This document shows, piece by piece, positions 1-64,000 of a stretch of DNA of 64,000 bases. The notes under the pieces were generated by a model. The model did not search any database and had not been told where the DNA came from. It saw nothing but the letters and a program-made list of their open reading frames with translations. Each line of letters opens with the position of its first letter. Positions within the stretch are counted from its first letter, which is position 1. The position numbers and the translations under genes are program-made. The DNA lies in the sequence record PZ445436.1. One strand, given 5' to 3'. The stretch comes from a phage.

Positions 1-1836
<1,836 letters not shown>

Positions 1837-1864
1837 TATTAAAGCATATTAAAGAGGATTAAAA

Positions 1865-3844
1865 ATGACTTTATTATCTCCGGGCATTGAGCTCAAAGAA
1901 ACTACGGTTCAAAGCACCGTGGTTAATAACTCTACTGGTACAGCAGCTTTGGCCGGTAAATTCCAGTGGGGTCCTGCTTTTCAAATTAAACAGGTTACAA
2001 ATGAAGTAGATTTAGTTAATACTTTTGGTCAACCTACAGCTGAAACTGCTGACTATTTTATGTCTGCAATGAATTTCTTACAATACGGAAATGATTTGCG
2101 AGTTGTGCGTGCTGTCGATAGAGATACCGCTAAAAACTCATCTCCGATTGCCGGTAATATTGAATACACTATTTCTACCCCAGGTAGTAACTACGCGGTT
2201 GGAGATAAAATCACTGTTAAGTATGTTTCAGAAGATGTTGAAACAGAAGGTAAAATTACTGAAGTAGATGCTGATGGAAAAATTAAGAAAATTAATATTC
2301 CTACCGCAAAAATTATCGCTAAAGCGAAAGAAGTAGGCGAATATCCAGCATTAGGTTCTAACTGGACTGCGGAAATTTCTTCGTCTTCCTCTGGTTTAGC
2401 TGCAGTAATAACTCTTGGAAAAATTATTACTGATTCTGGTATTTTATTAGCTGAAATTGAAAATGCCGAAGCTGCTATGACAGCTGTTGACTTTCAAGCA
2501 AATCTCGAAAAATATGGAATTCCAGGAGTAGTAGCTCTTTATCCAGGCGAGTTGGGCGATAAAATCGAAATTGAAATCGTATCTAAAGCTGACTACGCAA
2601 AAGGTGCTTCTGCATTACTCCCAATTTATCCAGGTGGCGGAACACGCGCATCTACTGCCAAAGCAGTGTTTGGATATGGACCACAAACTGATTCACAATA
2701 CGCTATTATAGTTCGTCGCAATGATGCTATTGTTCAAAGCGTTGTTCTTTCAACGAAGCGTGGTGAAAAAGATATTTACGATAGTAACATCTATATTGAT
2801 GACTTTTTCGCAAAAGGTGGTTCAGAATATATTTTCGCAACTGCACAAAACTGGCCAGAAGGCTTCTCTGGAATTTTAACTCTGTCTGGTGGTTTATCAT
2901 CAAATGCTGAAGTAACAGCAGGAGATTTGATGGAAGCTTGGGACTTCTTTGCTGACCGTGAATCTGTTGACGTTCAGTTGTTTATTGCGGGTTCTTGTGC
3001 CGGTGAATCTTTAGAAACAGCATCTACTGTCCAAAAACACGTCGTTTCAATTGGGGATGCTCGCCAAGATTGCTTAGTATTGTGCTCTCCTCCGCGTGAA
3101 ACTGTAGTTGGAATTCCTGTAACTCGTGCTGTTGATAACTTAGTCAATTGGAGAACTGCAGCAGGTTCATACACTGATAATAACTTTAATATCAGTTCAA
3201 CCTACGCAGCAATTGATGGTAACTACAAGTATCAGTACGACAAATATAATGATGTGAATCGTTGGGTTCCATTAGCAGCTGATATTGCTGGTTTATGCGC
3301 AAGAACTGATAACGTTTCTCAGACTTGGATGTCTCCAGCTGGTTATAATCGTGGCCAGATTCTTAACGTTATTAAACTTGCTATTGAAACTCGTCAGGCG
3401 CAGCGCGACCGTTTATACCAAGAAGCTATCAACCCAGTAACTGGTACAGGTGGTGATGGTTACGTATTGTATGGTGATAAAACAGCTACTTCTGTTCCTT
3501 CTCCATTTGATCGTATTAACGTTCGTCGTCTGTTTAATATGTTAAAAACGAATATCGGACGTAGTTCAAAATATCGTTTGTTCGAATTAAACAACGCGTT
3601 TACTCGTTCATCGTTCCGCACAGAAACTTCCCAGTACTTACAGGGAATTAAAGCTCTCGGTGGAATTTATGAATATCGTGTAGTTTGCGATACAACAAAT
3701 AACACTCCGTCAGTAATTGATAGAAATGAGTTTGTTGCAACATTCTACATTCAACCGGCTAGAAGCATTAACTACATTACCTTAAACTTCGTAGCAACTG
3801 CTACTGGTGCAGATTTCGATGAGTTAACTGGTCTTGCAGGTTAA
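1865..3844 (+). CDS. 18: Contractile tail sheath protein, T4 gp18-like
   Basis: 659-aa ORF, same length as T4 gp18; preceded by TATAAATA late promoter and AGAGGA SD. Confidence 0.95.
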   Translation: MTLLSPGIELKETTVQSTVVNNSTGTAALAGKFQWGPAFQIKQVTNEVDLVNTFGQPTAETADYFMSAMNFLQYGNDLRVVRAVDRDTAKNSSPIAGNIEYTISTPGSNYAVGDKITVKYVSEDVETEGKITEVDADGKIKKINIPTAKIIAKAKEVGEYPALGSNWTAEISSSSSGLAAVITLGKIITDSGILLAEIENAEAAMTAVDFQANLEKYGIPGVVALYPGELGDKIEIEIVSKADYAKGASALLPIYPGGGTRASTAKAVFGYGPQTDSQYAIIVRRNDAIVQSVVLSTKRGEKDIYDSNIYIDDFFAKGGSEYIFATAQNWPEGFSGILTLSGGLSSNAEVTAGDLMEAWDFFADRESVDVQLFIAGSCAGESLETASTVQKHVVSIGDARQDCLVLCSPPRETVVGIPVTRAVDNLVNWRTAAGSYTDNNFNISSTYAAIDGNYKYQYDKYNDVNRWVPLAADIAGLCARTDNVSQTWMSPAGYNRGQILNVIKLAIETRQAQRDRLYQEAINPVTGTGGDGYVLYGDKTATSVPSPFDRINVRRLFNMLKTNIGRSSKYRLFELNNAFTRSSFRTETSQYLQGIKALGGIYEYRVVCDTTNNTPSVIDRNEFVATFYIQPARSINYITLNFVATATGADFDELTGLAG

Positions 3845-3860
3845 TACGGTGCATTCTAAA

Positions 3861-3878
3861 GGCCTGTTTCGGCAGGCC
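3861..3878 (+). other. GC-rich hairpin after gene 18
   Basis: GGCCTG-TTTCGG-CAGGCC; no clear U-tract. Confidence 0.45.
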
Positions 3879-3879
3879 A

Positions 3880-3887
3880 TATAAATA
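3880..3887 (+). promoter_or_regulatory. Late promoter (TATAAATA), distal, upstream of gene 19
   Basis: Exact TATAAATA immediately after the GGCCTG/CAGGCC hairpin. Confidence 0.5.
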
Positions 3888-3938
3888 CACTATATCCTTA
3901 ATTCTTTAATTCTATATGCCCTAGGTTAAACATAGGGA

Positions 3939-3946
3939 TATAAATA
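3939..3946 (+). promoter_or_regulatory. Late promoter (TATAAATA) for gene 19
   Basis: Exact TATAAATA 15 nt upstream of gene 19 ATG. Confidence 0.6.
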
Positions 3947-3960
3947 CTACAGAGGCTAAT

Positions 3961-4452
3961 ATGTTTGTAGATGATGTAACACGAGCGTTTGAATCTGGTG
4001 ATTTTGCTCGACCTAACTTATTCCAAGTAGAAATTTCTTATCTTGGACAAAATTTTACGTTTCAATGTAAAGCCACTGCTTTACCAGCTGGTATTGTAGA
4101 AAAAATTCCAGTCGGATTTATGAACCGTAAAATTAACGTAGCAGGCGATCGTACATTCGATGACTGGACTGTTACAGTAATGAACGATGAGGCACATGAT
4201 GCTCGCCAGAAGTTTGTTGATTGGCAAAGCATTGCTGCTGGGCAAGGGAACGAAATTACTGGTGGAAAACCAGCAGAGTATAAAAAGAGCGCTGTTGTTC
4301 GCCAATATGCTCGTGACGCTAAAACTGTAACAAAAGAAGTCGAAATTAAAGGCTTGTGGCCTACCAACGTGGGTGAACTTCAATTAGATTGGGATTCAAA
4401 CAATGAAATCCAAACCTTTGAAGTAACTCTCGCTCTCGATTATTGGGAATAA
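3961..4452 (+). CDS. 19: Tail tube protein, T4 gp19-like
   Basis: 163-aa ORF, length and sequence as T4 gp19; two TATAAATA motifs upstream. Confidence 0.95.
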   Translation: MFVDDVTRAFESGDFARPNLFQVEISYLGQNFTFQCKATALPAGIVEKIPVGFMNRKINVAGDRTFDDWTVTVMNDEAHDARQKFVDWQSIAAGQGNEITGGKPAEYKKSAVVRQYARDAKTVTKEVEIKGLWPTNVGELQLDWDSNNEIQTFEVTLALDYWE

Positions 4453-4484
4453 AATGAATGGGGAGAAATCCCCATCCTGCTTAA

Positions 4485-6109
<1,625 letters not shown>

Positions 6110-6110
<1 letters not shown>

Positions 6111-6358
6111 TGGAAGGTTTAATTGAAGCTATTAAATCAAACGACCTCGTAGCCGCTCGTAAATTATTTGCTGAAGCCATGGCTGCAAGAACGATTGATT
6201 TAATTAAAGAAGAAAAAATCGCTATCGCTCGTAATTTCTTAATCGAAGGTGAAGAACCTGATGATGAGGATGACGAAGACGAGGATGATGACGAAGATAG
6301 CGATGATAAAGACGACAAAAAAGACAAAGACTCTGACGAAGACGAGGATGATGAATAA
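6110..6358 (+). CDS. 67: Prohead core protein, T4 gp67-like
   Basis: 82-aa ORF with poly-acidic C-terminal tract, in the T4 gp67 position between 20 and 68. Confidence 0.8.
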
Positions 6359-6783
6359 TGCTTCTGATCCCTGAAACTCATGAATTAGTTCTCGAGAATG
6401 TCGAAGCACTTATTCCTGAAGCACAGGGTCGCTTTGACGAATTGTCTTCTGCTTTAAATAAAGACGATATAAATACAATTATCGAGAATATGCTTGATGA
6501 TGAAACTGATTTAGCAATTGCATTAGCTTCTATTAATGAAGATATGCCGCTAAATGAATTCATCGTTAAACATGTTTCAGCTCGTGGTGAAATTACACGT
6601 ACTAAAGACCGCAAGACGCGTGAACGTAATGCATTTCAAACCACCGGGCTGTCTAAAGCAAAACGTAGACAAATTGCTCGCAAAGCTACCAAAACGAAGA
6701 TTGCCAATCCAGCAGGTCAATCTCGTGCTCAGCGTAAGCGTAAAAAAGCTCTTAAACGCCGTAAAGCATTAGGATTAAGCTAA
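6358..6783 (+). CDS. 68: Prohead core protein, T4 gp68-like
   Basis: 141-aa ORF with basic C-terminus, length and position as T4 gp68. Confidence 0.8.
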
Positions 6784-7421
6784 TGAATGAACCCCAATTA
6801 CTAATTGAAACTTGGGGTCAACCTGGCGAAATTATTGATGGTGTGCCAATGCTTGAATCCCACGATGGAAAAGACTTAGGTTTAAAACCTGGTTTATACA
6901 TCGAAGGAATATTCATGCAAGCGGAAGTCGTCAATAGAAATAAACGTCTTTATCCAAAACGCATATTAGAAAAAGCGGTAAAAGACTATATCAATGAGCA
7001 AGTTTTAACTAAACAAGCTCTCGGAGAATTAAATCATCCTCCACGCGCTAATGTTGACCCAATGCAAGCCGCTATCATTATAGAAGATATGTGGTGGAAA
7101 GGAAATGACGTATACGGACGAGCTCGTGTTATTGAAGGTGACCATGGTCCTGGAGATAAATTAGCAGCTAATATTCGTGCCGGATGGATTCCAGGAGTTT
7201 CTTCCCGTGGATTAGGTTCATTGACTGACACAAATAAAGGTTATCGTATCGTAAACGAAGGATTCAAATTAACTGTAGGTGTTGATGCAGTATGGGGTCC
7301 AAGTGCTCCAGATGCATGGGTAACTCCTAAGGAAATTACCGAATCACAGACGGCGGAAGCCGATACAAGTGCCGATGACGCCTATATGGCTCTCGCAGAG
7401 GCCATGAAAAAAGCGTTATAA
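6783..7421 (+). CDS. 21: Prohead core scaffold protein and protease, T4 gp21-like
   Basis: 212-aa ORF, length and position as T4 gp21. Confidence 0.9.
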   Translation: MNEPQLLIETWGQPGEIIDGVPMLESHDGKDLGLKPGLYIEGIFMQAEVVNRNKRLYPKRILEKAVKDYINEQVLTKQALGELNHPPRANVDPMQAAIIIEDMWWKGNDVYGRARVIEGDHGPGDKLAANIRAGWIPGVSSRGLGSLTDTNKGYRIVNEGFKLTVGVDAVWGPSAPDAWVTPKEITESQTAEADTSADDAYMALAEAMKKAL

Positions 7422-7424
7422 ATA
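7417..7424 (+). promoter_or_regulatory. Late promoter (TATAAATA) for gene 22
   Basis: Exact TATAAATA 27 nt upstream of gene 22 ATG. Confidence 0.6.
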
Positions 7425-7451
7425 TTATTATCTAAACAACAGGACTACAAA

Positions 7452-8261
7452 ATGCTTAAAGAACAACTGATTGCCGAAGCGCAGAAAATTGATGCTTCCG
7501 TTGCTCTTGATAGTATTTTCGAATCAGTTAATATTTCTCCGGAAGCAAAAGAAACTTTCGGCACTGTATTCGAAGCTACCGTCAAGCAGCACGCCGTTAA
7601 ATTAGCTGAATCTCATATCGCTAAAATTGCTGAAAAAGCAGAAGAAGAAGTAGAAAAAAATAAAGAAGAAGCCGAAGAAAAAGCTGAGAAGAAAATCGCT
7701 GAGCAAGCTTCTAAATTCATTGACCATCTTGCGAAAGAATGGCTCGCTGAAAATAAATTAGCAGTTGATAAAGGCATCAAAGCCGAACTGTTTGAATCCA
7801 TGCTTGGTGGATTAAAAGAGCTCTTTGTTGAACACAACGTTGTTGTTCCAGAAGAATCGGTTGATGTTGTAGCTGAAATGGAAGAAGAGCTGCAAGAACA
7901 TAAAGAAGAATCAGCTCGTCTGTTCGAAGAACTCAATAAGCGTGACGCATATATCAATTATGTGCAGCGTGAAGTGGCATTGAGCGAAAGTACTAAAGAT
8001 CTGACTGAGTCTCAAAAAGAAAAAGTCTCTGCTCTGGTCGAAGGTATGGATTATTCAGATGCATTCTCAAGTAAATTGAGTGCAATCGTAGAAATGGTGA
8101 AGAAATCTAATAAAGATGAAAGCACTATTACTGAGAGTATAAATACTCCTGATACTGAAGCAGCCGGACTGAATTTCGTCACTGAAGCTGTAGAAGATAA
8201 AGCTGCACAGGGTGCAGAAGATATTGTAAGTGTATATGCGAAAGTCGCATCTCGTTTCTAA
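7452..8261 (+). CDS. 22: Prohead core scaffolding protein, T4 gp22-like
   Basis: 269-aa ORF, strongly acidic/helical, length as T4 gp22; TATAAATA upstream. Confidence 0.9.
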   Translation: MLKEQLIAEAQKIDASVALDSIFESVNISPEAKETFGTVFEATVKQHAVKLAESHIAKIAEKAEEEVEKNKEEAEEKAEKKIAEQASKFIDHLAKEWLAENKLAVDKGIKAELFESMLGGLKELFVEHNVVVPEESVDVVAEMEEELQEHKEESARLFEELNKRDAYINYVQREVALSESTKDLTESQKEKVSALVEGMDYSDAFSSKLSAIVEMVKKSNKDESTITESINTPDTEAAGLNFVTEAVEDKAAQGAEDIVSVYAKVASRF

Positions 8262-8279
8262 TTTTAAAGGTTAACACAA

Positions 8280-9845
8280 ATGACTATCAAAACTAAAGCT
8301 GAACTTTTGAACAAATGGAAGCCATTACTGGAAGGTGAAGGTTTACCGGAAATTGCTAATAGCAAACAAGCGATTATCGCTAAAATCTTTGAAAACCAGG
8401 AAAAAGATTTCCAGACAGCTCCAGAATATAAAGACGAAAAAATTGCTCAGGCATTTGGTTCTTTCTTAACAGAAGCTGAAATCGGTGGTGACCACGGTTA
8501 CAATGCTACCAACATCGCTGCAGGTCAGACTTCTGGCGCAGTAACTCAGATTGGCCCAGCTGTTATGGGTATGGTACGTCGTGCTATTCCTAACCTGATT
8601 GCTTTCGATATTTGTGGTGTTCAGCCGATGAACAGCCCAACCGGTCAGGTATTCGCACTCCGCGCGGTATATGGTAAAGATCCGATCGCTGCCGGTGCTA
8701 AAGAAGCATTCCACCCAATGTATGGTCCAGATGCAATGTTCTCTGGTCAGGGTGCTGCTAAGAAATTCCCAGCTCTGGCTGCTAGCACAGAAACCACAGT
8801 AGGTGATATCTATACTCACTTCTTCCAGGACACTGGTACTGTGTATCTGCAAGCTTCTGCTCAAGTAACAATTAGTGCAAGCGCAACTGATGCAGATAAA
8901 TTAGATGCTGAAATTAAGAAACAAATGGAAGCTGGTGCACTGGTAGAAATCGCTGAAGGTATGGCTACTTCTATCGCTGAACTCCAGGAAGGTTTCAACG
9001 GTTCTACCGATAACCCATGGAATGAAATGGGCTTCCGTATCGATAAACAAGTTATCGAAGCTAAATCTCGCCAGCTGAAAGCTGCTTACTCTATCGAATT
9101 AGCACAAGACCTCCGCGCTGTTCACGGTATGGATGCTGACGCTGAACTGTCTGGTATTCTGGCTACAGAAATTATGCTGGAAATCAACCGTGAAGTTGTT
9201 GATTGGATTAACTACTCAGCTCAGGTTGGTAAATCTGGTATGACTCTGACTCCGGGTTCTAAAGCTGGTGTATTTGACTTCCAGGACCCAATCGATATTC
9301 GTGGTGCTCGCTGGGCGGGTGAATCCTTTAAAGCTCTGTTGTTCCAGATTGACAAAGAAGCAGTTGAAATTGCTCGTCAAACCGGTCGCGGCGAAGGTAA
9401 CTTCATTATCGCTTCTCGTAACGTAGTTAACGTACTGGCTTCTGTTGATACTGGCATTTCTTATGCTGCTCAAGGTTTGGCAACCGGTTTTAATACTGAT
9501 ACTACTAAGTCAGTATTTGCAGGTGTTCTGGGTGGTAAATACCGTGTATATATCGACCAGTATGCTAAACAGGATTATTTCACTGTAGGTTATAAAGGTC
9601 CGAACGAAATGGATGCTGGTATTTACTATGCTCCATATGTAGCTCTGACTCCGCTGCGTGGTTCCGATCCGAAGAACTTCCAACCAGTAATGGGATTCAA
9701 AACTCGTTACGGTATCGGTATCAACCCATTTGCAGAATCCGCTGCTCAGGCTCCGGCTTCTCGCATTCAGAGTGGTATGCCTTCTATCCTGAACAGCCTT
9801 GGTAAGAACGCTTACTTCCGCCGTGTATATGTTAAAGGTATCTAA
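8280..9845 (+). CDS. 23: Major capsid protein, T4 gp23-like
   Basis: 521-aa ORF, length as T4 gp23; high codon bias; followed by strong terminator hairpin. Confidence 0.95.
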   Translation: MTIKTKAELLNKWKPLLEGEGLPEIANSKQAIIAKIFENQEKDFQTAPEYKDEKIAQAFGSFLTEAEIGGDHGYNATNIAAGQTSGAVTQIGPAVMGMVRRAIPNLIAFDICGVQPMNSPTGQVFALRAVYGKDPIAAGAKEAFHPMYGPDAMFSGQGAAKKFPALAASTETTVGDIYTHFFQDTGTVYLQASAQVTISASATDADKLDAEIKKQMEAGALVEIAEGMATSIAELQEGFNGSTDNPWNEMGFRIDKQVIEAKSRQLKAAYSIELAQDLRAVHGMDADAELSGILATEIMLEINREVVDWINYSAQVGKSGMTLTPGSKAGVFDFQDPIDIRGARWAGESFKALLFQIDKEAVEIARQTGRGEGNFIIASRNVVNVLASVDTGISYAAQGLATGFNTDTTKSVFAGVLGGKYRVYIDQYAKQDYFTVGYKGPNEMDAGIYYAPYVALTPLRGSDPKNFQPVMGFKTRYGIGINPFAESAAQAPASRIQSGMPSILNSLGKNAYFRRVYVKGI

Positions 9846-9859
9846 TCTTTGACGATTTA

Positions 9860-9877
9860 AGGGACCTTCGGGTCCCT
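9860..9877 (+). terminator. Intrinsic terminator after gene 23
   Basis: AGGGACC-UUCG-GGUCCCU hairpin followed by T-rich tract. Confidence 0.75.
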
Positions 9878-9893
9878 TTAGTTGTTTTTATGG

Positions 9894-9901
9894 TATAAAT
9901 A
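9894..9901 (+). promoter_or_regulatory. Late promoter (TATAAATA) for gene 24
   Basis: Exact TATAAATA after the gene 23 terminator, 27 nt upstream of gene 24 ATG. Confidence 0.6.
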
Positions 9902-9928
9902 AATCATATAAACTGAAAGGAAAGCGCA

Positions 9929-11212
9929 ATGGCTAAAATCAACGAACTTCTGCGCGAATCAACCACAACGAATAGCAACTCAATCGGTCGCCCAAATCTC
10001 GTTGCTTTGACTCGCGCTACCACTAAATTAATATATTCTGACATTGTAGCAACGCAAAGAACTAATCAACCTGTTGCTGCTTTTTATGGTATCAAATACC
10101 TTAACCCAGACAATGAATTTACATTTAAAACTGGTGCTACTTACGCTGGCGAAGCTGGATATGTAGACCGAGAACAAATCACAGAATTGACAGAAGAGTC
10201 TAAATTAACTCTCAATAAAGGCGATTTATTCAAATATAATAATATCGTTTATAAAGTATTAGAAGATACTCCATTTGCTGATATTGAAGAAAGCGATTTA
10301 GAATTAGCTCTTCAGATTGCAATTGTTCTTTTAAAGGTTCGTCTATTTTCTGACGCAGCGTCAACAAGCAAATTTGAAAGCTCTGATAGCGAAATTGCGG
10401 ATGCTAGATTCCAGATTAATAAATGGCAAACCGCCGTTAAATCTCGTAAACTTAAAACTGGCATTACAGTTGAATTGGCTCAAGATTTAGAAGCAAACGG
10501 ATTCGACGCTCCTAATTTCCTGGAAGATTTGCTTGCAACTGAAATGGCAGATGAAATCAATAAAGATATTCTGCAGTCTTTGATTACGGTATCAAAACGT
10601 TATAAAGTTACAGGAATTACTGATAGTGGATTCATCGATTTGAGTTATGCATCTGCTCCTGAAGCGGGTCGTTCATTATATCGAATGGTATGTGAAATGG
10701 TTTCGCATATTCAAAAAGAATCAACTTATACAGCAACGTTCTGTGTTGCTTCAGCTCGTGCTGCTGCGATTCTTGCTGCATCAGGTTGGTTAAAACATAA
10801 ACCAGAAGATGACAAATATCTTTCACAAAATGCCTATGGGTTCTTAGCTAATGGTTTACCGCTTTATTGCGATACTAACAGCCCATTAGATTATGTAATC
10901 GTTGGTGTAGTAGAAAATATCGGTGAAAAAGAAATTGTTGGATCAATTTTCTATGCTCCGTATACAGAAGGTCTCGATTTAGATGACCCTGAACATGTAG
11001 GTGCATTTAAAGTTGTTGTTGATCCAGAAAGCTTACAACCATCTATCGGTTTATTAGTTAGATATGCTTTATCAGCAAATCCTTACACCGTAGCAAAAGA
11101 TGAAAAAGAAGCAAGAGTAATTGATGGTGGAGACATGGATAAAATGGCGGGTCGTTCAGATTTGTCTGTTTTATTAGGTGTTAAATTACCAAAAATTATT
11201 ATTGATGAATAA
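9929..11212 (+). CDS. 24: Capsid vertex protein, T4 gp24-like
   Basis: 427-aa ORF, length as T4 gp24; late promoter upstream; terminator downstream. Confidence 0.95.
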   Translation: MAKINELLRESTTTNSNSIGRPNLVALTRATTKLIYSDIVATQRTNQPVAAFYGIKYLNPDNEFTFKTGATYAGEAGYVDREQITELTEESKLTLNKGDLFKYNNIVYKVLEDTPFADIEESDLELALQIAIVLLKVRLFSDAASTSKFESSDSEIADARFQINKWQTAVKSRKLKTGITVELAQDLEANGFDAPNFLEDLLATEMADEINKDILQSLITVSKRYKVTGITDSGFIDLSYASAPEAGRSLYRMVCEMVSHIQKESTYTATFCVASARAAAILAASGWLKHKPEDDKYLSQNAYGFLANGLPLYCDTNSPLDYVIVGVVENIGEKEIVGSIFYAPYTEGLDLDDPEHVGAFKVVVDPESLQPSIGLLVRYALSANPYTVAKDEKEARVIDGGDMDKMAGRSDLSVLLGVKLPKIIIDE

Positions 11213-11217
11213 AGCAA

Positions 11218-11235
11218 AGGGACCTTTCGGTCCCT
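11218..11235. terminator. Bidirectional terminator between gene 24 (+) and rnlB (-)
   Basis: AGGGACC-UUUCG-GUCCCU hairpin flanked by A-run and T-run. Confidence 0.75.
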
Positions 11236-11241
11236 TTTTAT

Positions 11242-12246
11242 TTAGCTCACCAACTCAATCCAAGCTGGACGAAGTACATCTTGCACCATTTTAACTAATT
11301 CCTTTTTAATCAAAGAAGGATTATCTGCTTGAGTTAAAGTAATACCTTCACGAGAAGTTTCTTCCAAAATATCTTGAACAGTTAGCCCCATCACCTTTCC
11401 AAAATCTTTAGGACCAATTTCGCCAATTTTAGAAATAACGTTATTTACCCGGTTCAGTGTCACGTAACAAGCTAAAATTCCCACCAATTTGTTATCAGCT
11501 TCTGATAGTTCAACTTTAGCTTTAATAGGCTTATCAGACTTTTTCTTTTCACTAAATTTGGAATTCTTGCATTTAATCGCTACACGATTGCGATTAGGCA
11601 GCCAAGAAGGATAACAAGGTTTCAATACATATCCTTCAGCGGTAAATACTTCGCCTTTTGCTTTGGAATTCCAAACGCATTTATTTGCATCAACTAATCC
11701 AGCATGATCTACTGTAAAATTATAATCTTGGACGACAGAATCTAAATCATTTGGCAATTTAATAAGCTCTTCAAATTTACCGCGACCTAAAAGTGGAGCC
11801 ATTTTAAATTTAAATGTATTACAGAATGATTCCATCATATAATCATCGACATAAGTCACATCGCCACTTTCTGTAGTAACAATAATGTCAAATACATAAA
11901 AATCTTTATCGCCATAATCAACATTCTTCTGAATGCCAGGTCCAGCGAATTCGCCAAAGACTTGATAAGATACAACCGCTGAGGTTTCCATAATATCTTG
12001 TACTGCTTTAATGGAATCAGCATAATTCTTTAAAATAATTTCATACCCAAAGAAATCTTCAGCAGGAAGAATCGGTCCAGTACGTTTAGCGCAAGTTACT
12101 TTATCACGCTCAATAATCAATGAGAAATTTGTGCCGTGAATCTTTTCACGAGCTACCCATTCGCCGCCAGTCAATCCCAGGCTATAAAGTTTTTCAATAA
12201 ATTTAGAATTGTAATGATTTTCAAGACTGCTATACTTTTTAAACAT
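11242..12246 (-). CDS. rnlB: RNA ligase 2, T4 RnlB-like
   Basis: 334-aa ORF; nucleotidyltransferase lysine motif EKIHGTN; length as T4 Rnl2. Confidence 0.9.
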
Positions 12247-12255
12247 AATTAATCC

Positions 12256-12534
12256 TCAAAATGTAATTTCTAACCAATCACCATCACGCTGATCACTATT
12301 GACTTTAAAATTAAATCCTTCTTTTCTCAGCCAATCACCAATTTCTTCAGTAATCAATTTATCGCGAGCAGTACAATAATAACTAAAATATGTTTTACCT
12401 TGTTCAGCTGCTTTATTAGCAAGTTCTGAAAAATCTTTAATAAAACATTCTAGTTTAAACTGTTTACTTTTAAGTGCTTTTTCTCGCAATTGATTAGCAA
12501 AAGATTCATTTTCATAAATATCATACTGTTCCAT
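12256..12534 (-). CDS. Hypothetical protein (T4 24.2-like position)
   Basis: 92-aa ORF between rnlB and hoc, tightly packed. Confidence 0.6.
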   Translation of the reverse strand: MEQYDIYENESFANQLREKALKSKQFKLECFIKDFSELANKAAEQGKTYFSYYCTARDKLITEEIGDWLRKEGFNFKVNSDQRDGDWLEITF

Positions 12535-12736
12535 TTTTCACCTTTTTATTGATATGTCTTTTTCTATAGACAACTTTTTCTCGAGTTTCAAATTTATTCT
12601 TAGCAGTCATAGCTCGAGCCCATAATACAGCCACTTCTTTTGCCTGTAAGTTTAATTCACGAGCAATTTCAATGAATGACTTTCCAGACTCATGAAGAGT
12701 AAACACCACAACCTCAGTTCTCATAATCAATCTCAT
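12521..12736 (-). CDS. Hypothetical small basic protein, possible HTH (T4 24.3-like position)
   Basis: 71-aa ORF overlapping the next gene by 14 nt; basic C-terminus. Confidence 0.55.
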   Translation of the reverse strand: MRLIMRTEVVVFTLHESGKSFIEIARELNLQAKEVAVLWARAMTAKNKFETREKVVYRKRHINKKVKNGTV

Positions 12737-12805
12737 GTTATCGAGTTGGTGCCATTATATACATCATTTTCTGATTGTGTTTTGTGTGCTTTCAAAATGA
12801 AGAAA

Positions 12806-12819
12806 GGGGCCGAAGCCCC
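12806..12819 (-). terminator. Terminator-like hairpin after hoc
   Basis: GGGGC-CGAA-GCCCC followed on minus strand by U-rich tract. Confidence 0.55.
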
Positions 12820-12825
12820 TTACGA

Positions 12826-14244
12826 TTATGGATAGGTATAGATGATACCAGTTTCTAAAGCAGTTTTGTGAATGATGTATCCATTACGCGATTCTTGGAC
12901 ATCAACTTCTGGATAGTCTTTCATCATCTTCTGAAGCGTATAACGATGCAGGTAGTATTTACTATCTGGATCTTCAGTTTTCCAATCTTTACCTTCTTCA
13001 GTCATTTTTTGGATTTCATCCATAACCCACCAACCGCACCAGATGTAAGCTGAAGTACGATGTGGAAGAGGATGAACATAAGGTAATTCACCTTCTGGTT
13101 CTGGAGCAACTTTATCAGTCACTTGAACTTGACCTTCTGCTGTAATAGTTTTACTATCATAATCAGTTGCCGTAACGATAGCAGTAACTTCAATAGTTTG
13201 ACTTCCAACAGATGACGTATCAACGGTATACACATTAGTTGATCCTTCTACAGGAGAAGAATCTTTCTTCCATGAATAAGCAATTTGTGCTTCTTCTGGT
13301 GCATCAGTGACATTAGCAGTAAATGTGGCCGAAGCATCTTGCTGAACATTAATAGAAGGAGGAGTCAATGTAACCTGTGGATTCATTGTCTTCTTATTAA
13401 CTGTTAATGATACTTCATTCGAAGTAACTTCCTTTTCATTGTAATTTTCAGCAGTTACTTGGGCTACGCATTTAATTTTTTTTACTCCACTTGTAGTTGG
13501 AGTATAGCTAAATGTAGAGTTAGTTTCTCCACCAACTTGTGAATCATCTACATACCACTGATACGTAGCAGACGCTCCAACTGGTTGAGAAGCTAAGGCA
13601 GCAGTAAATTGAACTGGGGTTCCAATTACTCCAGCTGAAGGACTATCGGGAGTTACTGCCAAAGTAGTTGTCTGTGTCTTTTTATTAACAGTCAGTGACA
13701 CTTCATTAGAAGTAACGCTTAGTGCGTCATAATCTGTTGCGGTTACTTGAGCCACACACTTGATTTTTTTAACTCCGCTTGTGGTAGGAGTGTAATTGAA
13801 TGTAGCGCTAGTTGCTTCGTCCACAGGAGAATCATCTACATGCCACTGATATGTAGCATTTGCGCCCGATGGCTGCGAAGCTAAAGTAGCGGTAAATTCA
13901 ACAGCTGTTCCGATTACTCCTTCCGGAGGACTATTAGGAGTTACAGCTAAGGTAGTCGTTTGTGTCTTATTTTGAACTGTGATAGTTGTACTAATTTCAG
14001 CTGTTTCTGGACTACTATCGGCAACTTGATTTGTTGCAACTACTTTAATAGTCTTTTGACCGGCAGGTCCTTTTAATACATAACTAAAAGTTGCTTCAGC
14101 CCCATCTTGTGGAACATCATCTACAGTCCAAGCATATGTAATAGGTCCATCTCCAGTTTGACCACTGGGTGTAGCAGTAAACTGCTGAGTCTGATCTATA
14201 ACTCCAGTAGGTGTTTTAGGAGTTATATCAACTGTAAAAGCCAT
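12826..14244 (-). CDS. hoc: Highly immunogenic outer capsid protein Hoc, with four Ig-like domains
   Basis: 472-aa ORF; N-terminus MAFTVDITPKTPTGVID and C-terminal capsid-binding region as in T4 Hoc; contains a tandemly duplicated 96-aa Ig-like unit. Confidence 0.9.
   Translation of the reverse strand: MAFTVDITPKTPTGVIDQTQQFTATPSGQTGDGPITYAWTVDDVPQDGAEATFSYVLKGPAGQKTIKVVATNQVADSSPETAEISTTITVQNKTQTTTLAVTPNSPPEGVIGTAVEFTATLASQPSGANATYQWHVDDSPVDEATSATFNYTPTTSGVKKIKCVAQVTATDYDALSVTSNEVSLTVNKKTQTTTLAVTPDSPSAGVIGTPVQFTAALASQPVGASATYQWYVDDSQVGGETNSTFSYTPTTSGVKKIKCVAQVTAENYNEKEVTSNEVSLTVNKKTMNPQVTLTPPSINVQQDASATFTANVTDAPEEAQIAYSWKKDSSPVEGSTNVYTVDTSSVGSQTIEVTAIVTATDYDSKTITAEGQVQVTDKVAPEPEGELPYVHPLPHRTSAYIWCGWWVMDEIQKMTEEGKDWKTEDPDSKYYLHRYTLQKMMKDYPEVDVQESRNGYIIHKTALETGIIYTYP
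13393..13968 (-). repeat. In-frame tandem duplication (2 x 288 bp) encoding two Ig-like domains of Hoc
   Basis: Units 13393-13680 and 13681-13968 both encode KTQTTTLAVTP...SNEVSLTVNK, roughly three quarters identical at protein level. Confidence 0.85.
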
Positions 14245-14253
14245 AAGTTATCC

Positions 14254-14934
14254 TTATTTTAATGTTACGAAAGAAGAATTGCGTGTTTCACGAATTAAAA
14301 CTGATCCGTCACGGTTAATGTAATAAATTAAGCTAAATAAAGTTTGGTGTGCTGACGCATGCTCAAAACTTGTTGGGTGAGATTTCCAATCCGGAGTTTC
14401 AGCAATCCATTGATAAATCCACCAAGGAACAGTGCAGAATCCTGGATTTTTTCCAATCAGTTGAAGATTCGGACTAAAGTTTTCCGGAAGAGTAAATACA
14501 GACGGCTTTTCAGATTCAATAATCTCAGCTACAGCCTGTTCAAATTTTTCTTCAACAAAAGGAGTATCTTCAATCAAAACATCGGTATTTTCAGGAATTT
14601 TATCCTTTTCTACTACTTCAATTTTAATGTCAGATTTAACTGGAGAATCAATTAGAAGTGCTGCTTCTGGATTGACTTCTTCATCGTCATATTTTAATCC
14701 CTCTGCGGCATCAGCAGCATCAATTAAGTCTTTAATAGATAACCCATCAGTCTCTGGCATAGGCTCACTAGCGAGCTTCTGGAGGGCTTCTTCAATATCA
14801 GCAACGATATTATCAAAAGATTTATTCTTTTTGACCTTTATACCAAACTGTTCAGCATATTCAGCTAATTTAGCTTTAGCTTCTTTGTTATCATCAAGAG
14901 CCTTCAGCTCTGCAATATAATCTTTATCTATCAT
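14254..14934 (-). CDS. inh: Inhibitor of prohead protease, T4 Inh (hoc.1)-like
   Basis: 226-aa ORF, length and position as T4 inh. Confidence 0.85.
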   Translation of the reverse strand: MIDKDYIAELKALDDNKEAKAKLAEYAEQFGIKVKKNKSFDNIVADIEEALQKLASEPMPETDGLSIKDLIDAADAAEGLKYDDEEVNPEAALLIDSPVKSDIKIEVVEKDKIPENTDVLIEDTPFVEEKFEQAVAEIIESEKPSVFTLPENFSPNLQLIGKNPGFCTVPWWIYQWIAETPDWKSHPTSFEHASAHQTLFSLIYYINRDGSVLIRETRNSSFVTLK

Positions 14935-14947
14935 AATATTTCCTCAG

Positions 14948-14955
14948 TATAAATA
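14948..14955 (+). promoter_or_regulatory. Late promoter (TATAAATA) for uvsW
   Basis: Exact TATAAATA 29 nt upstream of uvsW ATG. Confidence 0.6.
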
Positions 14956-14984
14956 TAGATATATTTATTACATGGTATTTAGAC

Positions 14985-16496
14985 ATGACTGACATTAAAG
15001 TACATTTTTATGATTTTAGTCACGTGAGAATTGATTGTGAAGAAAGTACATTTCATGAACTCCGTGATTTCTTTAGCTTTGAAGCTGATGGGTATCGTTT
15101 TAATCCGAAATACAAATATGGCCACTGGGATGGACGAATCCGTCTTTTAGATTATAATCGTCTTCTTCCATTCGGCTTAGTCGGGCAAATTAAAAAGTTC
15201 TGTGATAACTTTGGCTATAAAGCCTGGATTGACCCACAAATTAACGAAAAAGAAGAATTATCAAGAAAAGATTTTGATGAATGGCTTTCTAAATTAGAAA
15301 TCTATTCAGGAAATAAAAGAATTGAACCACACTGGTATCAAAAAGATGCAGTGTTCGAAGGATTAGTTAATCGTCGTAGAATTCTTAATCTTCCAACATC
15401 CGCTGGTAAATCTTTAATTCAAGCTTTGCTTGCGCGATATTATTTGGAAAATTATGAAGGTAAAATTCTTATCATTGTTCCAACAACTGCTCTGACAACT
15501 CAGATGGCTGATGACTTCGTTGACTATCGTTTATTCAGTCATGCAATGATAAAGAAAATTGGCGGCGGAGCATCAAAAGATGATAAATATAAAAATGATG
15601 CACCAGTCGTTGTTGGTACATGGCAAACTGTAGTAAAACAACCGAAAGAATGGTTCTCACAGTTTGGAATGATGATGAATGATGAATGTCATCTTGCTAC
15701 AGGAAAAAGTATTTCATCCATCATATCAGGTTTAAATAACTGCATGTTCAAATTCGGTTTGTCTGGTTCATTACGTGATGGCAAAGCTAATATCATGCAG
15801 TATGTTGGAATGTTTGGTGAAATATTTAAGCCAGTAACGACTTCTAAATTAATGGAAGATGGACAAGTAACTGAGCTAAAAATTAATAGTATTTTTCTTC
15901 GCTATCCCGATGAGTTCACTACTAAATTAAAGGGAAAAACTTATCAAGAAGAAATAAAAATTATTACTGGGCTTAGTAAAAGAAATAAATGGATCGCTAA
16001 ATTAGCTATTAAGCTTGCGCAAAAAGATGAAAACGCTTTTGTCATGTTTAAACATGTATCGCATGGTAAAGCTATTTTCGATTTAATTAAAAATGAATAC
16101 GATAAAGTTTATTACGTATCAGGGGAAGTTGATACCGAAACCCGCAATATAATGAAAACCTTAGCTGAAAATGGTAAAGGAATAATTATAGTAGCTAGTT
16201 ATGGTGTATTTTCTACTGGTATTTCAGTTAAAAATCTGCATCACGTTGTTTTAGCGCACGGTGTTAAATCAAAAATCATTGTATTACAAACAATCGGTCG
16301 TGTATTACGTAAGCATGGTTCTAAGACAATAGCAACAGTCTGGGACCTCATAGATGATTGTGGTGTTAAGCCAAAATCTGCTAATACGAAAAAGAAATAT
16401 GTTCATTTGAACTATCTTTTAAAACACGGCATTGATCGTATTCAGCGCTACGCAGATGAAAAATTTAATTACGTAATGAAAACAGTTAATTTATAA
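14985..16496 (+). CDS. uvsW: UvsW DNA/RNA helicase (SF2)
   Basis: 503-aa ORF; Walker A PTSAGKS and DECH box; late promoter upstream. Confidence 0.95.
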   Translation: MTDIKVHFYDFSHVRIDCEESTFHELRDFFSFEADGYRFNPKYKYGHWDGRIRLLDYNRLLPFGLVGQIKKFCDNFGYKAWIDPQINEKEELSRKDFDEWLSKLEIYSGNKRIEPHWYQKDAVFEGLVNRRRILNLPTSAGKSLIQALLARYYLENYEGKILIIVPTTALTTQMADDFVDYRLFSHAMIKKIGGGASKDDKYKNDAPVVVGTWQTVVKQPKEWFSQFGMMMNDECHLATGKSISSIISGLNNCMFKFGLSGSLRDGKANIMQYVGMFGEIFKPVTTSKLMEDGQVTELKINSIFLRYPDEFTTKLKGKTYQEEIKIITGLSKRNKWIAKLAIKLAQKDENAFVMFKHVSHGKAIFDLIKNEYDKVYYVSGEVDTETRNIMKTLAENGKGIIIVASYGVFSTGISVKNLHHVVLAHGVKSKIIVLQTIGRVLRKHGSKTIATVWDLIDDCGVKPKSANTKKKYVHLNYLLKHGIDRIQRYADEKFNYVMKTVNL

Positions 16497-16508
16497 GGGC
16501 TTCGGCCC
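16497..16508 (+). other. UUCG-tetraloop hairpin between uvsW and uvsW.1
   Basis: GGGC-UUCG-GCCC followed by TTT and the uvsW.1 SD. Confidence 0.45.
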
Positions 16509-16521
16509 TTTGGAGAAAAAG

Positions 16522-16752
16522 ATGTTACTAGAATTTAAACAATTTCTTTATGAAGCTTCTATTGATGAATTTATGGGTAAAATTGCCTCTTGTCAAACAT
16601 TAGAAGGTTTAGAAGAACTTGAAGCTTATTATAAGAAAAGAGTTAAAGAAACTGAATTAAAAGATACTGATGACATCTCAGTTAGAGATGCTTTGGCAGG
16701 AAAAAGAGCTGAATTAGAAGATTCAGACGATGAAGTAGAAGAAAGCTTTTAA
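16522..16752 (+). CDS. uvsW.1: UvsW.1 small acidic protein
   Basis: ORF-track start 16510 is a TTG; first ATG at 16522 follows GGAG SD; 76 aa as T4 UvsW.1. Confidence 0.75.
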   Translation: MLLEFKQFLYEASIDEFMGKIASCQTLEGLEELEAYYKKRVKETELKDTDDISVRDALAGKRAELEDSDDEVEESF

Positions 16753-16807
16753 ATTAAAAAAGGCCCAACCAAAAAGGAAGGGCCAAAACTATAGACTAAA
16801 GGTCACA

Positions 16808-16975
16808 CTATAGCAAAAGTTGTGTTTCATTTAATTGTTCTTCCGAACTTTCTGAAACTGGTAGTTCTTTAATGTAATTATAGCAAGGCCCAGGATGTAC
16901 AGGACCTTTGTCTGTTTCAACAACCAATGCAGAATCGATTGGAGTTTTACAGACAACACAAATCTTATCTGACAT
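16808..16975 (-). CDS. Small Cys-containing protein, T4 UvsY.-2-like
   Basis: 55-aa ORF translated by hand (MSDKICVVCKTPIDS...), below the ORF-track length cut-off; fills the gap before uvsY.-1. Confidence 0.5.
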   Translation of the reverse strand: MSDKICVVCKTPIDSALVVETDKGPVHPGPCYNYIKELPVSESSEEQLNETQLLL

Positions 16976-17000
16976 GATTGTCTCCTCTGAATTATATATC

Positions 17001-17008
17001 TATTTATA
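17001..17008 (-). promoter_or_regulatory. Possible late promoter for the uvsY.-2-like ORF
   Basis: Plus-strand TATTTATA (minus TATAAATA) 26 nt upstream of the small ORF start. Confidence 0.4.
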
Positions 17009-17228
17009 CAACTCTCATATGCATATCAATGCCCATATCTTTAGAATAAAAATATTCATCAAGATATCCGGCAAATTTTCCTTTAATATAAAGGACATCT
17101 TCACCACACGGGTGGTCGGCCAGGATACGAATATCCTGACGCTTAAGATTATGCTTTTTCATTAAGAATTGAATTTCCGTTTCAAATTCTTCTTCATAAT
17201 TAAAAGCATCATCAATGCTATATCTCAT
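17004..17228 (-). CDS. Hypothetical protein, T4 UvsY.-1-like
   Basis: 74-aa ORF directly downstream of uvsY. Confidence 0.7.
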   Translation of the reverse strand: MRYSIDDAFNYEEEFETEIQFLMKKHNLKRQDIRILADHPCGEDVLYIKGKFAGYLDEYFYSKDMGIDMHMRVV

Positions 17229-17641
17229 TATTTTCCAGCCTCAAATGCTCGCATGTCTTGAATATGCTTAATAGCAAATCCGCGTGATTTGATAGCATCA
17301 AGAGCTCCGCTACAGAAATCTAATAAAATCCCCCAATACTGTAACGAGGTATCAACCTTTAAAACATCCTTATCAGCTGATAGAACTGTTTTCATTTCTG
17401 ATTTCTCGTAACGATCCATACTAAATTCATCACCATCTCCTCGTCCCGAGTAGTAGTCTAATTTAGCTTTAAGAGCAACTTTTTTCTGTGCATCAATTCT
17501 AAGCATTTCCTTTTTAATACTTGAATGCTTATTAAGCCATTTACTATATAACATCACATTATTAGCTGCTTCATACTGTAATTTAGTCGAATCTATAAAC
17601 ACATCTTTCTTCAATTCTTCTTGAAGATCTTCTAATTTCAT
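17228..17641 (-). CDS. uvsY: Recombination mediator protein UvsY
   Basis: 137-aa ORF, length and sequence as T4 UvsY; MotA-box middle promoter upstream. Confidence 0.9.
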   Translation of the reverse strand: MKLEDLQEELKKDVFIDSTKLQYEAANNVMLYSKWLNKHSSIKKEMLRIDAQKKVALKAKLDYYSGRGDGDEFSMDRYEKSEMKTVLSADKDVLKVDTSLQYWGILLDFCSGALDAIKSRGFAIKHIQDMRAFEAGK

Positions 17642-17681
17642 ATTGTTCTCTATTCAATTGTTATTGGATGGACTTAGATTC

Positions 17682-17707
17682 ATTATACCACGTTTATACG
17701 TGAAGCA
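17682..17707 (-). promoter_or_regulatory. MotA-dependent middle promoter of uvsY
   Basis: Minus strand MotA box TAATGCTTCA, 13-nt spacer, TATAAT; about 40 nt upstream of the uvsY ATG; T4 ori(uvsY) maps to this neighbourhood (not verified here). Confidence 0.55.
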
Positions 17708-18106
17708 TTATACTCTATTACTGGAAGCCAATTGCAGTTTTATCTGCTCAATATCATCAGGGTTATCGATGACCGAAAAGCGTATTTCTACTATCAGAGT
17801 ATAATCATCATAAACCGGTATTACATTAACTGCTAATTTATCAATACGTGGCTCGTAGTTTCTTACTGCGCTTTCGATGTTACGCTCAACTGTATCAGCA
17901 GTAAGAGGAGTCATATTCTCAAAAAGCTGATCAGATAAATCGCATCCAAATTCTGGGTCAAAAGGTCTCGACCCTTTTCTGGTTGTAATAATTCCTAAAA
18001 GGCTATTTTTAATTGACCTTAATCCAAGAGATCTAGAAACATCTTTGTCCCAATCCATTTTCATTTCTGGGTCAATGTCAGAATAAAGCTTATTAATATT
18101 TGCCAT
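17708..18106 (-). CDS. 25: Baseplate wedge protein, T4 gp25-like
   Basis: 132-aa ORF, length as T4 gp25. Confidence 0.9.
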   Translation of the reverse strand: MANINKLYSDIDPEMKMDWDKDVSRSLGLRSIKNSLLGIITTRKGSRPFDPEFGCDLSDQLFENMTPLTADTVERNIESAVRNYEPRIDKLAVNVIPVYDDYTLIVEIRFSVIDNPDDIEQIKLQLASSNRV

Positions 18107-18732
18107 TACAATAGCTCAAAGAATTCTTTGAGTCCTCTTATTACATGAGCGTGAGTTTTTCCACACTCTGGACACTTAATTGGAACAGCCAAATAAACAG
18201 TAGGCTTTAAAAGCATATCTTTTATAGCTACAATATCTGACTCTGTGATGATAGAATATAAATCTTCCAGTTCCTTTTCATTTAAGTCTTCAACTGGAAT
18301 GCTTTCCCCGTTAGCGTGAATCGTTTCTATGCATGATACTATCATGTGGGCTATATTTTTATCATCAAAAATTTTGGGGTAATGGAACTTAATTTTAATG
18401 TCACCCAGTGTATACCAGAGGTCTTCTGGTGCATCTATTTGCGTATGTAATAGATTTATATGGGTTGGTATTTCAGTTCCACAGGTGCACTTCCAGGAGT
18501 TTTCGTGATTAACTTCCCCAAGAGAATGTGCCCATAAATGAATCAACAAGAGTTCTGATTCTTGGCGGTTTAAATCTTTTGCATTTGTGCAGTCTTTGAT
18601 TAGCTTTTTAACAATTACTTCTACAGAACCATTATTTTTGGCAGTAATAAGTTCTAGATATTCTTTAAGCTTGAATGCGCGACAATTGATTATTTTAGAA
18701 CCAACTCTCACATCAAATTTGTATTCATACAT
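18106..18732 (-). CDS. 26: Baseplate hub protein, T4 gp26-like
   Basis: 208-aa ORF; late promoter on minus strand upstream. Confidence 0.85.
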
Positions 18733-18753
18733 ATTTAGCTCCTTTATTTATCA

Positions 18754-18761
18754 TATTTATA
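18754..18761 (-). promoter_or_regulatory. Late promoter (TATAAATA on minus strand) for gene 26
   Basis: Plus TATTTATA 22 nt upstream of gene 26 start; overlaps the divergent gene 51 promoter. Confidence 0.55.
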
Positions 18762-18765
18762 AATA
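18758..18765 (+). promoter_or_regulatory. Late promoter (TATAAATA) for gene 51
   Basis: Exact TATAAATA 17 nt upstream of gene 51 ATG. Confidence 0.6.
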
Positions 18766-18782
18766 GAATAAAAGGAGCATCT

Positions 18783-19532
18783 ATGGCAAACATTATTCGT
18801 TGTAAATTACCAGATGGTGTTCATCGTTTTAAACCATTTACGGTAGAAGATTATCGAGATTTTTTGTTAGTTCGAAACGATATAGAACATCGGTCACCAC
18901 AAGAACAAAAAGAAATAATTGCTGATTTAATTGCCGATTATTTTGGAGACTATCCGAAGACTTGGCAACCATTTATATTTTTGCAGGTATTTGTAGGGTC
19001 AATAGGTAAAACTAAAGTACCGGTCACATTTGTATGTCCAAAATGTAAAAAAGAAAAGACAGTTCCATTTGAAATATATCAAAAAGAATTAAAGGAACCT
19101 GTTTTTGATGTAGCTAATGTTAAAATTAAATTAAAGTTTCCTTCTGAGTTTTATGAAAATAAAGCAAAGATGATTACTGAAAATATTCATTCTGTTCAAG
19201 TAGATGAAATATGGTATGATTGGAAGGAAATTAGCGAGTCCAGTCAAATAGAACTAGTTGACGCCATCGAGATAGAAACATTAGAAAAAATTCTCGATGC
19301 AATGAATCCTATTAATTTAACTCTACATATGTCATGCTGTAATAAGTACATTAAAAAATACACTGATATAGTAGACGTGTTTAAGCTATTAGTTAACCCA
19401 GATGAGATATTTACTTTTTATCAAATTAATCACACACTCGTAAAAAGTAATTATAGCTTAAATTCAATAATGAAAATGATTCCTGCCGAGCGCGGATTCG
19501 TATTAAAACTGATTGAGAAGGATAAACAATAA
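18783..19532 (+). CDS. 51: Baseplate hub assembly catalyst, T4 gp51-like
   Basis: 249-aa ORF divergent from gene 26; late promoter upstream. Confidence 0.85.
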
Positions 19533-20707
19533 TGAGTATGTTGCAACGCCCCGGATATCCAAATCTCAGCGTTAAATTATTTGATAGCTACGACGCTTGG
19601 AGTAATAATAGATTTGTTGAATTAGCTGCTACTATTACTACATTAACTATGCGGGATTCTCTTTATGGCCGAAATGAAGGAATGCTGCAGTTTTATGATT
19701 CTAAAAACATCCATACAAAAATGGATGGAAATGAAATAATTCAGATTTCTGTAGCTAATGCAAATGATATTAATAATGTTAAAACACGAATTTATGGATG
19801 TAAGCATTTTTCCGTGTCAGTAGATTCAAAAGGTGATAACATCATTGCTATTGAATTGGGAACTATTCATTCTATAGAAAATCTTAAATTTGGTAGACCA
19901 TTTTTCCCTGATGCAGGTGAATCTATAAAAGAAATGCTTGGCGTCATTTATCAGGATCGCACATTATTAACTCCAGCAATAAATGCTATAAATGCTTATG
20001 TTCCTGATATTCCGTGGACTAGCACATTTGAAAACTATTTGTCATATGTAAGAGAAGTTGCTCTAGCTGTAGGAAGCGACAAATTTGTATTTGTGTGGCA
20101 AGACATCATGGGAGTTAACATGATGGACTATGATATGATGATAAATCAAGAACCATATCCAATGATTGTTGGTGAGCCATCTTTAATAGGTCAATTTGTC
20201 CAAGAATTAAAATACCCATTAGCATATGATTTTGTTTGGTTGACTAAATCGAATCCTCACAAACGTGACCCAATGAAAAATGCTACTATCTATGCTCATT
20301 CATTTTTAGATTCTTCACTGCCAATGATTACTACAGGAAAGGGCGAAAACTCTATTGTAGTGTCAAGATCAGGTGCTTATTCTGAAATGACTTATAGGAA
20401 TGGATATGAAGAAGCTATTCGTCTTCAAACTATGGCACAATATGACGGCTATGCTAAATGTTCTACTGTCGGTAATTTTAACTTGACTCCTGGTGTTAAA
20501 ATTATTTTTAATGACAGTAAAAACCAATTTAAAACAGAATTTTACGTTGATGAAGTTATCCATGAATTATCAAATAATAATTCAGTAACTCATTTATATA
20601 TGTTCACTAATGCAACGAAACTGGAAACAATAGACCCAGTTAAGGTTAAAAATGAATTTAAATCTGATACTACCACTGAAGAAAGTAGTTCTTCCAATAA
20701 GCAATAA
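19532..20707 (+). CDS. 27: Baseplate hub protein, T4 gp27-like
   Basis: 391-aa ORF, length as T4 gp27. Confidence 0.9.
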
Positions 20708-21185
20708 AGAAGTTTCTATTCCTAAAATGGGTCTTAAACATTATAACATTTTAAAAGATGTTAAAGGTCCTGATGAAAATTTAAAACTTCTTATTGATTC
20801 TATTTGTCCGAATTTATCACCGGCAGAAGTTGATTTCGTTTCTATTCATTTATTGGAATTTAATGGAAAGATTAAATCTCGTAAAGAAATAGATGGCTAT
20901 ACTTATGACATTAATGATGTTTATGTATGCCAAAGATTAGAATTTCAATACCAAGGAAATACATTTTATTTTAGACCTCCTGGAAAATTTGAACAATTTT
21001 TAACGGTGAGCGATATGTTATCTAAATGCTTGCTTAAGGTTAACGATGAAGTTAAAGAAATTAATTTTCTTGAGATGCCAGCATTCGTTTTAAAATGGGC
21101 AAATGATATTTTTACAACTTTAGCAATTCCTGGCCCTAATGGTCCAATAACTGGAATTGGCAATATTATTGGATTATTTGAATGA
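20652..21185 (+). CDS. 28: Baseplate hub distal subunit, T4 gp28-like
   Basis: 177-aa ORF overlapping the 3' end of gene 27, as in T4. Confidence 0.85.
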
Positions 21186-22954
21186 AAAAGCCACAAGAAA
21201 TGCAAACGATGCGTAGAAAAGTTATTTCAGATAATAAACCAACACAGGAAGCGGCTAAATCCGCTTCCAATACTTTATCTGGACTTAATGATATATCTAC
21301 GAAATTGGATGATGCTCAAGCTGCTTCTGAATTAATAGCTCAAACTGTCGAAGAAAAATCGAATGAAATAGTTGGAGCAATTGGTAACGTAGAAAGCGCA
21401 GTGAGTGATACTACTGCTGGTTCTGAGTTAATTGCTGAAACTGTCGAAATTGGCAACAATATTAATAAAGAAATAGGTGAATCGCTCGGAAGTAAATTAG
21501 ATAAATTAACAAGTTTACTAGAGCAAAAAATTCAGACAGCTGGAATTCAACAGACTGGAACTAGTTTAGCCACAGTTGAAAGCGCTATTCCTGTTAAAGT
21601 CGTTGAGGATGATACTGCTGAATCTGTGGGTCCTTTATTACCGGCTCCTGAAGCAGTTAATAATGATCCTGACGCTGATTTTTTCCCTACCCCTCAGCCA
21701 GTTGAACCCAAACAAGAATCGCCAGAAGAAAAACAGAAAAAAGAAGCATTTAACTTAAAATTATCTCAAGCTTTAGATAAATTAACGAAGACTGTTGATT
21801 TTGGATTTAAAAAATCCATTTCAATTACTGATAAAATATCAAGCATGTTATTTAAGTACACCATCAGTGCTGCTATTGAAGCTGCTAAAATGACTGCAAT
21901 GATATTGGCTGTTGTTGTTGGAATAGACCTGTTGATGGTTCATTTTAAATACTGGTCAGATAAATTTTCAAAAGCCTGGGATTTATTTAATACTGACTTT
22001 ACTAAATTCTCTAGCGAAACCGGAACATGGGGTCCTTTATTACAGAGCATCTTTGATTCTATTGATAAAATTAAACAACTTTGGGAAGCGGGAGATTGGG
22101 GTGGATTGACAGCAGCTATTGTTGAAGGACTCGGAAGTGTTCTTTTTAATTTAGGTGAACTTATTCAATTAGGTATGGCTAAATTATCTGCAGCAATTCT
22201 TCGAGTCATTCCTGGTATGAAGGATACTGCTGATGAAGTAGAAGGAAGAGCATTAGAAAATTTCCAAAATTCTACTGGAGCATCTCTCAATAAAGAAGAC
22301 CAGGAAAAAGTTGCAAATTATCAAGATAAACGAATGAACGGAGACCTTGGTCCGATAGCAAAAGGATTAGATAAAATTGCTAATTGGAAAACTCGTGCAT
22401 CTAATTGGATTCGTGGGGTTGATAATAAAGAAGCACTAACTACCGACGAAGAACGTGCAGCAGAAGAAGAAAAATTAAAGCAACTTTCACCTGAAGAAAG
22501 AAAAAATGCTTTAATGAAGGCTAATGAAGCCCGTGCCGCAATGATTCGCTTTGAAAAATATGCTGATTCAGCTGATATGAGTAAAGACTCAACGGTTAAA
22601 TCTGTTGAATCTGCCTATGAAGACCTTAAAAAACGGATGGATGACCCGGATTTAAATAATTCACCGGCAGTTAAAAAAGAACTTGCTGCTAGATTTTCTA
22701 AAATTGATGCTACTTATCAAGAGCTCAAGAAAAATCAGCCTAATGCCAAACCTGAAACTTCTGCTAAATCGCCAGAAGCAAAACAAGTCCAGGTAATAGA
22801 AAAGAACAAAGCACAGCAAGCTCCTGTTCAACAAGCATCTCCTTCAATCAATAATACTAATAATGTTATTAAGAAAAATACTGTCGTTCATAATATGACA
22901 CCTGTCACAAGCACAACTGCTCCTGGTGTATTTGATGCGACTGGGGTTAATTAA
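21182..22954 (+). CDS. 29: Baseplate hub / tail length determinant (tape measure), T4 gp29-like
   Basis: 590-aa ORF, length as T4 gp29. Confidence 0.9.
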   Translation: MKKPQEMQTMRRKVISDNKPTQEAAKSASNTLSGLNDISTKLDDAQAASELIAQTVEEKSNEIVGAIGNVESAVSDTTAGSELIAETVEIGNNINKEIGESLGSKLDKLTSLLEQKIQTAGIQQTGTSLATVESAIPVKVVEDDTAESVGPLLPAPEAVNNDPDADFFPTPQPVEPKQESPEEKQKKEAFNLKLSQALDKLTKTVDFGFKKSISITDKISSMLFKYTISAAIEAAKMTAMILAVVVGIDLLMVHFKYWSDKFSKAWDLFNTDFTKFSSETGTWGPLLQSIFDSIDKIKQLWEAGDWGGLTAAIVEGLGSVLFNLGELIQLGMAKLSAAILRVIPGMKDTADEVEGRALENFQNSTGASLNKEDQEKVANYQDKRMNGDLGPIAKGLDKIANWKTRASNWIRGVDNKEALTTDEERAAEEEKLKQLSPEERKNALMKANEARAAMIRFEKYADSADMSKDSTVKSVESAYEDLKKRMDDPDLNNSPAVKKELAARFSKIDATYQELKKNQPNAKPETSAKSPEAKQVQVIEKNKAQQAPVQQASPSINNTNNVIKKNTVVHNMTPVTSTTAPGVFDATGVN

Positions 22955-22962
22955 GGAATAAT

Positions 22963-24057
22963 ATGGCAATTGTTAAAGAAATAACTGCTGATTTAATTAA
23001 AAAGTCCGGTGAGAAAATTTCAGCCGGACAGAGTACTAAATCAGAAGTAGGAACTAAAACATACACAGCCCAGTTTCCAACTGGGCGTGCTAGTGGTAAT
23101 GACACTACAGGGGACTTCCAGGTAACAGATCTATATAAGAATGGATTATTATTTACTGCATACAATATGTCATCTAGGGATTCTGGAAGTCTTAGATCGA
23201 TGAGATCTAACTACTCTTCTTCATCTTCGAGTATTTTACGTACAGCCAGAAACACTATCAGTAATACAGTATCAAAACTGTCAAATGGATTAATATCAGA
23301 TAATAATTCAGGAACAATAAGTAAAGCCCCTGTTGCAAATATTCTTTTACCAAGATCTAAATCCGATGTTGATACATCATCACATAGATTTAATGATGTT
23401 CAAGAAAGTCTTATCAGCAGAGGCGGAGGTACTGCTACTGGTGTGCTAAGTAATATTGCTTCAACTGCAGTATTTGGAGCACTGGAAAGTATAACACAAG
23501 GTATAATGGCTGATAATAATGAACAAATATACACTACGGCTCGAAGTATGTATGGTGGTGCTGAAAATAGAACTAAAGTGTTTACTTGGGATTTGACTCC
23601 ACGTTCAACAGAAGATTTAATGGCTATTATTAATATCTATCAATATTTTAACTATTTTTCTTATGGTGAAACTGGTAAATCTCAATATGCTGCTGAAATA
23701 AAGGGGTATTTAGATGATTGGTATCGTTCTACGTTAATTGAACCTTTATCTCCGGAAGACGCAGCTAAAAATAAAACACTATTTGAGAAAATGACATCGA
23801 GTTTAACTAACGTTCTAGTAGTTTCAAACCCGACAATTTGGATGGTGAAAAACTTTGGTGCAACATCTAAGTTTGATGGAAAAACGGAAATATTTGGCCC
23901 ATGCCAAATACAAAGCATCAGATTTGATAAAACACCTAATGGTAACTTTAACGGATTGGCTATTGCTCCAAACCTCCCTAGTACATTTACCCTTGAGATT
24001 ACTATGAGAGAAATTATCACGTTAAACCGTGCTTCTTTATATGCGGGGACTTTTTAA
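22963..24057 (+). CDS. 48: Baseplate tail tube cap, T4 gp48-like
   Basis: 364-aa ORF, length as T4 gp48. Confidence 0.9.
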   Translation: MAIVKEITADLIKKSGEKISAGQSTKSEVGTKTYTAQFPTGRASGNDTTGDFQVTDLYKNGLLFTAYNMSSRDSGSLRSMRSNYSSSSSSILRTARNTISNTVSKLSNGLISDNNSGTISKAPVANILLPRSKSDVDTSSHRFNDVQESLISRGGGTATGVLSNIASTAVFGALESITQGIMADNNEQIYTTARSMYGGAENRTKVFTWDLTPRSTEDLMAIINIYQYFNYFSYGETGKSQYAAEIKGYLDDWYRSTLIEPLSPEDAAKNKTLFEKMTSSLTNVLVVSNPTIWMVKNFGATSKFDGKTEIFGPCQIQSIRFDKTPNGNFNGLAIAPNLPSTFTLEITMREIITLNRASLYAGTF

Positions 24058-25022
24058 TGTATTCTTTAGAGGAATTTAATAATCAAGCAATAAACGCAGA
24101 TTTCCAACGTAATAATATGTTTAGCTGCGTTTTTGCGACAACTCCATCAACTAAAAGCTCTTCGTTGATAAGTTCAATTAGCAACTTTTCTTATAATAAC
24201 TTGGGCCTAAATTCAGATTGGTTAGGATTGACTCAAGGTGATATTAATCAGGGAATTACCACGCTAATTACTGCTGGCACACAAAAACTGATAAGAAAAT
24301 CAGGGGTTAGTAAATATCTTATTGGTGCCATGAGTCAACGTACAGTTCAAAGTTTATTAGGCTCATTTACAGTTGGTACATATTTAATTGACTTCTTTAA
24401 CATGGCATATAACTCATCTGGATTGATGATATATTCAGTAAAAATGCCAGAGAATAGATTATCCTATGAAACTGACTGGAACTATAATTCTCCTAATATT
24501 CGTATAACTGGGAGAGAATTAGACCCTTTGGTTATTTCATTTAGAATGGATTCAGAAGCATGTAACTATCGTGCAATGCAAGACTGGGTTAACGCTGTTC
24601 AAGACCCAGTAACTGGATTACGCGCTTTGCCACAAGATGTCGAGGCAGATATTCAGGTTAATCTTCATTCTCGCAATGGATTACCTCATACTGCGGTGAT
24701 GTTCACAGGATGCATTCCAATATCAGTGAGCGCTCCTGAGTTATCATATGATGGAGATAACCAAATAACTACATTTGATGTTACTTTTGCGTACAGAGTG
24801 ATGCAGGCTGGAGCAGTTGATAGGCAAGCTGCGCTTGAATGGCTTGAATCTGCTGCTATAAATGGTATTCAAAGCGTTCTCGGAAATAGTGGAGGTGTTA
24901 CTGGACTATCTAATTCGCTTTCACGACTCAGTAGATTAGGAGGAACTGCGGGGAGCATTTCAAACATTAATACTATGACAGGAATTGTCAATTCGCAAAG
25001 TAAAATATTAGGAGCAATATAA
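24057..25022 (+). CDS. 54: Baseplate tail tube initiator, T4 gp54-like
   Basis: 321-aa ORF followed by bidirectional terminator hairpin. Confidence 0.9.
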   Translation: MYSLEEFNNQAINADFQRNNMFSCVFATTPSTKSSSLISSISNFSYNNLGLNSDWLGLTQGDINQGITTLITAGTQKLIRKSGVSKYLIGAMSQRTVQSLLGSFTVGTYLIDFFNMAYNSSGLMIYSVKMPENRLSYETDWNYNSPNIRITGRELDPLVISFRMDSEACNYRAMQDWVNAVQDPVTGLRALPQDVEADIQVNLHSRNGLPHTAVMFTGCIPISVSAPELSYDGDNQITTFDVTFAYRVMQAGAVDRQAALEWLESAAINGIQSVLGNSGGVTGLSNSLSRLSRLGGTAGSISNINTMTGIVNSQSKILGAI

Positions 25023-25026
25023 CAAT

Positions 25027-25044
25027 GGGGACCGAAAGGTCCCC
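25027..25044. terminator. Bidirectional terminator between gene 54 (+) and the alt.-3-like ORF (-)
   Basis: GGGGACC-GAAA-GGUCCCC hairpin followed by T-rich tract. Confidence 0.75.
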
Positions 25045-25050
25045 ATATTT

Positions 25051-25341
25051 TTATTTACGGAATGAAATAAAAGCAGCAACTGAAGCAACTAAACTGTCTT
25101 CAATATAAACTTCAATTTTTACCGGAGCTTCTGACTCAAATTTACCTGTTACTACACCTTGGAAAATGCTTTCAGTCTGCTGTGGCTTTGAAAAATTTTC
25201 AGAAGGAAAAATTCCGAACTTTTTATCTGTTCCAAAAATTTTGATAAATTCATCGTAAACTGCTTCATTAAAAGCATTATCAGCAGGAATAACGCCTTCA
25301 ACTACAAGTTCTTGACCTAAAAAGCGCAAAGAAGATTTCAT
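25051..25341 (-). CDS. Hypothetical protein (T4 alt.-3-like position)
   Basis: 96-aa ORF immediately downstream of a T4-type early promoter. Confidence 0.6.
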   Translation of the reverse strand: MKSSLRFLGQELVVEGVIPADNAFNEAVYDEFIKIFGTDKKFGIFPSENFSKPQQTESIFQGVVTGKFESEAPVKIEVYIEDSLVASVAAFISFRK

Positions 25342-25347
25342 TTTGTG

Positions 25348-25402
25348 TTCCTCATGTTATGCCAGTAAGACTACTATAACACAACACGAGGGACTTGTAA
25401 AC
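25348..25402 (-). repeat. 55-bp promoter cassette, copy 1 (near-identical copy at 41198-41252)
   Basis: tcctcatgttatgCcagtaagactactataacacaacacgagggacttgtaaac; one mismatch to copy 2. Confidence 0.9.
25373..25402 (-). promoter_or_regulatory. T4-type early promoter upstream of the alt.-3-like ORF
   Basis: Minus strand GTTTAC-N18-TATAGT with TGT immediately before the -10 (extended -10). Confidence 0.6.
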
Positions 25403-27459
25403 TACATTTTGAACTTTTTAGACATTCCGTTGATGTTAACCAAAGAAGCCAAGATTTGAGAAACTTCGTTTTCCTCTTCTTTTGATTCTTCTACAAGGAA
25501 TTGATTAAATCCAGCCATTGGACGAACTTCACCAGTTTCCATTAGATGGTCGCCATCATATACCGATTCCTCTAATTGTTCAGAAGGAGGAACGATTGTA
25601 CCTTCTATTAGATACTTGTTATAAGCAGTTTCTTTCATAAAGTACGTGCTCACTTTATTAATCTTCAGTAAAATTCCACGCGGTAGAATAACTTCAGCTT
25701 CTGATGGAAATCCTGATAAATGACCTGGAACGATAACTTTGATTCGCTCAGCTCCTTTAATTACCATACCCACGCTAGTTTCAGCATCTTCATTAGCATA
25801 TGTAGAATGACTACCCATATGCATCAAATCTTCTGCATCAACGGAACCTTCTCCTTCGCCAGAAAATACTGCGCCGGAATCATCTAGAGCCATATAGTTT
25901 TTACCGTGCTCACCGAAAATATTTGGTTTAAGCGATGTGGATACGAAGTTCTTGAAATAGAACATTTTGTTTTCAATATTATGACGCAAAGTTTTAAAGG
26001 TAACTTCTTGTCCACGGTAAAGTGTAGTTCCTGGAGGAAGAACTGAACCTTTAGCGAATGCAGAATCAAGCGTCTCAATATGTTTAATAGCTCGTTCCAT
26101 ATATTCTTCACGGGTAGAATCTGGTTTACCCAAAAGGAACGAGTTCATTTCAACATATGAATCTGCACAATAATCTTCAATTACATCAGATTCAGCTTGA
26201 GTTAATCCTTTTGGAGTTACTTCGGTGCTTGCGTATTCATATGCCTGAGCGGCAGATTCATTAATCAATTTATAAATGCCATTCATTACAAATTGAATAA
26301 TAGCTGTCTTTTCATCTGGCGTAGCTTTAGAACCTTTAACCAAATCATTGATAATTTTCTTAATAACATCAAAGCTATTAGAAATATTAATGTCAGCAAG
26401 ATCGCTTAAAATTTTATCAGTTTTATAATCAAAGAATTCTTTATTCTTTAAATATTCTTGAGAACCTTGATATGCTATATCGCTCTGCAACTTGATAGAT
26501 GGATCACGTAAACGTGCATGGGCTAATGCAATATGATTTCGGAAGTTTTCTAGTTCGTAATCGCTAGATTTAAAACGAGAAGCACTTCTCATACCACCAA
26601 TAGCTCCTTTGCTGAAGTTTGAACCAATCTGAATAACGCCAGAGTTCATTGGTCCTTCTGCTTTATACACCGGAACTTTAGATTCAAACTCTTGATATTT
26701 CTTAGCAGCGAAGCTATCACCCTGAAGTGAAGCATCGACAGTAGAATATTGAGCTTGTGCTGCTAATCGACGACTAATTTTAGTTTTCTGAATAACAGCT
26801 TGATCAGTGCGCTTATCATTTTCTAAAGCAATAGAAGCAGCAACAGCGACAGCTTTAGGAACAGCATTACCTGTTTTAACGTCTACATAAACATCACCAA
26901 CCTTTGATTCAACTTTTGTGAATAACTCAGTTGAAATAGGAGGTACACCTGGAATGTCTTCTAAATTGGCATTTTTACGGTAAACCATAATATATGCATA
27001 TTTCTTATCATAGTCCCAGATTTCCTTTAAAAGAACATATCGACCTGCTCCTTTAGTACGTACTAAACGGTCAGCAATAACTTGCATTTGACGAGCAGCG
27101 CCATTTGTTTTACTCTTTAGTACGCGGAATAGGCATGCGTCGATTTTATACTGTTTCATTGTTTGAAGAGCAGTATCAAAAACGGCATTAATGACGCCAA
27201 TTGGATTTCCACCCAAGTTTCTAAGCTTGACTAACGATAATTTCTCGTTGACACCTATCATTACGATATGCATCATTTTGTCGCCTGGCTTAACGTTTTT
27301 ATTCGTATCACCGCCAGAGGTGTATGTACAAAATCTAAATCCAGGAAGAACGCTTTCTTCACCGGCTTGAATAGCAAAAATTTGTGGTATTTTATGCTTA
27401 GGATTTAAGTTAACAACCGGCGCCGAAGCGCCGTCAAATAATTCTGTAATAAGTTCCAT
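25402..27459 (-). CDS. Alt-type ADP-ribosyltransferase paralog (685 aa)
   Basis: N-terminus MELITELFD shared with the upstream Alt; C-terminal ART signature YRGQ / FVSTS / EAEVILPRG (R-S-ExE); ATG 3 nt after the upstream stop with AAGGA SD. Confidence 0.85.
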   Translation of the reverse strand: MELITELFDGASAPVVNLNPKHKIPQIFAIQAGEESVLPGFRFCTYTSGGDTNKNVKPGDKMMHIVMIGVNEKLSLVKLRNLGGNPIGVINAVFDTALQTMKQYKIDACLFRVLKSKTNGAARQMQVIADRLVRTKGAGRYVLLKEIWDYDKKYAYIMVYRKNANLEDIPGVPPISTELFTKVESKVGDVYVDVKTGNAVPKAVAVAASIALENDKRTDQAVIQKTKISRRLAAQAQYSTVDASLQGDSFAAKKYQEFESKVPVYKAEGPMNSGVIQIGSNFSKGAIGGMRSASRFKSSDYELENFRNHIALAHARLRDPSIKLQSDIAYQGSQEYLKNKEFFDYKTDKILSDLADINISNSFDVIKKIINDLVKGSKATPDEKTAIIQFVMNGIYKLINESAAQAYEYASTEVTPKGLTQAESDVIEDYCADSYVEMNSFLLGKPDSTREEYMERAIKHIETLDSAFAKGSVLPPGTTLYRGQEVTFKTLRHNIENKMFYFKNFVSTSLKPNIFGEHGKNYMALDDSGAVFSGEGEGSVDAEDLMHMGSHSTYANEDAETSVGMVIKGAERIKVIVPGHLSGFPSEAEVILPRGILLKINKVSTYFMKETAYNKYLIEGTIVPPSEQLEESVYDGDHLMETGEVRPMAGFNQFLVEESKEEENEVSQILASLVNINGMSKKFKM

Positions 27460-27462
27460 GAT

Positions 27463-29559
27463 TTATCCTTGAACGAACTTGTAAGGCATGTTTGTAATAT
27501 CTATGCAAGACGCAATAATTCCAAGAGATGATTCTACTTTCTGTTTAACGTTTGATGAAACAAATGATGCAAAGTCAACTCTGTCTTCTATTTCAATATC
27601 ACCTGTCATTGCAACCAATTCACCAGTTTCCATTAAATGGTCTCCATCATAGATTACCGATTCGGTGAGCTCTTCCGTGGTCATAACTTCAGCTTGAATG
27701 AGTTTTGTATTATTAGATGTTGTTCCGTCATTATTAGAAGCATCAGTTATTTTATTAACTTTGACCATCAATCCACGCGGTAGAATAACTTCAGCTTCTG
27801 TTGCTATTCCGAGACTTCCTGGATATACAACATTAACTTTATGTGCGCCGTCAATTGCCCATCCTATTTGAACTTTAACGTATTCAGGATTTTCTTTATA
27901 CGCTCTTATTTCGTTTGGATTAATAGTTATTCCTTCTTCATTTTTATCAACTGTCAATTCATTACGAGCTTCTGGTTCTAAAAGACCAATACCAGCATGT
28001 GTAATTCCAAAACGCCCAAAAATGATAGGAGTTAAAGAAGTAGATACAAAATTTCTGAAATAGAACACTTTATTTTTAACTAGCGCTTCGTATATAGGAG
28101 CAGTCATACTTTGAGCACGATAAACTGTAATGCCTTCCGGTATGCGGTCACCATTTTCAAAAGCTGAATCTAAATTATTTATAGCAGATTCAATTTCTTT
28201 TTCACTCATTACATCATATCGTTCTGGATTGTAACGACCTAAAAGAAGATTATTGATGTCAGTATATCCTGAACCACAATACTCTCTAATGCCGCGCTTT
28301 TGTGATGGAGTATATTTAGAACCATCACGGGCAATAGTAATATCAATCATTGGACCTGCACCAATTCCAGAAAAACTATAAATCATTCTTTTGAGGAATT
28401 TAGTTTTTGCTGCGTTCCAGGAATTTTTAGTCATTTCTTCCCAGACTTCATCTGGCTGCCCTTTACGAGTTTTATTATGTTTATCAAGCCAATTATCTTT
28501 ATATTCTTCAAAGAATTTATTAACAGCTGCTGCGTATTTCTCTAAACATTTTATTGAAGTAGTTGGCTCATTTTTTATCGCGTTAAAAATTACATCTTTA
28601 ATTTTTTCGGAAACTTCATCAACCTCACTTTTTGAAAAGAATTTATAGTCATAATGAAGTTCATTCGCAGTTCCTTCGGCAATAATTTTTGCTGCCTTAG
28701 TTTTAGAAGCTAATGAATTAATTCCAAGCTTCATTTCTTCTGCTTCGGGAATTAAAGGAGCGGTAGCAGGTTTATTAAAATTAGCTGCTGTAGATTCATA
28801 CTTCTGGAATAATTCACTTTCAAATCTAGAAGATTCCAATGATTGACTTTGCGCAATTGCTCTACGGGAAATTTTAACTTTAACGATTACAGCTTGGTCA
28901 GAACGTTTATCATTTTCTTGTGCAATAGATGCTGCAATTGCCTCATTTTTAGTTACTTGAGCTCCAGTATCTTTATTGATATAAACATCACCGACCTTCG
29001 ATTCAACTTTAGTAAAGAGCTCGGTACTAATTTCCGGAACCCCTGGAATGTCTTCTAGTGATACATTTTTGCGATGTATAAGAATATATGCATACTTTTT
29101 ATCGTAATCCCAGAGTTCCTTAAGAAGGACGTATCTGCCACCTGAACGACTACGGATAAGTCTATCAGCAATAACTTGAATTTGTCGAGCTTGACCAGCG
29201 GTTTTAGACTTAAGAATACGGAGCATACAGGCATCAATTTTATACTGACGCATTGTTTGTATTGCAACAGTAAAAACTGAATTGATATAATTAATTGGGC
29301 TTGGACCGAGACCTTTTAATTTAGCAATTGAACCTTTGGCAGTTAATGTAAAAGGAACGATATGCATCATTTTATCGCCCATTTTTAAATCGCGATTAGT
29401 ATCACCTCCAGATGTATAGGTACATAAACGAAAGCCTGGTTGTTCAATTGCATCATCAACATGAACTGAAAAAATTTGTGGTATTTTCTTCTTTGGGTTT
29501 AAGTTTGTAATCGGAAGAGTAGTATCTTCGTCAAATAATTCTGTAATGAGTTCCATCAT
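27463..29559 (-). CDS. alt: Alt ADP-ribosyltransferase (698 aa)
   Basis: N-terminus MMELITELFD; ART signature YRAQ / FVSTS / EAEVILPRG; minus-strand TATAAATA 21 nt upstream. Confidence 0.85.
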   Translation of the reverse strand: MMELITELFDEDTTLPITNLNPKKKIPQIFSVHVDDAIEQPGFRLCTYTSGGDTNRDLKMGDKMMHIVPFTLTAKGSIAKLKGLGPSPINYINSVFTVAIQTMRQYKIDACMLRILKSKTAGQARQIQVIADRLIRSRSGGRYVLLKELWDYDKKYAYILIHRKNVSLEDIPGVPEISTELFTKVESKVGDVYINKDTGAQVTKNEAIAASIAQENDKRSDQAVIVKVKISRRAIAQSQSLESSRFESELFQKYESTAANFNKPATAPLIPEAEEMKLGINSLASKTKAAKIIAEGTANELHYDYKFFSKSEVDEVSEKIKDVIFNAIKNEPTTSIKCLEKYAAAVNKFFEEYKDNWLDKHNKTRKGQPDEVWEEMTKNSWNAAKTKFLKRMIYSFSGIGAGPMIDITIARDGSKYTPSQKRGIREYCGSGYTDINNLLLGRYNPERYDVMSEKEIESAINNLDSAFENGDRIPEGITVYRAQSMTAPIYEALVKNKVFYFRNFVSTSLTPIIFGRFGITHAGIGLLEPEARNELTVDKNEEGITINPNEIRAYKENPEYVKVQIGWAIDGAHKVNVVYPGSLGIATEAEVILPRGLMVKVNKITDASNNDGTTSNNTKLIQAEVMTTEELTESVIYDGDHLMETGELVAMTGDIEIEDRVDFASFVSSNVKQKVESSLGIIASCIDITNMPYKFVQG

Positions 29560-29579
29560 ATCCTCTCTAGTGTTTATTC

Positions 29580-29587
29580 TATTTATA
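29580..29587 (-). promoter_or_regulatory. Late promoter (TATAAATA on minus strand) for alt
   Basis: Plus TATTTATA 21 nt upstream of the alt start. Confidence 0.6.
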
Positions 29588-29592
29588 AAATT

Positions 29593-29610
29593 AAAGGCCC
29601 GAAGGCCTTT
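29593..29610 (-). terminator. Terminator-like hairpin downstream of the gene 30 operon
   Basis: AAAGGCC-CGAA-GGCCUUU hairpin overlapping the stop of the 62-aa ORF. Confidence 0.55.
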
Positions 29611-29797
29611 AATAATCTATTGGTAAGAGAGTACGATATATTTCAAACTTTGGACCTTTTTCATAAGCATCAAAAGTTTCTGTGAATTTATTATAAGCAT
29701 ATGCATCTATAAATTCAATCATGATTTGTGATACAGAAGTAGAAACATCTCCACCTTCTTTTTGAGCCACGACAATTGTTTCTAAGTAAGCTTTCAT
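29609..29797 (-). CDS. Hypothetical small protein between ligase and alt
   Basis: 62-aa ORF with ATGA overlap to the gene 30 stop. Confidence 0.5.
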   Translation of the reverse strand: MKAYLETIVVAQKEGGDVSTSVSQIMIEFIDAYAYNKFTETFDAYEKGPKFEIYRTLLPIDY

Positions 29798-31257
29798 AGA
29801 CCAGTTACCTCATGAAAATCACCAAATACATCTTCGAATGTATTAGCTTTAGTTTTATCTTCACGTAAACGAATCGCAATCGGAAGAAATAATTTAACGT
29901 AATCAGTGCGGCCATCGGATTTTAACCAACCGTTGCATTCGCATTCTAGAATTTTTCCAATATAATAATTTTGGTTTTCCATAATGCGAGTACGGTCAAG
30001 TTCATGTGATTTTACGCCGGCTTTATCTTTTAAGCCTGAACCGGCATTTACCTTAATTTTTCCACACTCTGACTCAAGAATAAATCCACCTGCTTTAGTA
30101 GGGTCTTTACGGTGAGGATAAATTCCTACAATTTTTAAATCAACATCAATTACTTCTTTAAATTTATAGAGATTTTTTGAACGAGCATTTTCCCATAATC
30201 CATCGATATTTTTGAGAATAATACCTTCAAGACCTTGGTCAATATACTTTTTATAAATTACCTTAGCTTCATCTAGGTTATTTACTACTTGGTTTTCAAT
30301 TAAAATTACTTTATCATAGCCTGATGTCATTTGTTCTAGTTTAGAAAAACGTACATCATACTTTAAACGAAATGCAGGAAGACCATATATTTCTACTAAT
30401 GGAACATAGTCCCAGACCTGAAACTTCATGCATTGAGCTTCTTTTTCGGAAATGGTTCCCTTTAAAGATTTATTAGCGATTCCATTAGAAGCAGTACGTG
30501 ATTCAGCTACTTCGGCGAATTCTTTAGCTTTACTAATTTCAGGATAAGCATCAAAAAGAAAATCTAGGCCTTCTGGTTCCTTTTCAACTTGCTCATGATA
30601 TACCAATTCGCCATCAATTAACACACCTTCTGGATGAATCTGGCGGGCTTCAGCGGTCATTTTGATTAACTCTTCCTTAAGAAGGTCTAATCCTAGATAT
30701 TCATTACCAGCTCGTGATAAAAGACGAACATCATCTAATTCATCACCTCTAACTTCAGCAAAACACCGAGCTCCATCAGCTTTTAACTGGGCAAAGGCTG
30801 GAAATTTGATATTCTTATTAATGCCTTTTTCATCATAAGAACTTGCCAGCATTTGAGGTTGTTCAGGAATTAAACCTGGCCAAACTTTGTTTGCAATAGA
30901 TACTGAAGCACCACATTCAAGGTCTCGCATCATCACTCGACGCAAAACTTCAACATCATCTTTTTTACCATCGGTGATGTATCCAGTTAATTCCTCAATT
31001 GCCGCATTTCCAGTCAATTTCCGAGTAGCTAACGTGAATTCAATGAAGTCAAGCATATCGGTAAGAGTCAACATTCCAAAACTCTGGGTAGCAATACCAG
31101 GTTTAGGCCATTTCTTGATATAATACTGTAACCCACGAGAATAAGTCAGACGATATACTCGTTTAAGCAATTCATTATCTTTGTTCTTTTCAAGAATTGC
31201 TTGCTTCTGCTTAGTTGAACCAATAGATGCTATTTCGTTCAGAATTTTAAGAATCAT
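29794..31257 (-). CDS. 30: ATP-dependent DNA ligase, T4 gp30
   Basis: 487-aa ORF with adenylation motif KADG (FAQLKADGARCF); length as T4 DNA ligase. Confidence 0.95.
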   Translation of the reverse strand: MILKILNEIASIGSTKQKQAILEKNKDNELLKRVYRLTYSRGLQYYIKKWPKPGIATQSFGMLTLTDMLDFIEFTLATRKLTGNAAIEELTGYITDGKKDDVEVLRRVMMRDLECGASVSIANKVWPGLIPEQPQMLASSYDEKGINKNIKFPAFAQLKADGARCFAEVRGDELDDVRLLSRAGNEYLGLDLLKEELIKMTAEARQIHPEGVLIDGELVYHEQVEKEPEGLDFLFDAYPEISKAKEFAEVAESRTASNGIANKSLKGTISEKEAQCMKFQVWDYVPLVEIYGLPAFRLKYDVRFSKLEQMTSGYDKVILIENQVVNNLDEAKVIYKKYIDQGLEGIILKNIDGLWENARSKNLYKFKEVIDVDLKIVGIYPHRKDPTKAGGFILESECGKIKVNAGSGLKDKAGVKSHELDRTRIMENQNYYIGKILECECNGWLKSDGRTDYVKLFLPIAIRLREDKTKANTFEDVFGDFHEVTGL

Positions 31258-31523
31258 TGTTCATCCTTTAGAGTTTGGTTTACAGCTCTATTATAAATCA
31301 ATTCATCATTAAGCTCAGTCAAAGACCTGTGGTACGTGGTTCTAACTTTATTTCCTTGCATCCAGTGCTTGACGTAAATGAAACCTTGCTCTACACATTT
31401 TTTAAAAATTCGTTCGTCTTTTTGAGCTCGGAATTCTGGATTGCATCTAAAAAATTGATTTACGTGACCGTAATCACGTGTAGTATTACCTTCATTTTCA
31501 TAAATAGTATGAACAACAAACAT
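31254..31523 (-). CDS. Hypothetical protein (30.1-like position)
   Basis: 89-aa ORF translationally coupled to gene 30. Confidence 0.6.
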   Translation of the reverse strand: MFVVHTIYENEGNTTRDYGHVNQFFRCNPEFRAQKDERIFKKCVEQGFIYVKHWMQGNKVRTTYHRSLTELNDELIYNRAVNQTLKDEQ

Positions 31524-32365
31524 TAGAATGCTCCTTGTAAAATATTATCACCACTAGTAGGTCTATTATACAAATACTCTATGCCACCAGGTTTAATATA
31601 GTTCCATGTATGAAATGGATGCACATGATATGGATGTGTATAATATGGATGGTATGGATTTAATCCAGGAGTTCTCCAGGTAGTATTCCAACGAAAAGAA
31701 TTGTTTTTAATCATCTTTTCAATTACATCTTTTATAGCTTTTTCACTATCAAAACTTTCTTTATTTTCCTTCGATGGAAAAAGCTTATTCTCTACATCAT
31801 TCCATGTATAAACTCGCTGTGCAGTTTTTGGAATACTGTCACGCTCCCCTCGAGCCATCCAATAAACAGGAACATTTAATATTTCACTCGCGTGATCGCA
31901 GTGGTGAGCGAGATCGTCAATATAACAAATTACGTTATATTTCTCTTTTGCCTTTTTGAACAACTCTTCTTTTGAAGAATCATGACCACACATCAATACT
32001 TCTGAGAAGGCACCAGGAAAAAGAGCATTCAAATTAAATTGACGATTCAACAGAGCGTCAATAGAATCACCCAATGCTGTAACAGCTACAAAATTATAAT
32101 CTTCTTTTAATTTGTTAATTACACACAGGGCATCTTTATATGGAGACAAGTAACGAATAAAATCTGAACGATTGTATTTTTCAATTAGCTTAACGCCAAG
32201 CTCTTCATCGCAATTAAATAGTTTACCTGGAGAGATAAATTTCTCATCTTGGATCATTTTTAAAATATGTTCCAACGGAAGATTATATTTCTGAGCAAAA
32301 TAAGGAAGACCTGATTGCCAGCTTAAACATACTCCATCAATATCAGTTAAAATAGTAGGCTTCAT
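31523..32365 (-). CDS. HAD-like hydrolase/phosphatase with His/Tyr/Pro-rich C-terminal tail (30.2-like position)
   Basis: 280-aa ORF; N-terminal DIDGV resembling HAD motif I; C-terminal NPYHPYYTHPYHVHPFH. Confidence 0.65.
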   Translation of the reverse strand: MKPTILTDIDGVCLSWQSGLPYFAQKYNLPLEHILKMIQDEKFISPGKLFNCDEELGVKLIEKYNRSDFIRYLSPYKDALCVINKLKEDYNFVAVTALGDSIDALLNRQFNLNALFPGAFSEVLMCGHDSSKEELFKKAKEKYNVICYIDDLAHHCDHASEILNVPVYWMARGERDSIPKTAQRVYTWNDVENKLFPSKENKESFDSEKAIKDVIEKMIKNNSFRWNTTWRTPGLNPYHPYYTHPYHVHPFHTWNYIKPGGIEYLYNRPTSGDNILQGAF

Positions 32366-32826
32366 AGAGAGTCTCTTAATAGGTTTAACACATCAATAAA
32401 TTCAGCTTCGGTTAGTATTGTATCATCTTTTGTTAGACCACTAGCCATGCTGTGCTTCAAAACTTTTCCTTTCGAGGCTTGTAATGCATCACGAAAGCCC
32501 TTGTTTTGGATCGCTGCTTCAAAATATGCATTTGTGTATAATTCTTTCCACGCCGGGGAGTATCTTGAAAACGGAACTCCAATCCAGAAGAGGGTCCCAC
32601 GGTCCTGAGCTCTGGCATAAGACCTTCCAGCTTGTTGGGCGGCAAGCCCGGATAACCCAAATATACGACGTTGTTGTTCAACATTTTTCACCTTACACCC
32701 TTGGAGGAATCCTTCAAGACCTCCAAATTGAATACCATCCATAACGAAAGGCCATTGGGCGAAATTACTTAATGCACATGATGGCCACCTAAAATTGCTT
32801 CTAATCTCTAACTCAGACATTTTCAA
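32362..32826 (-). CDS. NADAR (YbiA/DUF1768-like) domain protein (30.3-like position)
   Basis: 154-aa ORF; LSNFAQWP...DG...EGFLQ matches the YbiA pattern FSNFAAWP...DGKTWPTSEHYFQ. Confidence 0.65.
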   Translation of the reverse strand: MKMSELEIRSNFRWPSCALSNFAQWPFVMDGIQFGGLEGFLQGCKVKNVEQQRRIFGLSGLAAQQAGRSYARAQDRGTLFWIGVPFSRYSPAWKELYTNAYFEAAIQNKGFRDALQASKGKVLKHSMASGLTKDDTILTEAEFIDVLNLLRDSL

Positions 32827-33019
32827 TGCTTATAATTTCAACATCAGCCCAATGACCATAGCAAGGAAGACGAAATTCAACTGGCCAGTTAGGGTCCTTT
32901 TCTAATATAATAGACTCAACTCGTGGTTCTTCATGTTCATCAGTATATGGATTTTTATCTGTTACTTTATATGTGACCTTAATGTACTGAATTCCAAAAA
33001 TCTTATTAATTATATTCAT
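32813..33019 (-). CDS. Hypothetical small protein
   Basis: 68-aa ORF in tightly packed 30.x-like cluster. Confidence 0.5.
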   Translation of the reverse strand: MNIINKIFGIQYIKVTYKVTDKNPYTDEHEEPRVESIILEKDPNWPVEFRLPCYGHWADVEIISIENV

Positions 33020-33213
33020 ACTAATTCCTTTAATCCGTAGATAGGAGATAATTCATCACCCATACGAAGGTCTTCATTTCCATCCACCCAGGAAACAATA
33101 TAAGCCTCTTTTATTTGAACACCACTCCATTTAAATGGAGGTAGAACCTTAGAAATTAATCCAGGTATACCAATTCCCTTTAATTCAACAGTTTGACCTA
33201 AAAAGAATTTCAT
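33016..33213 (-). CDS. Hypothetical small protein
   Basis: 65-aa ORF with ATGA overlap to neighbour. Confidence 0.5.
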   Translation of the reverse strand: MKFFLGQTVELKGIGIPGLISKVLPPFKWSGVQIKEAYIVSWVDGNEDLRMGDELSPIYGLKELV

Positions 33214-33500
33214 TAGAACCTCATCTGAAAACCGTGCGATTTAACATTACCGCCGCCAATATCAGAAATATTAATTTCACGCGCAATTGAAGGGTCAATG
33301 TCAATTTCACGATTGAGTTTAGTGATAGCTAAAGTATCGCGCCCATTTACAGTACGGAACTCTAAAGGACAAACCACATCAACGTAGTTTTTAATCGATT
33401 CACTAGTAGGCTGCAAATGAGCAGGAAGGTCTTTGGGCGCCTTTGAGAAAACCACTTCACAGAAATTTTTACGGGTATCAAAATAAGTAGTCATAAACAT
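33213..33500 (-). CDS. Hypothetical protein
   Basis: 95-aa ORF with GAGGAAAAT SD. Confidence 0.55.
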   Translation of the reverse strand: MFMTTYFDTRKNFCEVVFSKAPKDLPAHLQPTSESIKNYVDVVCPLEFRTVNGRDTLAITKLNREIDIDPSIAREINISDIGGGNVKSHGFQMRF

Positions 33501-33516
33501 GGTATTTTCCTCAGTA

Positions 33517-33532
33517 AGGGGCCGAAGCCCCT
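33517..33532 (-). other. Intercistronic tetraloop hairpin between two 30.x ORFs
   Basis: GGGGC-CGAA-GCCCC just upstream of the next SD; no U-tract on the coding strand. Confidence 0.45.
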
Positions 33533-33541
33533 CATTTTATT

Positions 33542-33907
33542 TTAAATATCAAATTCATTAAGAACTACATCAAAGATTGCTTCGAGATGTTCAGGTTTAG
33601 CTCTGTTACTCAGAATATGACGAATCCAAGTTTTAACCAAAAGCTTGCGATTAGCACCATTCCAGCAAGGATGAGTCCCTAAATCGCGTTGACGAAAATC
33701 ATCATCCAGAGCGATTTTAAAGTTGGAACCTTCCATTGTGATTGAAACCGTGATGCCATTTTCAAATCGCATATAAACGTAATTAGGAGTCATATACTGT
33801 TCAATTTCGCATACTGATCCATTTTGATGTTTCCAAAGGCAAATAGTATCAATAGAACCTGCAATACCATTAGAAACATATTTACGTTCAAAGTTGATGT
33901 AGTTCAT
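33542..33907 (-). CDS. Hypothetical protein
   Basis: 121-aa ORF preceded by a T4-type early promoter. Confidence 0.6.
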   Translation of the reverse strand: MNYINFERKYVSNGIAGSIDTICLWKHQNGSVCEIEQYMTPNYVYMRFENGITVSITMEGSNFKIALDDDFRQRDLGTHPCWNGANRKLLVKTWIRHILSNRAKPEHLEAIFDVVLNEFDI

Positions 33908-33944
33908 TTTTGTTCTCCGAGATGTTTAATTGCGGTACAGGTAT

Positions 33945-33973
33945 ATAATATCATATCCTGTACCAAAGTAAAC
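33945..33973 (-). promoter_or_regulatory. T4-type early promoter upstream of the 121-aa ORF
   Basis: Minus strand GTTTAC-N17-TATTAT with TGA before -10; flanked by 8-bp inverted repeat GGTACAGG/CCTGTACC. Confidence 0.55.
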
Positions 33974-33975
33974 AA

Positions 33976-34308
33976 TTATTTTACTACTTTCCAATGCTGC
34001 ATGTCAAGTTTACCAACTTTTTTCATCTTCTCAATTAAGCGTTCGGCACGTTGGCGAGCTGTAACATAATGCCATTCGCCTAATTCATTTTGTTCAATTT
34101 TTCCAACGATTACTGTATTCAATTCATAAATCCAACCAGTAAAGAAATTATGAACTTGAATTGTAAAGGTGAAATCTGTTCCCATACCTTCTGTTGTTTC
34201 TACTTCAATAATATCACCTTCAACTGCCATTAAGAACCACATAGTTTCATCATATTTACCATTGAAGCATTTAGTTTTAACTGCAGCGTTCAGATTAATC
34301 GTTTTCAT
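33976..34308 (-). CDS. Hypothetical protein
   Basis: 110-aa ORF preceded by a T4-type early promoter. Confidence 0.6.
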   Translation of the reverse strand: MKTINLNAAVKTKCFNGKYDETMWFLMAVEGDIIEVETTEGMGTDFTFTIQVHNFFTGWIYELNTVIVGKIEQNELGEWHYVTARQRAERLIEKMKKVGKLDMQHWKVVK

Positions 34309-34335
34309 TTTATTCTCCTTTGTTTGTGTAAGATA

Positions 34336-34365
34336 ATACTATCACAAAGGAACCATACTGTAAAC
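34336..34365 (-). promoter_or_regulatory. T4-type early promoter upstream of the 110-aa ORF
   Basis: Minus strand GTTTAC-N18-TAGTAT with TGA before -10; lies just after a terminator. Confidence 0.5.
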
Positions 34366-34394
34366 AACTTTGTGCAATCTTTGGAAAATAAAAA

Positions 34395-34414
34395 AGGACT
34401 CCCGAAGGAGTCCT
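34395..34414 (-). terminator. Intrinsic terminator after the 30.9-like ORF
   Basis: AGGACUCC-UUCG-GGAGUCCU hairpin followed on minus strand by UUUUUUAUUUU. Confidence 0.7.
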
Positions 34415-34418
34415 CAAC

Positions 34419-34595
34419 TTATGCTTTCTGCTTACCAAAACGAGAAGCATCATCTCGAAGAACCGCACGTGCTCGGCGCATGATCTTCTCAACAGTTTGA
34501 TTGATACGAGAGTTCGACCCACGCTTGTAGCCAGCGCGTTTAGAATCACCAACTTTCTTTTCAACTGCTTTCTTTGCTTTAACTTGTTTTGCCAT
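34419..34595 (-). CDS. Small highly basic protein (30.9-like position)
   Basis: MAKQVKAKKAVEKK..., 58 aa from the internal ATG of the 72-aa ORF-track entry; followed by terminator hairpin. Confidence 0.5.
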   Translation of the reverse strand: MAKQVKAKKAVEKKVGDSKRAGYKRGSNSRINQTVEKIMRRARAVLRDDASRFGKQKA

Positions 34596-34882
34596 TATAA
34601 ATTCTCTTTTAAATGAAAATGCAGGACTTATTGGCATTGCCTGCGCAAGCCCTCAAGGGGAACATAGGTTTTGAATATTTACCGACAGGATAACCATAAA
34701 CCCGTCATCATACCACCAAGACTTACACAGATAACACTTTTCTGACGCATGATAGTAACATTCAAGAGGTACACCATAAAACTGCCGGGGTCTTAAAACT
34801 ATAATGATTCGCAAATCATTAATCAGACAGTTCGATGGCTCCTCGTTTTAACTTCACACTAAGGCAGTGAATCTCCAATAAA

Positions 34883-35131
34883 TTACTTCAATGTTACCAC
34901 AAAGTGACGAACTGCTTTTCGTGCAGCAGAAGCCAAAGGCTTAGCATATTTAAGTTCATCTTTTTCCTGAAGCTCAGCAGCTAATGCAGTTTGAGCAGGA
35001 TTCAGATGTTTGAAATAACGCAGGATTTCAAGAGCTTCGGCTTCAACATCAATAGATGCGCCATAGTTTTCGTGACCATTATTCCATGCGTTTCGTTGCA
35101 GTTCAAGAGCGTGTTGTAATTGTTTAATCAT
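34883..35131 (-). CDS. rIII: Lysis inhibition accessory protein RIII
   Basis: 82-aa ORF, length and sequence as T4 rIII. Confidence 0.85.
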   Translation of the reverse strand: MIKQLQHALELQRNAWNNGHENYGASIDVEAEALEILRYFKHLNPAQTALAAELQEKDELKYAKPLASAARKAVRHFVVTLK

Positions 35132-35270
35132 TTAAAAATTCTCGTTAGAGATTAAAACTCGGTAGTCACGTTCTTCTGAATTTCATCTTCTTTCGACAGA
35201 TCTCTCAGTTGTAGACTACCACATAGAATTGTTCGGTTAACTTATTATTCCGACACCCAATTCATATTAT

Positions 35271-35278
35271 TATTTATA
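35271..35278 (-). promoter_or_regulatory. Possible late promoter between gene 31 and rIII
   Basis: Plus TATTTATA directly after the gene 31 stop, about 140 nt upstream of rIII. Confidence 0.3.
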
Positions 35279-35614
35279 TCACTTATAAAGACACGGAATA
35301 GCTTTATAGTGACAAGTAACGAATTTTTGTTTAATTTCTTTTGGCTGCTTAAGACCCAGAGCTACAAAAGGATGCGGAACATTTCGAATTTGACCAACTG
35401 GAAGAGAAGTCAAATCACCAACTTCGCAGAAACCTTCAGGAACATCAGGACCGACAGAGTGAACTACACACAGTTCAGGAACTTCACCTTGAACACGTTT
35501 ACCAATAATAAGTCCTGATTCTGTAACTTCTTCATCACCGGCTTGTGCAGGTTCAGAAACTAAAATAACATATTCACCGACAGCACGAATTGGTAGCTGT
35601 TGTACTTCAGACAT
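35279..35614 (-). CDS. 31: Co-chaperonin for GroEL, T4 gp31
   Basis: 111-aa ORF; MotA-box middle promoter upstream. Confidence 0.9.
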
Positions 35615-35644
35615 CGTTTTTCCTTTTTGTTAACAGATGAATTA

Positions 35645-35669
35645 ATAATAACAAATAATTCTTAAAGCA
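35645..35669 (-). promoter_or_regulatory. MotA-dependent middle promoter of gene 31
   Basis: Minus strand AAATGCTTTA, 12-nt spacer, TATTAT, about 30 nt upstream of the gene 31 ATG. Confidence 0.5.
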
Positions 35670-35670
35670 T

Positions 35671-35979
35671 TTATTTACCAATAAATTGAAGCAAATGCTC
35701 AACTTTCATACCATTAACGGAAATCAATTTGTCAATAGAAAAACCTCGCCACGCACCAAGCTCAACATCAAATACTGGAATCATATCAGTAGATTCTTTC
35801 CGGGTAGATTCAGTCAATTTACCAGTTTGCATGGTTGGCATAAAGTCTGCGTCGCGAGTACCTTTCATAGTACGAATAGTACCATCAGACTTTTCAAAAA
35901 CTACGTTTGAAACACCCATGGACAGTTTAGTTTTCAAAATTTCACGAATTGCTACTTTCTGCTCAGTTGTCAGTTTCAT
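35671..35979 (-). CDS. Hypothetical protein (31.1-like position)
   Basis: 102-aa ORF. Confidence 0.6.
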   Translation of the reverse strand: MKLTTEQKVAIREILKTKLSMGVSNVVFEKSDGTIRTMKGTRDADFMPTMQTGKLTESTRKESTDMIPVFDVELGAWRGFSIDKLISVNGMKVEHLLQFIGK

Positions 35980-36216
35980 TTATTTACCTATTACAGTTTT
36001 AATATGAGTTGTTCCACGTTCTTTAAGGGTGGAAAGTAATTTTTGGCATTTTTCTAAATCAGATTTCCAACTATATGGTTTATCAATACAAACCCAATTT
36101 GTCTTATAATACTGTTTCCATTTAGAGAAAAAATATTTCTTATACTCTACAGCAAACGAGATGTTCTCATTAGAATAAGAACTAATTGCTGTAAGCTTTA
36201 CCAAACGAAATTTCAT
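35980..36216 (-). CDS. Hypothetical protein (31.2-like position)
   Basis: 78-aa ORF. Confidence 0.55.
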   Translation of the reverse strand: MKFRLVKLTAISSYSNENISFAVEYKKYFFSKWKQYYKTNWVCIDKPYSWKSDLEKCQKLLSTLKERGTTHIKTVIGK

Positions 36217-36797
36217 TATTCACCACAGAATTCGTTGATATTTTCCCAGTTTAACTTATTCAAGTTTTTCTTAGGAACATTAAACACTTCAATACCCGCA
36301 TTTCGCAGAATATCATCCCAGCCAGGTTTATTTTTATCGTATGTTTCGCAATAAACCAGCTTTTTAATGCCAGATTGAGCTATCGCTTTTGCACAATCTG
36401 GGCAAGGAGAAAGTGTTACATACATAGTAGCACCTTCAATAGAAGAACCATTTCGTGCAGCAAACAAAATTGCATTTAGTTCAGCATGAATTTCATTTTT
36501 AGACGACCATTCAGAGTGAGCGCTACGGTGTTCTTTCGCCAAAACAAAACGATCAGTTGAACCAAATGATACGCATTCAGACTTATGGCCTTGAATGATA
36601 GTGTGTTTAGGCTTATTCAGCAACCAACCTTGCTCAGCAGCATAATCACAACAGTTCACACCCCCTGCGGGTGAACCATTATACCCAGTAGAAATAATAC
36701 GTCCATTCTTTTCAATTACTGCTCCTACCTTCCAAGAGCAACATTTTGATTCCTGCGATACTAAATATGCAATTTGAAGTACTGTACTCGCTTTCAT
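36216..36797 (-). CDS. cd: dCMP deaminase
   Basis: 193-aa ORF with cytidine/dCMP deaminase zinc motif HAELNA ... PCPDC. Confidence 0.9.
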   Translation of the reverse strand: MKASTVLQIAYLVSQESKCCSWKVGAVIEKNGRIISTGYNGSPAGGVNCCDYAAEQGWLLNKPKHTIIQGHKSECVSFGSTDRFVLAKEHRSAHSEWSSKNEIHAELNAILFAARNGSSIEGATMYVTLSPCPDCAKAIAQSGIKKLVYCETYDKNKPGWDDILRNAGIEVFNVPKKNLNKLNWENINEFCGE

Positions 36798-37132
36798 TTC
36801 ATAATCACCAGATAAGCAGATTTAGCAGTTTCAACACGATAAATTTCGTGACGAAGTTTAGTTATACTTTTAATAACAGAACTAATTATATTCTGCCCAT
36901 CTTTAAAGCGGTTTTTCTTATCAATAAAAATTGCGCCAACCATCTTTTTGTGAAGCTCAACTGGATACTTCGTCACAATAATAGCATCATATACAGAAGG
37001 ATGAATACTATTCACCAGAGTGTCATTCATTAAAGTTATTCTAATGAACTGTGCTGTTTCAGAATCAAGCGCTCTATGATCGCCAGTATCATTTTCAAGA
37101 CAATTATCAATTATATCAGTTAAATTCATCAT
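36794..37132 (-). CDS. Hypothetical protein (cd.x cluster)
   Basis: 112-aa ORF with ATGA coupling to cd. Confidence 0.55.
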   Translation of the reverse strand: MMNLTDIIDNCLENDTGDHRALDSETAQFIRITLMNDTLVNSIHPSVYDAIIVTKYPVELHKKMVGAIFIDKKNRFKDGQNIISSVIKSITKLRHEIYRVETAKSAYLVIMK

Positions 37133-37365
37133 AGTACGCCATACACCCTTTGTGCTTCAACTAATCCATCAAAATCCAATTTAAGATGCGATATTTGATC
37201 GCCATCGCCTGGATTCACAATTACTAATACTGAACGAGGAGTTTCGGTAATAACACGAACCGATGTTTCAGGAAATCGTTCAGAAACCTTATTTACTAAT
37301 TCCTGCGCAAATAGTTTAACTTTTTCTTGGAATTCTTTAACAGTAATTGGTTTTTCACTTAGCAT
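37129..37365 (-). CDS. Hypothetical protein (cd.x cluster)
   Basis: 78-aa ORF. Confidence 0.55.
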   Translation of the reverse strand: MLSEKPITVKEFQEKVKLFAQELVNKVSERFPETSVRVITETPRSVLVIVNPGDGDQISHLKLDFDGLVEAQRVYGVL

Positions 37366-37886
37366 GTTGATCCCAGCTCCTTACTTTCAACATTTTTAAC
37401 TAATTTGACAGAAACTAATTCAGCATCTTGAGTAATCATTACCGGACCTTCTTCATACTCTTCAAGATATTCTAGAGCTTTCTTTTTAGCTTCTTCCTTC
37501 GTATCAGTTTGAGCATAGATATAAAACATACAACCAGTAATACCTACTACTTTCCACTTAATTTCTTTATCAGCTTTAATTTCAAATTTACTGACAGAAT
37601 CATCTTTTTGAACTTCTTCGAAAAAAGAATATTCTAACATATAAGCAATTGAAAATAACGGGCTATCTTTATAGGATTCGCCCATTACATCAATAGCTTT
37701 ATACCAACAGTCATCAATTTCGCGTTTAATGCTAATAACATTCTTTGCAGGGTCAATTTTTACTTTAAATAAATTTTCCCCAATAAACTGGGCAATTCGT
37801 TTATTAGCCCCGCAAGTTTCATTAAAAATATCTTTATACCCAGTTTTAAAGCGATAAACCTTATCTTCTTCAAACCATTCGCTCAT
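37359..37886 (-). CDS. Hypothetical protein (cd.x cluster)
   Basis: 175-aa ORF preceded by early promoter. Confidence 0.6.
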   Translation of the reverse strand: MSEWFEEDKVYRFKTGYKDIFNETCGANKRIAQFIGENLFKVKIDPAKNVISIKREIDDCWYKAIDVMGESYKDSPLFSIAYMLEYSFFEEVQKDDSVSKFEIKADKEIKWKVVGITGCMFYIYAQTDTKEEAKKKALEYLEEYEEGPVMITQDAELVSVKLVKNVESKELGSTC

Positions 37887-37916
37887 TTCAATTTCCTCAT
37901 TTGTTTTGGTAGAGCT

Positions 37917-37946
37917 ATAATATCACAACTCTACCGTAAAGTAAAC
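37917..37946 (-). promoter_or_regulatory. T4-type early promoter upstream of the 175-aa cd.x ORF
   Basis: Minus strand GTTTAC-N18-TATTAT with TGA before -10; 7-bp inverted repeat GGTAGAG/CTCTACC around -10. Confidence 0.55.
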
Positions 37947-37948
37947 CA

Positions 37949-38224
37949 TTAAATCGCTTTGAATTCCGCAGTTTGAGATTCAAAGCGAATGTCGCCTTTG
38001 ATAACTAGCTCAGCATCAAGACCGAATACGACAATGATATGTGCTGAACCTGGATACAACGTAATTGCAATAGAATCCACCTGGCCTGGAAGCAAAGTAT
38101 TCAATACATGAGTCACTTGAGCATGAATTCGAAGCTCAGCTGCGTTATCAAGCTTTTCAAACATATTATTAGCAATAATTTGACTAAACACTACTTCTAC
38201 GATTTTAGAATAAGTCGGAAACAT
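37949..38224 (-). CDS. Hypothetical protein (cd.x cluster)
   Basis: 91-aa ORF. Confidence 0.55.
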   Translation of the reverse strand: MFPTYSKIVEVVFSQIIANNMFEKLDNAAELRIHAQVTHVLNTLLPGQVDSIAITLYPGSAHIIVVFGLDAELVIKGDIRFESQTAEFKAI

Positions 38225-38226
38225 AT

Positions 38227-38419
38227 TTACCTCACATAATTTTCTTCAAGCCAATCAATAACATCCAACGCATTATCAAAAGTTGAACCATCTACTTTGT
38301 CTTCTGTTTCATAATCAAGAACATCTAAGCCTAATCTTCCGTTAACAATAGGCCATAGACAAAATAGATATTTCTTTTCTTTTTCAATTTTATCACAAAG
38401 ACGATAAATCTTTTCTAGG

Positions 38420-38427
<8 letters not shown>
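38227..38427 (-). CDS. Hypothetical protein (cd.x cluster)
   Basis: 66-aa ORF. Confidence 0.5.
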
Positions 38428-39820
<1,393 letters not shown>

Positions 39821-39824
<4 letters not shown>

Positions 39825-40051
39825 TTATTTTTCTCAACCAATGATTGAATATAATCGTGTAGGTCTTTAGATGCTTTGCCCCACTTATTTTGATATTCAT
39901 TTTTAAGATTAGCACGTGATTGAGCTAATAAAACATCATTAGTTGGAGGTAAAGATTCCAACCGCTGAATCTGGCGTCCATAAATCATTGCAGCCATCTC
40001 GGATTCATAAATCAATCCTTTGAGATGTTCAAATTGATGCCATGAAATCAT
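39821..40051 (-). CDS. Hypothetical protein (pseT.x cluster)
   Basis: 76-aa ORF with ATGA coupling. Confidence 0.5.
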
Positions 40052-40347
40052 TTACATTTATCCTCTTTTAACTCTTGACGATAATAACATATCATAGTTT
40101 TCTGGTCATGTACATATCGTTTTACATCATTAAGCCAAATACGAAATTCCTGGGAATCTTCAAATGGCATACCGACCCAAGCTTTACCATCAATAACTTT
40201 AACTTGCCAAGATAGTTTAGCTTCATCATATGACTTTATTTGTACAGGCCAATTAGGATGAACTGTTTCTTTCTTTACTTCTAGAGGCTTTGTCGAACAA
40301 CCAACTAGAAGACCAATAGATAATATTACTGCTGATAGTTTAATCAT
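40048..40347 (-). CDS. Outer-membrane spanin (o-spanin) lipoprotein
   Basis: 99-aa ORF with signal peptide and lipobox LLVGC. Confidence 0.7.
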   Translation of the reverse strand: MIKLSAVILSIGLLVGCSTKPLEVKKETVHPNWPVQIKSYDEAKLSWQVKVIDGKAWVGMPFEDSQEFRIWLNDVKRYVHDQKTMICYYRQELKEDKCK

Positions 40348-40697
40348 TTAGAAAGGTCCTGGATGTCTTCTGCGAACTTGTTGAAGGAGTTGTTGATTTG
40401 TTTTTCAACCAATCCTGGCTTATGAGCCACCACATCCGCCTTCTTTGCGTCTTTGCGCAGTTTTTCATTTTCACGCTCAATAGCAGCAATTGCCTCACGA
40501 TTTTTATTATTCATCGCATCAATATAATTATACTGAATTCGCAAATTATTTAATGCTAAGGCGTTTTCATTGGCTGTTTTTGTAATTTCAGTAACTGATG
40601 TTTCTAATCTTTCTACCTTATTTTTTAAAATAATAGATGTTCCGCCAAATGCTATTACAAGTAATAGCAATCCAGCTGTAAAATTACTTACATGCAT
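40344..40697 (-). CDS. Inner-membrane spanin (i-spanin)
   Basis: 117-aa ORF with N-terminal transmembrane helix then charged coiled-coil; directly upstream of o-spanin. Confidence 0.65.
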   Translation of the reverse strand: MHVSNFTAGLLLLVIAFGGTSIILKNKVERLETSVTEITKTANENALALNNLRIQYNYIDAMNNKNREAIAAIERENEKLRKDAKKADVVAHKPGLVEKQINNSFNKFAEDIQDLSK

Positions 40698-41194
40698 AAA
40701 GTTTTAATAACCTCTATAATATCGTCTTGAGAAAGACCGTTAATTAAAATATGATGTTCAGCTGGAGATTTAGAAATTTTAAAGCATGCCTCAACATCTT
40801 CTGCCATATCCGATGCACTACGATTTGGATTACTAATACCAAGGCGGTGTTTTCCCGTCAAAGGATTAACGATGATATAGCATTTGCAGCTATTGATATG
40901 AACATTTGGTTGAGTCTGATTAATGAACACTTCACAATCATACTTAGCGAGTTGATTTTCTAAAAAGACTTTCATCTCTTCAACCGCATCAGGAAGCATA
41001 TCACGGGCTTGCTCAAGACGACGATTTCGATATTCTTTAATGGTCGTTTTCCGCTTGACTTGCTTAGCTAAATCTTTCTTAAGATCAGTGATATATCCAA
41101 CTCGACGATTTCCTTTGAATACAGAAATCCCATCTGTAGTATCACCGTATGCTTCAACGACCATTTCAGTAGTAATAAGCTGCAAATCCATCAT
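40688..41194 (-). CDS. alc: Alc, inhibitor of host transcription
   Basis: 168-aa ORF, length and position as T4 alc; early promoter upstream. Confidence 0.8.
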   Translation of the reverse strand: MMDLQLITTEMVVEAYGDTTDGISVFKGNRRVGYITDLKKDLAKQVKRKTTIKEYRNRRLEQARDMLPDAVEEMKVFLENQLAKYDCEVFINQTQPNVHINSCKCYIIVNPLTGKHRLGISNPNRSASDMAEDVEACFKISKSPAEHHILINGLSQDDIIEVIKTLCM

Positions 41195-41197
41195 AAA

Positions 41198-41252
41198 GTC
41201 CTCATGTTATGTCAGTAAGACTACTATAACACAACACGAGGGACTTGTAAAC
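41198..41252 (-). repeat. 55-bp promoter cassette, copy 2
   Basis: tcctcatgttatgTcagtaagactactataacacaacacgagggacttgtaaac. Confidence 0.9.
41223..41252 (-). promoter_or_regulatory. T4-type early promoter upstream of alc
   Basis: Identical core to the 25373-25402 promoter. Confidence 0.6.
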
Positions 41253-41255
41253 AGC

Positions 41256-42843
<1,588 letters not shown>

Positions 42844-42870
42844 AATAAAATGGGCCTTGCGGCCCACTCC
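42844..42870 (-). promoter_or_regulatory. denA translation initiation region with hairpin between SD and ATG
   Basis: Minus strand: nrdB stop, GGAG, hairpin TGGGCC-GCAA-GGCCCA, UUUUAUU, ATG. Confidence 0.5.
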
Positions 42871-44049
42871 TTAAAAATATTTTTTAAAACTCATCATAAC
42901 TTTATCATCAACATCATTATCAATCTGTGCAACAAGGTAAGATGACAGTTCTACTTCTTGTGGCGCGGATTGAACATTATCAGAATTAAGATATTCACGA
43001 ATCCAAGGATACGGATGTTTAACCGGAGCATCAGTAATTGGGCACGGAAGACCACACTGTTTCATACGAGATACAGTTAAGTAATCAATAAAGCTCCACA
43101 TGCTATTTGTATTTAATCCAGGAACATCGCCATCTTTAAATAAATGAACTGCCCAATCTTTTTCTTGGCGGTTAACTTCCATGAAAATATCAACTGCTTC
43201 TTGTTCACACTCTTTGGCAATTTTAACCCATTCATCACCATCCGTGCCAAGTTGAAGTTGACGAATAATATATTGTGTACCTTTAAGATGAAGCTGCTCA
43301 TCACGTGCAATGAACTTCATAATCTTGGCATTACCTTCCATGATTTCCATGTTCTTATGGAAGTTAAAGGTACATGCGAAAGATACATAAAAACGAATAG
43401 CTTCCAATGCGTTGATTACATGCAGACAAAGGTAAAGAGAACGCATTAGTTCGTATTTGCATTCTTCTACATGCATAAGGCTATTTGAATATGCGTCCAA
43501 ATCATATTCATTCTCTGAAAAACACCTAAAAATTTCTTTTGCGTTTTCCCATTCACGAGTTTTCTCAATAACATCATCATAATAACGACCAATAGATTCA
43601 GCACGTTTCATGATAGCTTTATCTAATACAATCTCATCAAATACCTTTGACGGGTCAGTATAAAGATTTCGCATAATATGAGTGTATGAACGGCTGTGAA
43701 TAGTTTCACTAAAAGTCCATGTAGCAACCCATGTATCAAGGCTTGGGTCTGAAATTAATGACATAAGTACAGCAGACGGTGCACGACCCTGAATGCTATC
43801 TAGAAGTGATTGATACTTCAGGTTATTAGTAAAAATATCTTGCTGATACTGAGGAAGCTTGTTAAATTGTGCAGCATCCATCATCAAGTTTACTTCTTCA
43901 GGACGCCAGAAAAATGACAATTGCTTTTCGGTTAAATCTTCAAAAACTTTATGGCGTTGAATATCATAACGCGCAATACCAAGACCTGAACCGAAGAACA
44001 TAGGTTCTTTTAAAACATCAACTGGATTTGTATTAAAAACTGTGCTCAT
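42871..44049 (-). CDS. nrdB: Ribonucleotide reductase small subunit, uninterrupted
   Basis: 392-aa contiguous ORF. Confidence 0.9.
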   Translation of the reverse strand: MSTVFNTNPVDVLKEPMFFGSGLGIARYDIQRHKVFEDLTEKQLSFFWRPEEVNLMMDAAQFNKLPQYQQDIFTNNLKYQSLLDSIQGRAPSAVLMSLISDPSLDTWVATWTFSETIHSRSYTHIMRNLYTDPSKVFDEIVLDKAIMKRAESIGRYYDDVIEKTREWENAKEIFRCFSENEYDLDAYSNSLMHVEECKYELMRSLYLCLHVINALEAIRFYVSFACTFNFHKNMEIMEGNAKIMKFIARDEQLHLKGTQYIIRQLQLGTDGDEWVKIAKECEQEAVDIFMEVNRQEKDWAVHLFKDGDVPGLNTNSMWSFIDYLTVSRMKQCGLPCPITDAPVKHPYPWIREYLNSDNVQSAPQEVELSSYLVAQIDNDVDDKVMMSFKKYF

Positions 44050-44100
44050 AAATTTTCCGCTTAGTTAATAGATAGTGACTCGTCCATGAGTCAAATTATA

Positions 44101-46365
44101 TCATAATTTACAGGATGAACAATCTTCAGCTTTTGGAGTTTCTATTTCATAATCATCAGTACCAGAACCGTCACGTGTATTATGATAATAGAAATTTTTT
44201 CCGCCAAAATACCAAAAATACAAAAGGTCATCAATCATTATTGACATTGGAACCTTGCCTTTAGGGAAGATTTGGGGGTCATAGTATGTATTCGCCGAAG
44301 CTGATTGACAAACCCATTTCAGCATAATAGCTACCTGCGTAAGATAAGGTTTATTACCTTTCTTAGCTAATTTCCATGTATAGTCGTAAAGGTCTATGTT
44401 ATGCTCAATATTGGGCACGACCTGATTAAAGGAGCCCTCTTTTGATTCTTTAACAGAGACTGGTCCACGTGGAGGCTCGATACCGTTTGTACTGTTAGAA
44501 ACTTGGGAAGATGACTCACATGGCATAAGTGCTGATAATGTACTATTACGGATGCCAAAGAGCTTAAGGTCTTCCCGCAGCGCCGACCAGTCACAAACGT
44601 ATTTTGGAGCTGCGATTTGGTCAATCTTTTTATTGTACCAGTCGATAGGTAATTCGCCTCGAGACCAACGAGTGTCTGAATAATATTCGCAAGGTCCTTT
44701 TTCTTTGGCGAGCTTAATGGATGCTTTAATGAGTCCATACTGTAATCTCTCAAATAGTTCATGTGTTAAATCGTTAGCATCTTCATAAGAAGCAAAGTTA
44801 CTTGCCAGCCAAGCTGCATAGTTAGTAACACCTACACCGAGGTTACGACGCTTTTTAGCTTTTTCTGCTTCAGGAACTGGATATCCTTGGTAATCCAAAA
44901 GATTATCAAGAGCACGAACTTGAACTTCTGCTAATTCATTAATTTTATCTTGGTCTTGCCAATCGAAGTTATCCAGCACAAATGCAGATAACGTGCACAA
45001 TCCAATTTCAGCATCGGGGCTATTCACATCATTTGTTGGAATAGCAATTTCACAGCACAAGTTACTCTGACGAATAGGTGCCTTTTCACGAATAAATGGA
45101 GTATAGTTATTCGTATTATCAATGAACTGTACATAAATCCTTGCTGTTCCTGAACGTTCAGTCATGAGCAATTCAAATAGTTCACGGGCTTTAATACGCT
45201 TTTTACGAATATTAGGGTCTTTTTCTGCTGCTTCGTATAATTCACGGAAACGGTCTTGGTCTTTAAAATAAGAATAATAAAGCTCTCCACCCATTTCATG
45301 TGGACTGAACAAAGTAATGTAATCGTTCTTTCCAAAACGTTCCATCATCAAATCATTCAGCTGAACACCATAATCCATATGACGAATGCGGTTTTCTTCT
45401 ACGCCTTTGTTATTTTTCAAAACGAGAAGATTTTCAACTTCCAAATGCCAAATAGGATAATAAGCAGTAGCAGCGCCGCCACGAATTCCACCCTGTGAAC
45501 ATGATTTAACTGCAGTCTGAAAATGTTTCCAAAAAGGAATAACACCGGTATGGCGTACTTCACCCATGCCAATCTTAGAACCTTCGGCACGAATCATACC
45601 AACGTTAATACCAATTCCAGCGCGTTTAGAGATATATTCAACAATTGAAGCGGAAGCCTTATTGATAGACTTTAATGAATCACCTGCCTCAATAACAACA
45701 CATGAACTAAACTGTCGAGTCGGAGTACGGCAACCAGCCATAATAGGAGTTGGCAGTGAAATCTGTCGAGTAGATACCGCTTCATAAAAACGGATAACAT
45801 GTTTTAATCTATCAACAGGTTCATCTTGATGCAATGCCATTCCAATAGTCATAAATGCAAACTGTGGAGTTTCATAAATTTGACCAGTGGTTTTATCTTT
45901 AACTAAATATTTTTCTTTTAATTGCATCGCCCCGGAATAAGTAAATTCCATATCCCGTTCGTGCTTAATTTTTGATTCTAAAAATGTAATTTCTTCTGCT
46001 GAATATTTTGACAATAATTCAGGGTCATATTTACCTTCATTTACACAGTAAGAAATATGGTCAATAAATGAACGTGGTTCATACTGCCCATAAACATGCT
46101 TACGAAGAGCAAACATTAAACAGCGTGCAGCTACGTATTGATAATCAGGCTCTTCAACTGAAATAGAATTCGCAGCAGCCTTAATTACAATGGTTTGAAT
46201 GTCATCAGTGGTCATTCCATCACGGAGATATGATTTAATATTTTCATATAATTCATAAGGATCTACTGATGTTCCCTCAGCTGCCCAAGATAAAACTTTA
46301 ATAATTTTTTGTGGGTCAAAGCTCTGAGAAACACCACTACTTTTGATAACATTAATTAATTGCAT
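44101..46365 (-). CDS. nrdA: Ribonucleotide reductase large subunit
   Basis: 754-aa ORF, length as T4 NrdA. Confidence 0.95.
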   Translation of the reverse strand: MQLINVIKSSGVSQSFDPQKIIKVLSWAAEGTSVDPYELYENIKSYLRDGMTTDDIQTIVIKAAANSISVEEPDYQYVAARCLMFALRKHVYGQYEPRSFIDHISYCVNEGKYDPELLSKYSAEEITFLESKIKHERDMEFTYSGAMQLKEKYLVKDKTTGQIYETPQFAFMTIGMALHQDEPVDRLKHVIRFYEAVSTRQISLPTPIMAGCRTPTRQFSSCVVIEAGDSLKSINKASASIVEYISKRAGIGINVGMIRAEGSKIGMGEVRHTGVIPFWKHFQTAVKSCSQGGIRGGAATAYYPIWHLEVENLLVLKNNKGVEENRIRHMDYGVQLNDLMMERFGKNDYITLFSPHEMGGELYYSYFKDQDRFRELYEAAEKDPNIRKKRIKARELFELLMTERSGTARIYVQFIDNTNNYTPFIREKAPIRQSNLCCEIAIPTNDVNSPDAEIGLCTLSAFVLDNFDWQDQDKINELAEVQVRALDNLLDYQGYPVPEAEKAKKRRNLGVGVTNYAAWLASNFASYEDANDLTHELFERLQYGLIKASIKLAKEKGPCEYYSDTRWSRGELPIDWYNKKIDQIAAPKYVCDWSALREDLKLFGIRNSTLSALMPCESSSQVSNSTNGIEPPRGPVSVKESKEGSFNQVVPNIEHNIDLYDYTWKLAKKGNKPYLTQVAIMLKWVCQSASANTYYDPQIFPKGKVPMSIMIDDLLYFWYFGGKNFYYHNTRDGSGTDDYEIETPKAEDCSSCKL

Positions 46366-46682
46366 AAGTCCTCAACTTGAAAATCGTCTTTAAACAATCG
46401 GTTAACTATATGAGCTATTATATCACCATGACACGGCTTTGGTTTACATGTGCATCCTAGCCTCATTCCACGTAAAGGCTCTAAATGTGCTTTAGTTATT
46501 TCTCCGGATTTAATTCGACGTATAAAATCTTTTTTGAATAATTCAATGGCAGCCTCCCGGCTGCCAGCATCTTTACCGACGTAATTTCCCCAAAATGTAC
46601 CACGGTGAATATTAACATCAAAGTCGGATTTATATTTATTCACTACCCGGCATAGACGGCCCGGTTGGTAATAATTCTTCAT
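46356..46682 (-). CDS. Hypothetical protein (nrdA.1-like position)
   Basis: 108-aa ORF with confirmed ATG start; Cys cluster [11 protein letters not shown]. Confidence 0.6.
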
Positions 46683-46899
46683 ATTGTTTTTCCGTTAATA
46701 CAGTAATATCATAGTAACAATCGGAAGAAGTTTTAACTGTGGAAATTTTATTGTCAAAATACTCACGAGTCATTTTATGAGTATAATATTTTTTACCATA
46801 AATGGTAATAGGCTGTTCTGGTCCTGGAACTTCTAACTCGCTTGGATTAGGAAGTGTAAAAAGAACGACACCAGAAGTATCTTTAAATCGTAAAATCAT
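46636..46899 (-). CDS. Hypothetical protein (nrdA.2-like position)
   Basis: 87-aa ORF; ATGA overlap with td; 47-nt overlap with downstream ORF. Confidence 0.5.
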
Positions 46900-47756
46900 A
46901 TTGCCATTTTCCCTTTAATTGCTGGATGCGATTCATAATTTTCAAGGATAAAATCTTTCGGTTTCATGTATTCAGTTAACCAGTAAAGCTGTGTTTCGGT
47001 GTCACAATTTTCAAACTCTATAGGCCAATCAATTTTAAGTTCACACAGTTCTTTAGGCTCACGACGTAAAATTTCTTTACATTGCTCAGTATGATTCATA
47101 TAGATGTGAGTATTACCACCAGAAAATATCAAATCTCCTGGGATAAGATTACACATCTTAGCCACAATATGCGTCAAGGCAGCGTACGAGGCAATGTTGA
47201 ACGGCAAACCCAAGAAAACATCTACACTTCTTTGGTACCATTGTAAATCAAGATAACCATTACGCACATTAAACTGATAGAACATATGACAGGGCGGTAA
47301 TGCCATTTGATTGATTTCAGCTGGATTCCATGCTGAAACGATTTGACGTCGATCAGTTGGTAATTTTTTAATACGATCAATAGTTTCAACTAATTGATCC
47401 ACACCACCGAAATCACGCCATTGTTTACCGTATATAGGACCAAGTTCACCACTATGATATCCTAGGTCTTTAGCTTGGTTTTCATAATTGTCATCCCAGA
47501 TAGTTTTACCTTGAATAAGACTACCGTGAGTAAGAAGACGTAAATCATTAACATTGGTAGAACCGGAAATAAACCATAAAAGCTCAGCAATGCATGCATT
47601 CCAGGCGAGCTTCTTAGTTGTTACTGCAGGAAAACCTTTAGTTAAATCCCAGCGTAATTTAGTACCGAACAAAGCAATTGTTCCTGTGCCCGTTCGGTCA
47701 TCGGTTTCATAGCCATTTTCAAAAATGTCTTTAATTAAATCTTGGTATTGTTTCAT
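46896..47756 (-). CDS. td: Thymidylate synthase, uninterrupted
   Basis: 286-aa contiguous ORF with active-site PPCH motif. Confidence 0.95.
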
Positions 47757-47801
47757 TTAGTACCTTATATAAATTATAATACATTTTATGAAGCTGAATA
47801 A

Positions 47802-48149
47802 TCAATACGGTTTAGCATCAAATTTTCTCTCAATTTCAGGTGTGAAATATAATTCTTTACCGCGTTTGGAAAAGCGACCAATAATATGATAATTATTCTC
47901 ATCAAACGTAATATTACCAATATCCATAGCTTTCAACCAAATATCGATATTTCTATCCAGCTTTATGTCAAAATTCCAATACGGAGAACTATTACCGAAA
48001 ATACTGCAAGCGGATTCAGTGAAACAACTGCTATAAATCTTGTCTTTAGGAACTACTAATTGATAGACACCTTTAATAAACTGAGGACCTTGCCATTTTG
48101 GCTGTTTCGTGTCTTTTTCTAATAGAATAGGGTAATAATTAAAATTCAT
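47802..48149 (-). CDS. Hypothetical protein inserted between frd and td
   Basis: 115-aa ORF with ATG start, 19 nt downstream of the frd stop; no recognisable motif. Confidence 0.6.
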   Translation of the reverse strand: MNFNYYPILLEKDTKQPKWQGPQFIKGVYQLVVPKDKIYSSCFTESACSIFGNSSPYWNFDIKLDRNIDIWLKAMDIGNITFDENNYHIIGRFSKRGKELYFTPEIERKFDAKPY

Positions 48150-48168
48150 ATTTCCGCCACGCGTTATT

Positions 48169-48989
<821 letters not shown>

Positions 48990-48998
48990 TATATTTCC

Positions 48999-49241
48999 TC
49001 AAACAGACTTTTTCACAATTTTCCAATCAGCTTTAAACTGATCGACGTCAGAATGATAAATCCAAAATCCTGCGCTTTCACCGTCTTCATAAAGCGGACA
49101 CCCATCACATTCATCTTCCCATCCCATGCCACGTAAAAGGTGTTCAGCTTTTTCAACAAGTTCAGAATCTTTACCGATGATATTAAAATACCATTTACCT
49201 CTAACTTCCGAATCTTTGATGCTCTGACGTTGTAATCTCAT
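48999..49241 (-). CDS. Hypothetical protein (frd.x cluster)
   Basis: 80-aa ORF preceded by early promoter. Confidence 0.55.
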   Translation of the reverse strand: MRLQRQSIKDSEVRGKWYFNIIGKDSELVEKAEHLLRGMGWEDECDGCPLYEDGESAGFWIYHSDVDQFKADWKIVKKSV

Positions 49242-49267
49242 TTTATTCTCCTCAAGTTGATAAGGCT

Positions 49268-49297
49268 ATAGTATCATTACCATAGCCCGTTGTAAAC
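49268..49297 (-). promoter_or_regulatory. T4-type early promoter upstream of the 80-aa frd.x ORF
   Basis: Minus strand GTTTAC-N18-TACTAT with TGA before -10. Confidence 0.5.
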
Positions 49298-49299
49298 AA

Positions 49300-49560
49300 T
49301 TATTTTTGAATTTTATCGAGCCACTTACCAAGCTTAATCATTTCTTTAGTAGCCTTTTCCATACTTCTGAACTTGACCAATAGAGGATAGGTATCGACAC
49401 CCATAACTAAACTGGTTACAAGACTGTGTTCACCCACAAGCCATAACGAATACGTTTGAATATCGAGCCCGTAATTTCTGTCTTTATGGACCCGTACACC
49501 CATCACTTCAAATTTCTCACTAGCTTTTTCTACCGCATCCAGGAAATCATCTTTAGTCAT
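49300..49560 (-). CDS. Hypothetical protein (frd.x cluster)
   Basis: Start placed at internal ATG (MTKDDFLDAV, AAGG SD, 1 nt after upstream stop), 86 aa. Confidence 0.5.
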   Translation of the reverse strand: MTKDDFLDAVEKASEKFEVMGVRVHKDRNYGLDIQTYSLWLVGEHSLVTSLVMGVDTYPLLVKFRSMEKATKEMIKLGKWLDKIQK

Positions 49561-49561
49561 A

Positions 49562-49942
49562 TTAGGCCTTAAAAGTTTTTCGCAAAAGTTCAATGATTTC
49601 ATCTACATTGTTTTCGTCAACAATGCAGTGAATTTTTGTTACGCCAGAAACCTTGTCTTTGACTTCATCTTCTTCAGAAGTCGGTTCTTTATACTCACGA
49701 AAACAATGAAATTCATCTTCGCAAATTTCTAAAAGTCTATCTTTGAGGTAAAAATGCTTTCCATTTGCGCATTCAATGTGTTTTACTGCTTTATATCCAT
49801 TAGCGACGGAAACTTCTTTAACTTCAAACCATCCGCCATTATCTCGAATAGCTTTAACGATTGATGAATTAGAACGTGGGCTATAATTAATAAATGTATC
49901 AATAAGTCTTGGAACAAGTTCATACTTTTTGCCAATATACAT
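49562..49942 (-). CDS. Hypothetical Cys/His-containing protein
   Basis: 126-aa ORF; HIECANGKH ... CEDEFHCF ... HC suggests possible metal binding. Confidence 0.55.
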   Translation of the reverse strand: MYIGKKYELVPRLIDTFINYSPRSNSSIVKAIRDNGGWFEVKEVSVANGYKAVKHIECANGKHFYLKDRLLEICEDEFHCFREYKEPTSEEDEVKDKVSGVTKIHCIVDENNVDEIIELLRKTFKA

Positions 49943-49985
49943 TACGTTTCCTCATTTTGATAGGGGCTTGATAGCCCCTTGATAA

Positions 49986-50213
49986 TTATTGTTCAATCAG
50001 TCCCATGTAAAATTCTGCGTCTTCGGCATCCATGCCATCACAATATTCATTAGCCATAAAGCGGGTGAGGTCTTCAAGAGGACCTTCAACAACAATTTGA
50101 ATACTCCAAAATTTAGAATCTTGCACGCTTGTGATACTAAGTTCAGGATAACGATTACGAATAATTTCTTCAATATATTCAAAATCAACAACATCAATAT
50201 CAACTTTAGCCAT
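49986..50213 (-). CDS. Hypothetical small acidic protein
   Basis: Start at internal ATG 50213 ([24 protein letters not shown]), 75 aa; early promoter upstream. Confidence 0.5.
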
Positions 50214-50256
50214 ATTATTTTCCTCTTTAATCATCAGCAGTATTGCCGATAGTTGT

Positions 50257-50286
50257 ATAGTACCATGGAAGGACAAGGATGTAAAC
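50257..50286 (-). promoter_or_regulatory. T4-type early promoter upstream of the 75-aa ORF
   Basis: Minus strand GTTTAC-N18-TACTAT with TGG before -10; just downstream of the gene 32 terminator. Confidence 0.5.
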
Positions 50287-50318
50287 CGTTTTGTGAAAAA
50301 ATTTTTGAAATAAAAAAA

Positions 50319-50337
50319 GGGGACCTCTAGGGTCCCC
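50319..50337 (-). terminator. Intrinsic terminator after gene 32
   Basis: GGGGACC-CUAGA-GGUCCCC hairpin followed on minus strand by U-run. Confidence 0.75.
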
Positions 50338-50359
50338 AATTAATTAGTAATATAATCTA

Positions 50360-51268
50360 TTAAAGGTCATTCAAAAGGTCATCCAGGTCCGTGTCATCAG
50401 CACTAGATGAACTGCCAGAGCTTGAGCTCATAAAATCATCTTCAGTTTTTGTATTGAAGTCATCAACATTGAATGCATCCAAATCATCAGCAACTTTATC
50501 AGCTTTCTTAGCAGCAGTTGCAGCGGCACCGCCCATCACAGCAGTTCCCATGACTTGACCGAATTTAGTGCTCAGTTCTTCAAACGATTTGAATTTATCT
50601 TTAGAAGTCATTTCAGAAAGGTCAACCATTTGTTCGAACAGTTCTTTCTGGAAAGATTCATCGTCAATGTTTGGAATCGCAGATTGATTCAGGAATTTAG
50701 ATTCGTCGTAGTTACTAAAACCAGAAACTTGTTTAACTTTCAGTACAAAGTTAGCACCTTCCCACGGACAAGTTACATCAACCGGAGTTTCACCCATTTC
50801 AACATCAACTGCAATCATTGCGTTGATTTTATCCCAGATTTTCTTACCGAAACGGTATTTAAATACTTTACCTTCATTTTCTGGAGCAGCTGGGTCTTTT
50901 ACAACAAGAATGTTAGCCCAGTAAGAAGTTTTACGTTTAACAAGACTGTACTCTTTATTGTCAGTGTTGTACAGATCATTTTTACTGATGTACTGACATA
51001 CTGGGCAAGAATCGTAATCACCGTGGGTAGATGAACAGTTTTCAATATACCATTTACCATTTTTCTTGAAACCATGATTTACAAGAATTGCGAATGGTGC
51101 TTGTTCATCATTTTTAGACGGAAGAAAACGAATTACTGCTTGACCGTTACCCGCATTGTCGAGTTTCAGTTTCCACTCGCCTTTATCTTCAGAAGAAAAA
51201 CCACCTTTATTTCCAGCCAGTTTAGCCATTTGTGCAGCGAGTTCAGCAGTAGATTTACGTTTAAACAT
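50360..51268 (-). CDS. 32: Single-stranded DNA-binding protein, T4 gp32
   Basis: 302-aa ORF; zinc-binding H...CPVC region and acidic C-terminus; A/U-rich UUAAA-repeat leader. Confidence 0.95.
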
Positions 51269-51342
51269 TTTTATTTCCTTTTTAATTTAATTAACAGTTG
51301 GTGCTATGACGATGTATGACCTCATAGCTGGTCAGTGAGATA
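51269..51342 (-). promoter_or_regulatory. Gene 32 5' leader / autogenous translational operator region
   Basis: Leader ends ...UUAAUUAAAUUAAAAAGGAAAUAAAAUG; in T4 gp32 binds this unstructured A/U-rich region next to a pseudoknot. Confidence 0.5.
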
Positions 51343-51367
51343 ATTATAATCTATTTATAATAAGCAA
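51343..51367 (-). promoter_or_regulatory. Possible middle-type promoter for gene 32 (imperfect MotA box)
   Basis: Minus strand TTGCTTA ... TATAAT; overlaps a TATAAATA motif. Confidence 0.3.
51352..51359 (-). promoter_or_regulatory. Possible late promoter for gene 32
   Basis: Plus TATTTATA about 85 nt upstream of the gene 32 start. Confidence 0.45.
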
Positions 51368-52021
51368 TTAATACTTGCAAGATTTCACAGTTTCAATAAA
51401 AACTTTTTTAGCTTCCTGTGAATCAATATTTAAAATTTTTCTATAAGCCTTTAACTTTATAGAATAATTATTCCAGACTAAATTATCAGTCTGTTCATCA
51501 TGTTTATCAATTATATTTAAAAATGAATCAAGCAAGATAAACGTCTCAAACGAAATTATGTTCGATTGCAGAAGTTTAAAAATATAACTTGATTGAACCT
51601 TTGGATTATATTCAAAGATTTCTTTAAAAGCAGAAACTTCAACTTTTTTACTAAAATAATAAATGTTGCGAATATCTTCTTCAAACTTAAATTTAATTTG
51701 CTTTAAGCGTCCGATATATTCACGATAAAACACAAGTGCATCAGCGTCAGAGATGTCGCCAATCCAAGCATCTTGGTTAGCAACCAAATTACTTATAAAG
51801 ATTAAAGCAAGTTCCTTTAATTTATATTTTTCTGATAACTTCTGGAAAAAATACTTATCCCTTCGCTTTTGATAAGCGGCATCAGACACCCGCATGCACC
51901 AATTATACTTAATTACATCATACTTTCCATTCATATGCTGTTTTATCATTAAGTATAATTTATAAACTGATTTACCATCAATGTATCTTTCACCACCAGC
52001 AGGCATGCGGAGTTTAATCAT
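51368..52021 (-). CDS. 59: Helicase loader, T4 gp59
   Basis: 217-aa ORF, length as T4 gp59. Confidence 0.9.
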   Translation of the reverse strand: MIKLRMPAGGERYIDGKSVYKLYLMIKQHMNGKYDVIKYNWCMRVSDAAYQKRRDKYFFQKLSEKYKLKELALIFISNLVANQDAWIGDISDADALVFYREYIGRLKQIKFKFEEDIRNIYYFSKKVEVSAFKEIFEYNPKVQSSYIFKLLQSNIISFETFILLDSFLNIIDKHDEQTDNLVWNNYSIKLKAYRKILNIDSQEAKKVFIETVKSCKY

Positions 52022-52356
52022 AGTAGAAAATCTAATGTATTAGTTTTTTCACAACGAACAACAGAAGGACGTAAAAGATTTTCGTCAATAGCTTCTGACT
52101 GAATTTTTTCAATTATACCCGAAGGAATAAATTTAGCAAATTGAGTTTCAGGAATAGAGTTTTCTTCCAAGAATGCTGTCGTAGCTTCAAGATAACTCAT
52201 TCCAAACTCTTCTACCATTTTTTCAATAATAAATCCATTTTCTTGACGATCAAGAAGCTTTGCTATTTCATCCTTTTCTTTCTTGATTGAAAGTTCTTTT
52301 TCTGAAAGACCGGTCTCATCGACCGGACGAATATCATTTAGAGAAAACTGTGTCAT
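52018..52356 (-). CDS. 33: Late transcription co-activator, T4 gp33
   Basis: Internal start giving MTQFSLNDIRPVDETG..., 112 aa as T4 gp33. Confidence 0.85.
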   Translation of the reverse strand: MTQFSLNDIRPVDETGLSEKELSIKKEKDEIAKLLDRQENGFIIEKMVEEFGMSYLEATTAFLEENSIPETQFAKFIPSGIIEKIQSEAIDENLLRPSVVRCEKTNTLDFLL

Positions 52357-52603
52357 AAAGTTCAACTACCTCTTCAGTTTCAGCTTCAAACACATCACGG
52401 TTATCTTTATGATACAAAGCTAACAGACGATTAAACATCTTACCATCAACGCCAAGTTCATCTTTAGCACGAATTCGAATATCTTTAATCAGTTCATTAT
52501 AACCGGAAATTTTCAGTTTATGATCAGATGCCTCTTTAATAAATTTAGCCAAGTCTTCGCCATGGATAGCTTCATCAAATTCAACCATTTCTTTTTTAGC
52601 CAT
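52334..52603 (-). CDS. dsbA: Double-stranded DNA-binding protein DsbA
   Basis: 89-aa ORF, length and position as T4 DsbA. Confidence 0.8.
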   Translation of the reverse strand: MAKKEMVEFDEAIHGEDLAKFIKEASDHKLKISGYNELIKDIRIRAKDELGVDGKMFNRLLALYHKDNRDVFEAETEEVVELYDTVFSK

Positions 52604-52611
52604 TATTCACC

Positions 52612-53529
52612 TCAAAATTCATTAATGCTATTAATTAATTTAGAAAGACCCGCTTTTACAAAATATGAATAAATTTTGCCACGCGGTGGTAATTTATATG
52701 AATTATAGTAATTCACAATGTTTGAAGCAATATTATCAGGAATATAATCAAAATCAATTAGAACTAAATTTTCTTTATAACGATTATATTCAGATTCTGT
52801 GAGAAGCACCTTAGCTTGCTCACGGTCATTAGCAATAGCTTCAACGATTGAAGTTTTCATCGAAGGAGTTCGTTCACCTTCAACTTTGGTAAACCAAAAG
52901 TCAGATCGTACTTTAACTGAAGCAACGTTATCCTTTTTGTCGCCTTTAAGGATTTTAGTCATACAGTCAATTTCAGCAGAACCGCTTTTAATTTTAACCC
53001 ATTTCTTATGCATCGGCGACCATTGCTTAACATTTGGGTATTTGTGAAGCTGTGTAAAGTCACCATCCGATGAAATGATTAAAATCTTGTGTCCTTCTAA
53101 AGAGAACTTTTTAACAAGAACAGCAATGTGGTCATCTGCTTCATACTTATCAATATCCATAACAATGTATGGCATATAAGCTTTCAATTCATCTATAACT
53201 TTATGGCTGGATTCAAAATAACCTTCCCAGTCCCAAGTCGATTCTTCTCGTGCTTTTCCACGGTTTTTCTTATAATAATAAGCGAAATCACGACGCCAAT
53301 ATCCAGATTTCGCATTATCAATACACAGTACAATTTTAGTGTATCCAAGCGTTTTTGCTTTTTTGACATTAAACTTAATTGAGTTCAATATCAAATGACG
53401 AACCATTGATAAATTAATTTTTTCTTTATCTGGGAAGTTTACTAAAGCAGTTGAAAGCGCAATTTGACTAAAGTCAATAAAGCAAATTCCTTCTTTGTAA
53501 TCTTCATCCAACATCATTTCTAAATCCAT
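52612..53529 (-). CDS. rnh: RNase H (5'-3' exonuclease, FEN family)
   Basis: ORF-track start is TTG; ATG at 53529 (MDLEMMLDEDYKEG, GAGG SD) gives 305 aa as T4 RNase H. Confidence 0.9.
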   Translation of the reverse strand: MDLEMMLDEDYKEGICFIDFSQIALSTALVNFPDKEKINLSMVRHLILNSIKFNVKKAKTLGYTKIVLCIDNAKSGYWRRDFAYYYKKNRGKAREESTWDWEGYFESSHKVIDELKAYMPYIVMDIDKYEADDHIAVLVKKFSLEGHKILIISSDGDFTQLHKYPNVKQWSPMHKKWVKIKSGSAEIDCMTKILKGDKKDNVASVKVRSDFWFTKVEGERTPSMKTSIVEAIANDREQAKVLLTESEYNRYKENLVLIDFDYIPDNIASNIVNYYNSYKLPPRGKIYSYFVKAGLSKLINSINEF

Positions 53530-53558
53530 ATGAACCTCGTTCAATTAGTGAGATTTTT

Positions 53559-53588
53559 ATTATATACCATCCAAATCTTAAAGTAAAC
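53559..53588 (-). promoter_or_regulatory. T4-type early promoter upstream of rnh
   Basis: Minus strand GTTTAC-N18-TATAAT (TGGTATATAAT). Confidence 0.55.
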
Positions 53589-53591
53589 AAG

Positions 53592-53599
53592 TATAAATA
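53592..53599 (+). promoter_or_regulatory. Late promoter (TATAAATA) for gene 34
   Basis: Exact TATAAATA 34 nt upstream of gene 34 ATG. Confidence 0.6.
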
Positions 53600-53633
53600 C
53601 TTATTATTGAAAACACAATAGGAGCCCGGGAGA

Positions 53634-56600
53634 ATGGCCGAGATTAAAAGAAAGTTCAGAGCAGAAGATGGTCTGGACGCAGGTGGTGATAAAATAATCA
53701 ACGTAGCTTTAGCTGATCGTGCCGTAGGAACTGACGGTGTTAACGTTGATTACTTAATTCAAGAAAACACAGTTCAACAATATGATCCAACTCGTGGATA
53801 TTTAAAAGATTTTGTAATCATTTATGATAACCGCTTTTGGGCTGCTATAAATGATATTCCAAAACCGGCAGGAGCTTTTAATAGCGGACGCTGGAGAGCA
53901 TTACGTACCGATGCTAACTGGATTACGGTTTCATCTGGTTCATATCAATTAAAATCTGGTGAAGCTATTTCGGTTAACACCGCAGCTGGTAATGATATTA
54001 CATTTACTTTACCATCTACCCCAATTGACGGTGATACTATCGTTCTCCAAGATATTGGAGGAAAACCTGGAGTTAACCAAGTTTTAATTGTAGCTCCGGT
54101 GCAAAGTATTGTAAACTTCAGAGGTCAACAGGTACGTTCAGTACTAATGACTCATCCAAAGTCACAGCTAGTTTTAATTTTTAGTAATCGTCTGTGGCAA
54201 ATGTATGTTGCTGATTATAGTAGAGAAGCTATAGTTGTAACACCAGCAAGTCTCTATCAGGCGCAATCTAATGATTTTATCGTACGTAGATTTACTTCTG
54301 CTGCACCAATTAATGTTAAACTTCCAAGATTTGCTAATCATGGCGATATTATTAATTTCGTTGATTTAGATAAACTGAATCCACTTTATCATACAATTGT
54401 TACTACATACGATGAAACGACTTCAGTACAAGAAGTTGGAACTCATTCCATTGAAGGCCGTACATCAATTGACGGTTTCTTGATGTTTGATGATAATGAG
54501 AAATTGTGGAGATTGTTTGACGGGGATAGTAAAGCACGTTTACGCATTATAACGACTAATTCTAATATTCGTCCAAACGAAGAAGTCATGGTATTTGGTG
54601 CGAATAACGGAACAACTCAAACAATTGAACTTCAGCTTCCAACTAATATTTCTGTTGGTGATACTGTTAAAATTTCCATGAATTACATGAGAAAAGGACA
54701 AACAGTTAAAATCAAAGCTGCCGGTGAAGATAAAATTGCTTCTTCAGTTCAATTGCTGCAATTCCCAAAACGTTCAGAATATCCACCTGAAACTAAATGG
54801 GTGACTGTTCAAGAATTAGTTTTTAACGGTGAAACTAATTATGTTCCAGTTTTGCAACTTGCTTACATAGAAGATTCTGATGGAAAATATTGGGTTGTGC
54901 AACAAAATGTTCCAACTGTAGAAAGAGTCGATTCTTTAAATGATTCTACTAGAGCAAGATTAGGCGTAATTGCTTTAGCTACACAAGCTCAAGCTAATGT
55001 CGATTTAGAAAATTCTCCACAAAAAGAATTAGCAATTACTCCAGAAACATTAGCTAACCGTACTGCTACTGAAACTCGCAGAGGTATTGCAAGAATAGCA
55101 ACTACTGCTCAAGTGAATCAGAACACCACATTCTCTTTTGCTGATGATATTATCATCACTCCTAAAAAGCTGAATGAAAGAACTGCTACAGAAACTCGCA
55201 GAGGTGTCGCAGAAATTGCTACGCAGCAAGAAACTAATGCAGGAACCGATGACACTACAATCATCACTCCTAAAAAGCTTCAAGCTCGTCAAGGTTCTGA
55301 ATCATTATCTGGTATTGTAACTTTTGTATCTACTGCAGGTGCTACTCCAGCTTCTAGCCGTGAATTAAATGGTACGAATGTTTATAATAAAAACACTAAT
55401 AATTTAGTTGTTTCGCCAAAAGCTTTGGATCAGTATAAAGCTACGCCTACTCAACAGGGTGCAGTAATTTTAGCCGTTGAAAGTGAAGTAATTGCTGGAC
55501 AAAGCCAAGAAGGATGGGCAAATGCTGTTGTAACGCCAGAAACGTTACACAAAAAGACATCAACTGATGCAAGAATTGGTTTAATTGAAATTGCTACGCA
55601 AAGTGAAGTTAATACAGGAACTGATTATACTCGTGCAGTCACTCCTAAAACTTTAAATGACCGTAGAGCAACTGAAAGTTTAAGTGGTATAGCTGAAATT
55701 GCTACGCAAGTTGAATTCGACGCAGGCGTCGACGATACTCGTATCTCTACACCATTAAAAATTAAAACCAGATTTAATAGTACTGATCGTACTTCTGTTG
55801 TTGCTCTATCTGGATTAGTTGAATCAGGAACTCTCTGGGACCATTATACCCTTAATATTCTTGAAGCAAATGAGACACAGCGTGGTACACTTCGTGTAGC
55901 TACACAGGTTGAAGCTGCTGCAGGAACATTAGATAATGTTTTAATAACTCCTAAAAAGCTTTTAGGTACTAAATCTACTGAAGCACAGGAAGGTGTTATT
56001 AAAGTTGCAACTCAAGCTGAAACCGTAGCTGGAACATCAGCAAATACTGCTGTATCTCCAAAAAATTTAAAATGGATTGTCCAGTCTGAACCAACATGGG
56101 CTGCTACTACGGCGATTCGTGGATTCGTTAAAACTTCATCCGGTTCTATTACATTTGTTGGTAATGATACAGTTGGTTCAACACAACCTTTAGAATCATA
56201 TGAGAAAAATAGCTATGCAGTATCACCATATGAATTAAACCGTGTACTTGCTAACTATTTGCCATTGAAAGCTAAAGCCGTAGATAGTAATTTATTAGAT
56301 GGCCTAGATTCATCTCAGTTCATTCGTAGGGACATTGCACAGACGGTTAATGGTTCACTAACCTTAACACAACAAACGAATCTGAGTGCCCCTCTCGTAT
56401 CATCTAGTACTGCTACGTTTGGTGGTTCAGTTTCGGCAAATAGTACATTAACTATTTCTAATACTGGAACGGCAACTCGTCTGATTTTTGAGAAAGGACC
56501 TCAAACTGGAACTAACCCAGCGCAGACGATGACTATTAGAGTTTGGGGAAATCAGTTTGGTGGTGGATCAGATACAACACGTTCTACTGTATTTGAAGTT

Positions 56601-57503
56601 GGTGATGAAACATCTAATCACTTTTATTCTCAACGTAATAAAGATGGGAATATAACGTTTAGCATTAATGGTACTGTGATGCCAATAAATGTTAACGCTT
56701 CAGGCACGTTAAATGCGAATGGCGTTGCAACATTCGGTCGTTCAGTTACTGCTAATGGCGAATTCATCAGCAAGTCTGCAAATGCTTTTAGAGCAATTAG
56801 TGGTGATTACGGATTCTTTATTCGCAATGATGCTGCTACCACCTATTTTATGCTCACTGCATCCGGTGATCAGACTGGCGGATTTAATGGATTACGTCCT
56901 TTAGCTATTAATAATGCATCTGGCCAAGTAACGATTGGTGAAAGCTTAATCATTGCCAAAGGTGCTACTATAAATTCAGGTGGTTTGACTGTTAACTCGA
57001 GAATTCGTTCTCAGGGTACTAAAACATCTGATTTATATACCCGTGCGCCAACATCTGATACTGTAGGATTCTGGTCAATCGATATTAACGATTCAGCCAC
57101 TTATAACCAGTTCCCAGGTTATTTTAAAATGGTTGAAAAAACTAATGAAGTGACTGGACTTCCATACTTAGAACGTGGCGAAGAAGTTAAATCTCCTGGT
57201 ACACTGACACAGTTTGGTAACACACTTGATTCGCTTTACCAAGATTGGATTACTTATCCAACGACACCAGAAGCGCGTACCACTCGCTGGACCCGTACAT
57301 GGCAGAAAACTAAAAACTCTTGGTCAAGTTTTGTTCAGGTATTTGACGGAGGTAACCCTCCTCAACCATCTGATATTGGCGCTTTACCATCTGATAATGC
57401 TACAATGGGGAATCTTACTATTCGTGATTTCTTACGAATTGGTAATGTTCGCATTATTCCTGACCCAGTGAATAAAACTGTTAAATTTGAATGGGTTGAA
57501 TAA
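53634..57503 (+). CDS. 34: Long tail fibre proximal subunit, T4 gp34
   Basis: 1289-aa ORF, length as T4 gp34; late promoter upstream. Confidence 0.95.
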   Translation: MAEIKRKFRAEDGLDAGGDKIINVALADRAVGTDGVNVDYLIQENTVQQYDPTRGYLKDFVIIYDNRFWAAINDIPKPAGAFNSGRWRALRTDANWITVSSGSYQLKSGEAISVNTAAGNDITFTLPSTPIDGDTIVLQDIGGKPGVNQVLIVAPVQSIVNFRGQQVRSVLMTHPKSQLVLIFSNRLWQMYVADYSREAIVVTPASLYQAQSNDFIVRRFTSAAPINVKLPRFANHGDIINFVDLDKLNPLYHTIVTTYDETTSVQEVGTHSIEGRTSIDGFLMFDDNEKLWRLFDGDSKARLRIITTNSNIRPNEEVMVFGANNGTTQTIELQLPTNISVGDTVKISMNYMRKGQTVKIKAAGEDKIASSVQLLQFPKRSEYPPETKWVTVQELVFNGETNYVPVLQLAYIEDSDGKYWVVQQNVPTVERVDSLNDSTRARLGVIALATQAQANVDLENSPQKELAITPETLANRTATETRRGIARIATTAQVNQNTTFSFADDIIITPKKLNERTATETRRGVAEIATQQETNAGTDDTTIITPKKLQARQGSESLSGIVTFVSTAGATPASSRELNGTNVYNKNTNNLVVSPKALDQYKATPTQQGAVILAVESEVIAGQSQEGWANAVVTPETLHKKTSTDARIGLIEIATQSEVNTGTDYTRAVTPKTLNDRRATESLSGIAEIATQVEFDAGVDDTRISTPLKIKTRFNSTDRTSVVALSGLVESGTLWDHYTLNILEANETQRGTLRVATQVEAAAGTLDNVLITPKKLLGTKSTEAQEGVIKVATQAETVAGTSANTAVSPKNLKWIVQSEPTWAATTAIRGFVKTSSGSITFVGNDTVGSTQPLESYEKNSYAVSPYELNRVLANYLPLKAKAVDSNLLDGLDSSQFIRRDIAQTVNGSLTLTQQTNLSAPLVSSSTATFGGSVSANSTLTISNTGTATRLIFEKGPQTGTNPAQTMTIRVWGNQFGGGSDTTRSTVFEVGDETSNHFYSQRNKDGNITFSINGTVMPINVNASGTLNANGVATFGRSVTANGEFISKSANAFRAISGDYGFFIRNDAATTYFMLTASGDQTGGFNGLRPLAINNASGQVTIGESLIIAKGATINSGGLTVNSRIRSQGTKTSDLYTRAPTSDTVGFWSIDINDSATYNQFPGYFKMVEKTNEVTGLPYLERGEEVKSPGTLTQFGNTLDSLYQDWITYPTTPEARTTRWTRTWQKTKNSWSSFVQVFDGGNPPQPSDIGALPSDNATMGNLTIRDFLRIGNVRIIPDPVNKTVKFEWVE

Positions 57504-57511
57504 GAGGTATT

Positions 57512-58627
57512 ATGGAAAAATTTATGGCAGAGTTTGGACAAGGATATGTCCAAACGCCGTTTTTATCGGAAAGCAATTCAGTAAGATATAAAATAAGCAT
57601 AGCGGGTTCTTGCCCGCTTTCTACAGCAGGACCATACGTTAAATTTCAGGATAATCCTGTCGGAAGTCAAACATTTAGCGCAGGCCTTCATTTAAGAGTT
57701 TTTGACCCTTCTACAGGAGCATTAGTTGATAGTAAGTCATATGCTTTTTCGACTTCAAATGATACTACATCAGCTGCTTTTGCTAGCTTCATGAATTCTT
57801 TGACAAATAACAGAATTGTTGCTATATTAACTAACGGAAAGGTTAATTTTCCTCCTGAAGTAGTATCTTGGTTAAGAACCGCCGGAACGTCTGCTTTTCC
57901 ATCTGACTCTATATTGTCAAGATTTGACGTATCATATGCTGCTTTTTATACTTCTTCTAAAAGAGCTATCGCATTAGAGCATGTTAAATTAAGTAATAGA
58001 AAAAGCACAGATGATTATCAAACTATTTTAGATGTTGTATTTGACAGTTTAGAAGATGTCGGAGCTACCGGGTTTCCAAGAAGAACGTATGAAAGTGTTG
58101 AGCAATTCATGTCAGCGGTTGGTGGAACTAATAACGAAATTGTGCGTCTACCAACTTCAGCTACTATAAGTAAACTCTCTGATTATAATTTAATTCCTGG
58201 TGACGTTCTTTATCTTAAAGCCCAGTTATATGCTGATGCCGATTTACTTGCTCTTGGAACAACAAATATATCTATCCGTTTTTATAATGCATCTAACGGA
58301 TATATTTCCTCGACACAAGCTGAGTTTACTGGACAAGCTGGGTCTTGGGAATTAAAGGAAGATTATGTAGTTGTTCCAGAAAATGCAGTTGGATTTACGA
58401 TATATGCACAAAGAACTGCTCAAGCTGGACAAGGCGGTATGCGAAATTTAAGCTTTTCTGAAGTATCAAGAAACGGCGGCATTTCAAAACCTGCTGAATT
58501 TGGCGTCAATGGTATTCGTGTTAATTATATCTGTGAATCTGCTTCACCTCCGGATATAATGGTACTTCCTACGCAAGCATCGTCTAAAACTGGTAAAGTG
58601 TTTGGGCAAGAATTTAGAGAAGTATAA
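57512..58627 (+). CDS. 35: Long tail fibre hinge protein, T4 gp35
   Basis: 371-aa ORF followed by UUCG-tetraloop terminator. Confidence 0.9.
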   Translation: MEKFMAEFGQGYVQTPFLSESNSVRYKISIAGSCPLSTAGPYVKFQDNPVGSQTFSAGLHLRVFDPSTGALVDSKSYAFSTSNDTTSAAFASFMNSLTNNRIVAILTNGKVNFPPEVVSWLRTAGTSAFPSDSILSRFDVSYAAFYTSSKRAIALEHVKLSNRKSTDDYQTILDVVFDSLEDVGATGFPRRTYESVEQFMSAVGGTNNEIVRLPTSATISKLSDYNLIPGDVLYLKAQLYADADLLALGTTNISIRFYNASNGYISSTQAEFTGQAGSWELKEDYVVVPENAVGFTIYAQRTAQAGQGGMRNLSFSEVSRNGGISKPAEFGVNGIRVNYICESASPPDIMVLPTQASSKTGKVFGQEFREV

Positions 58628-58632
58628 ATTGA

Positions 58633-58650
58633 GGGAGCCTTCGGGTTCCC
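58633..58650 (+). terminator. Intrinsic terminator after gene 35
   Basis: GGGAGCC-UUCG-GGUUCCC hairpin (one G-U pair) followed by TTTTT. Confidence 0.7.
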
Positions 58651-58658
58651 TTTTTCTT

Positions 58659-58666
58659 TATAAATA
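58659..58666 (+). promoter_or_regulatory. Late promoter (TATAAATA) for genes 36-37-38
   Basis: Exact TATAAATA after the gene 35 terminator, 23 nt upstream of gene 36 ATG. Confidence 0.6.
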
Positions 58667-58689
58667 CTATTAAAATAAAGGGGCATACA

Positions 58690-59355
58690 ATGGCTGATTT
58701 AAAAGTAGGTTCAACAACTGGAGGCTCTGTCATTTGGCATCAAGGAAATTTTCCATTGAATCCAGCCGGTGACGATGTACTCTATAAATCATTTAAAATA
58801 TATTCAGAATATAATAAACCGCAGGCAGCTGATAACGATTTCGTTTCTAAAGCTAATGGTGGTACTTATGCATCAAAGGTAACATTTAACGGCGGCGTCC
58901 AAGTCCCGTATGCTGTAAACAACACAAACCCATGCGGTATTTATCCAGGTAACGGTGATAATGCTACTTTTGCTGTAGCAAATATTGATATTGTTTCGTG
59001 GAATGGTATTGGTTTTAAATCATCGCAGGGTTCAGCAGCCCGAACTGTTGTAATTAATGCACGTAATGGTGATATTAGCACAAAAGGTGTTGTGTCTGCG
59101 GCAGGTCAAGTAAGAAGTGATGCAGCTGCTCCTATAGCAGCGAATGACCTTACTAGAAAGGACTATGTTGATGGAGCAATAAATACTGTTACAGCAAATG
59201 CGAACTCTAGAGTGTTGCGTTCTGGCGACACTATGATAGGTAATTTAACCGCGCCAAACTTTTTTTCACAGAATCCTGCGTCTCAACCTTCTCACGTTCC
59301 GCGATTTGATCAAATCGTAATTAAGGATTCTGTTCAAGATTTCGGCTATTATTAA
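58690..59355 (+). CDS. 36: Long tail fibre distal connector, T4 gp36
   Basis: 221-aa ORF; late promoter upstream. Confidence 0.9.
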
Positions 59356-59363
59356 GAGGACTT

Positions 59364-62300
59364 ATGGCTACTTTAAAACAAATACAATTTAAAAGAAGCA
59401 AAACTGCAGGTCAACGTCCTGCTGCTTCAGTATTAGCCGAAGGTGAATTGGCTATAAACTTAAAAGATAGAACAATTTTTACTAAAGATGATTCAGGAAA
59501 TATCATCGATTTAAGCATTTCTGCTGGTGGTAATATCAGTGGTAATATTACTCAAACTGGAGATTATTTACAGAACGGTACATACAATCTCAATGGAAAT
59601 CAGTTTGTTTATGCAGGAAAATATATTGAATTTTTACCTAAAACAGCTGGTAATGGTGCGTGGGCAAATCAACACCTAAATAAAGCTCCTATCTTTACAG
59701 ATTTAAGTTCAACTACTTCTATTTCAGAATATCATCCACTCATTAAGCAACGCTATAAAGATGGAACTTTTTCAGCGGGTACATTGGTTGCTGAAGGCAG
59801 TTTTAAAATTCATTTTATGAATGAATCTGGTGATTCGAAATATTGGACGTTTCGCCGTGACGGTGGATTTACTGTTGACAATGGAGGTTTAGCAGTATCA
59901 GGTGGTAGTATAACCACAACCGGAAACATCGCCGCGATCGGAAATATTACTTCGCCCCAGATTAATACTAAAAATATTATTTTAGATACAAAGGCATTCG
60001 GACAGTATGATTCACAGTCATTAGTTCAATATGTTTATCCTGGAACAGGTGAAGAAAATGGTATAAACTATCTTCGTAAAGTTCGAGCTAAATCAGGCGG
60101 AACTATTTACCATGAAATCGCTTCAGCTCAAACTGGTAAGAATGATGAAATTTCTTGGTGGACCGGAAATACACTTACTACTAAATTAATGGGTCTTCGT
60201 AATGATGGCGCAATGGTATTACGTCGTTCACTTGCTATTGGCACAATTACCACTGATGAAAATACTAACAACTACGGTTCTCCTACTCCAATGGGAGAAA
60301 GATATATTGCTTTGGGCGATGCTGCAACCGGTTTAAAATACATTAAGCAGGGTGTTTATGATTTAGTAGGTAATTGGAATTCTGTTGCTTCTATTACTCC
60401 TGACAGTTTCCGTAGTACTCGTAAAGCGTTATTTGGTCGTTCAGAAGACCAAGGTGGAACATGGATTATGCCTGGAACGAACGCTGCCTTTTTATCAGTC
60501 CAAACACAGGCTGATGAAAACACTGCTGGAGACGGTCAAACCCATATTGGATATAACTCTGGCGGTAAAATGAACCACTATTTCCGTGGTAAAGGAAAAA
60601 CTAATATTAATACTCAAGAAGGCATGGAAGTTAACCCGGGTATTTTGAAATTGGTAACTGGCTCTAATAATGTAATGTTTTATGCTGATGGCGGTATTAC
60701 ATCTGTTAAGCAGCTTTCAATATATAACGGCATATATTTAGCAGCTAATAATTCTACTGCTGGGCTAACATTCGCTCCAACTACTACAATTGATGGCACT
60801 AAGCAAATTTTGTGGGAAGGCGGTACTCGTGCTGGTCAGAATAAAAGCTATGTAACTGTTAAAGCATGGGGTAATTCATTTAACGCATCTGGCGATCGTA
60901 ATCGTGAAACGGTTTTTGAAGTAGCTGATGGACAAGGATATTATTTTTATTCACAGCGTGTGGCTCCAAGTGGCTCTGAAACTACTGGGCCTGTTGTAAC
61001 CCAGTTCAATGGACAAGTTAATGCTAGAGGAAGTATTATTACTGACGGAAGTTTTAAAGTTAATGGATTAAGCACTTTAGTCGGTAATGTTACTATGTCT
61101 AATGGTTTGTTTGTCCAAGGTGGTTCTTCTATTACTGGACAGGTAAAAATTGGTGGAACGGCTGATGCATTAAGAATTTGGAATGCTGAATACGGTGCTA
61201 TTTTCCGCCGTTCAGAAGCGTCATTACATATTATCCCTACTCCTAAAGATGCCGGTGAAAGCGGTGGAATAAGTAATCTCCGCCCACTTAGTATTAGCCT
61301 TAATAATGGTATGGTGCAAATGCGTCATTCCGTTACATTAGGTGATGATGGTGCAGGCGGTAATATGGTGACGGTTGATAATGATTCTAAAGTTATGGTA
61401 ATGACGACTAATAGCCGTATTAGTCCTAACTTCCGTATGCAAATTGGACAGTCGTCTTATATTGATGTGGAATGTACTGATGCTGTGAGACCTACTGGAG
61501 CCGGTTCTTTTGCTTCACAGAATAACGAAAACGTTCGCGCTCCGTTCTATATGAATATTGATAGAACAGATACAAGCACTTATGTTCCTATTGTGAAACA
61601 AAGATACGTTCAAAATAATAGTTGCTATTCTATTGGTACTTTAATTAATGGTGGTAACTTTAGAGTTCATTATCATGAAGGCGGTGACGGCGTTTCTACT
61701 GGTGCTATTATAAAGGATCTTGGATGGGAATTTAATAAAAACGGTGATTTTTATTCTCCTGGTAAATTAGGCGCTGGAAATATTAGAATAGGTACTGATG
61801 GTAATATTACTGGCGGAACTGGTAACTTTGCTAACTTGAACACAACTATCGAATCATTAAAAACCGATATTGTTTCAAGTTATCCTATTGGAGCTCCTAT
61901 TCCATGGCCTACAGATACTCCTCCTAATGGTTACGCTATTATGGAAGGACAGACTTTTGATAAGTCTGCATACCCAAAATTGGCTATAGCTTACCCATCT
62001 GGAGTAATTCCTGATATGCGCGGGCAAACTATCAAAGGTAAACCAAGCGGTCGTGCTGTGTTAAGTGCAGAAGCTGATGGTGTTAAGGCTCATAACCATA
62101 GTGCTTCAGCATCTAATACTGATTTAGGTACTAAAACTACATCAAGCTTTGATTATGGCACTAAGACGACAAGTAGCTTTGACTATGGCACTAAGACTAG
62201 CAATACCACAGGTAACCACTCTCATACTGTAAGCGGTACTACGAGTTCTGCTGGTGCACACCAACATGCGCGCTCAGGTCCTCAGATACAAGCCGGCATA

Positions 62301-62636
62301 CCCAATAACATATTCTATGACGGATATAATAGTGTAGGTGCAAACGCCAACGCTAAATTCACTGGAACCGTGAACGGTGCTACTGCATGGTCGAATATAG
62401 CCAAAACTTCTTCAGACGGTGCTCATACTCATACTTGGTCTGGTACTACAAGCACTACAGGTAACCATGCTCACACAGTAGGTATTGGTGCTCATACCCA
62501 TACTGTAGGTATCGGTGCTCATACCCACACGGTAGCAATTGGCTCGCATGGTCATACTATCACTGTAAATAGTACAGGTAATACAGAAAACACGGTTAAA
62601 AACATTGCTTTTAACTATATCGTTCGTTTAGCATAA
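59364..62636 (+). CDS. 37: Long tail fibre distal subunit (receptor-binding), T4 gp37-like
   Basis: 1090-aa ORF; C-terminal His-x-His repeats and terminal [11 protein letters not shown]. Confidence 0.9.
62127..62213 (+). repeat. In-frame 30-nt tandem repeat in gp37 tip ([10 protein letters not shown] x2 plus partial)
   Basis: GGTACTAAAACTACATCAAGCTTTGATTAT / GGCACTAAGACGACAAGTAGCTTTGACTAT / GGCACTAAGACT... Confidence 0.8.
62478..62558 (+). repeat. In-frame 27-nt tandem repeat in gp37 (VGIGAHTHT x2, VAIGSHGHT)
   Basis: Three consecutive 27-nt units each encoding a His-x-His motif. Confidence 0.8.
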
Positions 62637-62663
62637 GGAGAGGGGCTTCGGCCCCTTCTAAAT
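62636..62663 (+). promoter_or_regulatory. Gene 38 translation initiation region with hairpin-bridged SD
   Basis: AGGAG, then hairpin AGGGGC-UUCG-GCCCCU (62641-62656), then ATG 62664. Confidence 0.65.
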
Positions 62664-63215
62664 ATGAAAATATATCATTATTATTTTGACACTAAAGAAT
62701 TTTACAAAGAAGAAAATTACAAACCGGTTAAAGGCCTCGGTCTTCCTGCTCATTCAACAATTAAAAAACCTTTAGAACCTAAAGAAGGATATGCAGTTGT
62801 ATTTGATGAACGTACTCAGGATTGGATTTATGAAGAAGACCATCGCGGAAAACGAGCATGGACTTTTAATAAAGAAGAAATTTTCATAAGTGACATTGGA
62901 AGCCCGGTTGGTATAACTTTTGATGAGCCCGGCGAATTTGATATATGGACTGATGACGGTTGGAAAGAAGACGAAACATATAAGCGAGTTTTAATTCGTA
63001 ATAGAAAAATTGAAGAATTATATAAAGAGTTCCAAGTTTTAAATAATATGATTGAAGCTTCTGTCGCCAATAAAAAGGAAAAATTTTATTATAAAAACCT
63101 TAAGCGGTTCTTTGCTCTTTTAGAAAAGCATGAGCATTTAGGCGGTGAATTCCCTTCATGGCCTGAAAAAGAACGGAAACCTTGGTATAAGCGTTTATTC
63201 AAGCATTACGTATAA
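62664..63215 (+). CDS. 38: Tail fibre assembly chaperone, T4-type gp38
   Basis: 183-aa ORF; SD separated from ATG by a GGGGC/GCCCC hairpin. Confidence 0.85.
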   Translation: MKIYHYYFDTKEFYKEENYKPVKGLGLPAHSTIKKPLEPKEGYAVVFDERTQDWIYEEDHRGKRAWTFNKEEIFISDIGSPVGITFDEPGEFDIWTDDGWKEDETYKRVLIRNRKIEELYKEFQVLNNMIEASVANKKEKFYYKNLKRFFALLEKHEHLGGEFPSWPEKERKPWYKRLFKHYV

Positions 63216-63235
63216 ATATCTTAAAAGGAGGGTCT

Positions 63236-63892
63236 ATGGCAGCACCTAGAATATCATTTTCGCCCTCTGATATTCTATTTGGTGTTCTAGATCGCTTGTT
63301 CAAAGATAACGCTACTGGGAAAGTTCTTGCTTCCCGGGTAGCTGTCGTAATTCTTTTATTTATGATGGCGATTGTTTGGTATAGGGGAGATAGTTTCTTT
63401 GAGTACTATAAGCAATCAAAGTATGAAACATACAGTGAAATTATTGAAAAGGAAAGAAATGCACGCTTTGAATCTGTCGCCCTGGAACAACTCCAGATAG
63501 TTCACATATCATCTGAGGCAGACTTTAGTGCGGTGTATTCTTTCCGCCCTAAAAACTTAAACTATTTTGTTGATATTATAGCATACGAAGGAAGATTACC
63601 TTCAACAATAACTGAAAAATCACTTGGAGGATATCCTGTTGATAAAACTATGGATGAATATACAGTTCATTTAAATGGACGTCATTATTATTCCAACTCA
63701 AAATTTGCTTTTTTACCAACTAAAAAGCCTACTCCCGAAATAAACTACATGTACAGTTGTCCATATTTTAATTTGGATAATATCTATGCTGGAACGATAA
63801 CCATGTACTGGTATAGAAATGATCATATAAGTAATGACCGCCTTGAATCAATATGTGCTCAGGCGGCCAGAATATTAGGAAGGGCTAAATAA
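63236..63892 (+). CDS. t: Holin T
   Basis: 218-aa ORF with single N-proximal transmembrane helix and large periplasmic domain. Confidence 0.9.
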   Translation: MAAPRISFSPSDILFGVLDRLFKDNATGKVLASRVAVVILLFMMAIVWYRGDSFFEYYKQSKYETYSEIIEKERNARFESVALEQLQIVHISSEADFSAVYSFRPKNLNYFVDIIAYEGRLPSTITEKSLGGYPVDKTMDEYTVHLNGRHYYSNSKFAFLPTKKPTPEINYMYSCPYFNLDNIYAGTITMYWYRNDHISNDRLESICAQAARILGRAK

Positions 63893-64000
63893 TTATTTGT
63901 TCGTATACATCTCTAGATATCGATATACACCCTCAAAACCCTCGTTGAATTCGTCGATGAGGGTTTTCTTATCTTCTTGAGTTAATTCAGAAACAATTTT
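63893..64000 (-). CDS. asiA: Anti-sigma70 protein AsiA, C-terminal fragment (truncated by window edge)
   Basis: Hand translation of minus strand gives ...KIVSELTQEDKKTLIDEFNEGFEGVYRYLEMYTNK*. Confidence 0.7.
   Translation of the reverse strand, partial: KIVSELTQEDKKTLIDEFNEGFEGVYRYLEMYTNK
63935..63967 (+). terminator. Terminator-like hairpin downstream of holin t, inside convergent asiA coding sequence
   Basis: 9-bp stem AAAACCCTC/GAGGGTTTT with 15-nt loop, followed by T-rich tract. Confidence 0.5.

Follow-up and report, generated by a model that had tools for sequence, protein, structure and literature searches.

Two tandem, diverged copies of Ig-like domain 2 in the hoc gene of a Tequatrovirus and their place in an allele series of T4-type phages

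The stretch of phage DNA considered here (64,000 nucleotides of sequence record PZ445436.1, in the following referred to as the window) represents a Tequatrovirus genome that shares about 97.7% identity over 25 kb with phages such as teqdroes. Positions 12826-14244 on its minus strand harbor a coding sequence for 472 amino acids plus stop codon that is not interrupted by any internal stop. A preliminary description of the locus had assigned this ORF to hoc, and this assignment is well supported by the match to T4 Hoc (PDB 5vf3_Z, E = 1.6e-215), by matches to PHROG 1149 ("Hoc-like head decoration") as well as PHROG 21694, and by the gene order inh-hoc-24.3-24.2-rnlB, which is the same in the window, T4, teqdroes, Shigella phage A2 and RB69. 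The encoded protein is identical to GenBank entry QXV75869.1 from Escherichia phage AndreasVesalius and is one of 58 sequences that cluster at 90% identity. Deposited Hoc proteins bear inconsistent or wrong names, such as "capsid whiskers protein", "capsid and scaffold protein", "PKD domain protein" and "endonuclease [Shigella sonnei]".

The hoc gene is adjoined by inh (14254-14934), which is recognized by an inh PHROG match, and uvsW is found nearby on the strand opposite to hoc. In T4, the homing-endonuclease gene segE is located between inh and uvsW, whereas it is absent from the corresponding interval of the window (14935-14984). The hoc allele next to this segE-less site could be replaced through SegE-driven co-conversion in mixed infections with T4. 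A Shine-Dalgarno-like AAGGA (14251-14255, minus strand) overlaps the inh stop codon and precedes the hoc ATG by 6 nt. At the other end of the gene, a GC-rich hairpin resembling an intrinsic terminator (AAGGGGCTTCGGCCCCTT followed by a T-rich tail; 12794-12821, minus strand) begins 5 nt past the hoc stop codon. In the minus-strand sequence immediately preceding hoc and inh, no exact match to the T4 late-promoter motif TATAAATA is present. A late-promoter-like site with one mismatch, AATAAATA, comes closest and precedes the inh start by about 28 nt (14969-14962, minus strand). Hence, expression of hoc is assumed here from its conservation with T4. Across the whole window, TATAAATA occurs 20 times, compared with 9.3 expected occurrences.

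From its N-terminus, the predicted protein comprises an Ig-like domain 1 (aa 1-92; 13969-14244, minus strand) that aligns to residues 1-92 of T4 Hoc, followed by two consecutive copies of the domain-2 module, which is of the PKD type. These copies are termed unit A (aa 93-188; 13681-13968, minus strand) and unit B (aa 189-284; 13393-13680, minus strand). The fourth Ig module, which matches domain 3 of T4 Hoc, spans aa 285-380 (13105-13392, minus strand), and a capsid-binding domain at the C-terminus completes the protein (aa 381-472; 12826-13104 including the stop codon, minus strand). Together, A and B cover exactly the interval 13393-13968 for which a tandem Ig-like module had been proposed. 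In agreement with the two in-frame units of 288 bp and 96 aa with shared motifs that had been noticed there, they align without a single indel, with 214 of 288 nucleotides (74%) and 74 of 96 amino acids (77%) being identical. A repeat search likewise reported a direct repeat of 251 nt at a spacing of 288 within hoc. The 214 matching bases compare with a mean of 75 for shuffled sequences (sd 7.3, maximum 110, n = 10,000), corresponding to z = 19. Tandem Repeats Finder reported no array in hoc, probably because merely two copies with about 74% identity are present, and its silence was thus not counted against the repeat.

Alignment with T4 Hoc (376 aa; 5vf3_Z, NC_000866) further defines what has been added. 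The two proteins are collinear in two pieces, with window residues 1-106 corresponding to T4 residues 1-106 and window residues 189-472 to T4 residues 93-376. The protein of the window therefore equals T4 Hoc plus exactly 96 residues, i.e. one module, which accounts for the difference between 472 and approximately 376 aa pointed out earlier; the T4 reference itself has 376 rather than 472 residues. The C-terminal domain is nearly unchanged relative to T4 (T4 residues 281-376), with a dN of 0.009 and two non-synonymous sites. Among the Pfam models, PKD (E = 6.9e-09) and PKD_4 scored above their cut-offs on the protein, while matches to Ig_3, Ig_2 and I-set remained below theirs.

The layout of four Ig-like modules plus a capsid-binding domain, as envisaged from the sequence beforehand, is consistent with Pfam, with the T4 alignment and also with structure prediction, which had been recommended as a check. 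An AlphaFold2 model built from a 53-sequence alignment folds the Ig-like part into four β-sandwich domains, with pLDDT values of about 88-96 across residues 1-380 (80-91 for the β-sandwich of domain 1). In this model, units A and B have the same DSSP assignment at every one of their 96 positions. Of the 22 amino acid differences between the two units, 14 map to loops. The top matches of the model in Foldseek searches against the PDB were structures in which four or five Ig or cadherin domains follow one another in tandem, and the best superpositions were obtained with extended, rod-like strings. The C-terminal domain is poorly modeled (pLDDT 40-65), and the pTM of 0.55 renders the inter-domain angles, and hence the length of the fiber, unreliable.

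The two units have been separate for a long time. A Nei-Gojobori comparison of A with B gave a dS of 1.39 and a dN of 0.148 (dN/dS about 0.1). For comparison, the dS between this phage and T4 amounts to 0.24 for domain 1, 0.43 for domain 3 and 0.19 for the C-terminal domain. The copies are thus much older than the split of this hoc from that of T4, in line with the earlier suggestion that the units have diverged and that the duplication is not recent. Judging from the sequences, both copies are under purifying selection.

How widespread the arrangement is was assessed with a query of 56 aa across the A-to-B boundary, for which a match in one piece requires two adjacent modules (tblastn, E <= 1e-12). 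This junction query matched 250 phage records, and in 245 of these the alignment covers at least 80% of the query. The matches fall on 280 places in total, so that some records must carry two junctions. These records also bear on the question of whether the repeat might be an assembly artifact or a very recent duplication. Tandem repeats can be assembled incorrectly, and some related members of the Hoc cluster are shortened (278, 281 and 184 aa) or broken up into two separate ORFs, for which frameshifts within the repeat may be responsible. Yet, the two copies in the window differ at 26% of their nucleotides and are separated by the high dS given above, the reading frame is intact, and the same architecture recurs in roughly 250 phage records, including one that was deposited specifically for the hoc gene of phage RB30. 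An artifact, already discounted in the preliminary description, or a very recent event can hence be regarded as practically out of the question.

For comparison with the junction matches, a C-terminal domain with at least 95% identity is present in 646 records. In addition, among 60 hoc matches sampled at even spacing, 18 span about 1419 bp and 33 about 1131 bp. Based on the ratio of junction to C-terminal records and on this sample, two or more domain-2 modules are encoded in roughly a third of the sequenced T4-type phages. A higher figure of 597 records, obtained by megablast with at least 80% query cover, was dropped as a count of the 472-aa allele, because a lone domain 2 yields alignments with both units, whose pieces are then merged into one place. 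Among the best 120 database homologues, Hoc has 376 aa in 77 cases, 472 aa in 29 and 568 aa in seven, and a few others are off these lengths by a few residues. The 568-aa form, exemplified by UGKSEcP1, possesses three domain-2 modules, and the Hoc of slur03 (NC_042129; 931-2925 in the extracted locus) reaches 664 aa with four of them. Such a survey of Hoc domain number across T4-like phages, which had been suggested along with the initial observation, thus yields an allele series within Tequatrovirus that proceeds in steps of 96 aa (376, 472, 568 and 664 aa) and reflects one to four copies of domain 2. A T4-type hoc with 92% identity is also present in the record of Staphylococcus phage SAJK-IND (MG010123, 32 kb), which suggests that this record is mislabeled or contaminated.

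The closest described counterpart of the allele is found in phage RB30, whose hoc record AY101183.1 (protein AAM52483.1) is among the junction matches and encodes 472 aa. Its annotation contains a repeat_region at 367..944 with the comment [quoted passage not shown], and the Ig-like domains are listed as well. RB30 Hoc aligns to the protein of the window with 92% identity and without gaps, and shares with it the four Ig-like modules, the C-terminal domain and the twofold 288-bp repeat. The two proteins differ by 39 substitutions, which are mostly located in variable loop patches of domain 1 and of units A and B. The four-Ig hoc allele as such is therefore already known, annotated in the RB30 record, and common. 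Taken together, the region is most likely, with a probability of around 90%, the central part of an intact hoc gene in which domain 2 is present in two tandem, diverged copies, A followed by B, and which constitutes an RB30-type Tequatrovirus allele.

Four Ig-like modules and the same C-terminal domain also characterize Hoc of the Mosigvirus RB69 (NP_861884, 471 aa; hoc at 1358-2773 in the extracted NC_004928 locus). Its extra module, 2b, however, shares just 39-41% identity with module 2a of the same protein and with units A and B, which rules out that the four-Ig Hoc of RB69 goes back to the same duplication. Units A and B, in turn, exhibit 52-53% identity to 2a and 39-40% to 2b. From these identities it follows that a fourth domain arose independently in the two genera, with a separate and older origin in RB69. 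One homologue of 567 aa has the appearance of a hybrid, in which a Tequatrovirus domain 1 and an A-type module are joined to RB69-like 2a, 2b and domain 3. Variation in the number of Ig-like domains has been described for more distant relatives, as Hoc homologues carry strings of one to ten of them (Fokine et al. 2023, PMC10385173). While the variation described there is between distant phages, in the present case it is the number of one particular module that varies among nearly identical genomes of a single genus.

Insights into the relationships between the module copies were gained by clustering 166 domain-2 modules from 120 proteins, i.e. Hoc of the window and 119 database homologues. The leading domain-2 module is of the A type in 29 of 30 two-module and in all eight three-module proteins, hence in 37 of 38 multi-module alleles; A-type modules also constitute the sole domain 2 in 21 proteins of 376 aa. 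B-type modules are second of two in 26 cases, second of three in eight, and the sole module in 55. A third type is mostly encountered as the last module of an array. Of the two units of the window, A groups among modules from the first position and B among those from the second. Another fifteen sole modules cluster separately and, upon reading of their sequences, combine an A-like middle part with a B-like tail. Moreover, short variable patches reappear in differing combinations and positions across the modules, for example at module positions 77-85, where AENYNEKEV, ATDYDALSV or ATDYDAKTV can be found.

The fact that either type can serve as the only domain 2 of a 376-aa Hoc raises the possibility that the array did not diverge in place at all, but was assembled in one step through an out-of-register crossover between single-module alleles that had already diverged into A and B types. 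Such an event would be compatible with a dS between A and B far above that of the neighboring hoc domains, and with the visibly mosaic character of the hoc region. A single old duplication with repeated later deletions would, however, leave the same pattern, and the strict order of the modules, with A nearly always leading, is rather suggestive of a single origin. A one-step assembly from diverged alleles is considered the less likely history, albeit with a fair chance of being correct.

The composition of T4 Hoc (NP_049793, 376 aa; hoc at 3188-4318 in the extracted NC_000866 locus) is informative in this regard. T4 resembles the window in the position of the gene, in domains 1 and 3 and in the nearly identical C-terminal domain, yet differs in its single domain-2 module. 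Over roughly nt 36-230, this module shows 92-100% nucleotide identity with unit B, whereas nt 216-270 are 92-94% identical with unit A and only 61% with B. This switch identifies domain 2 of T4 as a chimera with a B-type head and an A-type tail. Such a chimera could be taken to mean that Tequatrovirus ancestrally possessed a multi-module Hoc, from which the 376-aa form arose by deletion; in other words, T4 would have lost a module, rather than this phage having gained one. The cluster of fifteen sole modules with A-like middle and B-like tail indeed corresponds to the expected product of a deletion. For T4 itself, however, the polarity of the chimera is the reverse of what a simple deletion from an A-B array would give. 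In addition, three Ig domains are reported to be typical for Hoc homologues (PMC10385173), and the extra domain of RB69 is not orthologous, which makes the A/B split specific to Tequatrovirus. An ancestral multi-module form thus appears unlikely, albeit still worth serious consideration.

A further comparison was made with teqdroes, the closest genome, whose Hoc has 376 aa. Between the two phages, the genes on either side of hoc share 97-100% identity and the C-terminal domain reaches 99%, whereas the Ig-coding part (window positions 13050-14100) is only 84-94% identical and contains a 288-bp indel. Measured against this single comparison genome, this part of hoc forms a local island of divergence in a nearly identical backbone.

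The length series, the chimeras and the local mosaic fit a scenario of copy-number change and module shuffling by unequal recombination. Presumably, the number of copies shifts by unequal homologous recombination between module copies, which might take place during phage replication or in mixed infections. Beyond the RB30-type arrangement of this particular gene, the domain-2 modules of Tequatrovirus may hence form a recombination-driven cassette array with one to four copies, position-specific types and frequent chimeras, which is selected via adherence to mucus or other surfaces or via escape from antibodies. This broader proposal is put forward tentatively, with its chances falling somewhat short of even. 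A cassette array of this kind would resemble the repeat-number variation in bacterial adhesins. A literature search that covered older Hoc papers incompletely retrieved no paper on domain-2 copy-number variation within Tequatrovirus, and the population-level cassette behavior may be the sole part of the present observations that has not yet been written up.

Hoc of the T4 type is dispensable for growth and is displayed on the capsid as one copy at the center of each gp23 hexamer. Since the capsid anchor is unchanged, binding to the hexamer centers via the C-terminal domain would be expected for Hoc of the window as in T4. T4 Hoc forms an 18-nm fiber (PMC10385173). The extra Ig module would add roughly 4-4.5 nm to it, provided that the string of domains remains extended. 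Such a longer reach may, as proposed in the preliminary description, alter adhesion to mucus or surfaces and the geometry of phage display.

Two previously described sequence features of Hoc can be located in the extended protein. In phage PNJ-9, residues S183, L184 and T185 of domain 2 have been reported as contacts to the mucin MUC2 (PMC11853027). SLT is present in Hoc of the window at 183-185 and once more at 279-281. The second copy could at most be read as a doubling of a putative mucin-binding motif, given that PNJ-9 is a different phage with a Hoc that lacks domain 3. Furthermore, D246 of T4 Hoc, the site of a mucus-adaptive mutation (PMC9271167), has its equivalent in D342 of the window protein.

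In light of these comparisons, the 376-aa Hoc of T4 is just one among several natural alleles. Work on Hoc-based phage display, vaccine scaffolds and mucus adherence thus relies on the shortest common form of the protein. The natural alleles with four, five and six Ig-like modules, all with the same capsid anchor, represent ready variants to probe the effects of fiber length and module number. Properties that could be addressed with such variants include adhesion, immunogenicity and display geometry.

Follow-up and report, generated by a model that had tools for sequence, protein, structure and literature searches.

The phage deposited as PZ445436.1 is, with a probability that we put at roughly 0.9, a T2-like Tequatrovirus with uninvaded, empty homing sites at the inh/uvsW, 59/32, 23/24, and nrdA/nrdB junctions and in td and nrdB. 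The window (the whole 64,000-nt stretch analyzed here) lacks all six of the homing endonuclease genes (HEGs) that the annotation of T4 (NC_000866.4) places in the homologous span, namely segD, segE, I-TevIII, mobE, I-TevI, and segG. The seg-less state of the inh/uvsW and 59/32 junctions is correctly described but ordinary, being the majority state among sequenced Tequatroviruses and already known.

The window belongs to a Tequatrovirus and is colinear with T4 from 96,672 to ∼160,985 (blastn), covering gene 17 through t in strict colinearity at roughly 95–97% identity. Its alignable bases number 59,439 of 64,000, and the rest is fully explained by four empty junctions, a second alt paralog, five small window-specific ORFs, and three hypervariable pieces of gene 37. 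The alignment gaps fall exactly at segD, segE, the nrdB intron, nrdB.1 plus mobE, the td intron, and segG (Table 1). All window bases are either colinear with an annotated non-HEG gene of T4 or lie inside ORFs that were scanned, and our statements on HEGs cover these 64 kb of a genome of ∼167 kb. A megablast search with positions 12800-17300 matched 814 phage records, nearly all of them Escherichia and Shigella Tequatroviruses, the best relatives being ∼97% identical and isolates other than T2; a 25-kb query gave a like result, with no record reaching 99% identity.

The earlier note on this DNA had stated that T4 carries free-standing GIY-YIG seg genes at both junctions, and the reference annotation (NC_000866.4) bears this out: inh and uvsW are separated by segE (112057-112674), and genes 32 and 59 by SegG (147909-148541). 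The same T4 insertion sites are given in the table of Edgell, Gibb and Belfort 2010 (PMC2988022). A T4 without seg genes at these places, which would contradict the note, is not what RefSeq shows. The synteny comparison that the note had proposed finds both junctions seg-less in the window, with alignment breaks at segE and segG, and the distances it gave are exact, both for inh and uvsW as neighbors 50 bp apart and for the 99-bp gap between genes 32 and 59 (51269-51367). Also missing are segD (23/24; T4 106561-107232) and mobE (nrdA/nrdB; T4 139991-140416), which the note did not mention.

Table 1. Features of the window discussed in the text, with corresponding T4 positions for some of them.
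Feature	Window position	Strand	T4 position	Remarks
23/24 spacer, empty segD junction	9846..9928	.		83 bp; TATAAATA at 9894-9901 (+)
segD gap	9856/9917		106521/107311	blastn boundary
inh (hoc.1), prohead protease inhibitor	14254..14934	-	111327-112007	226-aa ORF; 97.7% to T4 inh
inh/uvsW spacer, segE-less (empty)	14935..14984	.		50 bp
T4-type late promoter core TATAAATA	14948..14955	+		Upstream of uvsW; predicted from consensus
segE gap	14971/14991		112044/112680	blastn boundary
19 nt specific to seg-less phages	14972..14990	+		uvsW translation-initiation region and first two codons
uvsW helicase	14985..16496	+		Pfam UvsW_N 3.9e-43, ResIII, DEAD, Helicase_C
uvsW 5' tract	14991..15190	+		76–90% to T4 (background 97–100%)
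175-aa ORF	37359-37886	-		Between cd.2 and cd.3; not in T4
100-aa ORF	39522-39824	-		pseT/pseT.1 junction; not in T4
denA (endonuclease II)	42433-42867	-		PF01541 27.1 bits, cutoff 22.6; only GIY-YIG-family gene in window
nrdB, uninterrupted	42871..44049	-		392 aa; exon junction equivalent ∼43373-43376
nrdB intron + I-TevIII gap	43373/43376		138457/139058	blastn boundary
nrdB.1 + mobE gap	44049/44105		139719/140420	blastn boundary
nrdA/nrdB spacer, empty mobE + nrdB.1 junction	44050..44100	.		51 bp
td, uninterrupted	46896..47756	-		286 aa; exon junction equivalent ∼47204-47207
td intron + I-TevI gap	47204/47207		143543/144563	blastn boundary
115-aa ORF	47802-48149	-		td/frd junction; not in T4, present in T2
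80-aa ORF	48747-48989	-		frd/frd.1 junction; not in T4
100-aa ORF	49300-49602	-		frd.1/frd.2 junction; not in T4
Gene 32, single-stranded DNA-binding protein	50360..51268	-		Pfam gp32 3.2e-67
59/32 spacer, segG-less (empty)	51269..51367	.		99 bp; 100% identical to T2 spacer
Gene 32 leader pseudoknot, T2-type	51303..51334	-		UGACC-A-GCUAUGA-GGUCA-UACAUCG-UCAUAGC; pairing by eye
segG gap	51331/51367		147918/148542	blastn boundary
35 nt specific to seg-less phages	51332..51366	-	147919-148542	segG in its place in T4
-10 TATAAT	51348-51343	-		12 nt downstream of TTGCTTA; putative, from consensus
Late promoter TATAAATA	51359-51352	-		Between TTGCTTA and TATAAT; putative, from consensus
MotA-box-like TTGCTTA	51367-51361	-		Putative, from consensus
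Gene 59, helicase loader	51368..52021	-		Pfam T4_Gp59_N + T4_Gp59_C, ∼1e-53

That the whole window is without a HEG, as the earlier note had stated, was found by synteny, tblastn, phmmer, and profile searches alike. All 15 T4 endonuclease proteins served as queries, and phmmer and the profiles were run on six-frame ORFs of at least 25 aa. In tblastn, the best match of the 15 queries to the window had an E-value of 0.02 (in alt) and no HEG was found, while in the T4 control segment each resident endonuclease was recovered, with cross-hits among paralogs of 1e-20 to 1e-26; tblastn and the profile and phmmer searches together found all seg, mob, and Tev controls of T4 at 1e-15 to 1e-167. A local GIY-YIG profile recovered nine of nine members in T4 (1e-24 to 1e-44) and gave a best E-value of 0.06 in the window, on denA, which it matched weakly in both genomes. 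The HNH profile reached no better than 0.66 in the window, compared with 1e-15 to 1e-56 for five T4 mob genes; I-TevIII lies outside this profile control (E 2.6 in T4), and its absence is read from tblastn, phmmer, and the missing nrdB intron. The phmmer search of six-frame ORFs of the window likewise found no HEG, and neither the 50-bp nor the 99-bp spacer contains an ORF of at least 30 aa. The tblastn match of segF at 28780-29115 (E 0.02) was rejected, as it lies inside alt and T4 alt matches too (E 0.43).

The GIY-YIG and HNH profile search that had been suggested thus gave no HEG, as anticipated, though its GIY-YIG part did not come back empty, with denA scoring above the Pfam cutoff (Table 1). 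The window denA product is 99.3% identical in amino acid sequence to that of T4 and occupies the syntenic position, and according to the T4 annotation the enzyme initiates the degradation of cytosine-containing DNA. Because it is conserved at one place in T4 and the window and is an enzyme of cytosine-DNA degradation, denA is no counter-example to the absence of HEGs; in a naive GIY-YIG screen for homing endonucleases it would nevertheless turn up as a false positive.

The five small ORFs that T4 lacks are placed between conserved genes, like free-standing HEGs, and fall into PHROG families that are all of unknown function. Were one of them an unrecognized homing endonuclease of an undescribed nuclease type, the absence of homing elements from the window would be only apparent; foremost by size among the candidates are the frd.2-like 175-aa ORF (37359-37886) and, between td and frd, the 115-aa ORF (47802-48149). 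For the former, a search of 5.8 billion proteins yielded just 4 homologs, and its AlphaFold model is poor (mean pLDDT 47.8, from a 5-sequence alignment). Its N-terminal half is, however, a distant paralog of frd.2 (28% identity; phrog_3710 and phrog_622), the 115-aa ORF is shared with the HEG-poor T2, and none of the five carries a Pfam nuclease domain even at E ≤ 1, nor did PDB sequences and PHROGs yield a nuclease match for window-specific ORFs. The phmmer match of segC to the 100-aa ORF at 39522-39824 (E 0.08) was discarded, since it amounts to 8.9 bits, without GIY/YIG motifs, in a helical, coiled-coil-like protein. We therefore regard a cryptic nuclease among these ORFs as extremely improbable.

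At the inh/uvsW junction, the left-hand ORF is annotated as a prohead protease inhibitor in relatives. The earlier note had the spacer holding just the late promoter of uvsW; the predicted promoter core is indeed there, on the plus strand, but it shares the 50 bp with the inh Shine-Dalgarno sequence (GAGGAAA, minus strand, 14940-14946). The core motif TATAAATA occurs in 20 copies in the window, where 9.3 ± 3.8 would be expected by chance, and several of these stand directly 5' of late genes on the coding strand (e.g. 24, uvsW, and 32). The window follows the T4 sequence up to 14971 (T4 112044), the TATAAATA copy of the spacer included, and because of this identity one and the same late promoter would stand directly 5' of uvsW here and 5' of segE in T4. 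Beyond that point the two differ, T4 having 635 nt (112045-112679) with segE, its ribosome-binding site, and a uvsW start of its own in place of the 19 nt found in the window.

Divergence from T4 around this site is one-sided. On the inh side, identity is 99–100% right up to the junction; in uvsW it is 76% over nt 1-100, 90% over the next 100, and 98–100% beyond. Over its first 300 nt, uvsW of the window is 99.7% identical to T2. AdolfPortmann, a close relative with a segE gene 98.5% identical to that of T4, carries a T4-type tract: over nt 1-300 its uvsW shows 99.0% identity with T4 and 85.8% with the window, and beyond the tract its uvsW is equally close to both. Since the segE-bearing AdolfPortmann has the T4-type tract and the window the other allele, segE and the diverged uvsW 5' tract travel together. 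Judged from sequence, this tract is consistent with a footprint of co-conversion and target immunity, in which the target allele linked to the HEG resists cleavage. In the window, T2, and other relatives, uvsW.1 (80 aa, Pfam UvsW-1) is a gene of its own behind uvsW (503 aa), the two spanning 14985-16752 (+) in the window; T4 RefSeq gives uvsW as a single 1764-nt CDS, with annotation notes on sequence discrepancies.

In the 59/32 spacer, the order on the minus strand is the gene 59 stop, TTGCTTA, 12 nt, TATAAT, the pseudoknot segment, an A/U-rich leader, and the gene 32 ATG. The segment at 51303-51334 is what we take to be the autoregulatory pseudoknot, or operator, of gene 32. Its stem is UGACC/GGUCA (T2-type) in the window versus UGCC/GGUA (T4-type), and in T4 segG runs with its last codons and stop into the 5' strands of the leader pseudoknot. 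Gene 32 itself is 97.1% identical to T2 and likewise 97.1% to T4, with a mosaic of informative sites (21 T2-like, 18 T4-like); its first 120 nt hold 7 mismatches to T4 versus 1 to T2, a weak signal. Consensus matches lead us to infer promoter function for the motifs in both spacers. In T4, segG would have displaced the 35-nt promoter segment, so that the gene 32 promoters would now lie inside segG; the middle and late promoters of T4 gene 32 are embedded within segG (Edgell et al. 2010, PMC2988022).

The claim that td and nrdB are intron-less also held. Both are single ORFs, with N-terminal parts that correspond to T4 exon 1 and C-terminal parts that correspond to exon 2; the Pfam domain Thymidylat_synt covers td in one stretch (1-266/266), and the nrdB domain is likewise unbroken. 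A search of the whole window with Rfam at gathering thresholds gave no match, Intron_gpI included, and therefore no group I intron. The td exon-2 equivalent (46896-47204) has 73% amino acid identity to T4 and the nrdB exon-1 equivalent (43376-44049) 83%, compared with less diverged neighbors such as nrdA (98.7%) and denA (its value as above). This divergence in sequence suggests distinct intron-minus allele lineages beside the insertion sites of the introns and mobE.

The two T4 seg loci share with the window the flanking genes, the late promoter at the segE position, and the gene 32 leader 3' of segG, and beyond ∼200 nt from the segE and segG sites the T4 flanks are 96–100% identical; where T4 has a 618-nt segE ORF and a 633-nt segG ORF, the window has 19 nt and 35 nt. 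The T2 annotation likewise shows spacers of 50 bp at inh/uvsW and 99 bp at 59/32, and T2 is, together with RB27, 100% identical to the window over a 201-bp segment across inh/uvsW. An empty homing site should be a contiguous junction matching that of HEG-minus phages, as found here with T2 and RB27 at inh/uvsW and T2 at 59/32, and should carry a target allele distinct from the HEG-linked one, which is the case at uvsW and weakly so at gene 32. The phage is not T2 itself: T2 hoc is annotated as two fragments, in contrast to the single 472-aa ORF of the window.

For an absence, the question of chance turns into one of base rate, and here the seg-less state is in the majority. The 201-bp query across inh/uvsW matched 606 records, contiguously, as in the window, in 446 of them (74%); the remaining ∼160 gave split matches, in agreement with a count of 159 segE-containing records. 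We counted 142 records with segG, 55 with segD, 21 with full-length mobE, and about 190–216 with I-TevI. The frequency at 59/32 is taken from the segG count, as the 251-bp junction query joined pieces ≤ 625 bp apart and so merged empty and segG-bearing junctions. T4 is an outlier with 15 HEGs (Edgell et al. 2010, PMC2988022), and T2 has been described as a relative poor in HEGs (PMC10448857); that seg, mob, and intron HEGs vary among T-even phages, with T4 rich in them, is already textbook knowledge (Edgell et al. 2010).

The same empty junctions could have arisen by secondary loss, if ancestral segE, segG, and the other HEGs had been precisely deleted or had degraded away. Degeneration and loss are expected from models of the HEG life cycle, defective copies occur in T4 itself (a mobA of 38 aa and a truncated I-TevIII), single HEGs are patchy among close relatives, and recombination with an empty allele after invasion would give a picture identical to that of a site never invaded. 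However, no seg or mob coding remnants were found at either junction in six frames, and neither the 19 nt nor the 35 nt peculiar to the junctions derives from seg. The 35 nt instead carry intact gene 32 promoter motifs, which in T4 are relocated into segG, and the junction sequences are 100% identical to those of T2. We consider loss an unlikely history for these sites.

Under the preferred reading of uninvaded sites, segE and segG are selfish insertions that T4 shares with a minority of related phages, and spacers without them would contain nothing but ordinary expression signals. Those of the 50-bp spacer would be, on one strand, the ribosome-binding site of inh and, on the other, the late promoter TATAAATA with the uvsW start region; the 99-bp spacer would have a predicted MotA-type middle promoter, a late promoter, and the autoregulatory pseudoknot/operator of gene 32. 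In T4, segE would have inserted 3' of the shared late promoter, displacing the first uvsW codons. In a mixed infection with a segE+/segG+ phage, the window sites would be expected to undergo cleavage and be replaced, flanking DNA included, by the seg+ allele; their cleavability by SegE and SegG is probable from their identity to T2 and from review tables. SegE reportedly cleaves the hoc.1-uvsW region of the segE-less RB30 and RB52, with a homing efficiency of ∼100%, and SegG drives the exclusion of T2 gene 32 (PMC2330249). T2, RB30, RB52, and RB27 are seg-less T-even genomes that act as recipients in T4 marker exclusion and homing.

Further differences from T4 lie outside the homing sites. Two full-length Alt-like ADP-ribosyltransferase genes stand in tandem at 25402-29559 (-), and their products of 685 aa and 698 aa each match phrog_802 end to end. 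In T4, a single alt is accompanied by the fragments alt.-1 and alt.-2, annotated as an old partial duplication; the window phage appears to keep an intact second copy. Hoc (12826-14244, -) has 472 aa versus 376 aa in T4, and AdolfPortmann Hoc also has 472 aa. Because T4 110748-111053 aligns twice to window hoc, the alignment points to one additional Ig/PKD-like repeat. The distal half of gene 37 (59514-62492, +) is 75–77% identical to T4, with three unalignable segments, and identity returns to 98.4% in the gene 38 and t region that follows, a pattern that is typical of host-range mosaics.

The window provides a clean HEG-free, T2-type reference of 64 kb in which six T4 insertions are bounded to the base, and annotation pipelines should not expect seg genes at these junctions. 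In co-infection with a T4-type phage, marker exclusion at uvsW and gene 32 is predicted to run against this phage as the recipient, or loser, which would be relevant to phage cocktails or crosses.

Follow-up and report, generated by a model that had tools for sequence, protein, structure and literature searches.

Do the two adjacent, full-length Alt-type genes of this T-even phage encode two working ADP-ribosyltransferases, and would both enzymes be injected into the host to act there on different targets? The question was addressed in the window, i.e. the whole stretch of 64,000 nucleotides of phage DNA that was analysed (PZ445436.1). The two genes lie head-to-tail on the minus strand (27463-29556 and 25402-27459), downstream of a late promoter, between gene 30/alt.1 and alt.-3/gene 54. 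The earlier note on this DNA had placed the pair between DNA ligase and gene 54; this holds, with the small genes alt.1 and alt.-3 also present in the interval. It had also given two large open reading frames (ORFs) of 698 and 685 aa. Both ORFs are there, and the second length stands, but the upstream one (27463..29559, minus strand) opens with two in-frame ATGs, and the second, at 29556, was retained because the T4 annotated start and the ITE-6 numbering agree with it. This gives a protein of 697 aa, not 698. The genes are as follows:

29609..29797, minus strand: alt.1, 62 aa, Pfam Phage_blade, between the ligase gene and alt
27463..29556, minus strand: alt, upstream ADP-ribosyltransferase with a T2-type effector cassette, 697 aa
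25402..27459, minus strand: downstream full-length paralog, 685 aa, named 'alt.-2' in RB32 and RB51
25051..25341, minus strand: alt.-3, 96 aa, Pfam DUF5498, final gene of the minus-strand block (PMC11618068)

Membership of the family is clear for both products. Pfam entry PF03496 (cut-off 23.4 bits) was matched by alt with 128.9 bits (1.9e-37) and by the downstream protein with 71.9 bits (5.9e-20), and phrog_802 covers the full length of the two proteins. The N-terminal domain PF26846 (Tevenvirinae_ADPRT) is found in precomputed Pfam matches on homologs of 89-99% identity; it was not reported in the local Pfam search of the two window proteins, and NCBIfam returned no match for either. For the downstream protein, a sequence search against PDB chains gave no match at E <= 0.01, and ART-domain toxins were the only matches of a profile search. 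The catalytic domain matches the C3/VIP2-like R-S-E ART fold. In the AlphaFold models (pLDDT 75.7 and 75.9) the order of domains is identical and the tail is disordered; in the downstream protein this disorder sets in exactly at the predicted cleavage site.

The motifs read previously from the letters, namely the MELITELFD start common to both proteins, YRAQ or YRGQ, FVSTS and EAEVILPRG, were all found again, and translation confirmed their coordinates:

29556-29539, minus strand: MELITE propeptide of alt
28119-28117, minus strand: R480 of alt, verified by translation
28044-28036, minus strand: S505-T-S507 of alt, verified by translation
27798-27790, minus strand: E587-A-E589 of alt, verified by translation
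27669-27661, minus strand: LTE-632 cleavage motif of alt
27459-27442, minus strand: MELITE propeptide of the downstream gene
26016-26014, minus strand: R482 of the downstream gene, verified by translation
25941-25933, minus strand: S507-T-S509 of the downstream gene, verified by translation
25701-25693, minus strand: E587-A-E589 of the downstream gene, verified by translation
25575-25567, minus strand: LEE-631 cleavage motif of the downstream gene

None of the 31 homologs compared (42-97% identity) departs from the R, S-T-S and E-x-E residues, or from the Glu of the C-terminal cleavage motif, and both copies therefore appear catalytically intact, as had been supposed.

Signals for the expression of the pair were then located around the two genes:

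29593..29610, minus strand: G+C-rich hairpin aaaggcc-ttcg-ggccttt followed by aatttt, overlapping the alt.1 stop codon, read directly
29580..29587, minus strand: T4-type late promoter box TATAAATA, 23 nt 5' of the alt start codon
28176..28183, minus strand: further TATAAATA box, within alt
27466..27470, minus strand: AAGGA Shine-Dalgarno of the downstream gene, read from the sequence
25373..25401, minus strand: early-promoter-like site (TTTACA, 17 nt, TATAGT, with a TG), immediately after the downstream stop and before alt.-3
25025..25046, both directions: bidirectional intrinsic terminator, between alt.-3 and gene 54

At the junction, the order is TAA(27465-27463)-atc-ATG(27459), so that the downstream copy starts 3 nt past the alt stop, behind its AAGGA, and the late promoter box is found on the minus strand, both as first described. 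The tandem genes are almost certainly co-transcribed, which agrees with the co-expression initially proposed. We infer that this expression is late, and omics data in T4 class alt as a late gene (PMC9697503). The box inside alt could give the downstream gene an additional late start, or could be fortuitous, with 20 such boxes found in the window for 9.3 expected by chance. The hairpin is a probable terminator of upstream early/middle transcripts; it was missed by a consensus terminator scan.

The two proteins are 41% identical overall, and very unevenly so: 67% over residues 1-235, 13% in the middle, 33% in the ART domain and 36% in the tail. The conserved first 230 residues or so and the strongly diverged middle announced by the earlier note are thus borne out. 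Recent gene conversion between the copies was ruled out, because dS between the N-domains is about 1.7. For the middle regions, a profile-profile comparison found no homology (probability 0.95%). The helix patterns predicted for them are alike, a likeness that may be inflated by the single joint alignment from which both models were built. These regions are either the same fold diverged past recognition, or the result of a replacement.

Is the downstream gene still maintained? Compared to close orthologs, it shows a dN/dS of 0.02-0.06 throughout its domains, with 0-0.05 for the ART domain; the upstream gene gives 0.04-0.08. The downstream ORF is unbroken in every ortholog examined. It is under strong purifying selection. 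A pseudogene or remnant state is contradicted by the intact ORF, and rejected because of these dN/dS values. It is likewise highly improbable that the gene is a decaying duplicate heading to the state found in T4. Such decay would fit the broken remnant that is all T4 and about 90 other records keep, and the few truncated protein clusters (624, 528 and 415 aa, with 36, 7 and 12 member sequences), but it agrees poorly with the selection measured in all domains, with the 772 full-length sequences of the main 90% protein cluster, and with the presence of the segment in about 400 phage records.

The state of T4 itself could be traced to one segment of the downstream gene:

25422..27111, minus strand: downstream-gene segment deleted in T4, 1,690 bp, out of frame

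This deletion is flanked by the 9-nt microhomologies CTAAAGAGT and CTAAAAAGT, and 91 records have a T4-like deletion junction. The T4 genes alt.-1 and alt.-2, described as short in the earlier note and indeed of 61 and 67 aa, correspond by homology to the first 118 residues or so of the downstream gene. On sequence grounds, we conclude that they are its broken 5' remnant: the gene was disrupted in T4 by a frameshift and by the deletion at the microhomology, while that of the window is complete. The T4 record's own annotation already gives alt.-1/alt.-2 as an old duplication of alt. Since no complete second gene is present in T4 and about 90 other records, it is dispensable on laboratory hosts.

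The arrangement is not an exceptional one. The 685-aa ORF, absent from T4, is present in T2, RB32, RB51 and SH7, and the segment 25422-27111 was found at an identity of at least 90% in about 400 phage records, these four phages included. Annotations with two Alt-like genes are common among these records, and RefSeq records label both as Alt-like ADP-ribosyltransferases. This amounts in spirit to ordinary conservation, though T4 lacks the ORF. The pair has been kept in tandem by T2, RB32, RB51, SH7, JS10 and others; a Dhakavirus also has tandem pairs, and some phages have one chimeric gene alone. Because a scan of IMG/VR gave only 5 loci, diversity was drawn from a phage collection and from Logan/ENA contigs. 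In print, the duplication was noted by Nolan 2006, the sole paper naming 'alt.-2' in the literature searched, and a 2026 paper describes such Alt paralogs and proposes an expanded target range (PMC13600099). Searching the literature for a second Alt under other names brought up unrelated papers only, a paper on injected anti-restriction proteins (PMC12373910) makes no mention of Alt, and the literature gave neither proteomic nor biochemical data for the second copy. As a genome feature, the pair is therefore already known, annotated, discussed and ordinary; it is real and, judged from its sequence, appears functional.

We next considered whether both proteins would reach the host. Cleavage of T4 Alt takes place at ITE-6 and LTE-619 (PMC5694885), and each head contains about 40 copies of the protein (PMC9958956). 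Both window proteins have MELITE and L-x-E|SV(I)YDGDHLMETGE, with motifs LTE-632 and LEE-631. The leader had been said to resemble that of T4 Alt, and the propeptide is in fact identical, with an L-x-E|S at the position of T4 Alt's C-terminal cut. Such conserved termini do no more than suggest Alt-like targeting in both proteins. A shallow SH7 proteome, in which 13 structural proteins and the ADP-ribosylase were detected, contained the upstream copy only, with 2 peptides. Because of the purifying selection and the retention of both prohead-protease motifs, the downstream protein is likely to be packaged, injected and active. That it is instead made late and not injected, acting in the producing cell or as a non-enzymatic core or scaffold component, we regard as improbable. 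No virion detection was found, and the argument for packaging comes wholly from motif conservation, which leaves room for this alternative. Against it stand the propeptide identical to Alt's, both gp21 motifs and the YDGDHLMETGE tail, all kept, and the invariant catalytic residues, as well as two natural chimeras (L009 and L010), in which the Alt N-domain is joined to a downstream-type effector as the only ART at the locus, an arrangement that makes sense only if this effector is delivered like Alt.

Taken together, we consider it fairly probable that the alt locus is a standard T-even two-gene cassette of old tandem Alt paralogs, expressed late from one promoter as adjacent cistrons. In this reading each protein is made up of five parts. 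First comes the N-terminal propeptide MELITE, 6 residues long, whose end is a site for the prohead protease gp21. It is followed by an alpha/beta N-terminal domain that is conserved (PF26846), by a fast-evolving middle region of some 180-230 residues that is helical throughout, and by a mono-ADP-ribosyltransferase domain of the C3/VIP2 R-S-ExE type. Past the L-x-E|S site, the protein closes with an acidic C-terminal propeptide of 54-65 residues. If the two behave like T4 Alt, they would be incorporated in the scaffolding core, lose both ends to gp21, be retained in the head and ejected with the DNA, and would then ADP-ribosylate arginines of host proteins.

Whether the two enzymes share their substrates is a separate matter. 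The greatest differences between the copies lie in the helical region and the loops round the active site, and for this reason their substrate preference probably differs; two injected enzymes with two distinct targets, as the earlier note suggested, are plausible from the sequence. An unlikely but not negligible alternative is that both enzymes, packaged and active, modify largely the same substrates (e.g. the RNA polymerase alpha subunit), the second being a matter of dosage, a backup or a variant-host allele. The E-x-E (arginine-type) ARTT motifs, domain order and delivery modules common to both would fit, as would the promiscuity of T4 Alt reported in a review (PMC5512222), and the fact that T4 suffers no obvious loss without the second copy. 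This alternative accounts less well for copies that are 13% (middle) and 33% (ART domain) identical, with saturated dS, yet both under strong purifying selection; the maintenance of the pair across genera speaks against simple redundancy, and four positions ahead of the first catalytic Glu the downstream copy has Phe where the upstream one has Ile.

We tentatively extend the reading of distinct targets further, to a proposal that is quite possible but short of probable: the locus would be a two-slot effector cassette on a shared chassis, the slot-2 enzyme being injected as well, as another ADP-ribosyltransferase that has host targets of its own. The chassis may comprise the propeptide, the N-domain and the C-propeptide, and carry three or more effector alleles of ancient divergence (T4-type, T2-type and Alt.-2-type), which may reassort through recombination in the conserved flanks. 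The combinations observed are a T4-type or T2-type slot 1, an Alt.-2-type slot 2, and the Alt-N::Alt.-2 chimeras. Among the slot-2 targets there might be proteins of defence or toxin-antitoxin systems, just as T4 Alt acts on MazF. If this two-slot proposal is true, most natural T-even phages inject an effector absent from the model phage. Functional knowledge of injected phage ADP-ribosyltransferases comes nearly all from T4, which lost the second gene, and the slot-2 enzyme was never studied because it is missing there. Most sequenced relatives, T2 included, keep this conserved, probably injected host-modifying enzyme under strong purifying selection, and it is relevant to host takeover and to ADP-ribosylation in phage defence.

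Compared to known systems, the upstream gene resembles that of T4 Alt (gpAlt, NP_049811, a packaged NAD+--arginine ADP-ribosyltransferase) in locus, promoter position, R-S-ExE residues and both gp21 motifs. The N-terminal domain and C-terminal tail are 99% and 94% identical to those of T4 Alt, whereas identity falls to 32% in the middle and 60% in the ART domain, and dS is 1.2-1.4 in the effector part, for about 0.1 in the flanks. This effector is a T2-type cassette, 97-100% identical to T2 Alt, i.e. a deeply diverged allele with respect to T4. By the same comparison the downstream gene is further from T4 Alt: the N-domains share 67% of residues, the middle regions 10%, the ART domains 32% and the tails 37%. 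It is the ortholog of RB32/RB51 'alt.-2' and of T2 T2_202, with the same 685 aa, position and junction; the protein is 99-100% identical to that of T2, and nothing material differs. The RB32, RB51 and T2 records label this ortholog 'hypothetical' or 'Alt-like', and the literature yielded no experimental work on it. R-S-E toxins of the C3/VIP2/iota/Vis type rely on secretion or on a binding component, whereas Alt is delivered by the phage capsid and DNA ejection, and they have no counterpart of the Alt N-terminal and helical domains. Finally, the conserved Alt N-domain and tail around diverged, reassorting effector cassettes recall polymorphic-toxin-like modular effectors, but the alt locus has neither immunity genes nor arrays of spare cassettes, and the analogy is one of architecture only.

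Two large ORFs lying head to tail on the minus strand, as reported in the earlier note, were recovered in the ORF list:

27463..29559, minus strand, upstream large ORF
25402..27459, minus strand, downstream large ORF, 685 aa

The size of 685 aa given for the downstream ORF stood, but the 698 aa given for the upstream one did not. The latter has two in-frame ATGs, and the second, at 29556, was taken as the start of alt (697 aa) because it agrees with the start annotated in T4 and with the numbering of the ITE-6 cleavage in the literature. Both proteins start with MELITELFD and contain the Y-R, F-V-S-T-S and E-A-E-V-I-L-P-R-G motifs of ADP-ribosyltransferases (ART), at coordinates confirmed by translation. 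Both also score well over the cut-off for Pfam ADPrib_exo_Tox, and each is matched from end to end by PHROG 802 ("Alt-like RNA polymerase ADP-ribosyltransferase"). Overall identity between the two is 41%, and the proposed contrast between a similar start (first ~230 residues) and a diverged middle was found, with 67% over residues 1-235 versus 13% in the middle (33% in the ART domain, 36% in the tail). The gene junction reads TAA-atc-ATG, the expected 3 nt, with AAGGA ahead of it, and the T4-type late promoter box TATAAATA predicted ahead of the pair is placed 23 nt 5′ of the upstream gene, directly past the hairpin trailing alt.1. As ORFs, motifs, similarity, junction and promoter were all as claimed, the description of the locus was accurate. 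A second exact TATAAATA box (28176-28183, minus strand), inside alt and ~720 nt 5′ of the downstream start codon, could serve as a late promoter within the gene or could have arisen by chance.

To judge by their sequences, the tandem ART feature is real and both genes are functional, almost certainly. For the downstream gene, dN/dS was 0.02-0.06 versus close relatives (nine orthologs compared), low in all domains (0-0.05 in the ART domain), and 0.12 versus a 74%-identical ortholog; for the upstream gene it was 0.04-0.08 inside its own allele class. Across 31 aligned homologs (42-97% identity), the catalytic Arg, both Ser of S-T-S and both Glu of E-x-E were invariant, as was the Glu in the motif for C-terminal cleavage. 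Modelling, suggested in the earlier note for the ART domains, was carried out on both proteins; the AlphaFold models (pLDDT 75.7 and 75.9) share one layout, with the first ~10 residues disordered, an N-domain of alpha/beta type ending near residue 215, helices only up to ~470, the ART domain up to ~625, then a low-confidence tail. Profile comparison detected no homology between the two middle regions, although they resemble each other in length and in predicted helix pattern.

T4 Alt is a scaffolding-core protein present at ~40 copies per head (PMC9958956), and the prohead protease gp21 cleaves it past ITE-6 and LTE-619, with loss of 63 C-terminal residues (PMC5694885). The window's Alt reads MELITE and ...EELTE632/SVIYDGDHLMETGE; in the downstream protein MELITE is unchanged, and the C-terminal site reads ...SEQLEE631/SVYDGDHLMETGE. 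Predicted mature masses are 70.2 kDa for Alt and 69.1 kDa for the downstream protein, with acidic C-propeptides (pI 4.2 and 4.6, respectively), and confidence in the downstream model drops exactly at the LEE-631 cleavage motif. Given these motifs, the acidic propeptides and the confidence drop, both proteins are likely packaged and processed. The sole two-copy phage found with a virion proteome is SH7, in which 13 structural proteins and an ADP-ribosylase were detected; the upstream copy only was seen, by 2 peptides, and not the downstream copy.

In T4, the gene order is 30, alt.1, alt (682 aa), alt.-1, alt.-2, alt.-3, with gene 54 on the opposite strand. The T4 alt.-1 and alt.-2 ORFs are indeed short (61 and 67 aa), and the T4 record traces them to an old duplication of alt's initial portion. 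The alignment that had been proposed matched the pair to residues 1 to ~118 of the downstream gene in the window rather than to alt, and PHROG families derived from the two T4 fragments likewise fit the downstream protein better. T4 DNA is devoid of window positions 25422-27111 (1,690 bp), and the deletion junction falls, out of frame, within a 9-nt microhomology (CTAAAGAGT / CTAAAAAGT). We conclude that T4 is the derived state at the alt locus.

Other features were noted around the pair:

25051-25341, minus strand, alt.-3, 96 aa, DUF5498, 3′ of the second ART gene
25373-25401, minus strand, early-promoter-like site TTTACA-17-TATAGT ahead of alt.-3
29609-29797, minus strand, alt.1, 62 aa, Pfam "Phage blade protein" (PF24647, 7.5e-29), with a 4-nt overlap with the ligase stop codon
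31523-32365, minus strand, ORF at the gene 30.2 position, 280 aa, His/Pro/Tyr-rich tail (...NPYHPYYTHPYHVHPFHTWNY...), from the ORF list

C-terminal extension mutants of T4 Alt.-3 evade the CmdTAC defence by blocking CmdA degradation (PMC11618068).

The tandem arrangement is the common, annotated state of T-even phages, discussed in the literature. The 4.9-kb region matches 544 phage records (at least 80% covered in 354), and the segment absent from T4 occurs in 406, nearly complete in 401 of them, at 90-99% identity; a T4-like deletion junction was found in only 91 records. Carriers of the segment include RB51, SH7, T2, which has alt plus a 685-aa "hypothetical protein", and RB32, in which alt.-2 bears the label "Alt-like RNA polymerase ADP-ribosyltransferase". 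At the protein level, the 90% cluster containing the downstream protein comprises 772 member sequences. Three further clusters, P0007, P0008 and P0010, hold shorter proteins (624, 528 and 415 aa; 36, 7 and 12 member sequences) that are 98-99% identical to the downstream protein; truncated alleles, differing start calls or the ends of contigs may account for them. Tandem pairs are also present in Dhakavirus JS10 (694 + 707 aa) and another divergent contig (698 + 699 aa). Duplicates of alt were reported in T4, RB49 and 44RR by Nolan et al. 2006 (PMC1524935), and phage 6phi13 was described in 2026 with a pair of Alt-like paralogs sharing 43% identity, for which an expanded target range was suggested (PMC13600099). 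Observation and interpretation alike are thus already in the public domain.

In two metagenomic contigs, the interval from alt.1 to alt.-3 contains just one ART gene, a chimera:

L009, 4001-6055
L010, 4001-6061

Each joins an Alt-type N-domain to a downstream-type middle, ART domain and tail, which is evidence of unequal recombination between tandem copies and suggests that the N-domain is an interchangeable delivery module. In SH7, Alt is of the T4 type and the downstream paralog is the one seen in the window. Compared with T4 Alt, the window's Alt is 99% identical in the N-domain and 94% in the tail, versus 32% in the middle and 60% in the ART domain; synonymous divergence rises from ~0.1 in the flanks to 1.2-1.4 across the middle and ART regions, the signature of an effector cassette swapped by recombination within conserved flanks. 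With a cassette so deeply diverged (dS >1), T4 Alt biochemical data may not transfer to the window's upstream enzyme. Compared with T2 Alt, the same four regions are 97-100% identical: by sequence, the effector part of the upstream Alt (~residues 238-632) is a T2-type cassette, and not the T4 enzyme.

Follow-up and report, generated by a model that had tools for sequence, protein, structure and literature searches.

Genomic setting of the repeat

The stretch of DNA analyzed here (the window) comprises 64,000 nucleotides of phage sequence record PZ445436.1, comes from a Tequatrovirus and, in the region of interest, is 99% identical to phages Kelasse and FelixPlatter. A 54-nt sequence occurs in it twice, once in front of a homologue of alt.-3 and once in front of alc, both encoded on the minus strand. 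The two copies and the genes on either side of them are as follows.

25051-25341, minus strand: alt.-3 homologue, 96 aa, DUF5498 (Pfam PF17602, E 5e-64), behind copy A
25349-25402, minus strand: cassette copy A (alt.-3 locus), GTTTACAAGTCCCTCGTGTTGTGTTATAGTAGTCTTACTGGCATAACATGAGGA (repeat finding and DNA search; covariance model, 83.6 bits)
25402-27459, minus strand: second full-length Alt-like ADP-ribosyltransferase, whose stop abuts the -35 box of copy A (Kelasse annotation)
40688-41194, minus strand: alc (inhibitor of host transcription), behind copy B (Pfam ALC, E 2.5e-92)
41199-41252, minus strand: cassette copy B (alc locus), with A for G at cassette position 41 (repeat finding and DNA search; covariance model, 86.8 bits)
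41256-42416, minus strand: rnlA (RNA ligase 1), the upstream gene, with its stop 3 nt before the cassette

Repeat finding and a DNA search of the window placed the two copies in the same orientation, with one mismatch between them (on the plus strand, C at 25362 versus T at 41212) and a start-to-start distance of 15,850 bp. The number of 54-nt matches to the cassette expected by chance, estimated from 100 dinucleotide shuffles, was 0. The original prediction had described a co-oriented 55-bp repeat with a single mismatch and a spacing of 15.8 kb, located upstream of an alt.-3-like ORF and of alc. The orientation, the spacing, the single mismatch and the position ahead of the DUF5498 gene and of alc were all borne out by this analysis, and only the length needed correction to 54 nt, the fifty-fifth base being different in the two copies (T at 25348, G at 41198). 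The strand that had been quoted is the opposite one, as the functional promoter reads on the minus strand. It had also been overlooked that the -35 box and the Shine-Dalgarno (SD) sequence form the exact boundaries of the repeat, and that the whole unit has the nature of a hairpin.

Gene order around both copies (alt/alt.-3/54 and rnlA/alc) is conserved across genera. The same cassette pair is found in T4, at the alt.-2/alt.-3 and rnlA/alc junctions, and the alc copy of T4 is identical to copy B.

Promoter architecture and expression class

On the minus strand, the cassette is composed, in order, of GTTTACA, AGTCCCTCGTGTTGTGT, TATAGT, AGTCTTACTG followed by G or A and then CATAACAT, and finally GAGGA; its first base is the G of GTTTACA and its final base the last A of GAGGA. 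The promoter elements located within the two copies are listed below.

25396-25401, minus strand: -35 hexamer TTTACA, copy A (promoter scan)
25373-25381, minus strand: extended -10 TGT plus TATAGT, copy A (promoter scan)
25349-25353, minus strand: Shine-Dalgarno GAGGA of alt.-3, in the 3' arm of the predicted hairpin (ATG at 25341-25339)
41246-41251, minus strand: -35 hexamer TTTACA, copy B (promoter scan)
41223-41231, minus strand: extended -10 TGT plus TATAGT, copy B (promoter scan)
41199-41203, minus strand: Shine-Dalgarno GAGGA of alc (sequence)

The promoter scan returned TTTACA-17-TATAGT at both sites, with 10 of 12 matches and TG present, which confirmed the early-promoter core previously claimed for both copies. 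The TGT of the extended -10 element (TGn) directly precedes TATAGT at each site, and a leader of about 17 nt lies between the promoter and GAGGA. At its upstream edge, the cassette adjoins a stop codon (TAG or TAA) located 0-3 nt before GTTTAC, and the G at 25402 that precedes the -35 hexamer of copy A also completes the TAG stop codon of the Alt paralog upstream. At the 3' edge, GAGGA is followed by ATG, with a distance of 7 nt at alt.-3 and of 4-7 nt at alc, where the candidate starts are the ATG at 41194-41192 and the ATG at 41191-41189, the second of which is used in the T4 annotation. Upstream of the -35 box, the sequences AAAAAGTTCAAAATGTA (copy A) and AATTATAAAAAATTTATCCCAGAAGGATACTAAGCT (copy B) are both A/T-rich and lie inside coding sequence. 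The late promoter TATAAATA is absent from the cassette, and the internal promoter is of the sigma-70 early type. Both sites are also annotated as predicted early promoters in the record of Yersinia phage fPS-65. We regard each copy as a complete T4-type immediate-early cassette made up of a sigma-70 early promoter, a leader and an SD, an assignment that is well supported as to the identity of the promoter.

Compilations of T4 early promoters were reportedly made by Liebig and Rüger in 1989 and by Wilkens and Rüger in 1994. The early sigma-70 promoters of T4 ('UP/-35/TGn/-10') were reviewed by Hinton in 2010 (PMC2988021). The cassette resembles them in having GTTTAC(A), a 17-nt spacer, TGn and TATAGT, and in its position after an upstream stop codon and before an early gene. 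It differs from T4 early promoters generally in that the two copies are identical far past the consensus, including the spacer and the leader. To a large extent, a pair of early promoters that is present in T4 itself represents ordinary, if instructive, T4 gene regulation.

In T4, alc and alt.-3 belong to the early class both in RNA and in protein, alt is late, alt.-1 and alt.-2 fall into the middle class, and rnlA has early RNA but late protein (supplement of PMC9697503). These classes are consistent with a separate early promoter at each of the two sites, since alc and alt.-3 are early and their upstream neighbors differ in class. A literature search found no published 5'-end or transcription-start data for these two T4 promoters, and neither alc nor alt.-3 is mentioned in the DksA paper.

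Copy number and recombination between the copies

Only two matches to the cassette with at most 3 mismatches were detected in the window. The covariance model of the cassette scored the next matches at 20 bits or less, and thus revealed no third copy there. Amongst complete records of related phages in GenBank, 499-507 records yielded 997-1005 matching places, equivalent to two per genome, and no Tequatrovirus record in this set contained a third copy. These population counts refer to the GenBank phage collection, because exact-pattern matching in IMG/VR located just 6 loci.

The notion, already raised with the original prediction, that the near-identity is just the long extended consensus of all T4 early promoters, an ordinary family present at dozens of sites, can draw on GTTTAC, TGn and TAnnAT, which are common to all early promoters, and on the leader motif CATGAGGA, which recurs in the alt.-3 leaders of other genera, but it is refuted by these copy counts and by the sequence identities, which are 98% for the pair against 54-66% for the other good early promoters of the window (53588, 37946 and 33973, minus strand, aligned in the same register) and just 65-74% between the same two loci in JS98, RB69 and VR26, so that we consider it almost certainly wrong.

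It had further been claimed that recombination between the copies would delete or duplicate the alt-to-alc block. A direct repeat of 54 bp is close to the minimum length that recombination in T4 reportedly needs (Singer et al. 1982). Recombination between neighboring promoter-early stem-loop (PeSL) cassettes, together with the formation of mini-circles, was demonstrated in RB49 and phi1 (PMC2839356). Against this stands the absence of both junctions from the records: neither rnlA-cassette-alt.-3 nor alt-cassette-alc had a contiguous match in any of 499 records, all of which showed the two parental places. The interval between the copies contains DNA ligase (gene 30), gp31, cd, pseT, rIII and other genes. 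Neither crossover product should therefore be viable: gene 30 and gene 31 are both essential in T4, and the headful, with a redundancy of about 3%, is too small for a duplication of 15.85 kb.

The corresponding interval in T4 is shorter (13.2 kb), but the indels responsible lie elsewhere in it, one of them a deletion inside the alt paralog that spared its last codons, and the difference in length between T4 and the window is therefore neither bounded by the cassette nor due to cassette events. The claimed deletion and duplication thus went unsupported, and it is improbable that the main significance of the repeat lies in serving homologous recombination. More generally, this case cautions against taking every long exact repeat in a phage genome for a hot spot of rearrangement when the interval it encloses is essential.

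Predicted hairpin in the cassette

The cassette is a single long imperfect inverted repeat. Its RNA is predicted to form one helix of 18-19 bp, in which the spacer CCCTCGTGTTGTGT and TATAG pair with the leader and SD (CTG.CATAACATGAGG) around the loop GTCT, and the hairpins predicted at the two loci are given below.

25349-25391, minus strand: predicted hairpin of copy A, CCCTCGTGTTGTGT plus TATAG paired with CTGGCATAACATGAGG, loop GTCT (z -5.6)
41197-41245, minus strand: predicted hairpin of copy B, lengthened by the flank AGTCC/GGACT (dG -22 to -23 kcal/mol, z -5.4 to -5.8)

The fold of the cassette itself has a predicted dG of -22 kcal/mol and z values of -5.4 to -5.6, and none of 200 shuffled sequences was as stable. 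In cassette positions, the 5' arm occupies 11-31 and the -10 box 25-30, which places the -10 box in the upper stem and loop. The transcription start would lie about 7 nt past the -10 box, near position 37 in the 3' half, and hence within the hairpin and in or near its loop. In both the minimum-free-energy (MFE) and the centroid structures, for folds of 54 nt and for read-through folds of 211 nt, the SD (GAGG) was predicted to be paired at both loci. Leader RNAs beginning after the -10 box gave no significant structure.

The antisense RNA folds at -10 to -13 kcal/mol (-10.4 for copy A), about half of the value for the sense RNA, and the approximately twofold greater stability of the latter is attributable to G-U pairs, of which the T4-type copies have four. 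The DNA fold of the cassette is weak, at -9 kcal/mol.

The hairpin lacks a trailing U-tract at both loci, as do its counterparts in the other genera, and for this reason it is not a canonical intrinsic terminator; a terminator scan also returned nothing at either cassette. The sole terminator found by that scan is bidirectional and located at 25025-25046, between gene 54 and alt.-3. No Rfam family was detected at the cassette. Other early promoters in the window have stems that span the -10 box but exclude the SD, and the general role of such stems may for that reason be other than translational control.

Conservation of the alc hairpin

Regions upstream of alc were compared across Dhakavirus, Mosigvirus, Gaprivervirus, Karamvirus, Moonvirus, Gelderlandvirus, Jiaodavirus, Kagamiyamavirus, Kanagawavirus, Marfavirus and others. 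When folded individually alongside shuffled controls, about 25 of 34 distinct alc upstream regions were predicted to form a hairpin spanning the promoter (z -3.6 to -7.6), and the SD is the 3' arm in about 22 of these roughly 25 sequences. Counting annotated records, the alc hairpin is present in at least 10 genera. When the sequences were tabulated relative to the -35 box, the arms were seen to vary by lineage and yet stay complementary, as in CCCTCGTG/CATGAGG, CTCCATTTGG/CCAAATGGAG and CCTCGTCAG/CTGATGAGG.

In an alignment of 28 distinct sequences, which was fitted by the covariance model and hence is biased towards the structure, 90.8% of the pairing cells were paired versus 66.9% in column shuffles, and 18 of the 19 pairs showed double changes; for either measure, 0 of 500 shuffles reached as high a value. 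Controls in which the pairing partner was slid out of place gave 33-58% pairing. Plain MAFFT alignment of 22 cross-genus alc promoters followed by RNAalifold yielded no consensus structure, which is explained by 3' arms that are out of register. Tequatrovirus itself varies too little to reveal covariation, which was not significant across the small sample of 13 haplotypes, as 74 of 500 shuffles reached the observed value. The variants found in this genus are mostly compatible with the helix (G16A, C15T, T27C, A41G, G40A, C11T and one C15T+G50A double), and those that break pairs are C12A, G29A, G16T and G40T.

The long alc hairpin is absent from the RB69-like phages, PM2, MP1, Ac42, VR26 and the sequences L065 and L067, and in three further sequences (L045, L063 and L052) the stem ends 2-5 nt before the SD. 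Because of these lineages and of the three short-stopping stems, occlusion of the SD is neither universal nor indispensable. Judging from its distribution, the promoter-in-hairpin arrangement appears to be the ancestral state of alc in many T4-like genera. The literature search turned up no paper that connects alc with a stem-loop or a ribosome-binding site (RBS), and no earlier description of a promoter-in-hairpin at alc that covaries across many genera was encountered in the literature examined.

These comparisons also bear on the idea that the inverted repeat acts as DNA, either as a cruciform or as the site of a dimeric protein around the -10 box, which is suggested by arms that are symmetric about the -10 box in many early promoters but is highly improbable, given that the arms covary freely between genera without conservation of their sequence, that the T4-type copies use G-U pairs and that the fold is strong in the sense RNA and weak in the antisense RNA and in DNA.

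Proposed translational gating and comparison with known systems

Considered as a whole, the probable explanation is an early cassette whose hairpin hides the SD in read-through RNA and which was copied from alc to alt.-3. Copy A would drive alt.-3 and copy B would drive alc. Transcripts from the cassette's own promoter would lack the 5' arm and leave the SD free, because the predicted start lies inside the hairpin. RNA read through from the Alt paralog, or from rnlA, denA and nrd, would instead carry both arms and bury the SD. The ribosome-binding site would then be exposed only on promoter-proximal immediate-early transcripts, and middle and late read-through would keep alc and alt.-3 translationally closed. 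We infer such translational gating of the two genes from the predicted folds. If true, it would explain how Alc, which acts on RNA polymerase, stays strictly immediate-early despite read-through from nrd, denA and rnlA.

Hairpins that sequester the RBS and include an internal promoter are known for the T4 genes e, soc, 49 and I-TevI (reviewed in PMC3014915). As in those genes, the SD would be held within a helix in transcripts from upstream, here according to prediction, and transcripts from the internal promoter would lack the 5' arm and be translatable. The difference lies in the internal promoter, which is late in e, soc, 49 and I-TevI, so that translation is delayed, but immediate-early in the cassette; the 'early only' outcome would follow from the embedded promoter being early rather than late. 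By mechanism, the cassette would thus work like this class without being a standard member of it, and alc and alt.-3 are absent from the cases listed in the post-transcriptional review (PMC3014915).

The closest match in overall layout is offered by the PeSL cassettes of T4-like phages (Arbiol et al. 2010, PMC2839356; Comeau et al. 2014, PMC4122927). In common with these, the cassette combines an upstream stop codon, an early promoter, a stem-loop over the -10 box and a 3' SD and start codon; it fits the T4/PST consensus TTTACW-N17-TAYWAT (PMC4122927); and the top of its stem, AGTA-GTCT-TACT, resembles the reported 'AGNA-loop-TCNT'. Similar copies are repeated at a site of exchange, and the type of alt.-3 promoter differs between Tequatrovirus and seven other genera. 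There are also differences, as the stem of the cassette is much longer (18-19 bp) and has the SD as its 3' arm, and the published PeSL role is that of a terminator or attenuator, whereas the cassette has no U-tract. Furthermore, it is the ORFs that are swapped between PeSL cassettes, in the hyperplastic region, whereas here the cassette itself moved, between conserved genes. Neither copy lies in a hyperplastic region beside variable ORFs, as would be typical of a PeSL, although the published description permits a minority of such cases. The text of the 2014 paper makes no mention of alc or alt.-3. The cassette is accordingly of known kinds, being a T4 early promoter, a PeSL cassette and, by mechanism, a member of the promoter-in-hairpin class.

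The published view of PeSLs also supplies the main competing explanation, in which the hairpin is a transcriptional insulator, an attenuator or a stabilizer of the 3' end of the upstream mRNA, and its pairing with the SD is incidental. The PeSL stem-loops of RB49 and phi1 reduced expression of a downstream lacZ in the manner of a strong terminator (PMC2839356), and a role of this kind would also be in keeping with the stems at other early promoters of the window, which leave the SD out, and with the three alc hairpins that end just before it. However, the U-tract is missing at both loci and in other genera, and the SD itself remains the 3' arm in most of the alc hairpins despite arm sequences that differ between lineages. 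We therefore consider this explanation unlikely, though it is the one to be weighed most seriously against gating by the SD-hiding hairpin.

Origin of the alt.-3 copy

An early promoter is present at both loci in all genera. In Dhakavirus, Gaprivervirus, Mosigvirus, Marfavirus, Kanagawavirus, Gelderlandvirus and Kagamiyamavirus, too, the one ahead of alt.-3 immediately follows the stop codon of alt. In these seven genera, alt.-3 has only a short spacer stem of 5-6 bp (of the type CCACA-AGGA-TGTGG, with z above -3), and the long helix from spacer to SD was found at alt.-3 in none of them. The near-identity of the two loci within a genome is likewise confined to Tequatrovirus, and the long hairpin is ancestral at alc but not at alt.-3, in agreement with the promoter-cassette exchange that had been proposed. 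The flanks of the Tequatrovirus alt.-3 promoter are orthologous to those of alt.-3 in the other genera (...TTCAAAATGTAG upstream, ...AAAATGAAATCT downstream), and its middle is of the alc type. The replaced tract ends within motifs common to both promoters, namely GTTTACA(A) and CATGAGGA.

Since other genera have the long hairpin at alc and a short stem at alt.-3, it is the alt.-3 promoter that appears to have been overwritten. The T4 cassette is 76-78% identical to the JS98 alc promoter and 73% identical to the JS98 alt.-3 promoter, which weakly favors alc as the donor; raw identity is only weakly informative, and the direction from alc to alt.-3 rests mainly on the structural class. Most likely, the alc cassette overwrote the alt.-3 promoter in an ancestor of Tequatrovirus. 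The copy event is well supported, and for its direction and mechanism we favor a short ectopic conversion, with its ends in the shared motifs, that would have moved the cassette from alc to alt.-3. Exchange at conserved promoter and SD motifs is a published idea for PeSLs (PMC2839356, PMC4122927).

This makes the locus a clean and datable case in which a whole promoter, leader and RBS unit replaces another between conserved genes, and it directly supports the view that regulatory cassettes, besides ORFs, move in T4-like genomes. More tentatively, the alc-type cassette can be pictured as a portable 'immediate-early only' switch, one that mirrors e, soc, 49 and I-TevI, where the hairpin holds a late promoter. 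Its hairpin would close the RBS on all but its own transcripts; it would have been kept at alc in at least 10 genera and moved whole to alt.-3 by ectopic conversion bounded by microhomology, with occasional conversion perhaps continuing. This fuller picture is quite possible, and the parts that deserve experiment are the reading of an early promoter in an SD hairpin and the transplant from alc to alt.-3.

Alternatively, ectopic gene conversion that still goes on may maintain the near-identity of the copies, in place of a single ancient copying and subsequent purifying selection. The pattern of differences in 13 genomes or contigs, a small sample, speaks on both sides. The two copies are 100% identical in Kelasse and in one IMG/VR contig (2 of the 13). 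In GBLB0003, A16 and C27 occur in both copies, and elsewhere in the set A16 is seen at alt.-3 only and C27 at alc only; moreover, three of the four variable positions of the alc copy are variable at alt.-3 too. Against continuing conversion, the haplotypes are mostly specific to the locus, with T11-T15-A16, A12-A32 and A29-A32 at alt.-3 and C27 and A33 at alc, and in 6 of the 13 genomes or contigs there are 3-5 differences between the copies. Maintenance by continuing conversion is possible but on the whole doubtful, and non-crossover conversion between the copies may still be occurring. Conservation is also somewhat stronger in the copy at alc than in that at alt.-3, which likewise speaks against continuing conversion.

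Possible cassette exchange in related phages

In phage vB_ECOLIGBLB0003, A16 and C27 (the bases at these cassette positions) were present in both cassette copies (DNA piece L015, positions 203 and 15329); in the remaining sampled genomes, A16 was found at alt.-3 only and C27 at alc only. The compensatory C15T+G50A pair also occurred in the alt.-3 copy of this phage. The presence of A16 and C27 in both copies is a possible sign of conversion between them.

A short spacer hairpin of the alt.-3 type was identified at the alc promoter of RB69-like phages and of two other lineages (L007, i.e., RB69, and pieces L050, L065 and L067). The RB69 loci concerned were:

L007, 21015-21080 and 8252-8310

The motif ATCAACAACA[T/C]GAGGA was common to the alt.-3 and alc leaders of RB69, and the RB69-like alc promoter could be the product of a cassette swap in the direction opposite to alc to alt.-3. 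Additionally, alc was partly duplicated upstream of alc in Gaprivervirus phages (VR26, L014, 14996-15229; L037, L038 and L066). In the promoter of this partial duplicate, a GGGG...CCCC stem resembling those of RB49-type PeSLs (promoter-early stem-loops) overlaps the -35 box (GTGTACA).

Leader mini-ORFs and other stem-loops in the window

At both cassette loci, the AUG within the leader motif CAUGAGGA opens a mini-ORF of 4-5 codons that has no SD of its own and whose UGA overlaps the AUG of alt.-3 or alc (AUGA), an arrangement that was not preserved in JS98:

25339-25356, minus strand, leader mini-ORF at alt.-3
41192-41206, minus strand, leader mini-ORF at alc

Stem-loops are also present at two further early promoters of the window:

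37946-37893, minus strand, arms GGTAGAGC.../...GCTCTACC, z -3.9
33973-33920, minus strand, arms GGTACAGG.../...CCTGTACC, z -4.8

The stem arms lie on both sides of the -10 box and the SD falls outside the stem in both, a likeness to the general PeSL architecture, to which these stems appear to belong.

Genes and repeats around alt.-3 and elsewhere

Two full-length Alt-like ADP-ribosyltransferase paralogs form a tandem pair upstream of alt.-3:

25402-27459, minus strand
about 27463-29556, minus strand

A repeat search of the window revealed 72-82% nucleotide repeats at a spacing of ~2.1 kb between them. The second paralog (25402-27459) is represented in T4 by the alt.-1/alt.-2 remnants only (L002, the T4 piece, 3566-3951). 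Since these remnants and the second paralog of the window share the last codons KKFKM*, the sequences imply that the T4 paralog would have lost its internal part by deletion.

Gene 54 and alt.-3 are convergent, and between them lies a GC-rich hairpin:

25025-25046, 9 bp, T-runs on both strands

This hairpin is likely a bidirectional terminator, as which it is annotated in the fPS-65 record.

Internal coding repeats were observed in three genes of the window, the hoc, gp34 and gp37 homologues (regions 13442-13980, 55035-55960 and 62466-62546). The hoc homologue contains a 251-nt repeat at 288-nt spacing (Ig-like domains), the gp34 homologue (1289 aa) several repeats of 29-68 nt each, and the gp37 homologue (1090 aa) three tandem 27-nt units near the C-terminus, coding for HxHTVGIGA.

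Follow-up and report, generated by a model that had tools for sequence, protein, structure and literature searches.

Inverted repeats at the early promoters of T4-like phages: enrichment, covariation and a possible hairpin in read-through RNA

Early promoters of T4-like phages carry inverted repeats around the -10 element far more often than expected by chance, and these dyads are confirmed as real and strongly non-random. They were analyzed in a 64,000-nucleotide stretch of phage DNA (sequence record PZ445436.1; hereafter "the window"), in T4, and in related phages. The reading we prefer, to which we give a probability of about 0.5, is that the dyads are promoter-embedded stem-loops of the promoter-early stem-loop (PeSL) type, which would form only in read-through RNA and insulate the downstream gene.

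Results

Early promoters of the window

The window is a Tequatrovirus (T4-like) segment that shares 97% identity with phages SCS4 and ECML-134. It extends from baseplate genes through alt, 30, cd, pseT, nrdAB, td, frd, 32 and rnh to gene 34, with the early genes on the minus strand. The pattern GTTTAC-N16-19-TAnnnT has ten matches in the window, where 3.4 are expected and no shuffle contained ten, and nine of these matches are on the minus strand. The ninth minus-strand match (54087-54116) is antisense within gene 34 and has no dyad. An exact pattern scan recovered all eight minus-strand GTTTAC-N17/18-TAnnnT sites that a sequence-only reading of the window had proposed as early promoters. The same reading placed a TG directly before each -10 element, which holds for seven of the eight; at 53559-53588 the TG is present only with an alternative -10 register. 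The sites thus have the features of T4-type early (sigma-70) promoters: a GTTTAC -35 element with N17/18 to TAnnnT at all eight, TGn at seven, an A/T-rich UP-like region upstream and, at a distance of 20-40 nt downstream, the Shine-Dalgarno sequence (SD) and start codon of a gene on the early strand.

Every inverted repeat quoted in the sequence-only reading was found in place, and the promoter at 50257-50286 has a 4-bp repeat alone, in agreement with the single 4-bp site mentioned there. The arms needed correction in the two cassette copies, where GTTAT/ATAAC is present and the true Watson-Crick length is 6 bp (TGTTAT/ATAACA), and at 34323-34348, where TTTGTG/CACAAA is present as an alternative pairing to a longer TCCTTTGT/ACAAAGGA. 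The description of a shared promoter core with dyads was correct, as was the conclusion that the dyads, with arm sequences unlike between promoters, are not copies of a single element. The 3' arm lies over the SD in three of the eight window promoters, and four others, including the focal promoter described below, are of a class in which the arms bracket the -10 element.

All of these promoters are on the minus strand. Upstream of a 30.7-type gene, the promoter at 33934-33973 (-35 at 33973-33968, -10 at 33950-33945) has 8-bp arms bracketing the -10 element (GGTACAGG, 33964-33957; CCTGTACC, 33941-33934) and an RNA fold of -19.4 kcal/mol. The frd.2-region promoter (49264-49297; -35 at 49297-49292, -10 at 49273-49268) has arms GGCTAT (49287-49282) and ATAGCC (49269-49264) and an RNA fold of -14.7 kcal/mol, and the promoter upstream of rnh (53551-53588; -35 at 53588-53583, -10 at 53564-53559), with arms AGATTT (53578-53573) and AAATCT (53556-53551), has the weakest hairpin in the set (-5.8 kcal/mol). 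In the promoter at 34316-34365 (-35 at 34365-34360, -10 at 34341-34336), the 5' arm TCCTTTGT occupies 34351-34344 and the 3' arm ACAAAGGA (34323-34316) overlies the SD of the downstream gene (class B). An intrinsic terminator of canonical form, GAGGACTCC-TTCG-GGAGTCCTT with a T-run after it (34394-34415, minus strand), lies upstream of this promoter. The promoter cassette occurs twice. Copy 1 (25350-25402; -35 at 25402-25397, -10 at 25378-25373; TGTTAT/ATAACA) is of class B, and copy 2, upstream of rnlA (41200-41252; -35 at 41252-41247, -10 at 41228-41223), has the same spacer-SD helix; as RNA, both copies are predicted to form a helix of -22 kcal/mol in which the spacer CCTCGTGTTGTGT pairs with the SD-containing CATAACATGAGG. 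The promoter at 50257-50286, upstream of the leader genes of gene 32, is the one window promoter without an embedded hairpin (see its 4-bp repeat above), and a motif consisting of a hairpin and a T-run (containing cctagaggtcccctttttttatttc) lies directly upstream of it. The corresponding motif at the T4 orthologue, GGGGACC-ctaga-GGTCCCC with a T-run, passed terminator criteria.

The focal promoter and its stem-loop

The focal promoter (37917-37946, minus strand) lies between cd.3 and the next gene and is the orthologue of T4 early promoter Pe133295, a name taken from a T4 GenBank note. It consists of a GTTTAC -35 element (37946-37941), TGn and a TATTAT -10 element (37922-37917), with a predicted +1 near 37910. 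Its embedded stem-loop (37908-37935, minus strand) has the arms GGTAGAG (37935-37929) and CTCTACC (37914-37908). As sense RNA, the sequence is predicted to form a 12-bp helix with three G·U pairs and an AUAU loop, GGUAGAGUUGUG-AUAU-UAUAGCUCUACC (-16.3 kcal/mol, z = -4.6). The antisense RNA folds at -9.2 kcal/mol (z = -2.2) and the single-stranded DNA at -5.0 kcal/mol (z = -1.6). In the automated annotation of phage SA21RB, this promoter is marked as containing a rho-independent terminator. A separate 11-bp perfect hairpin with a 13-nt loop (TCGCTTTGAAT/ATTCAAAGCGA; 37954-37988, minus strand) is located at the 3' end of cd.3, directly upstream of the -35 element. Variants of it occur in relatives, and judged by its sequence it is a PeSL of the type with the stem-loop just upstream of the promoter.

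The T4 GenBank note states that 133300-133313 is the inverted complement of an earlier sequence and "corrects the early promoter Pe133295". By coordinate arithmetic, this segment is precisely the 14-nt loop between the 7-bp arms, and all 53 nt of the version with the flipped loop match X03007, an old T4 record. An invertible -10 switch was considered and rejected. Phages Sf22, EPIMRB01, FL33, SA21RB and the other genomes inspected all have the native form, and the other 418 matches of the flipped query are the native hairpin on the opposite strand. No natural inversion was found among them, and the X03007 flip is treated as a cloning or sequencing artefact.

Enrichment of inverted repeats at the -10 element

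Promoters were scored by their longest perfect inverted repeat with a loop of 3-20 nt containing the center of the -10 element. Scores were compared with 1,000 controls, made either by shuffling spacers and leaders or by joining left and right halves of different promoters. A repeat of at least 6 bp is present in seven of the eight window promoters, against about 0.7 (shuffled) or 1.0 (mixed halves) expected, and none of the 1,000 controls equaled this. T4 promoters had to be predicted by pattern because the T4 records NC_000866 and AF158101 contain no promoter features; the same exact pattern was used, and 36 promoters were left after six intragenic or antisense hits were dropped. Repeats of at least 6 bp occur in 16 of the 36 (2.7-3.3 expected) and repeats of at least 7 bp in 11 (about 0.75 expected), again with 0 of 1,000 controls; the longest arms are 14, 14, 10 and 10 bp. 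When the scan was offset along the T4 promoters, a sharp peak was obtained at the -10 element (16 promoters) over a background of 0-3, and a second bump near -66 corresponds to upstream terminators.

The sequence-only reading had asked whether such repeats are equally frequent around random AT-rich sites, and they are not: of random TAnnnT sites, 10-11% have a repeat of 6 bp or longer and 3.7-3.8% one of 7 bp or longer. TGnTAnnnT sites behave like random TAnnnT sites, and the figure for MotA-type sites is 5-6%. In a wider set of 69 distinct promoters from five phages (T4, the window, a Mosigvirus, a Dhakavirus and a Moonvirus), scored with loops of up to 45 nt, there are 27 repeats of at least 7 bp (3.9 expected), 17 of at least 8 bp (1.1 expected) and 10 of at least 10 bp (0.2 expected). 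About half of early promoters are without such a hairpin.

Conservation and compensatory change

Orthologous promoters were taken from GenBank phage records; IMG/VR scans gave five close relatives each. No arm position of the focal, 30.7-type or rnh promoter varies within Tequatrovirus, while loop and flank bases do; in the rnh promoters of PYps11T and BCPEco_001, for example, the loop bases differ and the arms are retained. Across eight promoters in this genus, 11 of 102 arm columns are variable against 85 of 310 other free columns (P = 4e-4), the latter class being inflated somewhat by one indel. Columns of the promoter boxes are never variable in this comparison.

The focal arms are GGTAGAG/CTCTACC in Tequatrovirus and GGTAGGACT/AGTCCTACC in Dhakavirus WG01, with two base pairs changed on both sides. 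They are GTAGAGTT/AACTCTAC in Mosigvirus SF and GGTGGAGTT/AACTCTACC, with an internal G·T, in Mosigvirus TH12, ST2 and p000v. Among nine distinct focal orthologues from three genera, 98.1% of cells pair in the 12-bp helix, falling to 35-61% when the partner is slid by 1-3 columns; few orthologues underlie this value, and the counts obtained by shuffling (3-5 of 500) do not amount to probabilities. The changes among these orthologues comprise two double changes (A-U to G-C and G-C to A-U) and four one-sided changes that proceed via G·U. Other promoters also keep pairing arms. The 30.7-type stem extends from 8 bp to 11-12 bp in Mosigvirus and Dhakavirus, and the motB-type stem is GGGACCA/TGGTCCC in T4 and GGAGCA/TGCTCC in SF and WG01. 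At the frd.2-region promoter, GGCTAT/ATAGCC in the window corresponds to AGGGTA/TACCCT in T4 and RB51, ATAGGGT/ACCCTAT in PYps11T and GTTGATAGGGTA/TACCCTATCAAC in Moon. These alignments indicate that arm complementarity is maintained by selection.

Strand preference and geometry of the stems

From the spacer to +14, the 36 T4 promoters fold as sense RNA at a mean of -10.3 kcal/mol (z = -2.5; 19 promoters below -2), as antisense RNA at a mean of -7.9 kcal/mol (sense versus antisense, P = 0.001), and with DNA parameters at -4.8 kcal/mol. The sense advantage is supportive and not decisive because part of it stems from TGn and -10 bases that are fixed by promoter function. Mismatches of G·T and A·C beside the stems were also counted as a gauge of RNA versus DNA; they number 9 and 7 outside the stem, and the bias on the inner side is explained by the conserved TG and -10 bases.

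The left arms lie at about -30 to -16. Among the 27 repeats of at least 7 bp in the 69 promoters, the right arm is at -6 to +9 in 18 and over the SD in 8. With the usual sigma-70 spacing assumed, the predicted +1 falls within or just after the right arm, and with this start the 5' arm would be upstream of the internal start, the arrangement found at T4 genes e, soc and 49. A predicted +1 in the 3' arm implies that a transcript started at the promoter is without the 5' arm, and hence that the hairpin would form only in read-through RNA. What the analysis shows are the repeats, their enrichment, conservation and covariation, and the strand bias of predicted folding; we infer the position of +1, and with it the loss of the 5' arm from the promoter's own transcript, as well as RNA folding in vivo and every functional consequence discussed below. 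The stem register varies: the sum of paired positions has a mode of 51 and a range of 45-70, and stems internal to the spacer are also present. A single fixed register for a family-wide covariation model was rejected, as registers differ. The variable register fits a requirement for a hairpin somewhere among the few bases left free in a 60-nt gap between genes.

The sequence-only reading had offered three mechanisms: a protein-binding dyad, a cruciform-prone element, and a hairpin in read-through transcripts. The last is favored by the predicted position of +1 in the 3' arm, by orthologue changes that are compensatory or tolerate G·U, and by the sense RNA folding best. A cruciform is unlikely with arms of 6-8 bp and loops of 12-16 nt, and the single-stranded DNA folds at only -5 kcal/mol (z = -1.6). 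The protein-binding dyad is weighed with the other alternatives in the Discussion.

Relation to the Shine-Dalgarno sequence and to terminators

The predicted accessibility of the SD and start codon is 0.46 in read-through RNA, 0.59 in RNA from the promoter's own start and 0.45 with shuffled spacers. SD occlusion was accordingly rejected as a general mechanism (0.46 versus 0.45 when shuffled) and kept for one subclass. As accessibility in read-through RNA equals that of the shuffled controls, a translational effect of the -10-bracketing class is unsupported by folding. Pairing of spacer to SD, seen in 11 of 36 T4 promoters, is not clearly above composition-preserving shuffles (7.8). The SD-covering subclass with long perfect arms includes the window promoter at 34365, both cassette copies, T4 regB and Moon 28378 (13 bp), and SD-covering 3' arms are also found in several T4, Dhakavirus and Moonvirus promoters. 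Within the window, the 3' arm sequesters the SD at 25402, 41252 and 34365. Such sequestration is absent at the focal promoter, 33973, 49297 and 53588, where the right arm ends at +3 to +5 and accessibility is unchanged; a gap of 5-12 nt separates the 3' arm from the SD at the focal promoter and three others.

Promoters preceded by a strong canonical terminator have an embedded hairpin in one of eight cases, compared to 23 of 55 others (mean fold -5.4 versus -10.1 kcal/mol), a trend that is not significant (P ~0.07-0.14). The T4 orthologue of the promoter at 50286 is one of these eight. An earlier, cruder terminator detector gave no association with hairpin absence. The trend fits a role tied to read-through RNA.

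Discussion

A proposed stem-loop confined to read-through RNA

We propose the following explanation. An early promoter leaves only two stretches of sequence free, the spacer (about -30 to -16) and the discriminator with the first transcribed bases (about -6 to +9), and in roughly half of promoters these two stretches are held complementary. Polymerase starting inside or just after the 3' arm would produce a transcript that is without the 5' arm and so could not fold. RNA reading through from an upstream promoter would hold both arms and could form the hairpin, which on the sense strand would be extended by G·U pairs through TGn and the -10 element. The hairpin would in this way mark read-through RNA. 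The effect we prefer is insulation: there would be less downstream expression from read-through, and the gene would rely on its own early promoter. In the SD-covering class (three of eight window promoters), insulation could come from direct occlusion, a design that T4 employs at e, soc, 49 and I-TevI in combination with late promoters. For promoters of the -10-bracketing class (four of eight), it might come from a stable helix a few bases upstream of the ribosome-binding site, or from polymerase pausing or attenuation.

Alternative explanations

The stems might instead be terminators or attenuators of the upstream gene that thin out read-through polymerases and have no role in translation. 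One PeSL stem-loop of phage RB49 lowered downstream lacZ expression about as much as rrnB T1 (PMC2839356), the SA21RB annotation labels the focal promoter hairpin a rho-independent terminator, and promoters that follow a canonical terminator tend not to carry an embedded hairpin. However, an intrinsic terminator would have a T-run, and none was found after the embedded hairpins (the sequences downstream are, for example, AAAACAAA, GCAATTAA and ATCAAAAC). Moreover, the consensus terminator scan called the canonical terminator at 34394-34415 and none of the embedded stems, and polymerase would be released only once it had passed the promoter. We consider this account unlikely. Of similarly low probability is a role at the DNA level, in which single-stranded hairpins arising in replication or recombination would serve as crossover or template-switch sites and make promoter and gene exchangeable cassettes, as in the modular shuffling proposed for PeSLs. 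The breakpoints at 25421, 37884 and 49252, each at most 30 nt from an early promoter, are in keeping with this, and X03007, with the focal 14-nt loop inverted, is of the sort that template switching or recombination from one arm to the other would be expected to produce. But the breakpoints are at the SD and start region and not in the loops, the focal hairpin is weak as single-stranded DNA (-5 kcal/mol, z = -1.6), the inner third of its helix requires G·U pairs, and one-sided substitutions among orthologues proceed via G·U and not A·C. Conservation of the arms within lineages is also hard to square with selection for evolvability.

Quasi-palindrome-templated mutation, by which imperfect inverted repeats become perfect, is a known trait of T4-type replication. 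Such mutation around the partly self-complementary TGn and -10 sequence could build dyads as a neutral by-product and mimic compensatory change. This template-switch mutagenesis was reportedly first shown in T4 rIIB, the stem register is unfixed and clustered on the -10 element, and stem ends show an excess of transition-type mismatches, G·T as well as A·C, which is what pairs undergoing decay and repair would be expected to leave. Yet the arms are less variable than neighboring unconstrained promoter positions, and the same promoter retains its hairpin in three genera despite divergence of the flanks. MotA-type promoter-like sites, which have a -10 element, are not enriched, and spacer-to-SD stems of 11-13 bp with loops of 21-31 nt are centered on no palindromic seed. 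We consider a neutral origin unlikely as well. The remaining mechanism of the sequence-only reading, a protein-binding dyad, might involve a dimeric protein such as a factor that shuts off early promoters a few minutes after infection. The shut-off of these promoters is described as "not completely understood" (PMC3014915), and the dyad overlaps the -10 element, where a repressor would act. A sequence-specific site is nevertheless made unlikely by the variability of both arm sequence and stem register: the 27 distinct stems have no consensus and differ in register, arm length (6-14 bp) and loop length (8-20 nt) differ between promoters, about half of early promoters have no dyad, and compensatory change keeps pairing and not sequence. 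This explanation is largely refuted by the absence of shared sequence, and we regard it as very improbable.

Implications

The early promoters of T4 rank with the strongest and most thoroughly studied promoters of bacteria and serve both as models and as parts. About half of them lie within a stem-loop whose complementarity is kept by selection, which means that the spacer and first transcribed bases are not free sequence. This matters to promoter engineering and to genome annotation, where terminator finders already mislabel such sites. It also carries the PeSL concept over from RB49 to T4 itself, backed by quantitative and covariation evidence, and points to a rule by which promoter-started and read-through transcripts would differ in structure at nearly every second early gene. 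A more speculative idea, which we think has little chance of being right, is that embedded hairpins are a general timing device of T4-type phages that silences or destabilizes read-through copies and ties about half of early genes to the firing window of their own promoters. Were this true, RNA structure at the promoters, and not a protein factor, would account for part of the sudden and long-unexplained drop in early protein synthesis.

Comparison with known systems

The closest known elements are the PeSLs of the T4-type phages RB49 and phi1, each an early promoter with a stem-loop (Arbiol et al., 2010; PMC2839356). In these elements, stems may be upstream of the promoter, between -35 and -10, overlapping either element, or downstream of -10, with positions between -35 and -10 or overlapping -10 the commonest; the authors proposed a terminator or attenuator function and a role as recombination sites, and tested one RB49 stem-loop, whose effect on lacZ is given above. 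PeSLs were later extended to the pairs PST/T4 and nt-1/KVP40, and the stems reported for PST/T4 are terminator-like AGGA…TCCT hairpins located immediately upstream of the promoter (Comeau et al., 2014; PMC4122927). A T4 transcription review and a five-genome promoter survey do not mention dyads. The same scan applied to RB49 recovered both classes, for example GGGGGTA-GTAATA-TACCCCC and the spacer-internal GGGGATC…GATCCCC, and it finds them in T4 and the window too. As in PeSLs, the stem spans the -10 element, here in seven of eight window promoters and 16 of 36 T4 promoters. PeSLs further share with the present elements a strong sigma-70-type early promoter that is AT-rich upstream, a stem-loop, an SD and start codon, and short intergenic gaps. 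Between the window and T4, the indel breakpoints 25421, 37884 and 49252 are within 30 nt of early promoters, which is a plain count of three among about ten early-region breakpoints; PeSL shuffling would predict such placement. Unlike RB49 stems, which are typically formed by G-runs and C-runs, the stems described here are of mixed sequence and unlike at each promoter.

At T4 e, soc, 49 and I-TevI, a late promoter inside a hairpin frees the ribosome-binding site (PMC3014915). In these genes and in Aeh1 mobE, as predicted here, the 5' arm is upstream of the start of an internal promoter, such that the long read-through RNA folds and the promoter-proximal RNA does not. There, however, the internal promoter is late and the hairpin silences late genes in early transcripts, whereas here the internal promoter is itself early. 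Intrinsic terminators resemble the present elements in being stable intergenic RNA hairpins, but the embedded stems have no U-tract, have large loops between their Watson-Crick arms, and contain the -10 element within the hairpin. The hairpin promoters of the N4 virion RNA polymerase also combine a promoter with a short inverted repeat. Those promoters have 5-7 bp stems and 3-nt loops, are extruded from DNA and are read by a phage polymerase. The promoters described here differ in being ordinary sigma-70 promoters with the -10 element in the loop, for which DNA extrusion is energetically implausible.

The element is therefore of a kind already known, the PeSL, and no new kind of element is established. 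The sequence-only reading had not recognized the dyads as a described feature of T4 early promoters; this does not hold for RB49 and phi1, where the PeSL study describes stems at the -10 element (PMC2839356). Since the published T4/PST stems are upstream of the promoter, the -10-bracketing class in Tequatrovirus does seem to be unreported in the PeSL literature covered. In that part of the literature we noticed no enrichment statistics, covariation, strand asymmetry or SD-sequestering class. What is added to the PeSL family here thus seems to be the -10-bracketing and SD-covering classes in Tequatrovirus, together with statistical and covariation support for them.

Promoter hairpin and loop orientation

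The hairpin at 37908-37935, whose 7-bp arms (GGTAGAG/CTCTACC) bracket the -10 of the minus-strand early promoter at 37917-37946 (the orthologue of T4 Pe133295), encloses a 14-nt loop that, by coordinate arithmetic, corresponds exactly to positions 133300-133313 of the T4 genome (AF158101). A note in the T4 record describes these positions as the inverted complement of the previously published sequence, and the loop-flipped version is matched by the old GenBank entry X03007 (2293-2345) across 53/53 nt. The native loop orientation was observed in all four relatives fetched (Sf22, EPIMRB01, FL33 and SA21RB), as well as in the other genomes inspected. The flipped loop in X03007 probably arose as an artefact of cloning or sequencing, favoured by the inverted repeat.

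The orthologous site in SA21RB (OL960580.1, 131765-131794) carries two annotations in the public record, one for a T4-like early promoter and one, from WebGeSTer, for a rho-independent terminator, which shows that terminator finders mislabel hairpins embedded in early promoters. At the cd.3/cd.2 junction, Gaprivervirus MN01 has a promoter whose stem (CACCA-cgga-TGGTG) lies within the spacer rather than bracketing the -10, and Jiaodavirus, Kanagawavirus and Tegunavirus lack a promoter at this junction, their genes being adjoining or overlapping. In the window, the 3' end of cd.3 contains an 11-bp perfect hairpin on the minus strand, immediately 5' to the -35 of the 37917-37946 promoter (37954-37988; TCGCTTTGAAT/ATTCAAAGCGA), which is partly decayed in relatives and has a T·G position there.

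Other early promoter and promoter-like sites

Two near-identical promoter cassettes lie on the minus strand, upstream of an alt.-3-like gene (25350-25402) and of rnlA (41200-41252), and the same two copies are present in T4, at 123093 and 136336. As RNA, both cassettes are predicted to fold into a -22 kcal/mol helix in which CATAACATGAGG, a stretch that includes the downstream gene's Shine-Dalgarno sequence, pairs with the promoter spacer CCTCGTGTTGTGT. A perfect GTTTAC-N18-TACAAT site without a dyad is located at 54087-54116 on the minus strand, antisense within the 5' part of gene 34. This site is kept in T4 (151291) and in Shigella phage A2, and may represent either an antisense promoter or an additional promoter directed towards rnh.

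Gene content compared with T4

Differences in gene content between the window and T4 begin or stop within 30 nt of early promoters at 25421 (the alt paralogue region), at 37364-37884 (an extra 175-aa ORF, 37359-37886, directly after the 37917-37946 promoter) and at 49252-49569 (a replaced segment after the early promoter at 49268-49297). At the 37917-37946 promoter, homology to T4 continues through the Shine-Dalgarno sequence and stops at the start codon. T4 has introns in nrdB and td (with I-TevIII and I-TevI), as well as mobE and segG, all of which are missing from the window; these differences fall at 43373-43376, 44049-44105, 47204-47207 and 51331-51367. The window also has small ORFs additional to those of T4, located at 39522-39824 and 47802-48149.

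Follow-up and report, generated by a model that had tools for sequence, protein, structure and literature searches.

Group I introns are distributed patchily among the td (thymidylate synthase) and nrdB (class Ia ribonucleotide reductase small subunit) genes of T-even phages, and the use of phage T2 as the standard intron-less recipient is textbook knowledge (PMC2988022, PMC2790892, PMC1865063). In T4, td is interrupted by a 1017-nt group I intron that carries the ORF for I-TevI, a GIY-YIG endonuclease, and nrdB by a 598-nt intron whose ORF, I-TevIII, belongs to the HNH class; phage RB3 has an intron of 1091 nt at the same nrdB site. The initial annotation was right to place introns in both T4 genes, but I-TevIII is not a working T4 enzyme as that annotation implied: the T4 ORF is a defective deletion remnant and the active enzyme is found in RB3 (PMC1865063, PMC2790892 and the T4 annotation). 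It is MobE that moves the T4 nrdB intron, acting in trans (PMC1865063, PMC2790892).

Published work describes what these enzymes require at their targets. I-TevI needs a 5'-CNNNG-3' motif located 23/25 nt from the insertion site, in which C1 and G5 (positions -27 and -23) are critical, and it has been described as sequence-tolerant (PMC2988022, PMC5009752), although many CNNNG variants are poor substrates (PMC5009752). I-TevIII cleaves at positions -14/-16 (PMC1865063). For MobE the informative position is nrdB codon 42, which is reported to be AAG (Lys) in T2 and in all phages without mobE, and AAG, AAA, CGG or CGA in those that carry the gene (PMC2790892).

The DNA analysed here, which we refer to as the window, is a 64,000-nt stretch of a phage genome containing the block frd-td.1-td-nrdA.2-nrdA.1-nrdA-nrdB-denA. 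T4 has orthologous td and nrdB genes in the same order. The features of the block and of its putative homing sites are as follows.

42871-44049, minus strand: nrdB, class Ia ribonucleotide reductase small subunit, a single uninterrupted ORF of 392 aa
43354-43403, minus strand: I-TevIII homing-site region (-30 to +20), from alignment with T4 and RB3
43373-43374, minus strand: empty nrdB intron insertion site, between TCGCAT and GTACC on the coding strand, from alignment with T4
43894-43926, minus strand: MobE target region in the 5' part of nrdB, codon 42 (AAG) at 43924-43926 followed by the block coding for FFWRPEE
44050-44100, minus strand: nrdA-nrdB spacer of 51 bp, from comparison with T4
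44101-46365, minus strand: nrdA, ribonucleotide reductase large subunit, uninterrupted, 754 aa
46356-46682, minus strand: nrdA.1 (DUF4326), in the order seen in T4 and T2H
46636-46899, minus strand: nrdA.2 (DUF5496), in the order seen in T4 and T2H
46896-47756, minus strand: td, thymidylate synthase, a single uninterrupted ORF of 286 aa
47197-47234, minus strand: counterpart of the 38-bp I-TevI homing site (-27 to +11), from alignment with T4, the site as defined in PMC2988022
47207-47208, minus strand: empty td intron insertion site, between GGGT and TTGC on the coding strand, from alignment with T4
47802-48149, minus strand: td.1, an ORF of 115 aa between frd and td (phrog_1928), from the ORF list

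Two features of this layout separate it from T4. The td.1 gene, which is also present in T2H, RB18 and Lutter, is lacking in T4, where frd and td overlap, and the short nrdA-nrdB spacer corresponds to some 700 bp in T4 that hold mobE and nrdB.1, both of which are missing from the window. With td and nrdB continuous, td.1 separating frd from td, and the nrdA-nrdB spacer free of mobE, the arrangement is of the T2 type. We consider it very likely that the source of the window is a Tequatrovirus (T4-like phage) of this arrangement whose intron sites are naive; homing at them may follow the route proposed below.

The continuity of td, first read from the ORF list, is borne out by a match to Pfam Thymidylat_synt (PF00303) that covers profile positions 1-266 of 266 (E=5e-96; 321 bits against a curated cut-off of 24.3) and by an alignment with the spliced T4 gene that is gapless over the 861 nt of each sequence. 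The T4 td intron (NC_000866.4) falls exactly between window positions 47208 and 47207, where the window has no extra bases. For nrdB the ORF list, the family matches (Pfam Ribonuc_red_sm, PF00268, E=1.6e-36, 126.6 bits, curated cut-off 33.6; PHROG 86, E=4.8e-156) and the T4 alignment likewise agree on one contiguous ORF, and the T4 nrdB intron falls between positions 43374 and 43373, again with no extra bases. Alignment with the T4 exons, which had been proposed as the check on the intron-less reading, thus finds both insertion sites intact.

At td, the counterpart of the 38-bp I-TevI site differs from T4 at eight positions, all synonymous, which leaves the encoded peptide unchanged. The cleavage motif reads CAAAG (47230-47234) where T4 has CAACG, with C-27 and G-23 retained at the required spacing. 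The other differences are at four spacer bases and, in the primary binding region (some 20 bp with the insertion site at its centre), at +1, +3 and +9. Over the stretch from -30 to +20, the 18 bp upstream match T4 exactly and the bases at +1, +3, +9, +12 and +18 differ. The main text of PMC5009752 gives no cleavage data for the CAAAG variant. Because the critical motif bases are kept and a near-identical allele in phage Lutter carries the intron, it is plausible that this td allele could act as a recipient of the I-TevI intron.

At nrdB, 48 of the 50 bases around the insertion site are identical to the T4 and RB3 exons; the two differences are at -5 (T to C) and -2 (G to A), the latter common to T2H and the window. 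From the cleavage positions to the insertion site, this predicted I-TevIII site matches the characterised substrate. Codon 42 of nrdB is AAG, as in phages lacking mobE, and the missing mobE bears on the route by which the T4 nrdB intron would reach this phage. The earlier suggestion that the phage is a potential recipient of both introns is a reasonable one.

Were the phage to share a host cell with a relative that carries the introns, I-TevI would be expected to bind the DNA surrounding the td insertion site and to cleave the retained CNNNG motif, 23/25 nt upstream; double-strand-break repair would then copy in the td intron together with a short tract of donor exon. An I-TevIII of the RB3 type could act likewise at nrdB and, where T4 is the donor, a MobE nick near codon 42 could bring in mobE and the nrdB intron together.

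A different reading is that drift or selection has made the homing sites resistant, in which case the phage would be immune to I-TevI, I-TevIII or MobE and not a naive recipient. The eight differences in the I-TevI site, which include the central motif base and four spacer bases, would fit such a history, as would the poor cleavage of many CNNNG variants (PMC5009752) and the changes at -5 and -2 in nrdB. However, the mismatch rate within the I-TevI site (8/38, 0.21) equals that found elsewhere in td (180/823, 0.22; Fisher p = 1), which gives no local enrichment, and the critical C-27 and G-23 are both retained. The CAAAGAAGT variant also lies upstream of the intron in phage JE01 and is therefore not confined to intron-less alleles, I-TevI tolerates sequence changes (PMC2988022, PMC5009752), and the AAG at nrdB codon 42 is typical of mobE-less phages, with AAG, AAA, CGG and CGA all found among mobE carriers (PMC2790892). 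Lutter, moreover, shows that a td allele of the window type has been invaded. We regard resistance of this kind as unlikely, and a narrower version, in which the CAAAG-AAGT motif and spacer variants and the changes at +1, +3 and +9 make td a partly resistant site, as quite improbable; if it were true, a naturally immune intron-less allele would help to maintain the intron-plus/minus polymorphism among Tequatroviruses.

The td gene of Escherichia phage vB_EcoM_Lutter (MT682714) is a near twin of the allele in the window, with exons identical at 845 of 861 positions (~98%), td.1 present and flanks 97-98% identical. Unlike the window, it holds a 1016-nt intron, 99.3% identical to that of T4, in which an ORF of 738 nt annotated as 'hypothetical protein' stands where T4 has I-TevI. 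The invasion of this allele argues, by analogy, that the I-TevI binding domain would accept the td site of the window. Of the sixteen exon differences between the two, twelve are clustered around the insertion site, from -45 to +3, as expected of a co-conversion tract. The pair is thus a clear illustration from nature of an allele before and after invasion by an intron, the co-conversion tract being about 50 bp long. For nrdB, a chimeric exon-intron probe found no intron-bearing gene with the variable exon-1 segment of the window in the collection; because its best full-length match is only ~86% identical, nrdB has no natural invaded twin.

The same tract bears on whether one or both introns were once present and then precisely lost, for instance when the phage recombined with an intron-less relative or with a cDNA of spliced mRNA. 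Both the free recombination among T-even phages and the patchy distribution of the introns would allow such a loss, but the td flanks in the window are without the donor-type polymorphisms that distinguish the invaded allele of Lutter from -45 to +3. Because these are lacking, it looks as though introns never entered the sites, or not recently, and less as though they were cleanly removed. There are no intron or endonuclease remnants anywhere in the window, and all six of the endonuclease insertions that T4 has in the corresponding 64-kb stretch are missing, which is more simply explained if they were never acquired. We therefore judge precise loss to be rather improbable.

Searches for the introns and their endonucleases agree with the alignments in confirming that the phage is intron-less at td and nrdB. 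Using blastn, the two T4 introns gave only chance matches of 12-32 nt to the window (best E=0.054), and tblastn with T4 I-TevI, I-TevIII and MobE and with RB3 MobE gave no significant match in it. The group I intron core model of Rfam (RF00028), run in E-value mode, had no match in 42400-48800 at E<=1 or across the whole 64-kb window at E<=0.1; T4's own introns, the positive control, were both detected (E=9e-8 and 2e-6). A scan at the Rfam gathering threshold, also without a match in the window, was dropped as evidence, since it missed the genuine introns of T4 too. ORFs of the window that T4 lacks (td.1 and those at 37359-37886, 39522-39824, 48747-48989 and 49300-49602) were considered as possible homing endonucleases of its own and rejected, all belonging to PHROGs of unknown function and having no nuclease domain. 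It can be seen directly that td and nrdB are intron-less alleles with unoccupied group I intron sites and that mobE is missing; nothing in this analysis contradicted the intron-less state. Because the ORFs are continuous, both genes would be expressed without splicing.

T4 NrdB is near-identical to the protein of the window outside one variable patch, a highly divergent segment at about aa 171-205, and is 4 aa shorter. That an intron, intein or other insertion lies hidden elsewhere in td or nrdB, as this length difference might suggest, has a negligible probability and is refuted by the in-frame alignments: the additional residues amount to a minor in-frame length difference within a variable segment, neither T2H NrdB as a whole nor RB3 exon 1 differs in length from its counterpart in the window, and the end-to-end alignment of both proteins with the spliced T4 proteins and the family profiles, with no RF00028 match, agrees with the initial annotation, which had deemed a hidden intron very unlikely.

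Among the described phages, T2H (AY262132) shares the arrangement in full. Its 5.4-kb frd-to-nrdB block is collinear with the window at 92.7% identity, with the same gene lengths (td 861 nt, nrdB 1179 nt, td.1 348 nt; NrdB 392 aa), no introns, no mobE and AAG at nrdB codon 42. The td genes are more distant, the window and T2H being identical at 674 of 861 nt, against 825 of 861 for T2H and spliced T4 td, and the two differ at several synonymous positions in the homing-site sequence. RB18 (MH553563) and about 140 other Tequatrovirus records are 95-97% identical to the block of the window and have the same uninterrupted denA-nrdB-nrdA-nrdA.1-nrdA.2-td-ORF-frd, point divergence of 3-4% being the sole difference; no record in the sequence collection is identical to the window across the 5.4 kb.

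The intron-less state of td and nrdB is, accordingly, an ordinary one that has already been described. It is the arrangement of T2H and the majority state among sequenced relatives, and hence not distinctive. The significance of its presence here is small and its main use lies in annotation, there being no split genes to join at td or nrdB. Junction probes against public phage records found the td junction uninterrupted in at least 569 of 961 cases and that of nrdB in 1257 of 1424; a near-complete td intron occurs in 197 records, and for the nrdB intron the count is 118.

The initial annotation described td (thymidylate synthase) and nrdB (ribonucleotide reductase small subunit) as single uninterrupted ORFs of 286 and 392 aa, and an ORF scan bears this out. 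The genes of this region are as follows:

42433-42867, denA, downstream
42871-44049, minus strand, nrdB, 392 aa
44050-44100, nrdA-nrdB spacer of 51 bp, where T4 has mobE and nrdB.1
44101-46365, nrdA, between td and nrdB
nrdA.1 and nrdA.2, also between td and nrdB
46896-47756, minus strand, td, 286 aa
47802-48149, minus strand, td.1 (115-aa ORF), between frd and td; phrog_1928, no Pfam match
48169-48750, frd, upstream

The td product covers the whole Pfam thymidylate synthase profile (positions 1-266 of 266, E=5e-96), and nrdB matches the ribonucleotide reductase small-chain family (E=1.6e-36) and PHROG 86 (E=4.8e-156). The PHROGs database also holds separate families for the halves of nrdB, phrog_10582 for the exon-1 product (aa 1-230) and phrog_8368 for the exon-2 product (aa 237-392), probably because other phages have intron-split nrdB genes that were annotated as two proteins.

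Both genes are interrupted in T4, for which the annotated region 133000-146000 was used. There td (1878 nt) and nrdB (1765 nt) are each assembled from two segments, with I-TevI lying within td, a defective I-TevIII within nrdB, and mobE and nrdB.1 between nrdA and nrdB. The blastn alignment of the window to T4 is interrupted exactly at both introns. When the splice junctions were located, T4 td exon 1 was found to end ...CTTGGGT before a 1017-nt intron and nrdB exon 1 ...TTGCGT before a 598-nt intron, whereas in the window the exon sequences adjoin directly at 47208/47207 (td) and 43374/43373 (nrdB). Spliced T4 td aligns to the window gene without gaps (861 nt each), and NrdB aligns end to end save for one variable segment whose length differs slightly. 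Alignment to the T4 exons, the check proposed initially, finds both insertion sites intact. The intron-less reading is confirmed as an observation, and the interpretation placed on it is essentially right.

When all 64 kb were searched with the T4 introns by blastn, the matches were short (12-32 nt) and at chance level throughout (best E=0.054). An Rfam scan at gathering thresholds found nothing in the window, but it was equally blank for T4 and is therefore uninformative. T4's two real group I introns (positions 5509-5749 and 10596-10826 of the T4 comparison sequence) score 35.7 and 40.3 bits against a gathering score of 50, so that a default scan misses ORF-containing phage introns. In E-value mode RF00028 recovers both (E=9e-8 and 2e-6), a positive control, yet has no match at E<=1 across window 42400-48800, nor at E<=0.1 over the full 64 kb. 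No match to I-TevI, T4 I-TevIII, or the T4 or RB3 MobE proteins was found in the window by tblastn.

The collinear counterpart of the window in T4 is 96672-160985. All six homing-endonuclease insertions of that T4 interval are absent, with 0-60 bp standing in place of each:

9857-9916, segD
14972-14990, segE
43373/43374, nrdB intron with I-TevIII
44050-44104, mobE and nrdB.1
47207/47208, td intron with I-TevI
51332-51366, segG

Tblastn with the T4 proteins found no relocated copies in the window; the phage carries none of T4's homing endonuclease genes over these 64 kb.

This arrangement is T2-type. The partial T2H record AY262132, annotated in the order frd, td.1, td, nrdA.2, nrdA.1, nrdA, nrdB, aligns collinearly to the window from end to end (92.7% identity), with equal lengths of td (861 nt), nrdB (1179 nt) and td.1 (348 nt), and RB18 has the same gene order. 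The T2H match identifies the 115-aa ORF as td.1, which matches a family of unknown function (phrog_1928); td.1 is found in T2H, RB18 and Lutter but not in T4, whose frd and td overlap. The 5.4-kb block has matches in 1035 phage records, all Tequatrovirus-like (best identity 97%). With a 120-nt probe placed symmetrically over the td junction, the match is uninterrupted in at least 569 of 961 records, the remainder including distant phages that align partly and carriers of the intron, in which one half of the probe matches; for nrdB, the corresponding probe is matched unbroken in 1257 of 1424. Of the T4 introns, that of td occurs nearly complete in 197 records, that of nrdB in 118. Although these counts are approximate, as duplicate GenBank and RefSeq entries are included, they show that the intron-less condition is the majority state; the feature is the well-known T2-type state, common to most sequenced relatives.

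I-TevI has a 38-bp target; it binds around the td insertion site, and its cut falls 23/25 nt upstream, preferably at 5'-CNNNG-3' (PMC2988022), of which C1 and G5 are critical and many central triplets make poor substrates (PMC5009752). The site reads TACCAAAGAAGTGTAGATGTTTTCTTGGGT/TTGCCGTTCAACATTGCCTC in the window and TATCAACGCTCAGTAGATGTTTTCTTGGGT/CTACCGTTTAATATTGCGTC in T4; the encoded peptide is identical, C-27 and G-23 are kept, and the eight differences between -27 and +11 are all synonymous. Their density equals that of the rest of td (0.21 against 0.22), which gives no sign of selection for resistance. The variant CAAAGAAGT is not specific to intron-less alleles, since phage JE01 has a td intron behind the same CAAAGAAGT.

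Phage Lutter, found by the td junction search through its exon-2 half alone (98%), is annotated, in order, with frd, td.1, an ORF of 552 nt named 'thymidylate synthase', one of 738 nt and a further ORF. With 1016 nt spliced out, its td is identical to that of the window at 845 of 861 positions, and its intron shares 99.3% identity with that of T4. Of the 16 positions at which the exons differ, twelve fall at -45 to +3 relative to the insertion site, and there Lutter has donor-type bases; both flanks match the window at 97-98% identity. Repair of a double-strand break initiated by I-TevI, with a short co-conversion tract, is expected to leave such a pattern. It shows natural invasion of this type of td allele, the two genes forming a natural before-and-after pair. 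The sequence and the Lutter comparison support the prediction that td would be a competent recipient.

Taken as a whole, the td allele shares 78% identity with T2H and T4 and 98% with Lutter. Over its last ~140 nt (46896-47036, minus strand) identity to T4 is only 52-73%, and the peptide at the C terminus differs from T4's ELVISGLPYKFRYLSTKEQLKYVLKLR.

The initial statement that both T4 introns carry a homing endonuclease ORF needs correcting for nrdB: T4 I-TevIII is no more than a defective remnant, and movement of the intron depends in trans on MobE (PMC1865063, PMC2790892), whose gene is missing from this phage. From -30 to +20 the nrdB site equals the T4 and RB3 exon sequence save at -5 and -2, the latter change being common to T2H and the window. 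MobE-dependent nicks are located at nrdB codon 42, which is AAG in T2 and all mobE-less phages and adjoins an FFWRPEE-coding block (PMC2790892); the window has AAG (43924-43926) and the same block. A probe joining window exon 1 to the T4 intron start found no intron-bearing twin, full matches reaching at most ~86% identity. Recipient competence at nrdB is a supported prediction from sequence conservation only.

Exon 1 of nrdB, otherwise highly conserved, contains a hypervariable patch (~43430-43540, minus strand; NrdB aa ~171-205) in which the peptides of T4, RB3 and this phage are unrelated. At gene nt 521-572, 11 of 52 nt match RB3 between flanks ~90% identical, and the exon is equally long in both.

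Elsewhere, the window has tandem full-length paralogues of alt (RNA polymerase ADP-ribosyltransferase) where T4 has a single alt and short alt.-1 and alt.-2 duplication remnants, and two ORFs of unknown-function families, with no Pfam domains, that T4 lacks at the corresponding positions:

25402-27459, minus strand, alt paralogue, 685 aa
27463-29559, minus strand, alt paralogue, 698 aa
37359-37886, minus strand, 175-aa ORF between cd.2 and cd.3, PHROG 3710
39522-39824, minus strand, 100-aa ORF between pseT and pseT.1, PHROG 2364
59977-62165, plus strand, counterpart of T4 gene 37 (distal long tail fibre)

The gene 37 counterpart is 75-78% identical to T4 between flanks of 95-98%, and is the usual host-range variable region.
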